A DNA stretch of 64,000 bases from Octopus vulgaris (taxonomy: Eukaryota): positions 83,452,001 to 83,516,000 of the forward strand of contig OX597817.1 of NCBI GenBank assembly GCA_951406725.2, in the 5' to 3' direction. The notes beneath the pieces are model-generated. The model saw nothing but the letters and a program-made list of their open reading frames with translations, made no database searches and had not been told where the DNA came from. The position numbers and the translations under genes are program-made. Shown here piece by piece: positions 1 through 64,000 of the stretch; positions within the stretch are counted from its first letter, which is position 1, and every line of letters starts with the position of its first letter.

Positions 1-45
<45 letters not shown>

Positions 46-192
46 CATACATACATACATACATATACATATAAGTGTATATGTATGCATATATATATAT
101 TATATATATATATATTATTATATATTATTAATATATATATACATAATATATATTATACTTATAATACATTATAATTATATATTGTATGTGTG

Positions 193-230
<38 letters not shown>
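1..230. repeat. (TA)n/(CATA)n microsatellite
   Basis: Direct reading of the sequence. Confidence 0.95.
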
Positions 231-232
<2 letters not shown>

Positions 233-574
233 ATGGAGAAATTATACAAAATGCATAAATAGATGATGAGTAAACACCGGCAGAGTTTCGATTATCTGTT
301 GTTATCCGTAGATTTATTGCCGGAACTTCGTAGTGGTGGCTGGGGTAACGGTATTAATAAGATAGTAAGGCGGCGAACTGGCAGAAACGTTGTTTTACGT
401 ACCGCTATATGTCCATCAACTTCGAGAATAAGTAAAAAAAAAATGAGAAAAATTGAAACGCAAAAAATTCAAATATGAACGGGAAAATTATACATTCTTG
501 TTTAGAGAAAATGACGTAATGAGCTTTCGCTGTTGTAACTGTTAAGAGAAAGGAAATTGTTTATGTGTTTGTGC

Positions 575-699
575 TTAGATGCACATCAGCCGAAATTGCA
601 AGGATGATCCGGTTCTTGACTGAAGATTGAAGGCTTCGAATGTCCCGTCCGTGTTTTTTGTATCGTCTCCTAAATGTTTTGCGTTCTTGTCCCAGTTTG

Positions 700-706
<7 letters not shown>
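575..706 (+). repeat. Partial copy of the 3323-3990 structured repeat (same 3' end, followed by (TA)n)
   Basis: cagccgaaattgcaaggatgatccggttcttgactgaagattgaaggcttcgaatgtcccgtccg...cccagtttgtattttta matches ~3868-3989. Confidence 0.85.
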
Positions 707-761
<55 letters not shown>

Positions 762-932
762 AATATTAGGGAATAAATCCAAATTTACAGGGAAAAAATC
801 AGATTTAAGATTAAATCCACTTTTATAGTAAAATATTATAAAATATTATTAGAGACAAAACCACTATTTTGCAAAACAAACAAGGAAAGACTTAATCAAT
901 ACATAAAATTTTAATAAATAGTCAAAAAACCG

Positions 933-975
933 CCACTACAATCGTTTCTTGTCTTGATCGACAATCTTCAGGTGG
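933..975 (-). ncRNA. Minimal type-I hammerhead ribozyme (canonical core)
   Basis: Reverse complement of 3160-3202: CCAC-CUGAAGA-UUGUC gaucaa GACAA-GAAA-C gauu GUA-GUGG. Confidence 0.85.
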
Positions 976-3159
976 ACTTCAATCTAAAATATCAATATTT
1001 TAAAATATACAAATAATAATTTTAAAATAATTTAAGTATGAGTTTAGTTTAAATTAGTTTAGATAATATATTTTGGTTATGTTGTCTAGGATTTAATTAT
1101 AGTTAGTCTTTATTGATATTTCTTTGTTTTAATTAGTTCATTTTTAATGTATATTATTTTAACAGTATATGGTATGTTAAAACTTTAATAATTTATATTA
1201 GATTTTTTTATTTTCTTTATTTATATATTTTTTTATTTTTTTATTTTTTATTTTTTTTATTTTATTTTATTATGTATTTTTATTATGCATTTGTTATATG
1301 TATTTTGGAGGATATTGATACGTATGTATATGAGTGTGTATTGGGGGGTTGTACGTATTTATTGTATGCATGTGCTTCACGCACGTGCGTCCATGTATGG
1401 ATGAATATATTGGGATTGCTATGTGGGTGTAAATTGGGTATGGAGGGGGGAGTTTTGTCATTGTATGGGTGTGGGTTTCATATGTGATGGTGGTTAGTTG
1501 GTAATTTTTGGTATGTTCTGTATATTTGGGTTAGTTATGTATTATTCTAGTGTGTATAATTGTATACATATGATTGGTGTGAGTGGGATTACGCCCATTT
1601 TTGGGGATGTATGTGTTTATTTATCCATATGGGGCGGGAGTGGCCGTTAGGTGTATATGTTGAGGCTCACATGCAATTCCAGGTACAGCGAATGAAGTGG
1701 GCACTCATATTTGTTATGGGTGTGTGTACTTTATTATAACAGACAATACCCAAATAAAATCTGTCAATTCAACATACCAAATAAAAAACAAAAAACAAAG
1801 GGATCATAAACATTCACACATACATACGTTTTTAAGAGTTTTGGTTTATCATGGTTTTTTTAGGGAATTCGTGGTAATTTGTCTATTTTCGATGTTGGTT
1901 GTCTTATTGCATTGTTTCATTCATAATTTTTGAGTGGTGTTCGTTTTGCCACGTGAATATTATTTTTAATTCCATTTATTCCATTTCTCCATTCATTAAT
2001 TTAGTGATGTTCGTTTCCAGAGCGGTTATACTTTTTATACATATGTTAAGTTCCTTGGTAAAGTAATTTTGTTTGGTGTATATGTTGAGGCTTATATGTA
2101 CTTGTGGGTGTGTGTGAGTGGGGTGGGTGTTTGTATTTGTTATGGGTGTGTGGTTTACGTGTGTGTTTTTGTGTGTGAATGTATAGGTTAAAGGGATTGC
2201 TATATAAGTATGTTATAGTGTTTAGTAAAGGGAGGTTTTATCATTTCTGTTTTGTGAGTTTTAGCTTATCATGGTAGTTTTATAAAAGAATCCATTCATA
2301 ATTTTTGTGTTTATTTGTCTGTGTGGGGTTGAGTGGGTTTTTGGAGTATATGTTGAGGTTTATATGTATGTATTGGTATGTGTAAGTGGTGTGGGTATTT
2401 GTATATGTCGTGGGTGTGTGGTTTACGTGTGTGTATTTGTGTGTGAATGTTTAGGTTAGGGGGATTGCTATATAGGTATGTTATAGAGTTTAGTAAAGGG
2501 AGATTTTAACATTATATGTTTTTGTGAGTTTTGGTTTATCATGGTAGGTTTGTTAAGGAATTCGTAGTAATTTGTGTATATTTGCGATGTCTGTTGTTTT
2601 ATTGCATTGTTTCATTCATAATTTTTAAGTAGTGTTCGTTTTACCAAGTGAATATAATTTTTAATTCCATTTATTCCATTTCTCCGTTCATAATTTTGAG
2701 TGATGTCCGTTTTCTAGAGCGTGAATGTGGGTTGTATGTGTGTGTGTGTGGGAGTATGAATAAGTATTGTGTTGAAGTATTTAGCTATTTTATTTATTTA
2801 TAGTTGCCTAGACGTTTTTATGTGTATGTATAGGGATATATATTTAGGTGTGTGGTTTAGTGTATGTAGTTAGATATGGTTATATATAATTAGGTATATG
2901 TGTATGGGTGTATATATAGTTTATTATTATATTATTATTATTTTTTTACTTTTTTGTTTTGTTTTATATTTTATATTTTATATTTTATATTTAATTGTTG
3001 ATAGGTTTATTTTAGTTTATATATTGTTTATATATTGATTATATATGGATTATATATAGGTTATATATGGATTATATATTTATATTTTTTCATTCATACT
3101 TTAATTATTTTAAAATTATTATTTGTATATTTTAAAATATTGATATTTTAGATTGAAGT

Positions 3160-3202
3160 CCACCTGAAGATTGTCGATCAAGACAAGAAACGATTGTAGT
3201 GG
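3160..3202 (+). ncRNA. Minimal type-I hammerhead ribozyme (canonical core)
   Basis: Stem I CCAC(3160-63)/GTGG(3199-3202); core CTGAAGA 3164-70; stem II TTGTC/GACAA; GAAA 3187-90; 2-bp stem III; GUA triplet 3196-98. Confidence 0.85.
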
Positions 3203-3289
3203 CGGTTTTTTTGACTATTTATTAAAATTTTATGTATTGATTAAGTCTTTCCTTGTTTGTTTTGCAAAATAGTGGTTTTGTCTCTAATA

Positions 3290-3322
<33 letters not shown>

Positions 3323-3326
<4 letters not shown>

Positions 3327-3990
3327 GCGTACGTATCCTCTCTCTTATATGTAAGTACACATTTCTCTAAACTCGGTACGACTCTGTTTTTCTCCCCCTC
3401 TCCTACAATTCTTTGACTTTCTTACTTTGCACTTCACTTTGTCCATGTCTCTTTTTCTCGAGCTCTCTCTCTCTCTCTCTCTCTTCTCCTCCTCCTTCAT
3501 TCCTTGTCCCTCTTTTCCTCTCTCTTCTCTTCACACTTGACTGACTGACCGGCTACTGACCTTTTTGGGTTTGGCAGCGGTCGTGGTAACATCAACATTT
3601 TTTTCTCTGCCCCAAGGCACATTCCTAACACACCAGCTGAGTTTAATTCGTCTAGTCGAAAGACGCTTGTTTGTGATATCCTGTTATTGTTATTATTATT
3701 ATTATTGTTTTTATGTATTATTTTTGTATTCATATTCATATTCGTGTAACATCGTCCGTTTTTCCGTCCTTGTTTTGTATACATTCGAAGCTTTCTTCCA
3801 AGGAATTTAATGCGCTTAGATTAGTTTTTCCTTGGGGCTGGCGAGATTGGAGCAATCTCAAGATTAATCAGCCGAAATTGCGAGGATGATCCGGTTCTTG
3901 ACTGCAGATTGAAGGCTTCGAATGTCCCGTCCGTATTTTTTGTATCGTCTCCTTAATATTTTGCGCTCTTGTCCCAGTTTGTATTTTTAT
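3323..3990 (+). mobile_element. Interspersed multi-hairpin repeat between (TA)n tracts (possible LTR fragment or non-autonomous retroelement)
   Basis: Second partial copy at 575-706. Several nested hairpins: gaccggctac...gcagcggtc; acattcgaagc...gcttcgaatgt enclosing ccaaggaa/ttccttgg and ggctg/cagcc with gagattg/caatctc. Ends TATAGT... and ...TACA, near TG..CA. Confidence 0.5.
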
Positions 3991-4326
3991 ACATACATAT
4001 ATATATATATATATACGCACATATACATACACGCTCACACACGCACATCCAATTACATGGGTTTATACATAAAACTAGATATACGCGCATAAGTAAACGT
4101 ATAACCGAGTACATACATGTATATGCATAGAAACTCATATATGCAGGTACACACGCGTATATATACATAAATATACGTACATATCATATGTAAATATGTA
4201 CATATATTCGTACGTAAAGCAAAATACAGGCGCATATATGTATGTATTCGTCCATACGTGGGCGTATATACATGTATATATTTGTATGTATATACCCATA
4301 TATTTGACTGTGCGTGTGTGAGCGTG

Positions 4327-4407
<81 letters not shown>

Positions 4408-4904
4408 ACATATATATATATGTTGGTCTGCTCGCTTAGCCAGCGGGATGGCGTCATTTGAAGGCTAAAACAATGTGAAGCGCGTTGTGACCAGCGATGT
4501 GTAGCAACATCTGATAACCTGGTCGGTCACGGTGATCACGGTGATATATACATGTATGTATGTATGTATGTATGTATGTATGTATGTATGTATGTATGTA
4601 TGTATGTATGTATGTATCTGTGTGTGTATATGTGCGTCTCAACACGAACACAGAAAGAAATTTTCGTCTAAGTATTATCTTCCTTTCAACTTCTACATCT
4701 TTTTCTTTCTCTTAACAGTTACCACACCGAAAGCTCATTACGTCTTTTTCTCTAAACTAGAACGTATAATTTTCATGTTCATATTTGAATATTTTTGCAT
4801 TACAATTTTTCTCTATTTTTTTTTTTATTTATTCTCGAAGTTGATGGACATATAGCGGTACGTAAAATCAAATCAGAAAATCTCTCGTAAAACTTTTTAT
4901 TGAT

Positions 4905-4944
4905 GTACCCGCAGAGACCCCGAAAGGGTCGAAACGTGTCGTAC
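4905..4944 (+). ncRNA. Hammerhead-like motif with variant core CCGCAGA
   Basis: GTAC-CCGCAGA-GACCC cgaaa GGGTC-GAAA-CGT-GTC-GTAC. All three stems are in register, stem III is palindromic (ACGT), cleavage triplet GUC. Confidence 0.65.
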
Positions 4945-5283
4945 CCAATAACATCTTTTCTCCTTCCATCTACCTTATTAATACTATGTGTGTGTGTATT
5001 AATGTTTGTTTTTATGTTCAGTAAATTAATCTGATGAGTTACTTTCGTAGAGTGCAAATTTATCATTCTTAGACAAGAATACTATTGACAATGACTTCTA
5101 AGTTTCGTCCAACTGATCAAGTGTTGAACTGCGTTGCATTGAACTTAATCTTGGCTTTCTATCGTATCTTTTCAGTTAAATCTCTTCCTTAGGCATATGG
5201 CTTTGACTAGAGTGGTAATTACTTTGTAGTTCGTTTGTGATGGAAACGGGTTTCGGAAAAATTATGATTGATTAAATTTGGGG

Positions 5284-5691
5284 TTACTCTTTACTCTTTT
5301 ACTCTTTTACTTGTTTCAGTCATTTGACTGCGGCCATGCTGGGGCACCGCCTTTAATCGAGCAACTCGAACCCGGGACTTATTCTTTCGTAAGCCCAGTA
5401 CTTATTCTATCGGTCTCTTTTGCCGAACTGCTAAGTAACGGGGACATAAACACACCAGCATCGGTTGTCAAGCAATGCTAGGGGGACAAACACAGACACA
5501 CACATACATATATATATATACATATATACGACGGGCTTCTTTCAGTTTCCGTCTGCCAAATCCACTCACAAGGCTTTGGTCGGCCCGAGGCTATAGTAGA
5601 AGACATTTGCCCAAGGTGCCACGCAGTGGGACTGAACCCGGAACCATGTGGTTGGTAAACAAGCTACTTACCACACAGCCACTCCTGCGCC
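5284..5691 (-). mobile_element. Full-length tRNA-derived SINE (family A, GGCGCAGGAGTGG head)
   Basis: On - strand: A-box-like TGGCTGTGTGGTAAG, B-box-like GGTTCAGTCCC, internal microsatellite, (GAGTAAAA)-type tail. Further copies at 6405-7160, 39493, 40983, 58850, 61873. Confidence 0.9.
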
Positions 5692-6146
5692 TATTATTAG
5701 GTTAGTTATTGTTTAGAAACTATTCATGCATGTAGAACTGTGTATGCAGGTGTGTATGTTTAGGTGTGTTTCCCTTCAGGTCATAAGAACGTTATTTAAG
5801 CGGTTTAAAAAAAATGTAGGTAGGACAAGGAAGTGACAGTAGTTTTAGTTATGGTTGGTTTAATCATTTGCTTTCATAATTTGAAGATCGAAGTTTGGTG
5901 CGGTATTTAAAATCTTTGTAATTGGCAGTGTCAGCTTTTTTTAAAATGAAATTATTTTAAAGGTTTACATAAATATACGTAGATAGCATATGTAAATATG
6001 TGCATATATCCGTACGTAAAGCAAGATACAGGCGTATATATGTATGTATTCGTCCATACGTGTGCGTATGCACCTGTATATAGTTGTATGTATATACCCA
6101 TATACTTGAATATGCGTGTGTGAGCGTGTATGTATACGTGCGTATA

Positions 6147-6224
<78 letters not shown>

Positions 6225-6404
6225 TGTATGTATGATGTATCTGTGTGTGTATATGTGCGTCTCAGTACGAACACAAATAAAATTTCGTCTAGATATTATC
6301 TTCCTTTCAACTTCTACATCTTTTTCTTTCTCTTAACAGTTACAACAGCGAAAGCTAGAACGTATAATTTTCCTGTTACTAGCTGCTATACAAATATATA
6401 TATA

Positions 6405-6909
6405 CTCTTTACTCTCTCTTTTATTCTTTTACTTGTTTCAGTCATTTGACTGCGGCCCTGCTGGAGCAAATCGACCCCATATTCTTTGTAAGCCTAGTAC
6501 TTATTCTATCGGTCTCTTTTGCCGAAACGCTAAGTAACGGGGACGTAAACACACCAGCATCGGTTGTCAAGCGATGTTGGGGGGACAACAAACACACACA
6601 AACACACACACAAAATACTCGCATATATGCTAAAAAGATATCTTTTGATGTGTTCGTGGCGAGTACACTATGATTAGGTGAGAAATATCCTATTTCCCAT
6701 TTTTGTAGAGGAAATACCTTTCTTATTTTAAAGTAAAACTTGAAGACCATAACAAAGTCTAGGACTCACTATATCTTATGCAAAACATGCACGAGTACAG
6801 CTTAACGATCATTGTAAATCGTGGCCTCCTATAGTTTATGAAAAACATGCATGAGTAATTTGAAGCAAGGGCCTAATGGAAAGAGAATTGCTTAAAATTT
6901 GTAGTTTCA

Positions 6910-6971
<62 letters not shown>

Positions 6972-7160
6972 TACATATATATATTTATATATATATATAC
7001 GACAGGCTTCTCTCAGTTTCCGTCTACCAAATCCACTCACAAGGTTTTGGTCGGCCCAAGGCTATAGTAGAAGGCACTTTCCTAAGGTGCCATGCAGTGG
7101 GATTGAACACGGAACCGTGTAGTTGGTAAGCAAGCTACTTACCATACAGCCACACCTGTA
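6405..7160 (-). mobile_element. Family A SINE split by a 298-bp insertion in its internal (CA)n
   Basis: 3' half 6405-6611 and 5' half ~6910-7160 match the 5284-5691 copy. Confidence 0.85.
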
Positions 7161-7951
7161 TATACAAAAAAAGTATATGTATATTTATATATAAATATAT
7201 GTATGATGAAAATGTATTACTTAATGTCCATTTCAAGAAGTTACTGTGCTTTGTCAATATTTCGTGTGGCTTCCGTTAGATTGAATAATTGCATCAATGC
7301 GCCTGGGAAGAGATGCGTACAAATCCTTCACCACTTTCACAGGTAAGAGATGCCATTTTCACTGACTTAGCTCCCACAACTCTTCAAGACTGCGTGGTTT
7401 CTTCTGACGAACTCTTCTCTTTAGTTCTGTTCACATTTGCTCGATGATTTTTAAGTGAGACCCTTACTCAACTTGACTCTTCTTCTCGACGTCTAGACTT
7501 CTACCTCTATATACGTAGTTTACTTCATCGTCTAGGGGCGTCCACACAACCTTCTTACTTGTGCCAATTATGTCAATTGATGCCCTTAAAGCTGACAAAA
7601 CAAAAACAACAATCATCGTAATATTTCTGTTTCTTTTTTTTTAACCTCAAATTATTGAAACTACAAATTTTAAGCAATTCTCTTTCCATTAAGCCCTTGC
7701 TTCAAATTACTCATGCATGTTTTTCATAAACTATAGGAACCCACGATTTACAATGATCGTTAAGCTGTACTCGCGCATGTTTTGCATAAGATATAGTGAG
7801 TCCTAGACTTTGTTATAGTCTTCAAGTTTTACTTTAAAATAAGAAAGGTATTTCCTCTACAAAAATGGGAAATAGGATATTTCTCACCTAATCATAATGC
7901 ACTCGCCACGAACACATCAAAATATATCTTTTTAGCATATGCGAGTATTTT
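6612..7951. repeat. Inverted duplication, 6612-6909 vs 7656-7951
   Basis: aaaatactcgcata...tttgtagtttca is the reverse complement of tgaaactacaaa...tatgcgagtatttt, with only scattered differences. Confidence 0.95.
7254..7459 (-). pseudogene. Tc1-family transposase C-terminal remnant
   Basis: Manual translation HLKIIEQM*TELKRRVRQKKPRSLEELWELSQ*KWHLLPVKVVKDLYASLPRRIDAIIQSNGSHTKY* matches the Tc1 pattern DLNPIENLW..LK...SMPRR..AVI...G..TKY*; contains stops. Confidence 0.85.
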
Positions 7952-9039
7952 AGGTCTTATGGCGTCTATGAAAAATACAAAAAGGAGAGAGCGAATTAAA
8001 ATTAGTATATCGGATCAATGTACAAGTAGCATTTGATTTACATTTACAAAGACCAATATATCGACATTAGATTTTTACCTAATTTAGTTTGCAATTAACG
8101 ACTAACAATTATGAAAGAAAATACGCTGCACTATACCAAAACATAAAGTACATTGTTTTATATAAACAACCAACGTACATGGGAGCGGTTTCAGCGCCTT
8201 CAGTTAAAGACTAATATGAGAAAACAATTAACTGAAATTAGTTTTATTTTATTTTGTTCCAAACATTTGTAATTAAATTCATTCAATTTATAAATCACAA
8301 ACAATAAATAAAAATAAATAAACACATATAAAGTACGGATAGCTAATTTAAATTCAATTTTTGTAATTGTTTTAAATAAAATGTTGTCAACAGAATAATA
8401 AATGCAAAGCAATCGCAAATTGGCTCAAAAATCAAGTTTCTGAAAGTTTCTGAAATACCGGAACAGAAAACAAGAATTATATGGATTAATAACATGAATA
8501 TTAATCGATATGTAAAGTATTTTATAATATTACAAATTGTATGTCCAAGGTTCCTACTTTTGAGTATATTTTAGAATTTCAATTTTTATCACGGAAACTA
8601 ATCATGACAGCTCTCTCAAAAATGGTGGACGGAATAACATCCAGTTAACAGGATTCTCATTTTAGACAAACGCAAGGGACCTGTATAATCTCATATTGAA
8701 ATGCTAACGGTAAATTCCTGTGGCATAAACAATCTATTATTTTGTGAGTGGGAGAAAGAGTGAGAGAGATGTTTAAACGGACACTACTAGCTCGAGACAC
8801 ATTCACACTTGCACGTGTACATCCAGAAGACAATTAGCTGTGTGTGAATGTGTGTGTGAGAAAGCGAGTGAGTTTATATGTGCGCACACTATCAGCGTTC
8901 ATATGGGTAGGAACTACAAGGGGATTTAATTTTAGCAAAAATATTGCTTAAACAGAATTTATCACTAAAATATATTTCGGTAATTTCAGTCGTTAAATAT
9001 ATTCGATTTACTTTTTATGATGCGCATGTAATTAAGGTA

Positions 9040-9260
<221 letters not shown>

Positions 9261-9891
9261 AAAGAGAGAGAGACACCATCAGACAGACAGAAAGATACAT
9301 ACCTATACATACTAGTACATTCATATTTCATATACATACATGCACACACCAGCACACACACACACACACAAACATACATATATAATGCCATATTGATCTT
9401 TCATAAGTGGTGGTTGCGTCTAATTAAACTATGAAATATCTAGGAGATCAGCTAGTTAAGAATTAATGCAACAACTTACTTACGAATTGGGTCATACATT
9501 CCAGCAACTTCGGTTTCTCATTTCAACACAAGAGTTTAATTACCCGTTTAGAATAGGGCGTGCTATATTTCCAGAACTAAAAAAGAATAACGGAAATTTA
9601 TAGTATTTTTGGAATCAATGCCCATGATGTATGTAGAAAGTATAAGAATGCCATTGTTTATTCTACTCGTGTGTCTCAGTCACTTAAGATTCCCAGAACC
9701 TTGTCATGAAGGTCATGTATGTGGTGGAGTGTATGAAAAGTCTTGAGACTCAAGAAACCAAAACACGGTACAAAACTTCAAGGCTTAAAGGCCTTGAAGG
9801 CTCAAAATTTTTCATACACCCTTCGCACACACTCACGCACACACATATATATATATATGTATATATATGCATACATAGATACAGATAGAAT

Positions 9892-9981
<90 letters not shown>

Positions 9982-11075
9982 GTGAGAGAGAGCGAGAGAA
10001 ACTGTCACACAGATATACATGCACAACATAAATACATATGCGCATTCACATATACATACACAGCCACATACATGTCTTTATATTTATACAGGCCTAGATA
10101 TAAGTGTGTGTGTGTGTGCGTGTATGTGTGTGTGTGTGTATAATTTTCTAAATCGCTCTATTGTGCAATGATTCCAATATTGTAATGTGTGAAAAGATCT
10201 CGTTATTATTTTATGACAATCCCTTCTGTCCTAAAAGAACACGGAAATGTACAATCATGGGAATTTACGACGGAGCAGAGATGTCAGATTCGGCCAGATT
10301 ATATATCCTACAACCCGTGAAATATAGATCCACTGTCATAAGCTTTTAGACATAACGGAAAGATATGAACATGCTCAGAAAAAATATCTAATTAGCTTGT
10401 TCAAAGAATTTTGTTTAAGATTACAATAAATATATACCTGCAAATAATAAACGTCTTACATGTAACAATAAATTTTAAAACACGTAAAACACTACCCTAA
10501 CTAAACCTGAGGCAGAAATAGTATACATAAATAGAAACTGTAATGTTTAATCACGATGGTACTGCATATTAAAATCAAGATTAGTAATGTGTATCTAACC
10601 GTTCACATAAGGGATAGGTATTTTTTTAACCTAAACCATACTGCGTGGAACTCTAAGTGGAGGTGTTATTAAAGACAAGTGGAAATGCATAGAATACACA
10701 GAGCCACCCATATCAAATAATACTAAATGTTGTTATAGAAAAATATTCTTGTAAATTCTTCCGTATAGTTTGAATATTTGCATAAAGGTACTAAAGACCT
10801 TCCTGACATTAATTAGTGAGCACTTTCTTACTTCATATGTTTTTCACATGTATCACGAAATCATTAATAAAAATTCTCTTAAAGCCAGTTATAACTGTAT
10901 TGCAAGGACAAGGTCACAAATTTCTAACCTCAACGACAAAGATCTATAAACATACCCTATGTATGTATGTATGTATGTATGTATGTATGTATGTATGTAT
11001 GTATGTATGTATGTATGTATGTGTATGAAGAGAGAAGGGAAGAGTGATAGATCGACAGACGGACAAACACATGGC

Positions 11076-11202
<127 letters not shown>

Positions 11203-14200
11203 GCAGGAGGTAGGTAGGTAGATAGATACAGGTACCTGTAAATCTAAAAATGTAACTTCAAAAATACATTATGTATTATATACAAAAATAATGCAATAAT
11301 ATTAGAACAAAGATCAGTTTATTCTTTTTTTTTAAGATCAAAATGGAATTTTGATACAATCTCTAAACTGTTTAATCAAATTCCTTTTGGTTTTCAGCTA
11401 TGAAGAATCGTTCCGCTAAAATTTCCCGAGAGATATTTACACGATTGAAAAAGTGTATACCATCCGATAGATCAATATCACTTCACAAAATTTAGCATAG
11501 AGAAATAAATAATTTACATATAAAGAAAACCAACAGTGGTGACTTAAAGTTTAATAAGTAGTATACTGAGTATTTATGCTGATTTTATCTTAAAATTAAC
11601 GTTTATGCCTCTAAAATATCATACCATCTGATTTAAGCTATTCAGTTTATGGTCTAGAATGCTTCGTTGACAAAAATAGAGCTTGTTTTATTACTCAGCT
11701 CTCATTCCAAGTTTCGTGATTTTAACAGAAGAATAAATCATTTGCTAAAACATATGTAATTAATAAAATAAGTAACCGGGATGACGGGACGGACTAAATG
11801 ACTTCCATTATTTTGTGTGATTCATGTTCAAATGTTTTAGTCATCAATGAATTAGCTATCTATAATATATCAGACCTATTCAATCGATTTTCCTACAAAT
11901 GTTGATCTGTTAACTATGAGCTTAATGAAAAAAAAATCAATACAAACATTAGTAATGTAAGCACCGTAGTAAGGAAAGACATTTTGATTAATTTCATGGC
12001 GTTCTACACTGAGTATGTTAGTGTCCACTTCAGTATTTGTTTTCGTTACGCAGAGAACGTTTCTGTGTGTTTCTCCCGGTAATATTTCTGTATTGCTAGA
12101 TACATAGCAATATAAATGCTATGTATTTGCATTGGTAGATACACCGCAATTTCAATATAAACGATGCACTATAAACTATATGCATATTGTTATATTTTAT
12201 TATTTTTTATTTGATTATTCATTTATTTCTTCGTAAATTCATTGTCGGTTGTTTCGGACTGAGTTTCTTTTCACACAGAATTTATTCATGTTATCACTGA
12301 TTATTCTCTGGTTTTTATCTTTCTCACAAAACTAATTGTAGAGGCAATTCATGGACATTATTGCAATGAATCTAGCAAAAGAGAATTAAAGACAAAAACG
12401 ATTATTCAGTGACATGGAAGCCCTCCTAATAATAATAGCTACAATGTCTAAGTTTCGGTATTCTGCTAGAAAACAGAATAAAAGGCACATCGATTTTCAA
12501 GCAGTGTGTGTATTGAAATTCAATGGAAAAGAGAAAATTGACCCAGCAAATACATCACTATTTTCATCATTTTGTTTAATTGAAAGGCGTTGAGTTGTTA
12601 TCGCGTAGGAATATACGCTTAGCAGTATTTTTTTCAGCTCTTTACATTCTGAGATCAAATCATGCCCAGAAAAACCTTGCCTTTCCTCTTTTCGATAAAA
12701 TAAAGTACAAGTCAAGTACTGAAGTTGATATAATCGACTTACCCCGCTCTTCAACACTGCTATCCTTTTGCCGAAATTTGAAGAAATCATTTTGTTTACA
12801 TTTTTATTTTCCTATTTGGGTTTTGATGTACGTTATCAATCAAATATGTATATTTAAAATAGAATAACTATTTAGGTATCTTTTCTCGTGGAAAATGATG
12901 GCTGCCATTTTTAGATATTACTAATTGTTTCAGTTATAAGACCAGAAATGCTGTGGCGGGTACTTCGGGTAGATTACTTCCTCAATACTTGACTGGTAAT
13001 TTGTATTCAATTATCAATATTTTCTATTGCCAGAAACACCTTTTTAATCAATGCCCCTTAAACGTTTGTCAAATTTAGGAGAGGTTTTTCCGATTTTTAT
13101 TCACTTACAGTTTTATATACAATTTCCAGCGACATATGTGTTAATACATTCCTTGACGATTTCGGTACTCTCAAAATCACTCGTAATTGGCTGTTAATCA
13201 AGCCATTATCAAATAATCAGTAGCAATATTATAAGATATAACTATATTATATATTTCTTAAATATGGTATAAGCATGCATTTTTTAAAGCCATAATGATA
13301 ATGCTATTAACAATAGGTTCAAAACGAATTATGCTCATATTATCGTCCAACGCGATAATAACTCTGACAAGACAATAACTCCTTTACAAGTAGAATTCGT
13401 TCATTTCAAAAGAAAGGTGAAGGGAAAGGAAAACAGATGGCACTGCAAAGGTAAGGGCTGGAAAAGAACTGTCAATTCATTTGAACTGCTCTGTATCTAC
13501 CAGTACAAAATTCTACATATTCATGATATTGATCGTCCTACGTTATTGCGAGAAGAAAGCATTGTATTATTGTCGCTGTCAGTAATGGATTTACAGAGAA
13601 GGACCGCAAACTGCTTGGCTGCTTTGCGATATGGACATTCTCGGGTATTAGTCTATAAACTTAATCGATCTTAGTAACCTTCATTTGACAGATTTTATTA
13701 CATCAAAGAGAGAAACACAAAACTGAAATTGGTATTGCATTACGTTATAGCATTACAGCAAATTTATTGGAAAGTTACGATATTTTACAATTTCTTGCCT
13801 TCTCTGTAGTTAGTGAAAATCTCTGTCATATCATTCATTCTCATTCTGTGACTTCCTCTCTCTCTTTGTAACTGTCACTTTCTTTGACTCTCTCACACTC
13901 GCTCTCTGGTTATTTTCCTTTCTCTTTTATTTAGCATCCATTCATTCACTCCCTTCCTATTCCTCAGTCTCTTCTTATACCTTTCACTAGCTTCAATATA
14001 TTCTATATATCGCTTCTCTCTCTCTCTCTCTTTCTTGTCGTTTGCCCAGCCGTTTTTATTTCACTTCCCTAAACTTATTTTAATATATCTGTTTTTTCTA
14101 CCTTCTCATCGCCCTTCCCCTTCTCTCTCTCTCTCTCTCTCTCTTTACCCTCCACTTCTCTATCTATCAATCTATCTATCCGTGTTCTCTTTCTCTCCCA

Positions 14201-15123
14201 TTTTCTCATTACCGTTCGTTCACTCACTTTCTATTTGCTCAGGTGTTGAAGCTCTCACTTTGTTATACAATAATCATGATTACCCCGTGTCACCAAGGAA
14301 AAAATCAATTATTCGTTAGGATTCTCTCTTGTTCGATAGTAAATTATCTATTCGAACTGATTCTAGTTTAATAACTTGCATTGCTATTACAAATCGTTTC
14401 CCCCCGTTTAGCTTAAGCGAAACTTAGTTTCTGATTAAAAATAAAATATAAATAAAAGGATTCAAGTCTATTGCCACTAAAAGAATTTTCTAGACGTAAA
14501 TATAATTACAAGTACAAAAATAAAATAAAAATATTGTTCTGTATTTCATTAAGAATTTGGAAACCACTGAGGATTCTGCTTCCGTAGAGTAAATCAAAGG
14601 AAGACAGACTGCAATCGTTTTCTGTTGATTCAGCGATACTCATGAGAAGAAGTGATATCAACAGTGTTAGCTAAGGGAAACACACGCCAACTATATTTAG
14701 CTTTATTCCGTACATGGGGAAATTCGAAATATCTGATCGTACATATGCAAAATCAAAGAGAATAGGAAAACAAAATAGCTATAACTAAACTCGTATGACT
14801 ACATGCAGTACTGAACGTGATTTTTAAATAGGAAGTTAAAGATCAATTCTATATACAACTAATACGTCAATCAAGTGTTGAAAACATACAAACATATATC
14901 CGTATACAAGCATTCAGAGATTGAATTGATTATACATACGCCGATTTAACTGACTTTCAGAATATTGCTGTGTATAACACACACACACATGTACGCACTC
15001 ACGCACGCACGCACGTATACACACACACATATTTCTATAGAGTGAGCGATATAGATAGACTGATATATTCATACACAAATGTAGAATTATATTCACACAT
15101 ATATATATTATATATAAACCTAA

Positions 15124-15155
<32 letters not shown>

Positions 15156-15319
15156 GTAAACATACACACACGTGCATTTTTAAATATATACACGTACACA
15201 TACATACATATACACATGCATGTATATATTTTTATATATACACAAATATATGTACGTATACATGTATTCCCACATATATATATATACATATATGTGTGTG
15301 TGTGTGTATATTCACTATT

Positions 15320-15577
15320 ATCACGTGACCGACCAGGGTATCAGATGTGCTATACATCGCTGGTTACAATCCACTTCGCATTGCTTTAGCGTTCAAATGA
15401 CGCCACTCCGCTGGTGAGAGAAAGTTGCAGCGAAAGAGTACAGCAGGGATCGCTGGATCCTAGTGGTGCCTTAGGTGTTTTCGCTCAATAAACACTCACA
15501 ACGACCGGTCTGGGAATGGAAACTGCGATCCTACGACCGCGAGTCCGCTGCCCTAACCACTGGGCCATTGCAGCTCC

Positions 15578-15578
<1 letters not shown>
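15320..15578 (-). mobile_element. tRNA-derived SINE (family C, AATGGCCCAGTGGTTAGGGCAGCGGACT head)
   Basis: tRNA-like head on - strand. Related pieces at 4420-4545, 25290-25530, 43845-44160, 52523-52863. Confidence 0.8.
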
Positions 15579-15611
<33 letters not shown>

Positions 15612-15816
15612 CTGTGTATAACACACACACACATATACGCACGCACGCACGCACACACGTATACACACACACATATTTCTATAGAGTGAGCGAAAGAGGG
15701 ACAACAATATAGATAGACGGATATATTCATACACAAATATAAATTAATTAATCTTATGTATTGGCTTATGTTTTTCATTGTATGATTTGCCTAATAGTGG
15801 TTTTATCTCTAATTTA

Positions 15817-15854
<38 letters not shown>

Positions 15855-15856
<2 letters not shown>

Positions 15857-16402
15857 AGAAATACTAAATTTCTAAATCTCTCGTAGAGACATGTACGGTG
15901 GTGGGGCGATAGCATGGTTGTATACTTACTGTCAATCTAAAATGAACGTGATAGTAGGGGGGGTACACCCCCGCTGTTTAGCCCTAGGAAACATCGATAG
16001 AATGGTTGTATACTGTCAATCTAACATGAACGTGACAGTAGGGGGGAGGGTACATGTCTCTATGAGAGATTTAGAAATTTGGTATTTCTGATTTTGATAA
16101 TCAGTGAATAAACTTCACTGAAGTTAGATATATATACATTACGAGTCGAGGCAGATATCAACAGCTGACCGGCGTCTGCTAGTCTAGACCGACGAAGGAC
16201 AATGATCCTGAAACACGCGTGTCTCTAGATGCAGCCCTGGCGGCTGGGGGTATTTGTCTCCCCTTCGTAAATGTATATAAGGACACAGGAAAAATGTGTC
16301 AAAGTCATCAGGAGATGTCGATGCTTCCTAGGGCTAAACAGTGGGGGTGTACCCCGCCTACTGTCACGTTCATGTTAGATTGACAGTATACAACCATTCT
16401 AT
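15855..16402 (+). mobile_element. Retrozyme-like HHR unit (16050-16402) with 5' inverted and duplicated segments, in (TA)n
   Basis: Segment X 15855-15896 is inverted at 16050-16091. Segment Y occurs at 15909-15997, 15997-16053 and inverted at 16318-16402. HHR at 16183-16229. Same family at 44375-44580. Confidence 0.75.
16183..16229 (+). ncRNA. Type-I hammerhead ribozyme, U4C core variant (CCGACGA)
   Basis: TCTAGA-CCGACGA-AGGA caatga TCCT-GAAA-CACGCGT-GTC-TCTAGA. 6-bp stem I, 4-bp stem II, palindromic stem III ACACGCGTGT, GUC site at 16221-23. Confidence 0.85.
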
Positions 16403-17665
16403 ATATATACGCATTTACATCTAAACTCACACATATATGTGTATATACATGTATGCATAAATGTATATATGCATGTATGTATATACGTATACACACATAC
16501 ACACACATGTATATATGTACATGCACAACATATGACTTTCGCAGTAAGAAATTATTACTTACTTCAATTTTCACATAGGCTCAACAGACTTATGCTCTCA
16601 GAAAAGAGTAAATATAGCTGCTGAAGAACATTTCACCCCATTCCTTTTGGACAGGGATATAACATTTTTGAAAAGCAGCATTTAATAATTAAATTCTAAT
16701 AGCGTAGTGGCAGTTGCACATAGGTGAGGATCGATGAGTTATTTTCCTGACAGGAGGACAAATCTGGATAGAGTTGAAGTGCATGCAACTAAATTGCTGG
16801 TAGAGGCTAGAAAGTTATGTTTAAAGAGAGGGGGATGTACATATGGAAGGAGAAGAAAAGACAATGTTAGAAGGATAGGCAGGGAAAGGGAGGTGACAAG
16901 TAAAGGAGAAGTTTAGAGAAAATTGGAAAAAGAACGAAATGAAAAGAAAGATGAGGTTAAGAGAGAAACGTATTAAGGAATAAAGGAATGGAGGAGTGTA
17001 TGGAGTGCTGACAACGAGAATCCGTGGAGATAAGAATAAAGTTGTGTATTGACACTTTTGTGGCAGTTGAGACCAGTGTTTGAGAATCTACTTTAGCTCA
17101 TATGAACAAAATGTAAAAGTCCTCAATCTAACATTTAGGTATTCCTTCGACGTGAAAAATCTATTAAGTATCTGTCTCTTCTTTAAACACAATCCGTTTC
17201 CACTGCAATTATTGGAGTAAATGTTGTATTTCACTAAAAACCTCCAACTGATGTCTTCGTATCAGTTACAATATGTGGTTGACCAGCGTAGTGATGTATG
17301 GAGTTGTATATTTCCTGAATGGTGCAGTGTGGTTGTATAGGATTTGCTCGAAGGAGTTTCCTGTCAGTCCCAATATAGATTTTTGTCAGATGCAATAGCA
17401 ATAGCCTCTGATGATTTGTGGCTCAACAAGAAATATGTGTATATATAGGCATCATTTGTATGCGTATATATATAAATGTTATAATTTCTAAATCTCTCTA
17501 AAGGAGAGATACCGGAGCATTGCTGAGTATTATTATTTATTGCAAAACTAACATGGCAGTCCATAGAAATAGGATGAATGCTGCTGATGATTAGCTCGGA
17601 CAGACGCACACTCCTAAATACATTTCATTACATTATAAACGTACATTAATATTAATAAAATTAAA

Positions 17666-18064
17666 TCTCTCTATATATATATATAAAGCTGAAATTGTTT
17701 GTGTATGGCAGGTTTGGTAGCCTTCAACTAACACTATCTCTTCCGAGACCCTGCGGCGCAAGTTGATCGAAATTAAGAGTATGATAGAAGAAGGCTTGCT
17801 CTTCCTTCCGTAGAAAAAAACTTCAAATCGGACCATGTTAACACCAGAAATTATTTACATCAAAAAGGTGCTTTTTTTTTCTATGAAAATCCCTGTTTTT
17901 TACGATGTTTTGACTGCTGAGTCGCCATTTTTCGGTGTATTTCAACCAGGAAAATGTTCACTTAATGAGAATAACAAGCTACATAATGCAAACTTTTTAC
18001 TTTTCAAAAATTCCAATTCTAAAGGGTTGAAACAAACCCGAGCAACGCCGGGCGATACTGCTAG
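17666..18064 (+). mobile_element. Non-autonomous Helitron
   Basis: Starts 5'-TC after A17665. Subterminal GC hairpin CCCGagcaacgcCGGG, then CTAG(18061-64) followed by T (A|T insertion, no TSD). Confidence 0.8.
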
Positions 18065-19325
18065 TTTATTATAAAAGTAACCTAAAGAGTCTTTCTAATT
18101 TAGACATTAAAAATCATATACAATTATGTGGTGTTAATTTATTAATGGAGGAAAATATAGATGAACCAACAAGAAAGATAAACGTTGGGATAATATAGAA
18201 AATATATTTATTAGTAAACTTTATTACCACTTAAAAGCGGATGTTGTGTTAGAACACAGAATACAGCTATAGTTACCATGAGAGAACCTCTCGCACGGTG
18301 TTTTGGTTCCTGTAAACACTCTTGTTTACATTACTAGCGGGAGATAACGTATCGTCATTGCCAACAACGGGACTACCAGTTACGTGATTTCGGCTTTCCT
18401 TGGTTTTGTTAATGGTTGACGACCGACTGGTACACAGAGCAGCAATATCTCAGCTAGTGATATACATCGAGTCACAGCGCCTAACCAGGCACTGATGGAA
18501 AGAATAGCCAGTAGGCTTACTAAAAAGTAATTAGTGGCGACAGAAGCAGTATTAATACCAAAACGTAATATTGATCCCCACTTAGAAGTGCATTCTGTCT
18601 TAGAACAGAAATACTGTGATCGTGTGCCATGAGAGAATCTTTCGTATTGTCTTTTGGTGCATACAAGCATTCTTGTTTACATCACGAGCGGGAGATAAAT
18701 TGCCGTCAATCTCGAAACCGAGACTACGAGATCATGTGATTTAATAATTATATTTATTAGTAATTAAATGTATTCTTAATTTGATGAAAATTAGGAAACA
18801 AGAAAAGAACATAACAAGCAAAAAACATAAAAGAAAATCGAATATAAATACTGTTTGATAGAGATTATTAAAGTATATTGTGGAAAAGATTGAATAGTCT
18901 ATCTGATAATCCTTCACTGTTTTTAGCTATAAATTTCACTTCTAGCTATTAGTAACCACAACTCTTACAAAACAAGAGAGTGGGAGTGCGTGACGTTAAC
19001 AGAATATCATTAACTATATTTCAGTAAATGAACTAACGAGGGCTAGGCAAGGGGTCTACTTAGTTGATGATCGACCTACTAGATTTAGCAGCCAAATCTC
19101 TCTCACGTCACGTTCTTTAGACATCTCCTAACTGGGCTAAGATGATTTTTCGTTGGTACTCATCCACGAGTGGATAGCAGGGTCCTTCAAATAACAGTGC
19201 CACATATTTCATTTGTTTGTGTGTGTGTGTGTGTGCGTGTGTGTGTGTACATGTGCGTGTGCGCGTGTGTAGGTATGTATATATATATATACATGCATAT
19301 ATACATATCGATAGAAAGGTCGATG

Positions 19326-19373
<48 letters not shown>

Positions 19374-20286
19374 ATATATGTATGTATGTATGTATGCATG
19401 TATGTATGTATGTATGTATGTATGTATATATACGCAGACACAGACAGGCGCGTGTGTGTTTGTATGTGTGTGTTTGTTTTCAGAATCTGCGGTGAATATT
19501 CTCACGTTTATTGTAGTCAGCAAATGAATTTGCAATGAAACATAAATGTGTAACCATATGATGCTATTAACAATCCTGAGCTTGATTAAAATATATACAC
19601 GACGCCACACAGCAGATATCAAACGCAATCTGTTTGTTCTGGTGATGGCATTATGTACTTTTATATTAACTTGAGTGCTTGGTTTTGTATGGTAATCCAA
19701 TGGTATCAATTGTAATCTCGGTGTGATTTTTAAATAAATTAATTGAGTAATCACTTTAACACTCTATTTGATGCTCTAGACAATTTTGCGTCGAATTCCA
19801 AATTAAAATTATTGGATTCCCAACGCTGTAATGAATTAACAGGCAATGTTTGCTAAACTAATGGTGAACAGAGATTCATCAAACGACATTTCAAAACAAG
19901 ACAACTATGTCAATAATACTTTCTAACCGGATATATAACTAAAACAGACGACCATTTATTTCTAATCCTTTTTCTGTTCTATGTAGGTGACAGTATTAAT
20001 TTCTTCTTTATGGTGGTGGATTGACGGAATCAGTTAGATTTTGGACAAAATGCCTTGCAGTATTCAGTTGTCTCTGTTCATCCTGAATTCAAATCCTGGC
20101 AATGTCGACTGTTTTTCACCCTTCAGTGATCTAGAAAACAAAATACCAGCCAAGTATAGTAGTCGATTTAATCGACTATACCTTCCTTCAAAATTATTAC
20201 AAGTACATATTATTCCGTTGGCTGAAGATCGCCCAGTTAGAGAAACAGTAAAATATCTGGGTAGATTCCTTGTAGTATTATTTACT

Positions 20287-20622
20287 TCTATCTATCTATC
20301 CGCTCAGTCGAAGTCGACTCTCGGTTGCTCGTTGGATCAGTGTCCTTCAGTCAGTTCTATCCTGGACTACTTCTTTCAGATTGGCTATGTCCATTCCAGT
20401 ATCCCTCTTGATGGTATCAAGCCAGCGGGTTCTTGGTCGGCCTCATCCTCTCTTGCCACTGACCATTCCGAGCATGATGTCCTTCTCCAGGGATTTTCTC
20501 CGCATAACATGACCGAAATATGCCAATCTATGCTTGGTGATCCTAGCTTCTAGCGACATTTTCGACCTGATCTGCTTAAGAACTTCTCCATTGATGAGCC
20601 TCGCTGTCCATGGAATCCGTAA
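20287..20622 (-). pseudogene. RTE (BovB-like) LINE 3' fragment
   Basis: Manual translation LRIPWTARLINGEVLKQIRSKMSLEARITKHRLAYFGHVMRRKSLEKDIMLGMVSGKRG*GRPRTRWLDTIKRDTG...VQDRTD*RTLI; short (GATA) tail. Confidence 0.9.
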
Positions 20623-21265
20623 TTATTTACTTACATAGCGGTATTTTCATGGTGGTATTTACTTAAATTCTGGATTAAAACATATATACACTCGATTTTC
20701 ATACAGGAATCAAATTATTTGACTTTGCCTATTAGGTCAATTCATTCAGCATTGTCTTGTGGGAGTTAAGTCCGTTGACTTTCCCCCCTTAGGTTAGCTC
20801 GCTCAATTTTCAAATCACTCGGCTTTACCCATTGCAGTTAAATCAGTAAGCTTTTTCCGAAGAAGTCAAATTGGTTGACTTTGGTCACCAAGGACAACTC
20901 AGTAAAATTTGTCTCTAATAAGATTATTTCAGTCGAACATGTCCCTCTCCTGTAAATTTGTTGCCGTTTAAAAGTTATACATGAATATAGTTTTCTCTAA
21001 CTCAGACGATGTGAATTACTTTAATACTACTTTTCATTCAAATTAATACAATTTAATTCTTATGAACGTTTACTTTTAGAATTCTCCTTTTCTATACTTT
21101 TGCTGTTCCATTCCTAATTTGACATCTTGTCATCACTTCCTTCATCTGCCTCAGATAAACTTTCGTATATGATGTTTTCTTTACAATTTTCCTGACTTAT
21201 CTCACTGTCCCCACTATCATCTCTCCCACTCTATCCCCTCTCTTCCACTCTCTCTTACCCTCTCC

Positions 21266-21307
<42 letters not shown>

Positions 21308-22325
21308 TTGTTTACCAATGAATTTATTCTGTCCAATATGGTTTTCATTACCAACATGTCTTCAAAGAAAGATACCTAAAAGTCAAAATGCTATATATAC
21401 AGGTTAGGAACATCCACTCGGTGTCACGAGAAACCAGAGCACTGGTGAGGACCAGATCAATGGTGAGGAACATCGAAATTTCGGTTTTTGCTAAAACGGA
21501 AATAGCATAGGGGATAGGGAGTAACGTCACACCGAGGTTAGCATCTACTCTTCATGAATTTGTTTCGTCCACGTAGCACTGCCGAAACTGTTGTCAAGGA
21601 ATTGTACCATTAATTCTTGCGAAACTTATACAATGTTCTAGCAGTACACCATTATATATAATTTAACTTTCCATATTCAACATATTATATACTTACGTTT
21701 ATAATCTAAATAACAAATATTCATCTTCATATTAAATTTATTTTACTGAGGATGAAGAATTATACGGTATGAAGGACCGAGATATCGTGATCCAGCATTA
21801 GTAATCCATTATAGCTGTGCACTATAAGGAATTATTAACTTTTCTAGTGGGATCAAAACAGTAAGCTAAACACACCAGATTCAAGTCAGTTAACTCTGAT
21901 TTCTGATTCTTATAAGTCTATATATGTAACAGAACAGATCTTTCGTAGAGACGGGATTCGTGACAACTTTTCAGCTATTTGTATTCATCGACCCTGAGTA
22001 CTGCAGATGTGGCATCGTGATAGACCAACCACTGATGCACATCGCCGCGTTACGGCTTCCTTGTGTTCTGGGATTTGGTGCTGACAGAAATTGTATAGGA
22101 TGACTTTTAATTTCGCTCTTACATAAAATCTTATTTGCGTAGTTTTAAATTGTTAATTTAGAACTACGTTCTTCTTAGATCAATGGCCACTTGCGTTTAC
22201 TTAAAACCAAAGTATGCAGTTGACGATTTCAAAAACTATCATAACGTTACACACGGACATGCACACGCATCCACACACTCACACATACATACATATATAT
22301 ATATACAAAATGAACATAATATGGG

Positions 22326-22369
<44 letters not shown>

Positions 22370-23109
22370 TATATATATATAAAACATTATACGAATGTGT
22401 GCGTAGGTATGCGTGTGTGTGTGTCTGTGTGTGTGTATGTGTATGTTTCTATCATCAACACCAACACAGCTTCCAAGAACAGCAGTAATATATATTATGC
22501 AGTAGATAAGCAAATCCATTTCAAATAGAAACGTATAATGTGGTATCTTAAAGTATTTTAAAAATTGAATAGAATGTCTTTGATCTTACGTGATGAGGAT
22601 AAATTTCAGACTGAACAGCTACAATAATACAATTAGTAAGAACAATATGATCATACACCACCAACAATACTTTCCCACCGTTACAAATATCTAAACAAAT
22701 GCAACTCACATCATCACCACTATCAACCCACCAGCTTCTGTATCCAACTGGCTACAACAGATATCAACATGTACGCCAACACATGTGTCTACATGAATGT
22801 GTGCGTCTGTGGGTGCATTTATGTCATAAGTTAGAAGTGCAAGGGGCTAATTGCGTACAAGTCTGGTGACTCTTCAGCTAACTGCAATCATATAGTACTT
22901 TTTCTTCCCCAGTACTTCACCTTTTCATCTCACTTTCATTATTACATCCATTGGAATAAGATAATTTTGTTCTCACTGAGCTAATATTTCCTAAGCCAAT
23001 TATTTGTACTACGTATTTGTTATGGACAATTAATCGCTGCTGCTGTTGAATTTGCCTTCTGTTCAAGATGTCTGGAGAGAAACTTTCAAGTAGACTTGAA
23101 GGCAGTAGT

Positions 23110-24415
23110 ATGAAAAGGAACTATAAACTGATTACATTTGATACTGAACTCGAAGTTTTAAAAATACTATTTTTGGAAGTGAAATTAATTTCGCCAAATC
23201 ATTAAATCTTGCAACGTCAACAGTGGTAACAATACATGACCACAGAAAGAAGAGCTCAAGACTGTTCAGACATTATTTTTCCATATATCTAATGTAATGC
23301 TACAAATGGAATGCCTTTGAGGATCAGAAATGATGTAATGTGCCGATAAATACGACTGTAATTTACAAAAAAAAAAAACAACCAAAAGTTTATCACAATT
23401 TGCCGAAAATAGAAAATGAAATTTGACTGAAAAATCATTTTTGGCTAGTAAAGGCCGGTTTGAAAGGTATATTGTACGAGAATGATTTTCAAACAGCTTC
23501 TGAAAGCAAATGAAGAGATAATAAACCTACAGTTTGAGATTTCTGGAAGAAATTCAACAAAATGGATGCTGCGGATAATATAGCTGACTCATAAGATGAA
23601 GTGAAACATTCAGCTTTAAATAGTGCTTGGAAAACTTTATGACCAGACATTATCCGTAATATTACAAGTTTTTCTAAAGTAGAAACTTACAGGATGTAAG
23701 ATTTGAAGAAGATGTGATGGCTGTGCTAGTATTGCAGAGAGTAAGTTTATCTAACGAGGAGCTGATACTATTAGAAAAAGAACAAACTGAGAATACAAAT
23801 GAGGTAACAGAAGTTCCACCTATAAAACGTAAATTGACAACAAAAATGGTTGCTAATGGGTTGGTACCTATAGAGGAAAGTCCGCTGGTTTTTGCTGATA
23901 ATCGTGAACGTAACATAAAAATTACAAGAGAAGTTTGCAATAAGCTCAATTCTGATATTGAACTGTACAAAAAGATGATGCGTCATAAACAACAACTTTG
24001 GATGGGTTATTCACCTCTCAAGCTAATATTGGTGATGATGAACTGTATGATAGTAAATATTGCCCCTCATCCTCCTAGCAATGCTCATTCCACTATCAGC
24101 CCTGACACAGCAGTCGATATCTTTTGTGTTAAGAACATACGCTTATGATATTACGATTCTTATTAATTCCCTAACTTATTCCTCTTGAAATGTTTTTCTG
24201 TTTCTATGTATCCATATAGTACCGTGTATGTTTAGAAATAGTTATTTTCATGTATAAGGTGATAGCGACACTTGTTCTCTTTTGTTTATTAGTTCTTATT
24301 TCTCTTTCGAAAATGTCCGAAAATCACTAGGCAAGTTGATTTCGCATTACAGAGTTTCACGTTCTGGCCAGGTTTTCAGGAACGCATCACTTACGTAAAG
24401 TGGGGAATTACTGTA
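23110..24415 (+). mobile_element. Decayed pogo/Tigger (CENP-B-like) DNA transposon
   Basis: Fragments KSLNLATSTVVTI (HTH), FLASKGRFER (cf. F.AS.GWF), DFWKKFNKMDAADNIADS*DEVKHSALNSAWKTL*P. 3' TIR-like end ...tacgtaaagtggggaattaCTG|TA at 24413-15. 5' TIR not identified. Confidence 0.75.
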
Positions 24416-27400
24416 TATCGTAACTTTATATATACAGACAATATTTCGTTACTTTATTAAAAACAATATTCTAAATTTTACATGCGCAATTCAACCTGTG
24501 AAGATCAAGAATTAGTATAGTTTTGATGAGCGTGGGCTATTCATACCATTAATGCCAACCTTTAGTAAGGTATGTTTAAGTCTGATCTGCGGAAAGCTGC
24601 ATAAATATAGATATGCAATTGTGCTATGGGGTTTTGCGAAACTACAATTATCCACTTGTTTTAGAGAATAACTATATAAAAAGATTTCCAGCTGTCATAG
24701 AAGCCATATTTGTGGAATTAAATGCCAGGCTATAAAAAGTCGTTTGCTTTGTGTATCTGTGCTGCTTCGCGTGCATAAATAGAATATACAAAATTTATAG
24801 AACAACATATACATTCTCAGTAACCTTTTGATTAAATAAATTCAGAGATACGGGTAGATTTAGACATATTAATTCCTAAAATTTTAAAAATACACTTATT
24901 GTAAACATATTTGTGCATAGCTATACAGTTTCAAAAATCTCCAGTAAAATACTAGAAGGCTGAAATATGAATTCAATCACAATAGGATGTTTGAATCTAA
25001 AATATATAGTTTTAAGTTGTTCTTATAGCAATTGTACCAGCAGTGTAAATGTATCCACCCTACTGTCTATTTCGTAATACTTTGTTGGGTACTTCCGAGA
25101 TTTTTTTCGTCAACAAAAATGAAAGCAGATATTTAGATTTTGGTTTGTTTGATAGAAATTTTATATAACGGTAGATGTGAAAATTAGTATCAACAGTGGC
25201 AGGATTTTTCCTTGAAGAGAATTCCTACCACTTTTATATAATAAACAAGGCCATTTAAAATCATTTTATATATGTTTTTTGCAAGAGCTTAGCCTAATGG
25301 TGTGAGTGTTGCTTGTGAGATTGTGGTTTCGATTCCAAGACCAACAGTACGTGTTCTTAAGCAAGTTCACTCAGATGTAAATGGATAACCTAACAAAAGA
25401 CTGACGCTCTATCCAGAAGAAATGTTAGCCTGCCCGTCTAGCCAGCAGGGTGGCATCATTCAAAAACTAAAACAATGTGGGGAAGCACATTGTGACCAGC
25501 GTTGTGTAACGGCATCCGATGGTCAGGTCGATACTGTAGTATTTTCATTCTTAAGGCGATATTTTTGTCCTGTATGTAAGAAATGGATAATCCAAGAAGA
25601 CAAACCTTAGTCAATACTTTATTTTGGTTTATTTGGTTCTCAGCTGAGAAAAATTATTGATATCAAATCATTCTTACAAAGCAGACAATACGTCGAAAGT
25701 ATAGCCGTTGGCAAAGATTCTTCAGGTTTCTCGTACAGTTTGAAATTTCAAATCTTAAAACATGATACATTGGACATGTGGGTATTCAAGGAAATCGATG
25801 TTATTTTTATTTTATATTCCTTGCTGCTGTCAATGTACACTAATTTAATTTAAAGCAATGCATAATGCTGCCACATTCATAATCCTAAATGGAATTATTT
25901 GGGTTTTAAATATCACTACTTGATGTAGCATGTTTCATTACTCTTTTCAGAAATCACACGGCAACATGACATTCTTTCATTAAATGTAATCTATGAATAT
26001 CATCAAGAGAACATTTAGAAAATATTCTTTATGATGAGTGAATGCACTGACATGCAATGACTGCTAGTTTTATTGTCATTTTAATTGTATCTTTTTTTGG
26101 AAGTTATATTTCATTTAATGATTCGTGTAATATTTTAGCATTGTTAGTTTCATCCGATTAAATTATTCATAATCATGATTAAAACTATAATGGCAGGAAG
26201 AAAAAAGTAAAACAAATGAATAAAGAATACTAATCAATGAGTCGTGATTTATTTATGGAGGCACAAGGGTGATAAAAATGAAAAGCACTTCAATGCTGAA
26301 GTAGTAAGCTATTTATAGTGAAGGTGGGAAGCACAGGCAGACCTTGTTACAGAAGGAGAAAAGAAAAAAGAACAATAATCGAAGTAGAGACTCTTAAGAA
26401 GTTTTCCAAAGAAAAACTCATTCACTAAAAGTAAGTTACTTGCAATTTGTTCATGCAAAACGTTTTGGGAGAAAATACAAAGTGAGGATATGACAGTAAA
26501 TAAAATCTAACACGTGTTAACTAATATTGGTTTACTTTAATCGCCAAGAATAGTTTCCTAACATTGTTCTTATTAAAACAGTAAATGTTTGAAATAAAAC
26601 AGTTTTGATTTCGTTATTTGTTTTATTGACGGCCGAAACTAAACGATTTAAAATGAATAAGATGAAATCATAAAGAACATTGATAGCCTCAAGTTAATTT
26701 TCTGTCAAATAAAAATGTTAGCCTGATCTTTAATTCTCTTTAAAAGGCGAATGTTTCTTTTGTTATTTTGTTATTTAAACACAGTACTGCTTCTGCTTAG
26801 CATTCTGATTCTAAAGAATTTATCCAAGGATTACGTCCGTAGTTTTCAAGATTAAATCAGTTGATTTATTTGATGTATTTAATGTTAAACAATCTCGTGT
26901 TACTAGAGGGTATTTATTATTTGTTTGAAAAGAAAGACTTGTTATTTGTGAAATTAACTGGTTTATTTGTCTAATTATGTATTTCATATGTAATAAATAT
27001 AACGTATAAAGCTCGGAGGCTTTTTAAAATATCATATCAGGATTGAAAACTGTTTTTACAAATGATTCTGCAAAAGAATATATTCACGTTTTGAAAAATG
27101 ATGGGAAATCCAAAAATGTTCATATATTTTTTCGAATTTGTTAATTCTGGGACAACACCAATAGTATTGAGGAGAGAGATATAGTCGGTAATATCAATCC
27201 CACTACATGAATGATATATTAATTGATTCAGTAGAAATGAAAAGTAATCTTGACGCTAGTGAGAACTGAACTCAGAACATAGAGAGACTGAAAGAATAGC
27301 GCAAACAATTTCTCCGATATTCCGTTATATGCATATTATGTGCATTACATACACACAGCGTACACTAGAAAAGCTTCCTTATGTTACACAGCCATTCACA

Positions 27401-27552
27401 TGATCCTTGTAACGTTTGATGAGTAGTAAAATCATCTCCACATAAGTAACGTTTTATTGCTTTTCTATAATTGCCATCATTATTTTGACACCAGGTATTT
27501 GCTGTTGAAACGCGTATCAAGAATGCTGATCTGAGTTTTTTTGCCACATCCT

Positions 27553-27597
<45 letters not shown>

Positions 27598-27599
27598 TA

Positions 27600-27725
27600 T
27601 ATACGGCAAATAAGAAAATGTAGAGAATACAAAAACGACATACGTCAGCCGGTAGACATACTAGAATGTCTACCGGCTGATGCATGTCGTTTTTGTATCC
27701 TCTCCATTTTCTTATTTGCCGTATA
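27600..27725. repeat. ~60-bp-arm hairpin adjoining (TA)n
   Basis: tatacggcaaataagaaaatg...ggtagacat / atgtctacc...cttatttgccgtata, 6-nt loop. Confidence 0.9.
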
Positions 27726-28273
27726 AATTAAGGGTAAACCACTTTTTAGCTCCGCCCATATATAACGCTCAATTGCGAGATTACTACGCAATAACTAACA
27801 CTTGGGTATGAATAATTGGGTACACTACCACCAGTATATTGGACAGGTAGTATCCCTTGGTTGGTTTTCCAGCCTCTAACTCACATAGAAATATATATAT
27901 ATGTAATTATGAGTTAGGGGTTATGCAACCGTGTAAGGGATAAATGTATCCGTAGACACTACCGGTATATTACCTAATTATGTATACGCCTCGCTATAAG
28001 GTTAACAGTAGTTGGCGATTTAAATGTAAACCGTACTTTAATATATTCAGATAAAAAAAAATGGAGTAACGATTAACAATTAGAAGTTGATCATTGGTAT
28101 TAAATGGTCGTAGTTAAAATAACATTTTAAAAAAATTAATTTTCATGTCTTAAGAGAAACAGAAGAAAATGATTGTTCAAAATTCCTTATACGTCTTAAA
28201 GTTTATTTAGGTAAAAAAATTGTTTCAGATGAAAACTGCATCATATCATTTTTATTAGCTATTTAATTTTTAA

Positions 28274-28487
28274 GCAGCGACCTGGCAGATTCGTTAAGCA
28301 TCCCAAACAACGTGCTTGGCGAAATTTTGCCCGTCTTTGCGTTCTGAGTTCAAATTCTGCTGTGGTCATCTTTGTTGTTCATTCTTTAGGGGATCGATAT
28401 AAAAAAGATTAGTACCATTCTATCACTGACGTCGTGCAATCAACTGGCCCCGTTCCCCCAAATTGTGCATATAACGGAAAGGGTAAT
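28274..28487 (+). mobile_element. tRNA-derived SINE (family B), diverged
   Basis: Similar to 31985-32204 (ctggcagattcgttaagca...gttctgagttcaaattctgc). Confidence 0.7.
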
Positions 28488-29989
28488 TTTATTTATTTTT
28501 GCAGAAGATTCATAATAAAACCTGATGTTTGCTTATGATGACAGTGTTCACTATACAGTTTCTATTCAAATTTACTTATACTCCCATGCATGGTGAAAGT
28601 GGAGATAATACGTTCCAAAATATGTTTTGAAACGCGTGGCCTTGAAGTTCCTTTGAAATTTTGTGGTACCAGTTAGTCTGTTGAATCTCAGCGTTTTCAA
28701 ATATATATATTTACTGGTTCCATATTTACACTTAGCATCGCAAATCACACTAAACAATTTTTTGGCCACCTCTTTGATTCCACTTGCAAATACTATGAAC
28801 TAATCCAGCGTGCATTAAGTGTCTGGGCCATCTATGCAATAGATCGTTAGTAACTGGATGTGAACAGCGTTTGTTACGGGAAATAAGGTGATATTATGTC
28901 AAATCTGTGAACTGCAATATATATATTTGGCAAATTGTGTGGATCATATAATTGTATTTGTGACCGTTTCAAAATTGAATTAGTTGTAAGTAATATATCA
29001 TTCCAGTCCTTTGGCAGAACCCTTGAAGATAAAACAATGTATCCAGAATAAACACGGGTGGGTTTCTTGCTTTTTATAATGAAACACTGACTTAAAATGA
29101 AAGAGGATTCATAAAAAGCAAAGTAAATACGATTCATGAAACTGAGTCAAATTTTGTATTATTCTCAAAATAAAAAGCAAACATAAGCTTACTCCAAAGT
29201 TCTTTCTGAAGTATTCTTAAATATCAACGAATGACAAAATGTCGAAGTACAGCTATTTCCCGTAACATTTCTTGTGTTTTCAATAAAAATACTTGATTAA
29301 ACACAAGAGTTAACCAGTCGCGGTTTTGAACGTTTTAGTCGATAGAAACTGCTGTTGCTTCTAAAGTGTCAACGCCATCTGGATTTAGAAGGTAATAGAA
29401 ATCTAACAGACATTTTGTTAGGGTAGTGAGTGTATAAAATTAACAGAGTTTTAAAAAGGTTACGGCTATCATATGTTTATAGATCAAGTGGCTAAAAGGC
29501 AGTGTCGAGTGTTTAGTAAAAAGGTGGGCATTCAGTCTACATTATATTGATCAATATACATTGGTTTCTGGATTAAAAGTAACAAGTTCAGTCCTAAGCA
29601 TAAACTTACCTGATTAGCTGGAAGGGTATATTGTTGATCCATATTGGATTGATTTGAGGTGTAGTGTCTATACAAATTGTTTTCATAATCACTCATTGAA
29701 CGCTTCTGTCATAACCCTTCTCCATAAGAGAAGATAAATTCAACAAAGAGCATCTACGTGGTTACAGTATCTGCTAGAAATAGCAGTCAAATTTCCCTCA
29801 AATCGCACTCTGATGTTTTGAAAATGTACGATGCTTTAGATTATGTAGACCCAGTGACATTTCAGACATCAAATGCATATTGACTATGAAAACTAGTGAG
29901 AATTATAATTATTTCTTTAAAATATAAGTAGACAATTCGTAAGTAGGGCAAATCATTAATCTTTTACCAAACATGTTATGAAGGGCCAA

Positions 29990-30900
29990 CTGAGTATTTT
30001 TGGCATGATTTTCTTCCAAGCATAAATTATTTTCTTCCTTTTCACATGATGATTGATGTTTGATTTCAATGAGACATCACTTTATATGTGAAACCAATTC
30101 TTCAATATCATCGAAATCCAATTCTCAAGCATTGGTAGCCGTTTCATCAATGAGTTTATTCAGTAGATATTTGAGATTATCAACTTATACGGTCGAGCAA
30201 AAGATACTCGGATGCTACTTTCATCCAGATTCTTTCAAACTGCTGTCCTTCATTTCATTGTGCATATTTTCAGCTGTATTCTTAACGTTAATTTTATTCC
30301 AAAACATTTGAAGAGTAATAATATCACCACCAATGGGGACTTTAATTACTGAATTCTTCCACAATAACCAGCCTTTAATGTAATTGATGTCCTCTGATGC
30401 ATGGAATACAGCAACAATATTGCTTAGTAGCAAAATAAGAAATACTAAGCGTGTTAAGATGACAACATATCAAAAATTATTAAAACTGAAAGCTAATTTC
30501 TTTAGCAATATCTTTCAACATCCGGACAAAAAATATGACGTGGTGACCCGAAGCCATTTTATATGGTTGCCAAACGACTGCAAATATTGCTTGTGAAATT
30601 ATAAAATTTCTTTGGTTTGACTAATAAAGACCAGTTTTACTTTGAAGTCCTTTCAGTGTTGCCTTCAAGTAACGTGATTAGCCAATAATTTAATGATTTG
30701 CAACAAGGCTGCAATGTTTCGTGTTTTGCTATAAAAATTTCTTGATGGCATTTACTTCCAGAAAAGGCAGGTTTTGTCCATGCAAAAGATTTGACGATCA
30801 TTGTAATTTTCTTCGATTATCTTCTTTTAATTTAGTGACAGATTCCATAACAACTTTTTCATGTGCACTAGCATTCCTGTTTGAGTTTTAACATCCCTAA
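29990..30900 (-). pseudogene. Decayed pogo/Tigger DDE transposase
   Basis: Manual translation DRQIFCMDKTCLFWK*MPSRNF.IAKHE...LITLLEGNTE.DFKVKLVFI and ITLQMFWNKINVKNTAENM, cf. QIFN.DETGLFWKKMPSRTFIA..E...RLTLLLGGNA.GDFKLKP; stops and frameshifts. Confidence 0.75.
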
Positions 30901-31984
30901 TCAATATTTACCGACAGTAATTTTTGCCATCCCATCTTAATATTTCTTTTCTTCCATTTGAGGGAAAACGTCTGTAAGGATCATTCATAATATTATTACT
31001 TTTATCAATTGAATCTGACTACTTATAATTTCAATTTTCGAAACAAAGTACTCAAACAGATTGCACGTTTAATAACAAAGACGCTGCTTTATATTCACCA
31101 CGATATTCGTTCACTTACCTGGATGAAACCTGGTTTTTATACAGAATTTTATATTTAATATTTCAAGTAATAACTTTCGCTTTCTTTCAGATATATTCTA
31201 TCGTGGTATCACTATTTCTTACGGATAGAATTACATTTTCAACTTACACAGGAACACAGTAACTTTCTTGATAAGCGTATAACATGTCCTCTTGCACGAG
31301 TGATTAAAAAGAAAGAGTTATAGTGAAGGTTCAGCTGCTTATTTGTAATAATTCGCGCACCATTTTCAAGCACATAAATAAAATTACACACTGCACAAAT
31401 TATGGGATGATTACGTTACAATAAACTTAATCGCAGTAGCTAAAACTACGTCCATCAAAACTATGGTAAGCAGAGATAGCTATGGAGTGAAAAAGAAAGA
31501 GGATAGTCAGAGTTTCAATGTTTCAATTTTATTGATATCTACGAACTGTAATGTAACTTAATATGCAAGCTAATTCAGTCATTTTCAATGACAGGCATTA
31601 TATGTTATATACAATAATCAGAAATATGTGAGAATGGATGTTTTCATTTCATTGGTTTGCTAATTTCCAATAATTACTGCCATTGCTTTATTCATTAATT
31701 ATTGTTTTACTTCTCAGTCTTGTTTGCTCTGGTGGATTTTGTAAGAGCGGGCAGCAGCCTGTTGTCAGAGATCTAACAGAGTCTCTTTCCGTACATTGTA
31801 AGCTTTGATAATTGGTTGTTAATTATCGTGGAAGACATCCAACACCAGGTACCAATATCAAAATCTTGGCTTTCCTCAGAAGAGCAGATTTTATATGTCT
31901 TGCTCTGCTCTCATATCAATTCCGATTTCTCTAACATATTTCTATTCCGATTTCTCTGTTTATTATCATTATTATTATCATTAA

Positions 31985-32204
31985 GGCGGCGAGCTAACAG
32001 AATCATTAGCACGCTGGGCAAAATGCTTAGCGTCATTTCATCCGTCCTTACGTTCAGAGTTCAAATTCCGCCGAGTTCGGTTTTGTCTTTCATACATTCG
32101 GGGTTAATAAATCAAGTACCAATTGAGTACCGGGGCCGTTGAAATCGACTGTCCCCGTCACCAAAAATTTTAGGATTTGTGCCTATAGAAGAAAGGATTG
32201 TTAT
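31985..32204 (+). mobile_element. tRNA-derived SINE (family B, GGCGGCGAGCT..CAGAATC head) with (TTA)n tail
   Basis: A-box/B-box-like head (GAGTTCAAATTCC). Other copies at 369-391, ~12600-12790(-), ~20013-20200, ~27160-27305(-), 32898, 35895, ~38775, ~51668-51790(-). Confidence 0.85.
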
Positions 32205-32209
32205 ATTAA

Positions 32210-32276
<67 letters not shown>

Positions 32277-32820
32277 GAATAGGAGAGCAGTGCAAGCCAT
32301 CAAAGTGACACTGGGGTAAAATATACGAAGCCCAGTATACCCATCATGGCTACTCGTCTGATAAGGGTACACCAGGCACATGCCTCACAACCATGTGTGC
32401 GCGACATGGTGATCTCATATCGAGATTAACAGCATGCGACCTTGCAGGTGGGGTCCAGTTAGAATTCTCTTCGGGTCTAGTAGCCCATAACAAATATAAA
32501 GTCCCCGAATAAGTGTTGTTTAAGGATGTTGATCGAAACACCCATGTTTCCAGATATGAATTATCTAAATCCACAAAAATTCCTCTCAACACATGGCTAT
32601 GATGCTTTCCCCACTACTTCTGCTCGGGATCAGAGATAAAGATATCGTCAGTCACTAAGGTACATGCTCAACTGGTTAAAGTAAAACTACAGACAAGTAA
32701 ATCTGTGGTATTGAGCAGAATATTTGCTATAGCCCATCTTTAATACCAAGACAAAATAATGTACATGGTAACACTTCCAATCAGTTAAGATCAGAAGCTA
32801 TGACAGCCACTGCCTGGTTT
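32277..32820 (-). mobile_element. Non-coding insert between (TTA)n tracts, probably a 5'-truncated 3' UTR of a TAA-targeting non-LTR element
   Basis: Sharp boundaries with (TTA)n on both sides; on - strand it ends in ...ctattc(AAT)n; no long ORF. Confidence 0.55.
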
Positions 32821-32852
32821 ATTAATATTATTATTATTATTATTATTATTAT

Positions 32853-32890
<38 letters not shown>

Positions 32891-32897
32891 TTCTTAA

Positions 32898-33105
32898 GAC
32901 GATGAGATGGCAAAATCTTTAACACGCTAGGCAAAATGCTTAACGGCATTTCGTCCGTTCTTACGTTCTGAGTTCAAATTTTTGCCTTTCCTCTTTACGA
33001 GGTCGATGAAATAAGTGTCAGTTAAACACCGGGGTCGATTTACTCGACTTAACCCCCTCCACCAAAATATCAGCCTTTGTGCCTATAGTTGAAAAGATTA
33101 TTATT
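32898..33105 (+). mobile_element. Family B SINE
   Basis: Similar to 31985-32204. Confidence 0.8.
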
Positions 33106-33129
33106 ATTGTTGTTGTTTTTGTTGTTGTT

Positions 33130-33930
33130 ATTTACTTTTAATCTGCATATTTGTTACAATCACTTGCTGAGACACACCAAGCGTCCTAGGGCGAGTGAAG
33201 GATAAGAGATATTACAGTATGATTGAAAGCTTCGGGAGGGGAAGTAGCATGGGCAGTAGCGAAATATCTTCATGTAATACAACACAGGCATTTAAATTGA
33301 TAGGGTTTTTCTACGGATGTGAGCAGTACTTGTCAGCACCATCTTTTGGATTTTTCATAGACACGATCCTTCTGGGATGTTATCTAGATGTTTCTGACAT
33401 CCGGTTTTTTTATCAATCATAGGGCACCTACAATAACAGGAACAATTCTTGCTTTAAGATCCCACATTTTTTTTGTATTTCAATTTCCAGATCCTTATAT
33501 TTACTTAATTTGTCAAATTCTTTTACAGTTATCTTTTTATCGGTGGTAACACTTACATCTATTAGTCTACAAGTATTTTCTTCCCTATCTATTATAATTA
33601 TGTCTGGTCGATTAGCCTGCATCGTTCTGTCAGTGTTGACTGGAAAATCCCAGAGGACAGTAACATCATAATGGTCATACCAGGAAACAGGAATGCCAAT
33701 TTTGTAGAATTTACATGTTATCCAATGTAAATACTGTCCTATCCTATCGGGGCGATTTTTATATTTGTTTTGTGTCGGCACAGGACACCTCAAAACAAGA
33801 TGGTCTATTGTTTCGTCAAATGCGTCGTAGATTCTGTATTTAGGGTCAGAACCGTTTTGAAGAATGTTAACCTGATAGTTTCTGGTAAGAAAGCTTTGAT
33901 CTTGTGCCGCCAATATGAAACCTTTATATT
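33130..33930 (-). pseudogene. R4/Dong-clade non-LTR retrotransposon 3' fragment (zinc knuckle plus restriction-like endonuclease)
   Basis: ORF 33428-33913: AAQDQS..TRNYQ, degenerate CCHC (ETIDHLVLRCP), WDFPVNTDRT.QANRPDIII, LIDVSV, KLSKYKDLEIEI (PD..D RLE). Bounded by TAA/CAA repeats. Confidence 0.9.
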
Positions 33931-35894
33931 ATTATTATTTGACGAGTGTCTATTTTCTCTTTCTACGCTCTTACTGTAGTCCCCCTATATATTTTGCGCA
34001 TTCACTCTCTCTTTCAGTTCTTGCTCTCTATCCCTTGTTCTGAGTGTATAACTGTGTGTATGTGTGTATCAATACATTTAAAACTTTATTATCAGAATTT
34101 CTATAGTTGCATCAGTTAATTTGGGAATCTGAAACATTTTCTGAGTATGATTGTAGAAAAAAGACTTAGCTGCAAACACACTTATCAAATTTATCGAATC
34201 TGTAGGGAAATATAAATATACCAACACACGCACACATTCATACTGAAACGCATCCATACACATAGACATAGATGTGAACTCGTGTCGATGAAAAATTTAC
34301 TATTCAGCATACATATATGTGCTTATATATGTATGATGCATGTATATATATATATGTATTTATGGATGTGCGTATGTATGTGTTTATGCATACATGTATG
34401 CATTTATGTACAGATACTATAAACGACTGAATGCTTGGGCATTCTAACTGTAAAGTATTTTACTTTTCCATGTTGTGCTTTTAGCATCGTCAGTTAAAAG
34501 TAAGAAAAACGTCAAAGGCGGCAACCTAAAGGAACTGCAAATCGACGTAAAGAGCAGGGGGAAATCTGGCACTGTGAAGAAATGAGTGGAGCGACTTTAT
34601 AAGTGAACGGTGTTAAAATTTTGAAGTGGGTGGCCGCCAGCATGAAACCCTAACGCGTCGTCTTCGAAAGGTCTGTCGTCGGAACCTCAATAGAGACATA
34701 AAGCATTAAAGGGGTGAAAACTATGACGGTGTACTCCTTTCTATGGCTGAGTATGTCAACCATTTGCACTTCCATAAAAGACCAACTGTATGCCATGTCC
34801 TCCCAACTAGACCAGATGTTCGACATGTATAATATGCGGAAGAGTTTGCAAGGTTGAAAAAGACATGACAGTTCACAAAGATCGTATCTCATAAAGTAAC
34901 CCGATCAGATCAGTTGAAGTTACAGCTCTCGTCAATCATCTATGCTGCTAACTATGCAGATATGCAACAGATCAAGATAACAGTCAGCGAAGTCATTGAC
35001 GGAGAGTTATAAATAACATTGACAACGAAGAAGCACAAAGAGACGACGATCATCTGTGAAACGGAGCAATTTATGTATGTATGTATGTATGTATATATGC
35101 ATGTATGTATATGAAAGTATGTATGTGTGCATGTATGGATATAAGTATATATATATGCAATTATGTATGCGTGTATTTATACACGTATGTATATAAATGT
35201 ATTAATGCATGCATCTATATACGAATGTACGCATACATATTTACTTACATGCATTATATATATTTGTAGCCATTTGTGCATGTATACTTCCATGTATTTA
35301 AGTACGTATGTGTAAGTGTATACATTTGTAAGACATATGCTGATATGAAATTTAACGAGTTAGGTATTATGAAAAATTCCTTTCTTCTCATTTACCGAAA
35401 AGATTTTAAGCAACATTTCCGTCTTGCTAACCTAACATTTTTCATCTCTTCATACCAAGAACAATTATGTATATCATTGACGAAGATTTTCCATAAATAA
35501 ATAACAACGACTCTTCTTTGGTCCATAAAACCACTTCCCTTCTCTTTCCTCTCTCGCTCTCTTTCAATCCCCTTTCTCTGTCCCTGCCTCTCTTTCTCTC
35601 TCTCCTTCTTTCTCTCTCAACAAAATAATTCCATTTTCCTTTTAAATACTAACATATAATATTCACATTTCAAAGGTATTTTATTCATACTTATTTTTTT
35701 AATTGCTTGACTTCATATGCTCTATCATTCCGATTAAACGCTTTCGTCTTGAAAACTGATTCTTCAGAATATCCTTGTAGATTGTTGCGTGACTTGTTTT
35801 AGCTACTTGAATCCTTTTAGCTCAGAGAAAATCTAAACCTAAATTTTTGTTTAAAATGCTTCAAGTTAAAGTTTCTGATTTAAGAATTAACTAA

Positions 35895-36105
35895 GGCGGC
35901 GAGCTGACAGAATCATTAGCACGTTGGGAAAAATACTTCGCGACATTTCGTCCGACTTTACGTCCTGAGTTCAAATTCTGCCGAGGTCGTCTTTGCCATT
36001 CACCCTTTCGGAGTCGATTAAATAAGTACCAGTCGAATACTGGGGTCGATGTAACCAACTATCCTCCACCGAAATTGTTGGCCTTGTGCCAAAATTTGAA
36101 AGTAA
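35895..36105 (+). mobile_element. Family B SINE
   Basis: Near-complete match to 31985-32204. Confidence 0.85.
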
Positions 36106-37162
36106 TATAAGAATTAACTGCAATTTCTCCTTGTGAATCTAAAGCTGAAAATAGGAACTCACTCTAGATAATGTTTCACGAAACGTCCTGTACATGCTAT
36201 TTTCTCAGTGTCACCAGAGGTGCCTAAAAATTATAGTTCCTCTTAATTGTGCTTATTATATATTAGGTGTGCGGAAACACATTATGAATGACATAGTTTT
36301 TAGTACCGCTTCATCCACACACACGGACACGCACACACATACACAAATACATAGTGTTGGTATGTGTGTGTGAGTATGTACGTATTATTATGTACGACAA
36401 ATTCGTTAGACCACCGACGATAATGTTTTTGACTCTCCGCTCTGAATTCTAATTCCACCGTGACGTGCCTTGCCTTTTACTTATAAGTGGGTTAGAAAAG
36501 AAAGTAACATTCCAGTGCGGCTTATTAGCAGAGCTGTGAGAGCATCGGGAGTGATGCCTTGTGATATTTATTTTAGAGTCTTGCCTCATGCAACACTGGT
36601 GCCTACTTACACGTACGGGCCGGCCATGTTCTCTCCGACAGCATCAACTTCGTTTCTTTCAACAAGTTCTTGTTTGGACTAAATCTGTCTTGTTAAACTG
36701 GGCTGCTGCCAAGTCAACAGATATCATTATTTAAAGTTTAAAAATCAATGAAGTTTTAATGGATCTGATACCAACTAAACTGACAAAACAAGTTAACCTC
36801 AATGCCAACTAAATATATTAATTAACAGATTGAAAGTTTTAGCATGTTTATTCTAAGGAAATATTTCCTTTTAAATGAACTGCTGGCTCTCTTCTGATTT
36901 CGCTTGCTTTCATCTTAACAGTTTAATCTGTCATGTCAACTAATCAAATTTCTTTAGAAAGAAATAAAGTAATTAGTATGAAAATTAAGATTGTTTTGCT
37001 TTGATTAGCTCCAATTTCTATAGAGAAAGAATTCAAAAAACATCAGTGTGCTTCACTATTCCTTCTTTCCAGAAGGTTTAAATGATGTAATGAGAAACGA
37101 ATTGTGTTCGTAGACAGCCACCGGGTGATTAATCATGATCTACCGAGTTCTTTCAACACACA

Positions 37163-37230
<68 letters not shown>

Positions 37231-38362
37231 TGGATATCTTCTACAAAGGAAGAAAATTTGTCTGTGACGGTCATTCTTTACTCACAAACATTATATAAGT
37301 CATGTTGTAGAACCCGTAGACTCGTAGACTATAATTCGGTAAACGATTATATTATTTTGTGGAAACACAATGCGAAAAGATAATTATAAGGTTGGTAATT
37401 ATTTACAAGAAGCTGATCTCGATACAGTTATCATCTGCACGATAAGGAAGTAGAAAATTATTTACCCTCCTACCTATTTGTTAGTAAAGAGAATACAATT
37501 CCAGAAATATTCGAATTATTGTTGGTTGTACTCTATCTTCTGTATCTCAATATTTATTGTAGCTTCTTTTCACATGCTTTGATTTTATGGACTCTTTTCC
37601 GACTATTTTTGATTATTTATAAAGTAAGCGTCTACTTTTCGCAACCTAAACAAAATGTTTTTTTGCAGAAAACACATTAGCGTAAGTCTTTTCTTTCATA
37701 TCCTTCTATCCTAACGATTTGTACAGCAACTATCAATTGATACCTGCTAACTATAGCAGCTGTCACGTGATTTAAAGGACGAATAGGAATTTATACATTA
37801 ATATGAGGTGAGATGCTATGTTTACGGAGCAATACTTGCGGATTTTATTAATCGTAACTTTGAAAATTGAATTCATTAGAAAAAAAGTGTTCGGGATTAA
37901 AAGATCTGTATACTGATTTTAACCAGTACGAAACTACTATGTTACAGCGTCAAGTACTACGAGATAGGTTTCAAATTTATCCAAATTGCTAAAGAACAGT
38001 ATGGTTACTTACAGGTAACGAGCAGGTCAATCATTTGGACATCAATAAAGCTATGCCCATTGTGATGCAAAGCCTATAAGGTGCTACCTTCTTTGTACGA
38101 TGCAGATCTGCAGCGGATCAGAAAAGTCATGGACAGGAATTTACAGATGCTGTTGACAACGAGGAAGAAACAAAGAGACGGTGATCATCTGTGAAAGGGA
38201 AGCAATATAATGTAAAAGCCAAATTTGAACACATTCCCTTATAGGAAGTTGATATGAATGCAGATTCATTGAACTTGCTCTACTGAGGTATTTTGTATGC
38301 GGTCATTCCGAAATGAATCCTGAAGAAGCCTTTGAAAAACCATAGGTAAAATTCTTAAGATC

Positions 38363-38633
38363 TTAGAAAAATTGAGGAAAGTGCAATTGGAAACTTTATT
38401 AACTCCTCGAATTCTTTTATTTCCGTACGTGTAACGATAACTGCATTATAAAATCTTACCTCTTCTAATAGTGAAATAATTATAATTATGTGATGATAAT
38501 CATCACATAATTATAATTATTTCACTATTAGAAGAGGTAAGATTTTACAATGCAGTTATCGTTACACGTACGGAAATAAAAGAATTCGAGGAGCTAATAA
38601 AGTTTCCAATTGCACTTTCCTCAATTTTTCTAA
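38363..38633. repeat. Near-perfect 271-bp palindrome
   Basis: 135-bp arms, 1-nt spacer at 38498, two mismatches found by eye. Confidence 0.95.
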
Positions 38634-39277
38634 TTGGCCAATATAAATCCACATTTTGAAAACTAAAAATGACGAAACGTATTACCATTAGCCCAAGATA
38701 TTTTACGTGGCCTTTCATTACATAATTTATGCAAGATAGATTATGAAATCTTTTTATAAAAAAAAATTTTGCTTTGGTAGGATCAATATGGCGTCGAAAA
38801 CAAGACCTTGCAGTATTTGTTATGTGTTCAAATCCTGCCGGTATTAACTTTGAATTTTATTCCTCTGAGATCGGTATAATAAAAAACCAACCAAAAAAGT
38901 GGAGCCAGTGCTATCGACTATGCCCCTCCTCTACAAAACTTCTGGCCTTGTGCCTTATCAGAAACAACTATTTCCAGATGGTTGATAAAGACCTGTGGTG
39001 TCAGAGGATTACTGTTAAAAATTCTAATTTTAGTAATTCATCTACAATAGCACCTCACAACTTCCCAATGTAGTTGTCTTTCTTGTTATTGATGTTTATT
39101 TCCGTACAGTGTGTTCTAGGTGACCAAACAATCAGCAGAGTATAGTGACTAGAAATATTTGACAGGTTTTAAACTTATATTCAAAAGAATACTAAATATA
39201 AATCTAGAACACTTGTAAGAAGATACGCGTTGGATCTAGGTGTGTGAGAATGCATTATTGTATAGGCTTAACATTAT

Positions 39278-42658
<3,381 letters not shown>

Positions 42659-43844
42659 CGGAGAGAGAGACAAACAGACAGAGATCAAAACAGAAAAAGT
42701 AAAGTAAAAGGAAAATGTAAAATAAGATGTTCTTCATAGTGGAACGAATGCCTAGGGTTATGTACGGTCAGTTACTTAGAATGTACTTGTCTACATTAAA
42801 ACATCGTATAAAAAATTCCTTTCTATACATGGCGAAGTCCTTGAAAAGAGTAAACTTTGGAAATTCCAGGTCTACTCATGTAGGCTAATCAGCACTTCTT
42901 GAATCCATTCCTAGAAGCCCTTTGTTTCTCGCGTAATCACCAGTTGGTGTAATAGTATTTTTGTCTTTTAAAGACTATATATAACCTACCAGTGTTTTAG
43001 ATGACTGTCTCAATAGATGTTTCATAATCTTTGCTTAAATTAACTTTCAACCATGTTTATATATTTTTTTCTTTGTATCATTACTCCTATGTCTACAACT
43101 GATTTTCATATGAGACTAATATATACCCAGAATTATATTGAGTTGTGAGATTAGAAAACATGAATAAATGGTTTATAACTACGTGGCTATTACGTCAAGA
43201 GTCAATATCTATACTCATATCTCTTTTATTTATGTTTCATTTAATACTTATTCAATTTTGATCTAAGTTCCTCCCACACTTCAGTAAAGAGTAAATCAGA
43301 CAGTATTCAACTGAGGATATATCTGAGTTATGGTTCTTGGCCGATATCTTCCGTTTCCTTTGTCACAAAATCAGCATAATCTCATTCATTTTCTATTTTC
43401 TCTGCTTGATTACATTCAGTGACCATCATTCCCGTCTAAAAAACATATGTTATGCTAGCTTTATTTTGTATTTCTTAACATCGTAAATGGATCCTACTTC
43501 ATATATGAAACCAATCTTGACTTGTTTATCTATGTTGTGTTATATCTAGTTTCTAGTCCTAACACAAGCAGAGACGACGTTTTTTAAAATGACATTCATT
43601 AATTCTGAAGTTGTTTTGCATGAGGATATAAACATTTGAAGATTCATGTGCGTGTGTACTTGTATGTGTGTGTGTCCGTGCGTGTGTGTGGGCGGGTGCT
43701 CGCGCGTGTGCACGTGTGTGTGCGTGTGTGTGCGTGCGCGCGAGCAGGGAAAAGTTTGTATGTGTTACTATATACGAACACATTCAGAAATAACTCAATG
43801 CATTTGCTACAATTATTATTTAACATTGTGATATAGTTGTGACG

Positions 43845-44160
43845 GCACATAGCTTAGCGGTAAGGGCTTTCGGCTCACAATCGTAATTTTGTGTGTTCGA
43901 TTCCCGGTAGCGCGTTATGTCTGGGCATGATGCTTTATTTGACGTTCCTTCTGTCCATTCAGCTGGCAGAAATGGGTTGTACCTGTAAGCAAAGGGCCAG
44001 CCTTGACACATTCTCTTCTTTAGAACTACGTTGTGGTTGTACCCGCTTGTTTTTGACTCAACTGCTTGCACGTTAATTACAAGAGTAGGCTGTTCCGTTG
44101 AATGGATCAACTGGAAATACTCGCCTTCGTAACAGATGGGATTCCAATGATATAGTTCCA
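43845..44160 (+). mobile_element. Diverged tRNA-derived SINE (family C-related)
   Basis: Head tagcttagcggtaaggg...gttcgattccc; body resembles the reverse complement of 52523-52720. Confidence 0.7.
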
Positions 44161-44288
44161 GCAAACAACATTTCGTTATTCAGCATCACGTCCTTTCTAT
44201 TGGAATATCCCTACATTCACTGATTGATCAAAAATGGTCCCTATCGAATTTAGGTATTATAAAACTTGTATGGTGTATATATACTTAG

Positions 44289-44319
<31 letters not shown>

Positions 44320-44374
44320 TACACACACATATATATATATACATTTATATATATATTTATGTATATATATATAT

Positions 44375-44580
44375 ATAGAATGGTTGTATACTGTCAACTT
44401 AACGTGACAGTAGGGGATTACACCACCGTTGTTTAGCCCTAGGAAGCGTCGATGCTTCCTAGGGCTAAACAGTGGTGGTGTAATCCCCTACTGTCATGTT
44501 AAATTGACAATATACGACCATTCTATCACCCCACCACCGTACATATCTCTATGAGATATTTAGAAATTTAATATTTCTGA
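44375..44580. mobile_element. Fold-back fragment of the 15855-16402 family, in (TA)n
   Basis: 76-bp-arm palindrome 44375-44526 with apex TCGA (44449-52); 44449-44580 is homologous to the reverse complement of 15855-15997. Confidence 0.85.
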
Positions 44581-44594
44581 TATATATATATGTA

Positions 44595-44646
<52 letters not shown>

Positions 44647-45517
44647 TACGTGCTGGTTATCTCATCCCCATTAAAAAATTCTCATTCAAATATTGGGTCA
44701 TCTCCCCACTAAAAAGTTGATTTTATGTAGCGACAAGAGATCGGATTAAAAGGCTTAGATCCTTTTGATTCAATACTTCAACACATGTTGACTTTCAGCC
44801 TCCTCAATAGGCATGGTATGATTTGTTATAAAAATTTTATTAGATTCAATAAGATGTTAAAATGTTTCAGTTTCCATATTTGTTAATTTTTTCAGTTTTG
44901 TATGATTTGTTATAAATATATTATCAGATTCATATGAGGTAGCGATTATCAGATTGCGCAATTACCAGTTTTTTTATGGTGACACCGTCACTAGATGTAT
45001 CAACAATCAGAGCATGGGAAGATTCCAACCGTTTACTTTCATTATTATTATTATCACCACTGATATTAATTTCATTTGTTTACGATTTTTCGTTGTTAAT
45101 ACTTTGTAATCCGACGTGTTTTATTATAATAATAACATGCGTTATTATTATCACTATTATTACCATCATTATCATTATTTCTATTTATTATTAAAAAGTG
45201 TTATTAAGTGTTGTTTAGTTTCAACTTTTGTCTTGTACTTGAGATAATCATAAATATGTGAGGGTTTAACGGAATAGTAGGAGCACGAGAAATACCTTGG
45301 TGAATAGATAAAAATTCCACAGGTCTGTAAATAGATTCGGCAGATGGTAAAGAGGTCAACAATGAACATTCCTGTGCGATAAGGACACAAAACAGGGCTC
45401 ACACCTTTGGAGCCAGCAGAGGTTTAATGTGTTTGCGCGATCAATGAGAACGCTGATCTTGGCCTTCAAAAAACCAATTCACCTTGTTCTATTTTTATTA
45501 CTGATAGAAAAATAATT

Positions 45518-45557
<40 letters not shown>

Positions 45558-45718
45558 TGATGTACTGATGTTCACATCGCCGAATTTTTGAATTTCTGCA
45601 TTCTTTTTTTCTTTGAAACTATGGTTTACAGTTTTTGCAATTGCAATTGTGCAGTTTGTATATATTGGCAGGTGTTTACCTCTTTAATTTTTTTTATCAT
45701 GCGTTTAATTGTGTTGTT

Positions 45719-46115
45719 GCAATAAAATGCATGTTTACATATTCGGGTAGTCAAGGAGAAAAGAAAGATAAAATTTTCACACAAAATTGTAGATATTACA
45801 GTTTTTAAGTTTTCTAGAGATGTTTGTTTGTATGTCAGATTAGAGGAGACTGTAGTGTTTTTGCAATAAAAATGATGTTTACATTCTCGAATACTCAGGA
45901 AGAAAGGAAAGAAAAGGAGGATAAAATTTTCACAGAAAATTTTAGATATTAAAGTTTTAAAATTTACTACTGTTTGTCCGAACAGAGAAAACTGTAGTGT
46001 TCTTAGAATAAAAAGGATGTTTACATTTTCGAATACTCAGGGAGAAAGGAAAGGATAGGTAAATATTGAAGTTTTTAAAGCTGATCGTTTGTGTGTTCGA
46101 AAACTGTAGATATGT
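45719..46115. repeat. Diverged tandem repeat, ~145-bp unit, ~2.7 copies
   Basis: Recurrent aataaaa..atgtttacat..tcg..ta.tca.gg.gaaag...atatt..agtttt...actgtag. Confidence 0.8.
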
Positions 46116-46275
46116 AAGTCTCAACTTATTTTGAGGGAAGTTTAAAATACTGGCAGGAAATTGTAGATATTCCATTCTTTGAAAGTTATTTTTCAGTTGT
46201 CCTAGTGTTTCTGTGTCTTCAGCTGCTGACTGGTCCGAGCAACGAAGAATACGTCCAGCCGCTGTCGAGGCTGGC

Positions 46276-46379
<104 letters not shown>

Positions 46380-46439
46380 TAGTTGTAGTAGTAGCAGCAG
46401 CAGCAATGGTATTATCACTATCAATAACACTAGTAATAG

Positions 46440-46940
46440 TAGTAGTGGTGGTATCGGTCGTATTAGAGTTATTTATATTAGTATTAGTGGTGGTGTTATT
46501 AGTATTTTTGTGACTTTGACCTATATTATGATTATATACATTTACGTAGTAGGAATTAAGTTTACGTTTATTGGAAGAGGTAACAATAGATTCTATATTG
46601 GGCAGAGAGGAGTAGGATAATTTTAGGGTAAATCTATTAAAGATTGAATGGTACTTACGTTGACGTGGGAAGTTAGAGTCTACTATCTGAAAGAATGTTT
46701 TGGCTAAGCCCTAAACGGTTAAGACGAATGGGGGTGTAAACCAGAGAACTGATCTACCCCCGCTCTTGTCAGACAATATAGGGGAAGTATAATCTATAGT
46801 ATTTGTTAGAGGTGAGTTGTGGGCGCCATTGTTGTTTATCTGTTTGAGTTTCGATCGAGTGTTATACAGGTGAGATTAGGGCCGACGGGAGTGTCTCACC
46901 CGAGGTCCTTCCAAGTTACTAGCAGGGGTTTTAGTTTAGC
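46440..46940 (-). pseudogene. Penelope-like element linker fragment
   Basis: Manual translation RSVLWFTPPFVLTV*GLAKTFFQIVDSNFPRQRKYHSIFNRFTLKLSYSSLPNIESIVTSSNKRKL matches the PLE pattern WFNPP...FP....H.IFNR..LKLSYS..PN. Confidence 0.85.
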
Positions 46941-48305
46941 ATTAACTGCTTAGTGGCTTTTCCCTGCAAATTAAATTCATGGTAAACGCTAGGCTTAAAA
47001 AACACATCGTTAATCTCAGTCCCGAAGAGACACGCCCCATTACTAGACAAATAAACCATTTCACTATAATTAGACAAACTAAAACCCCCGCTAATAATTT
47101 AGAAGGACCACGGGTGAGACATTTCAAAATCCATTTCAAATTACATTCTAATTTCTTAAAACAAATCATGCGTTGGCTAATGTAGCTCTAGATACAGTAT
47201 TTCTCAAATTTGAATTGGATGGTCAGCATTAGAACGCATTTGATGATATGTCTATTGTATAATTACAGCAACAAGAACGATTCTATAGCCATCGTTCGAC
47301 TCCAATTATAAACATAGAGAACAATTGATTGATCATTGATATATTGCAGGAACTTTTATGAATTTAAAGTAAGAAACCAAATATTACTGGCGAATAAAAT
47401 AACGAAAATTTTAAATAAAAAAACTAAACATTAATAACAAAAATTGAAGAATATGAGTAAATCGATGAAAAAATTCGATTTATTTTGACTATTTTTAGAT
47501 TGCTGTTCAATTCACCGATTTCCATTTCACGGAATATATTTAAAAAGTATGATATTTTTCGGTCTTCAATCTATTTTCATATTTACATTGATTGTCATTT
47601 AATCCTTCAATACTTTCCTTTACCACAAGCTCATCTCTTCTACGTTTCTTCTTCAGAGTTTCTTTTTCTCTTCTCTCTAGCACCGTTTTACTTATTACAC
47701 CATCTACGTCTTTATCATCATTGCTGGCATCCACTACCAAGCTTAGCTCCAGATAATTTTTTTTCCTAATTTCTAATTTCGCAATCTCCCCTATCTCTCA
47801 TATTTTATTTGTGACTTTCTTTGGTATATAATAATGATTTTACTGATTGCTTTTTCAACGTTTACTCTCCTTAATTTTCCTCTCTCACACTCTCTTTCTG
47901 TTTCACTTTCTCTTCCTTTATTTTTCTTCCTCTTCGTTATTCTTAAATCTACTTTAAGTTCCACACCGATTGACTCCTAGCTTTTGTTTCCTAAGTAAAG
48001 CTTGTGGATCTAGAATATATATTTGAAGAATTTGGTGACAGAGATTTTAAAGTCTCCGTTATGCATCAAGAATCGATTGAGAAGTTCAGTGGCTAGTATT
48101 AGAGTAAAGAAATATGTTATATTAAAAACAAAGCACAAAAGACGCAGTGATCGATGAAATAAAAATGAAGAGATTTTTAGTTTCATATGGGAGAAAAGAG
48201 ATTCAGTACTAAACCACTGAATAAGCAGAGAAACTCTGAGTACAGAGGGAGTTAATCATCAACTAATTCCAAACTGTATATACATGCGTGTACGTATGCA
48301 TATAT

Positions 48306-50660
<2,355 letters not shown>

Positions 50661-51390
50661 TCATGAATAGATAATGTGGAAATTTGAATATTATGTTTTT
50701 TGATAGAACTAACATTGTTCTTGATGTATGCCATACTTGGTTTGCCTGGGTTGTATTTCTGCTGAGTGAGAGCATCTTCAATTTAGAAGTATTTTCTTAT
50801 ATCTGAGGGGTTAGTCTTAACTTAATGAAACTTTTACGTTGTGTTAATTTTAATACAATATTTATGTGTACATTTTCATAAATGTTTGTCTGAGTAGAAT
50901 TCCACGATTGCGTGAAACATCGGACGAATGTGAAAGATTAGAAGCACATCGAAATATTGCCCGAAAATGACCTCAAAATTGTGCTACCCGACTTCATTTC
51001 CGAGGTTATATTGGTGGTAAAAAAAGAGTTGTTGTGCCAAAAACAGGGTTTATTTGGTACATTGAAGATAATCAGCTTTCCTGTCACTAATTCTGTGAAA
51101 CATTACTTTCATTATTCACACATAGTCACTCTCATAATGCAACACTTTGTAATATGGGTTCAAACTGAAAGTCTGAAACTATTTTCATTTTCTAATGAAG
51201 TCTGGTCGTTGTAGAACAGTGTATTTCAAATAACTACAGCTGGTTGTTGAGACAATGAAAATAAAGTTTATTCGGTACCCGGAAGATTACTTAATCTTTA
51301 GAAACCCCATACGTCAAAGTCAGCAGCTCAATTTCCGAATGCATAAGGAACATACGGACGCACACACATACGCACTCACATATACACACT

Positions 51391-51425
<35 letters not shown>

Positions 51426-51429
51426 ATAG

Positions 51430-51572
51430 AAATAATCAGAAAAGGGAGAAGACCTCACATTAACAAACACATCAATCGGACCACACTTATAGCTTACTTA
51501 TTAATAAAGCTATAAATGTGGTCTAATCGATGTGTTTGTTAATCAGAGGTTTTCTCCATTTTCTGATTATTT
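51430..51572. repeat. ~65-bp-arm hairpin between (TG)n tracts
   Basis: aaataatcagaaaa...ttatagctt / aagctataa...ttttctgattattt. Confidence 0.9.
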
Positions 51573-52057
51573 GTGTTATATATATGTTTGTGTGTGTGTG
51601 CGTGCGTGCGTGCGTGCGTGCGTATGTGTGTGTGTGTGTGTGCACGCGCGTGCGTGCGGGTATGTGTACTGGGAGGAGACTAGTACATTAACATCGACCA
51701 CAGTGCTCGATTGGTACTTATTTTATCGACCCTTAAAGGATGAAAGGCAAAGGCGACCTCAGCGAAATTTCAACTAAGAACGTAAAAACGAACGAAAAAT
51801 ACGATATAATACATTCAAGCATACCCAGTATAAATATATCAAACATGAATATATCAAATATAAATTTTTCTCTATAAATCAAGAAGATAAGGTACGCCTT
51901 AATCGATTTTTAATTTTTATTGTTGTCTCATTAGCGGAGACTACATTACTTGTTCAATACCAGAGAAGCAAGTAGCCAACCCAGATCAAATCTAGTAATT
52001 TCAGTTCTCTCGAGGTACTAATTAGTTACCTCTTTCTCTACTTCTCTCTCCCCTCTT

Positions 52058-52121
<64 letters not shown>

Positions 52122-52221
52122 AAGTTAATCCAAACAAGAAAGCACAAAACAACACAACAACGCGAGGACGTGGAACAAATATAGTATTATTGGACGCTCA
52201 GGAAAGAAGGAAAGAAGGAGG

Positions 52222-52252
52222 GTTTAACGTTTCGAGCGGAGCTCTTCGTCGG
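52222..52252 (-). ncRNA. Hammerhead-like core (CCGACGA) in a ~200-nt unit (52122-52320) next to (TA)n
   Basis: On - strand CCGACGA-A-GAGC tcc GCTC-GAAA-CG-TTA; palindromic AACGTT stem III; stem I not intact. Confidence 0.6.
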
Positions 52253-52487
52253 AGAAGGAAAGATCCAGAGAAGGGAAGACACAGGAAAAAAATCGCCAAC
52301 GGTACGCACGCGGTCACATATATATTAAAAAACGCCGAAACAATGCATTGTCTAAAGAAGAACAGGGTAAATGTTTTTTTAAATTTTTCCTTAGATTTCG
52401 GAATTACTACTATTTGCGGTTAGAACCCTGGCTGCTATTTCTAGTGGGTCGAACGGCCTATTGTAGCCGTTCCTCAATTGTTGTTGA

Positions 52488-52518
<31 letters not shown>

Positions 52519-52522
52519 TATA

Positions 52523-52860
52523 AACGTAGCACTCCGTCGATTACGACGACGAGGGTTCTTGTTGATCCGATCAACAAAACAGCCTGCTCGTGAAATTAAC
52601 GTGCAACTGGCTGAGCACTCCACAGACACGTGTACCTTTAACGCAGTTCTCGGGGAGATTCAGCGTGAAACAGTGTGGGACAAGGATGGCCCTTTGAAAT
52701 ACAGGTACAACAGAAACAGAAGAAAGAGTGAGAGAAAGTTTTGTGAAAGAGAACAGCACGGTTCGCCACCCCAAACCCCTTCCTGCGCCTCGTGGAGCTG
52801 GAGGTGTTTTCGCTCAATAAACAATCACAACACCCGGTCTGGGAATCGGGCCATTGCGTC

Positions 52861-52863
<3 letters not shown>
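52523..52863 (-). mobile_element. Family C-related SINE with an internal head deletion, between (TA)n tracts
   Basis: Shares aggtgttttcgctcaataaaca...cggtctgggaat...ggccattgc with 15473-15578. Confidence 0.75.
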
Positions 52864-52914
<51 letters not shown>

Positions 52915-54472
52915 ATATATATATTGATAGATATATAGACATAGATATATAGTTATAGATATAGATATACATATATAATATATATACATATATATATATT
53001 TACATACATTTACATATATATATATATATATGTATGTATGTATGCATATATCAGATAGATTATATATAATGTCATATTTTAACATTTATATGCTATATCT
53101 ATGTGTGTGTTTAAATAACATACATAAATAGTATATACGTATAATATATATAATACATATATATAAAACTTACCCACGTATATGTATGTATTTATATATG
53201 AATGTAAATGCATGTGTGTCCGTGTGTGTGTGTTATGTTAGTTAAGTGTCATCTTTACTGTTCAGTTGGACCTTAATAGATGTTTACTTCGATTTACGTA
53301 TTCTCGACTGGTGAAAATAAAAGTGTGATTTACTGCACAATCTAACAATTAATTGAGCAAATAACAGCAATGCATTCGTGATTTTTACCAAATAGACGAG
53401 AAAAAAAAAGGTAAGATTGTCAAGTAGAAAACATATAAAATATACAGATGAATCAGTGACTAGAAACGTCTTATTTTTTTCTTTTTCCGTCTCCGAAAGT
53501 GTGTTTAAATGACATTCATTAATTCTGAAGATGCTTTGCATGAGGATATAAACATCTTCAGATGTTTAACGTTCACTTTTGATGTTATTTACACTATGTA
53601 TGTAGATAGATCTACGAGTAGGAAATAACAAGACACTTAATAGTTACTTGTGCAATATAGATGTATACCTGAATATAAAGGAGGAAGAAGAACGTGTATG
53701 GCTGCCTGAGCCAAGAGGTCTGTTTGGCAGTCAAGATTGAAATGATTCAGTTTTACATCCTCCTGTGAGATCAACTTGCATAAATATGTTTTTACGTACC
53801 ATCGAGTTAATAGATGCCTTAAATAAAGCATCCTAGACAGAGGCTTTGCGAAAGTTTGTCAGACGGTGGAAATTCACTGCATTTTAGAGGGTAGACTAAA
53901 TTCCGGAGGAAGACATTAACAGCTACCTCAGTCACTTTCCAAGTAAGCGTTTTTGAATATCTCATAAGGGTATTTAAAGTCAAACATAGATTGATAGATT
54001 CTTTTCGGATGTAACTAATCTGTACAGATATTTCATATGTTGATATGGATATTTCTATATCTTCTTACATACATACATATATATACAAATATGTGTATTT
54101 ATATATAATACTACAAAATACATCACAAAACTCTGAGTAACAGTTTTTGTGATGTCTTTGCAGCTTTATTAATAAAGCTTATTATTCTACCTCCGGTATT
54201 CGAGTACTATTTTTCCCGTCTTGTTTCACATTTATGTCCTTATTCTGGTATGTGTGTGTGTGTGCGTGATTGTGATTGTGTTTGTGTCTGTGTGTTTAGT
54301 AGAATAATAAATAGAAAGTACAGTCTTTGGTACGGTATAATATATATGAAAAAATGAAGAGAAACGGCTTTTCTGCTAATTTTCCCACATTAATAATTAG
54401 CTGTTTAAATTTATAAACATCTAATTATTAAACTGGAAAAATTATCAGAAAAGCCATTTCTATTCATCTTTT

Positions 54473-54615
<143 letters not shown>

Positions 54616-55108
54616 ACCAGGTGTAGTCAGAAAGAAAAGTATTCGCCTTGGGGAGTAGGAAGCCTGACGAACAAGTGGTGTGTTTTGCTTGACGAGGAAT
54701 GCTTGGGCGAAGTGGGCGCAATGAGCGGGTGCGTTGGTATGGTGGAGTTGCCAGTTCTTTGCTGTTCACAGGTCGGGTCGTTTTCGCCGCACAGCTTCCC
54801 AAAGGCGACAAAGAACTCACGGGTAGAATCATTTGTTAATTGTAACCAAGTTCTTGACAGAATTTGATACAGTACCTTTGCTCAATGCGCTCGGTCGTAT
54901 TGACTCAAAAAGAAAAATCGCACAGCACACTCTTTACGTCTGTACTCAAGGTGTCACTGAGGGTGAATGGCGGAACCTACAGACATGAATATGTTAGCGC
55001 ATGCTCAGGAAGAACGCGACGACCCAATACCCATGCGGATTTTGCCCACGCATTATTATTTTGGGCAAATAAAATTAAGGTCATATTCTTTTTTACTACA
55101 CTCCCTAT
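54616..55108 (-). mobile_element. Internally deleted mariner transposon
   Basis: Fragments TERIEQRYCIKFCQELG and EAVRRKRPDL*TAKNWQLHHTNAPAHCAHFAQAFLVKQNTPLVRQASYSP (mariner HDNAP..H and PYSPD motifs); TIR-like start TATAGGGAGTGTAGTAAAAAAG. Confidence 0.85.
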
Positions 55109-55878
55109 ACATATATATATAAAAGTGTGTGTGTGAGAGAAAGAGAAGAACAATTAAAACTTTTTGGGGGTATCCTAAAAGAGAGAAAAAATTGATTTCT
55201 GATAAAGACTCATGATGTTCATAAAAATCAGCCAGAGCAAGTAATGAGAATATGAAAATAATATTTAAGGAGTTTCGTTATAGGTATAGAAATATACCAT
55301 AGACAAGTATTAAAAAATAGAGAAAAAATGTTGAATCAGAAATAGATTTATTGCAAAACTGGATTCAATGAATTATTTCAAAAAATAATGTAAATAATGT
55401 AAGAAAAAAAATTTAATCATAGTAATTATAATTAGATTTAAATTTATGGATTGTCATTCTCATCAGTGTGAGGAATCTTTTGAAGAACATCAAGAAAGTT
55501 TAATAAGATGAAATAGAATAAAATAAAATAAAAATAAAAATAAAATACGATACAATAAGAGATCACAGATGGGGCAGTAAGGAAAAATCGGACAATTTAC
55601 AAATTACGTTGTGAAAGGGAAAAATAATGATAACAACAATAATAATAGTGAGAGAGACGAAAAAGAAAAAGAAAGACATATCAATGTGCATGCAAGTCTA
55701 TATGTGCAGTAAAACACAAGAATCTAACGGATATGTTTAAAAAAATAGTAACACATCGAGACGAAATACAGCGTAAACAAGGCCACGTGTGCTTAGTATA
55801 GTACAACGTAACAATTTCACTAGCAGAAGAAAACCATAAAGAGTTATACGTATACATTTGTATACTATTGTAAAACGA

Positions 55879-55950
<72 letters not shown>

Positions 55951-56999
55951 ACTATTGTGAAACGAATATATATATATTGCCAGAAACTTAAAGCTGAGAA
56001 ACAAAACTATGTTTGAGAATGATTCAATATATAAGTAGAAATGTACATGCACGTACATTTCGAACTTTCTAAATTACATTTGTTAACGTAAATTTCATCA
56101 GTTCTCATCGGCTAGATTCACCTAGAAAAAATCTCAAATGTCTCTACATATACATAGTTAATAAAAAAAACAAAAACAAACGCAAAAAAACAACAATGCG
56201 AGTACGTGGTACATGTAGAATATTAGCAGACGCTCAGAGAAGGAAATATATATATATATATATATATATAAAACGCAAATTGGTTGAGGTTCACAACAGC
56301 TGTTTGAGACGAGTGTGTTTACAGATGAACATAATTGCATCATGAAAAAATATTTCTTTCATTTGAATAACATTTGTAATCCAAAACTTAACATCTAGTA
56401 TTATGCTCATGAAGAATATAGAATTATTTTGATTCTAATCTCCGTGACGATCGAGAGCATGAATGGGAAAAGGTTACTTTGACATTATAAACATAATAAA
56501 CCTGTCAACACAGCAGAACGCACATCCAGTTAGACCTAAGTTAGAGTTGAAAAGCTTTGGCGCCAAACGTTTACATCATGCCCAACCAGTGGATCCAGTG
56601 AAATTGCTGAGTTGTGGAGATATGTGTCTTTTCCTTTAAAAGTTCGTGTCACCTGCCTGTATTTTTTCCACTCAGATACAATAAAGATATTTGCATGCAA
56701 CAGGATACAGATATTGAGAGAAAGAGAGAGATATAGAGAGAGAAACAAAGAAAGGGAAAGAAAAAGGGGACACTCTGGAATGTTCGAGAAAAAAAAGGAT
56801 GGAAGAGAAAAAAATAAACACCGGTCTCCTAAAAATAAGCAACTTGTTTCTGTATAACAATAACCGATATAATGTTGTTTGGTTGATTTCTCCATTCACA
56901 TTTTACAACGAATAAAGAGAATGGTAGACAGAGCAAACAGAGAAGTACAGTAACAATTAATTTAAAATTTACCAAAAACACTTCACGTATGAGACTTTG

Positions 57000-57450
57000 T
57001 AACAAGCGAATCAAAACCAAGCTATTCATTGCAACTGTCGAGTCAGTGCTGTTATATGGTAGTGAAACATAGACACTAACCAAGAACTCACCAAACGGAT
57101 TAGGTGGCTGCTACACAAGGATGCTATGAATGACCTTAAATGTGAAATGGCAGCAACATATGACAAACGAATGCTTTTGCGGAGACTTGCCGAAAGTTAG
57201 CGAGATGATCAAGCAAAAGCAGTCCCGACTTACTGGTCGCTGCGTGCGTCACCCTGAACTGGATGCATCCAAATTAGTCTTGTGGAACTCACTATATGGT
57301 GATATAAGAAAGAAAGCATCGTCACACTTACATCGTCAACTTGGTCGCATATGCTGGCCTGGAGTTTATCCGAGACCTCGAGGCAGTGATACTGGACCGA
57401 GAAGTGTGACGGGTAGGCTTTATTGTTGCAGCCCGGGTTGAAACCCGGTC
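57000..57450 (+). pseudogene. RTE-clade LINE 3' fragment
   Basis: RIKTKLFIATVESVLLYGSET*TLTK...GGCYTRML*MTLNVKWQQHMTNE...GDLPKVSE...RLTGRCVRHPEL.ASKLVLW. Confidence 0.9.
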
Positions 57451-58360
57451 ATAAAAGAAAAATAAATTTCTCAAAAGTTCACATTATTTTAATAACATTT
57501 TTGCAGAGATAGCTTTTCTATGGTACAAATTGCGATTATGCTGATAGAATTTGGAACACTAGCAATATATATTTATTACAAATATACAGCTGAGAAACTC
57601 GTTCCGTTTCTTTTAAGATGATAATTTCTTTTCTTCTGAAAGTTAGAATTCATTTCATCTACTTTGGTCAATTTCATCAACTTGACCTTTTGCGACGGTA
57701 CCCCAGAGTGGCTGCAACATATTGAATGGTGGCAAAATTTACTTCTAATGTCATATAATGGGTAAGATTCTAGTAGTTATTTTTATTTGGTTTCCCGATA
57801 TCTGTAGAATTTTACGCACATCATCTCATACATACAGACCCACATACTCATACATACATACATGCATAAGCGCACACACGCACACACATCGCATACATAC
57901 ATACACATACACATGCATACACACATGTACACAGACATACACATACATGCAGACGAATAATACACACGCATACAAACAGGCGCGCGCACACACATGCGCA
58001 CATACCACGAAAATGCAATTACATTTTATCTCAATAGGTCCAAAAACGATTTGTAATGTAAATGATTATCAAAAGACAAAACAAATATCAGTGACAGAAA
58101 TACATTTAGGCTTGGCAAAGTTTAACCACTTCACCCCACCCCACGCACTGGCCACAATCGATTTCTTCAAATCGGGTAGGGGACAGACAGAACGAAAGAC
58201 TTGGAGAAACAGGAATTGAATTATTTATTTAGCGACCCGGAATGGATGAATAATTGAAACTCAGTGTGATTTGAACTCAGAGTGCGGAGCACCGGAACGA
58301 TTAACGCAACACAATTTATGCGACGAATTAAGGAATTTACAGAACCACATAAACACTCAT

Positions 58361-58405
<45 letters not shown>

Positions 58406-58849
58406 TTATCCGACGAACTAAGGAACCTACAGAAAGAGACATACCACCTATATTGTTATATATGTGTGTGCATGAGTGTATATTTATATATGTGTGCACA
58501 GACACATACACGGTCAGAAAGACATAGACAGACTCAAGTACTCGCTCTCTCTCACATACACACACAATGCATCCGTTTTTTTCTGTTCTTCTCTAAATGG
58601 ATTCAGGCATCGGATTACATTGTCTATTCAATGGTTTTACTCAGAGATATCGACATCGGTGTTTGTTAACTACTTATTTCATGAAATCTGGTGGAGGGGA
58701 AGAACAATCGACCAGGCCTAAATGGAGATAACCAAGACAGTTTACCACAAAATATATTTACTAAAGAGAGCGAGATTTTGCCATCCCATACTTATACACG
58801 CATTCAAATATAGACAAACATACACATAAAGTGCATGAGTGAGTATATA

Positions 58850-59020
58850 GGCGCAGAAGTTGGTGTGTGGTAAGAAGCTTGCTTACCAACCACATGGTTT
58901 CGGGTTCAGTCCCATTGCGAGGCACCTTCGGCCAGTGTCTCCTACTATAACCTTGGGCCGACCAAAGCCTTTTGAGTGGATTTGGTAGACGGATACAGAA
59001 AGAAGCCCGTCGTAAATATA

Positions 59021-59085
<65 letters not shown>

Positions 59086-59280
59086 ATCTGCATGTGTGTC
59101 TGTGTTTGTCCACCAACCATCGCTTAACAACCGATTTTGGTGTGTTTACGTTCCCGTAACTTAGTGGTTCGGCAAAAGAATATGGTTACAAAGAATAAGT
59201 CCTGGGGTCGATTTGTTCGACTAAAAGCGGTGCTCCAGCATGGCTGCAGTCACATGACTGAAGCAAGTAAAATAATAAAA
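58850..59280 (+). mobile_element. Full-length family A SINE
   Basis: Homologous to the reverse complement of 5284-5691. Confidence 0.9.
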
Positions 59281-59283
59281 CAA

Positions 59284-59353
<70 letters not shown>

Positions 59354-59426
59354 ATGGCTAAAATACTACGAATACAAGGTAAAAGAAATCCACAAGCGGA
59401 TTGTAAAAGAAAAGTAGAACGGAAAG

Positions 59427-59464
59427 TCTTTTATTTTCGGAGCGCGCACTCTTCTACAGAAAGA
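59427..59464 (-). ncRNA. Hammerhead-like motif, core CUGUAGA
   Basis: On - strand TCTTT-CTGTAGA-A-GAG tgcgcg CTC-C-GAAA-ATA-AAAGA; 5-bp stem I. Confidence 0.5.
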
Positions 59465-59662
59465 AAGGGCGAGAAGGGTAAAAAAGGGGAGAGAAAAATG
59501 TCTCAATTAGACAGTCACTCAAATACATATACATACGTACATGCATACATACATAAATACATACATACATACATACATACATACATACATACATACATAC
59601 ATACATACATACATACATACATACGTACATACATACGTAAAAAATACCCTGTTGTTGACGTT

Positions 59663-59712
59663 GAAATTCCAATGAAGGTGCCTTGGATTGAGGTTAGAAA
59701 CCGGCTCATTAT
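59663..59712 (+). ncRNA. Degenerate hammerhead-like motif (CCAAUGA) in a ~110-nt insert within (CATA)n
   Basis: aatt-CCAATGA-agg tgccttggattgaggt ta-GAAA-CCGG-CTC-att; palindromic CCGG; core G5 lost. Confidence 0.35.
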
Positions 59713-59862
59713 TGGCAAGAAATTTTGAAATAAAACTGAATAATGACATACATGCATGCATGTATGCATATATGCATGCATGTATGCATATATGCATGTA
59801 TATATGCATATATGCATGCATGTATGCATATATGCATGCATATCGTTCATGCATACATACAT

Positions 59863-59918
<56 letters not shown>

Positions 59919-60091
59919 GTATGCATGAACGATATGCATGCATATATGCATACATGTGTGTGTGTATGTATGTATTTATATGTGTGTGTGCGTGCGTGTG
60001 TATACATATATATGTATATATATATATACATATATATGTATACACACACACGCACACACACATATAAATACATACATACATACACACACAT

Positions 60092-60165
<74 letters not shown>

Positions 60166-60254
60166 AAACATAATTTATAGAAAAGCAAAAGACGAAGACA
60201 GGTGTATGAACGACAAGCAAGTGTATTACTTTGAAACTCAGGAAAATGAAAAAG

Positions 60255-60292
60255 TCTTCTATATTTCAAGCCTACGCTCTTCAACAGAAAGA
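60255..60292 (-). ncRNA. Hammerhead-like motif, core CUGUUGA, in a ~185-nt unit (60168-60352) between microsatellites
   Basis: On - strand TCTTT-CTGTTGA-A-GAGC gtag GCTT-GAAA-TATA-GAAGA. Confidence 0.55.
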
Positions 60293-60347
60293 AATAAGAG
60301 AAAATAAACAGAGAATGAAAAAAGCTTGTATATTTCAGCGGTCCACC

Positions 60348-60421
<74 letters not shown>

Positions 60422-60689
60422 TATGTATGTATGTATGTATGTATGTATGTATGTATGTATGTATATGCATATATACACACACTACAGAAGTTACGCTGTT
60501 TCCCTGTATGGCCATCACTTGAGAAGTTGAATATTTCTTGGAAGTTACCACAGAACCCTTAAAGAAGAGATAACCGCTGGCAACAAGACTGCTTGCTTGT
60601 TATAGGATTAGGCAAGCTGCATTGTATAGATAACCTTTTCTAGATGTTACCATCTGATTAACAGATGAGCGACGCTATCTCTAGAAATA

Positions 60690-61560
60690 ACTTCTCACTC
60701 ATGCAAGACACTGCCAATTTTCTCCATGTCCATAGTTTAGGAAAGAAGCAACCAATACCCCAAACTAGAAATTGCATACTTCCTGATAATCGAAGTGGAA
60801 TTGCAAAAGTTCCCGAATGTGCCAATAATTCTTGCTATAGCACGGAAAGTCTTGAAACAAAGAATGAAAAAAAAAAACAGAAACTTAAAGGCTTTCTTGG
60901 ATATTTTGTTCAAAATATTCGTACTGAATATTTTGAATATATTCTGCCTGAATATTTTACACAATTTGTCTCACTCAATTCCTGAGAGACCAATGCCAGT
61001 CCCTCAGTGTATCGAGTGATGATCAGGCTGTGAAAAAGAAATGACTGAATATATTCCGAAAAGTTTTTAACGAATAATGTCAAGCTGCCTGAAATGAATG
61101 GAAACGAAAATTTGTGAGTGTGATATGACTGTAGAAAGGCGTTTGATTATCAGTTCATACCTACGGAAATCATTGCATTTGACAAAAGCACCTTCGACCT
61201 TAATCAAGAAAATCTTAGTCAAGATCCCTCTACTTTGTGACTGAAACCAAAAAGATAGTACCCACTGTTATGTCTTTCGGAGGGACTATTATAAGGGAAA
61301 AGACGGTCTGTTCCTTTGTATGTTTTAGTAATATATCTAGTGTCATTCCTTTTATAAGCAACCATGGATTATGTGCTATCTACTGCAGCAGGTGACACTA
61401 AAGTAATATATCAATTCTTTTGTGGGTGATCTAAAGGCCTACTTGGAAATAAAATAGAAATGCCACTGACAACTGAATTCAATCATATTTTCAGCGGATA
61501 CAGGAATAGGATTTGACAGAAACGAATATAAACATTTATTAGCTTAATGCGAAAATACTA
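60690..61560 (+). pseudogene. Highly decayed non-LTR reverse transcriptase remnants (R4/Dong-like), probably two pieces
   Basis: Fragments ILPDNRSGIAK...KNRNLKAFLD; DCRKAFD (cf. DY.KAFD); GLL*G (cf. GI.QGD); FVGDLKAY (cf. FVDDLK.Y); FS.DTGI.F. Confidence 0.6.
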
Positions 61561-61872
61561 TTTCCTCAACCAAGAACTTTTGTATCAATGAAGGACAACG
61601 CTCTGACCCTGTCAACTATGTTTCTATCACACTCCATTCTAATTTCTCAAATGTAAGCAAGTCAGCCATTAACAATGACGTTCCTCAACTACTTTGAATA
61701 TCATTCTCCTAAATGACTACCGGTAGGGAAGCTGTAAGTCCAGATCTAATGAAGACCGACATTTTATGTCATTCAAAATTGTGATAACGTCAAAGATAAC
61801 TTCGTTATCAGAAGCACTGAAAATAGAAACCATGTAATGAATGACTAGGTAATGTATACTATACATTTGCTA

Positions 61873-62325
61873 ATCGCTTGACAACCGATTTTGGTGTGTT
61901 TACGTCCCCGTAACTTAGTGGTTCGGCAAAAAAGCAACCAACTAGGGTTACAAAGAATAAGTCCTGGGTTCGATTTCTTCGACTAAAAATGGTGCTGCAG
62001 CATGGCCGCAGTCAAATGACTGAAGGAAATATATATATGGCGCATGGATAAAATACTACGAAGACAAGGTTAAAGAAATCCACCAGTAGAGTGTAACAGA
62101 ACGAAAAGTCTTTTATTTTCGGAGCGCACACTCTTCTACAGAAAGAAAGGGCGAGAAGAGAAAAAAAGGAAAGAGAAAAATGTCTCAATTAGACAGTCGC
62201 TCACATACATATACATACGTACATGCATATATACATACATATACACATATATAGCCTTGGGCCGACCAAAGCCTTGTGAGTGGATTTGGTAGACGGATAC
62301 AGAAAGAAGCCCGTCGTAAATATAT
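61873..62325 (+). repeat. Permuted local copy of 58950-59550
   Basis: 61873-62230 matches 59120-59550; 62252-62325 matches 58950-59020, including the diagnostic ggatacagaaagaagc variant. Confidence 0.85.
62109..62146 (-). ncRNA. Hammerhead-like motif (copy of 59427-59464)
   Basis: On - strand TCTTT-CTGTAGA-A-GAG tgtgcg CTC-C-GAAA-ATA-AAAGA. Confidence 0.5.
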
Positions 62326-63344
62326 ATATTTACTAATTGTTTTAGATGCCTATGTTGTTAAGAGCAAGCACATGCATCCACTAGGTTCTCTCATTCTTAA
62401 GCCAATGGACTATCTAGGATGCAACATATGGAAAAGAGAAGGTTGTGCCCGATTGAGACTCATTTCAATTGAGTACATTGTATTAACTTCGGCACCCACT
62501 CCGGGAAGAGAAACCATGATCTTATGATCGAGGAGGCCCAACACTATAGCTACATACGTATTTTATCACTAACTCGTATAGTTATGCAGCTCTATATTCA
62601 TATAAAGTTGTAGAACCAACAGAGTGCTATTTTGATCAAACTTAAGATGAACTTATGGCGTCTGTTTCGTGTAACCACCTATGTCTCGCTTCACTAAAAA
62701 CTAGATTTGTTGTTGTTTTTTATTTCTTGTAAAACAATAACATGTTAAAGCATGGTGTATGTTTAAAATGTGTTTAAGAAAAGCCTATGCTGTCAATTTA
62801 GCTTATATCTTTCGTTAATGTATTTCATTTAGTCACTATCATTTTATGCTGGCGTTTAATTACATTTTGTAGGAAAATGAAGAATCTTACTCTATTTCAT
62901 CAATTTTTATTATATTTTCGTATTTCAAAAATTTTGTTAAAGCGTGATATTGCATGATTTGAATAACTAGAAAAACTCATATTCGAGATCATAAAATACT
63001 ATGAATTATTCATATTATTTCCACTGTTTGCAGTATGGATATGTATATTAAATTTAACTTTGATTTTAACTGAAATCTATTTCTTGAAATACAAACTAAA
63101 TATTCTGTCATTACATACAAATGTTTTAAATCACATTAAAAGTAGAGTAAAATCTTTTACCTCTAACTTGTTTTGTTAGTTTCATCAGTAAAACTGTATG
63201 TTAATGATTGTACAAACAATCGATAAAGATTCATAAAGATTCATATTTCGGTTCTAATACCATCCTGGAAGTAGCAATCGGTATTTAAACATTTGATAGC
63301 TTTCTGAAATAAAATTATGGATGGAAAATATTTTTTGTTACTAC

Positions 63345-63550
<206 letters not shown>

Positions 63551-64000
63551 GTTGATTCGTTTGCATAAAGGAGTATATGGATTTTCCCACAAAATTTTAA
63601 TGCGACTGATTTTCTATATTTTTATTATGAGATAATTCACAGGGTATAAAATGGATATATTTATATTTAATTTGATACCCTTTTAGGTTATATATCTGTT
63701 TTATGGTTCTCTAATGATTGAAGCAATATGTATATTTACTTTCAACAAAAAGAGACTTAGAAATTTTAGATCCAGAAACAAGAACTTCAATAGACGTTCG
63801 TGTGTGTGTGTGCGTATGCGTGTGCGCCTGAGTGTATGTGTGTATGTGTGTATGTGTATGTGAATTTTTTTTTTCGGTAAATGAAGGGATCAATATCTTT
63901 AATCCGTTAATTGCAAAGTGCTAATATCCGATATATAACGGGCAGCAACATATGCTGTTCATCTAAATTCAATTATTTTTCTATATATATCATGTACTCA

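Follow-up and report, generated by a model that had tools for sequence, protein, structure and literature searches.

The window analyzed here is a 64-kb stretch of Octopus vulgaris DNA that contains two insertions of one short repeat family, at 15855-16402 and 44375-44581. The main copy at the first site (16050-16402, + strand) belongs to a dispersed repeat family and consists of a segment X′, a hammerhead motif, a segment Y′, and TA repeats. X′ (16050-16092) folds into two small hairpins, and its last base is a fixed end, termed end B, in other copies. Downstream, the sequence ATCAGTG (16100-16106) is the predicted proximal sequence element of a small nuclear RNA (snRNA)-type promoter and lies at −57 relative to a predicted +1 at 16157. 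LINE junctions in other copies place at 16157-16170 a stretch of ~14 nt that the LINE duplicates; the site is empty here. The region 16170-16245 carries a type I hammerhead motif with an extended stem I, a C at core position 4 (C4), a short palindromic stem III, and a predicted cut after C16223. It is followed by further hairpins and by Y′ (from 16318), which together span 16246-16401 and run to a second fixed end, end A (..CCATTCTA), and into TA repeats.

The left side of this insertion is inverted. An arm on the − strand (15855-15997) extends to end B with the order Y′, 12-nt linker, X′, and thus carries a tail of ~55 nt; it is 89% (Y′) and 95% (X′) identical to the main arm and stops at reference position 40 before (TA)n. 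A short inverted piece of Y′ (15997-16046, − strand), 98% identical to 16353-16402, stops at end A and is joined to the B arm through a short microhomology jump, presumably a template switch. Next to the left arm lies 15743-15853 (+), the end remnant of another repeat resembling a Penelope-like element (PLE), 84% identical to the end of an element at 758-3323, with the TA array (15817-15853) in which the left arm ends. The second insertion, with (TA)n on either side, combines an inverted arm stopping at end A (44375-44452, − strand) with an arm to end B that has the order Y′-linker-X′ and no hammerhead (44449-44581, + strand). The layout of the unit in an initial annotation was reproduced at every coordinate, and the two Y′-linker-X′ junctions that it described, at 44449-44581 (+) and 15855-15997 (−), are both present.

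Other repeats share the window. The element at 758-3323 resembles a PLE and is bounded by (TA)n runs; its ends are inverted relative to each other (924-1041 and 3094-3211, 99% identity), a single end is extended, and a minimal hammerhead-like motif has the core CTGAAGA at 3164. It gave no match to three PLE proteins. Positions 41531-42500 (−) hold a copy, 5′-truncated and internally deleted, of a young and presumably Hydra-like PLE. There are also long near-perfect inverted repeats at 6625-6909/7656-7940 (285 nt, 97%) and 38363-38633 (135 nt, 99%, 1-nt spacer).

Stem I of the hammerhead pairs TCTAGA at 16183-16188 with 16224-16229 over 6 bp and continues through an internal loop into further helices. 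The core CCGACGA (16189-16195) precedes a 4-bp stem II, GAAAC (16210-16214), the short self-complementary stem III, and the GTC of the cleavage site (16221-16223). A descriptor search of the window returned two hammerhead-like motifs, this one and the minimal motif at 3164 or its inverted copy. Rfam detected no hammerhead in the window or in 16100-16320, and the hammerhead call rests on the core, the stems, and covariation. The first 40 loci supplied 48 near-full copies, with a mean pairwise identity of 92%; GAAAC is present in 48/48, GTC in 46/48, and C4 in 45/48. C4 also occurs in 95 of the first 100 listed genomic hits. One type I hammerhead per ~365-nt unit and a U4C core, both proposed initially, are features of the family. 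T at core position 4 in the remaining copies would fit CpG decay. In an alignment of 12 hand-picked rows, 92.8% of cells are paired and two pairs show double changes: the basal pair of stem I, where A-U and G-C replace each other in 5 of the 12 rows, and a stem II pair with such a change in 2 of 12. As the rows are related, this is supportive only.

Stem III remains palindromic across its length variants, and dimer cofolding through this palindrome yields −55.7 kcal/mol, as against 2 × −21.0 kcal/mol for the monomers. Cofolding through stem III is typical of dimer-type type I hammerheads (PMC6155905). The natural monomer folds with z = −7.9 and leaves the core open, likewise as a circle. The U4C change lowers hammerhead activity considerably in vitro and makes cleavage slow (PMC3088659); among Xenopus retrozyme dimers, eight of nine are described as not cleaving (10.64898/2026.07.22.740005).

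A first look at the 2.8-Gb assembly gave 2,105 candidate members, of which 40 were scored and were 90 to 94% identical over approximately the full length. Exact matching located a 23-nt end motif 1,607 times and the hammerhead pattern 468 times, and the reversed control of either not once. Head-to-tail arms have a period of 360 to 366 nt, which bears out the 353 + 12 nt first assigned to the unit. The initial annotation also held that the unit closes on itself and called for a search for head-to-tail multimers. Dimers and trimers are indeed found elsewhere in the genome (L031, L032, L131, L184, and others), with seamless, in-register joints, and they establish closure; the two junctions in the window, taken alone, are explained by a Penelope-type tail. 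Units inside a single arm are 92 to 100% identical. Two units at L184 are 100% identical over 300 nt and 98.7% identical to the best other locus, whereas the third unit at L031 is 91% identical to its nearest neighbor, compared with 98% between units 1 and 2. We considered identity between units of an arm as evidence of rolling-circle copying and set it aside, since it cannot tell rolling circles from tandem donors or local duplication.

The unit has a GC content of 43%, and the longest stop-free frame in a natural 2.1-mer is 81 codons; it has no protein-coding region, as the initial annotation had it, and the ORFs inside some copies are LINE insertions. Two intact hammerhead cores within one arm, an arrangement expected of a retrozyme, occur at 2 of 76 unbiased loci and at 8 of 126 loci in all. 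The family thus includes such loci, whereas the window copy holds one hammerhead and could not itself release a unit-length circle. Part of the unit is present in 14 sequencing runs presumed to be RNA, though none is on record as such, and in five untyped runs, from seven studies with four organism labels. The assembled contigs of eight runs cover the unit unevenly, often extend into genomic flanks, and carry no information on strand, start, or circularity; they speak neither for nor against expression.

Arms were mapped at 126 loci: the first 40, chosen for full length; 76 unbiased; and 10 picked by hammerhead. The unbiased loci come from the first 100 of the 1,607 end-motif matches in genome order, after overlaps were merged and four duplicate loci dropped. 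Their 132 arm ends fall at end A (58), at end B (61), or elsewhere (13), so that 119/132 are at one of two positions, end B lying ~55 nt beyond end A (the linker plus X′). Directly in (TA)n lie 66 of these 119 ends, in agreement with the (TA)n targeting first proposed; a target-site duplication, which in retrozymes exceeds 4 bp when there is one, can be read in such sequence only against empty alleles. Among 47 head-to-head pairs at the 76 loci, both ends are canonical in 39, and all 39 combine an A arm with a B arm. Across all 126 loci, A+B accounts for 69 of 71 canonical pairs, the exceptions being one A+A and one B+B. Arms are 97.0% identical within a pair and 93.7% between loci (54 pairs); the partner arm is the single best match in just nine of the 54. 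The median arm length is 160 nt, 10 of 119 arms are longer than one period, and copies are mostly 5′-truncated and dispersed.

Neither fixed end coincides with the ribozyme cut. Arms that reach the cut site run through it in 33 of 36 cases, and in the unbiased set three of 119 5′ ends lie within 166-178, near the cut, without enrichment; a cleaved linear template is thus not visible. Three of the first 40 loci (L002, L005, L019) had hinted at 5′ ends at the cut as a sign of cleavage in vivo, which the unbiased set does not support. Passage through the cut fits circles and uncleaved RNA equally.

PLE insertions are described as having partial tandems, an inverted 5′ copy, and a 30- to 40-bp tail usually on a single end (10.1101/2021.04.23.441226). 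The PLE Poseidon nicks both strands of AT-rich DNA, after which its reverse transcriptase (RT) initiates at either of two internal sites, and these set the limits of the tail (PMC11167929). The octopus insertions have a tail on one end, an inverted 5′ arm, partial tandems, and AT-rich targets. The two fixed ends and the A+B pairing support the Penelope-like mobilization put forward initially, presumably by a PLE enzyme. They also recast what had been read as the junction of the unit, which is the tail of a B arm, a Penelope-type tail between two predicted priming sites.

Young intact PLEs reside in the genome: a family of 778 aa, presumably Hydra-like by its motifs, a Neptune-type family (781 aa), and another of Neptune type that is GC-rich. 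The first and last of these three end in (TA)n. Intact Hydra-like copies (L061-L063) have two end types ~150 nt apart, and the descriptor found no hammerhead in them. Loci L330-L337 carry a very young GC-rich Neptune-type PLE with an open frame of 1,177 to 1,214 codons, long direct pseudo-LTRs (pLTRs), and a minimal hammerhead-like motif ~120 nt before the (TA)n end. These families were sampled rather than enumerated; no sequence common to the unit and a resident PLE was found among the Hydra-like family, both Neptune families, and other GIY-YIG loci within 30 fetched of 148 listed. At none of the 126 loci does the unit frame a PLE ORF, that is, an RT and GIY-YIG between pLTRs as in an autonomous PLE. 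Flanking of a long PLE ORF by Y′ and X′, which the initial annotation had named as evidence to the contrary, was not seen at these loci; five of the 126 match PLE proteins, and only at L125 is the match contiguous with the unit. Here (L125/L329), a 5′-truncated GC-rich Neptune-type ORF continues in line from end B, the junction being mid-ORF with 3 nt of microhomology; to either side, the A arm of the unit and the Neptune end each lie in (TA)n. The fusion is ambiguous and fits either an RT jump from Neptune RNA to the unit or a later Neptune insertion beside end B. A 2.5-kb repeat at L106/L107 was considered as a PLE and proved to be a local duplication with no ORF.

Several arms break at one position, where they give way to an ORF of ~450 aa with a zinc knuckle. 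Considered as a parent gene of the unit, this ORF was recognized instead as ORF1 of a LINE, flanked on both sides by a short duplication. The LINE occurs at the site as ORF1-only elements of ~1.7 kb and as full elements in which ORF1, with CCHC, is joined by an ORF2 of 1,129 to 1,148 aa with endonuclease, RT, and zinc finger (domains Exo_endo_phos, RVT_1, zf-RVT). By these features it appears to belong to the L1/Tx1 group, and domain order and motifs place it presumably in the Tx1 clade. ORF1 has no homolog at E ≤ 0.001 among 8,000 candidates, and a named homolog of the resident LINE protein comes from Argonauta hians. The insertions are single or arrayed, have one fixed end, and show a ~14-nt duplication whose left and right copies are not always identical. 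Both young and intact, this LINE is linked physically to the unit; in the unbiased set, four loci (six sites) are interrupted by it, as against 23 intact copies of the site.

By our classification of the best 30 loci for the ORF2 C terminus, four belong to this family and 18 occupy the corresponding position of sister hammerhead repeats; four others lie at the first base of U2 snRNA genes, two in other sequence, and two are unreadable. The sister repeats are distant relatives (72-80% identity over 42-65 nt) with varying cores (TTGACGA, CTGATGA, CCGACGA). For one of them there are 2,663 candidates; its period in L317 is 352 nt, and the loci inspected show the same two-ended inverted arms. Further LINE targets (L232 at 7109 (−), L234, L235, L262) include another hammerhead-like repeat and one nonhammerhead site. 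A second group of ORF1-only derivatives forms tandem arrays of ~1.8 kb outside this unit (L226, L228, L229, L233, L216-L220), and several of its members adjoin, just downstream, TATA-like promoters of other elements. Contigs of runs X4 and X8, aligned to L032 and L161, contain the hammerhead region followed by sequence like the 3′ end of this second group, possibly a SINE-like chimera with a ribozyme head.

The LINE insertion site defines the position of the promoter motif, and the same spacing recurs in snRNA genes. We fetched 15 of 48 listed U2 loci and 12 of 42 listed U1 loci; two of the 15 U2 loci have a LINE 3′ end directly upstream of +1, and AT(C/T)AGT(G/C) lies at −57 to −61 in 25/25 uninterrupted U1 and U2 genes examined. 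Judged by its frequency in the window, such a motif would fall in a 5-nt slot by chance with a probability of ~0.001. Two sister families have the motif at a like distance (one copy with a single change). Among nontandem matches to the LINE 5′ motifs, 19 of 26 have it upstream; the other seven include mutated, truncated, and spurious matches. The unit motif agrees with the definition of a proximal element as conserved and ~60 bp upstream of +1 (PMC4494074). At the predicted start, four of 49 non-LINE 5′ ends fall in a 4-nt slot of 137, by estimate a weak and nonsignificant enrichment. On two contigs, the LINE copies found in U2 genes have 14 additional nt as a leader, which matches +1 to +14 of a sister repeat, as expected if the donor LINE copy was transcribed from the +1 of that repeat; the two may represent a single event. 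These observations suggest that the unit likely has its own internal snRNA-type promoter, with a predicted start at the equivalent of 16157. Newt satellite 2 is said to contain an snRNA-type promoter, reported by Epstein's group in the 1990s, and would provide a precedent. A 2020 review states that retrozymes do not seem to harbor promoters (PMC7761336).

The family displays the retrozyme features that could be read from its sequence. We consider it likely that the unit is a nonautonomous retrozyme with an internal snRNA-type promoter, copied by a PLE from circular or uncleaved multimeric RNA; it would work like a PLE-mobilized retrozyme and is not an autonomous PLE. Transcription would be started by the ATCAGTG promoter at the equivalent of 16157, ~67 nt upstream of the hammerhead cut. 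From the minority of loci with two-hammerhead arms, read-through RNA would yield 365-nt monomers by a cleavage that is probably slow and takes place in the dimer form, and some of the monomers would be ligated into circles. A PLE endonuclease/RT would nick both strands of an AT-rich target and prime twice inside the RNA, at end A and at B ~55 nt on, producing back-to-back arms with the tail on one of them; this two-ended footprint is directly observed. In the arms recovered, RT appears usually to stop early, yet it can pass the cut site and exceed one period. The promoter motif is situated upstream of the start and would be lost in each round of a purely linear cycle, so that rebuilding multimers would take circles or template jumps. 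Insertions of the LINE and of its ORF1-only derivatives fall at the predicted start, where these elements may be tethered and likely borrow the promoter.

The main rival retains everything but the circle. It makes the unit a linear nonautonomous PLE derivative with the same promoter and PLE insertion, a weak or vestigial C4 hammerhead, uncleaved read-through RNA as template, and multimers that arise by template jumps or local duplication. In its favor, the template of Poseidon is unprocessed RNA, and cleavage is not required in vitro (PMC11167929); the left arm of the window and the third unit of L031 show template switches; the cut site has no 5′-end peak; and C4 prevails among the first 100 genomic hits listed. 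The core, the stems, and the stem III palindrome are kept, however, across subfamilies and across sister families with other cores, and the seamless, in-register joints and the identical units of L184 likewise count against this rival; we regard the linear cycle as unlikely, if still the leading alternative.

Much less probable is that the unit is the solo pLTR of an unsampled autonomous PLE or of a longer ORF-bearing parent, its tandems being the ordinary partial tandems of that element. All insertion features are of PLE type, Xenopus retrozymes are related to pLTRs (10.64898/2026.07.22.740005), and the L125/L329 fusion joins end B to a Neptune-type ORF, but this junction is mid-ORF, with microhomology, at one of 126 loci; beyond end B the sequence otherwise stops or enters the next unit, and the ORFs that interrupt the unit are LINE insertions with their short duplication. 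We give hardly any credence to mobilization by the L1/Tx1-like LINE, despite its youth and physical association with the unit, or to spread at the DNA level as a satellite. Insertions of the unit lack poly(A) and share no 3′ end with the LINE; they stop at two fixed internal positions and form inverted twin arms within (TA)n, whereas the LINE has one fixed end and its ~14-nt duplication; and the copies are dispersed and mostly 5′-truncated. The A+B arm rule already largely refutes both.

Building on the preferred reading of a PLE-copied retrozyme, we tentatively entertain a wider model, which we hold to be possible though less probable than its basis. A clade of cephalopod retrozymes would combine an internal snRNA-type promoter with circles; a single PLE dimer would prime twice on one RNA ring, at the two fixed sites, and so insert the unit into (TA)n; and the LINE would find snRNA-type starts by position. 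If the LINE is tethered by the promoter complex and not by sequence, it would parasitize retrozymes and U2 genes alike and take over their promoter. The initial annotation missed that the junction is a PLE-type tail between two predicted priming sites, and it overlooked the snRNA-type promoter motif as well as the LINE inserting into the unit. The way in which animal retrozymes are transcribed and the enzyme that copies them back into DNA are stated as open questions (PMC7229834; PMC7761336; 10.64898/2026.07.22.740005). The family offers exact coordinates for both, with a predicted promoter and start and two predicted priming sites. The near-exceptionless rule of one arm per site also bears on the origin of PLE tails and inverted arms, and a LINE at +1 of both U2 genes and ribozyme repeats is a natural test of position-based versus sequence-based targeting.

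Compared with known systems, the octopus unit shares traits with several. We found no report in the literature searched of a cephalopod retrozyme, of this family, or of a Tx1 element that targets hammerhead repeats; the family may be catalogued in Repbase, Dfam, or the supplement of PMC7229834. Newt satellite 2 is reportedly a ~330-bp hammerhead repeat with a dimer-type ribozyme, found in a vertebrate in long arrays. The octopus unit is likewise a hammerhead repeat with a dimer-type ribozyme and an snRNA-type promoter, reported for the newt and predicted here; it has, in addition, PLE-type twin arms and a targeting LINE, of which we met no description for the newt satellite.

Target-specific Tx1-clade LINEs include Tx1L in Tx1D, Keno in U2 snRNA genes, and Tx1-Mar in Mariner-N4 (PMC4494074; PMC4640811). 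Like the octopus LINE, they have an ORF2 with AP endonuclease, RT, and zinc finger and a CCHC ORF1, occupy one site of a multicopy target, form tandem arrays, and target other mobile elements and U2 (PMC4494074; PMC4640811). The octopus LINE differs in that a single lineage has targets of several kinds, whose sequences have little in common except ATC at +1 but which offer the same position behind the promoter motif. It also enters U2 at +1, unlike Keno, which is said to insert inside U2.

PLEs, especially Poseidon of Anolis (PMC11167929) and Neptune and Naiad (10.1101/2021.04.23.441226), resemble the unit in inserting into AT-rich DNA or (TA)n, in being truncated at the 5′ end, in forming partial tandems and an inverted 5′ arm, in bearing a tail on a single end, and in having two internal RT start sites, which lie beyond a hammerhead, on its downstream side, in an AC-rich stretch. 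They differ from it in that the unit has no ORF, a tail of ~55 nt rather than 30 to 40, and a full-size rather than minimal hammerhead.

The closest likeness is to metazoan non-LTR retrozymes, which are short noncoding tandem units with one type I hammerhead each, a GC content <50%, a highly self-paired predicted RNA, and PLEs in the same genome (PMC7229834; 10.64898/2026.07.22.740005); mussel repeats measure 350 to 390 bp (PMC7229834). Circles have been demonstrated for metazoan retrozymes and are a prediction for the octopus family; no sequence link between the unit and a helper pLTR was found among the PLE families examined. The octopus family is mostly dispersed and truncated rather than arranged in long arrays, has a C4 core, and carries an snRNA-type promoter motif where retrozymes are described as apparently lacking promoters (PMC7761336). 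Its two fixed internal ends and twin inverted arms do not appear in the available parts of PMC7229834 and 10.64898/2026.07.22.740005. The retrozyme class is thus already known, and the octopus family represents a variant of it with fixed ends, a promoter motif, and a LINE that targets it.
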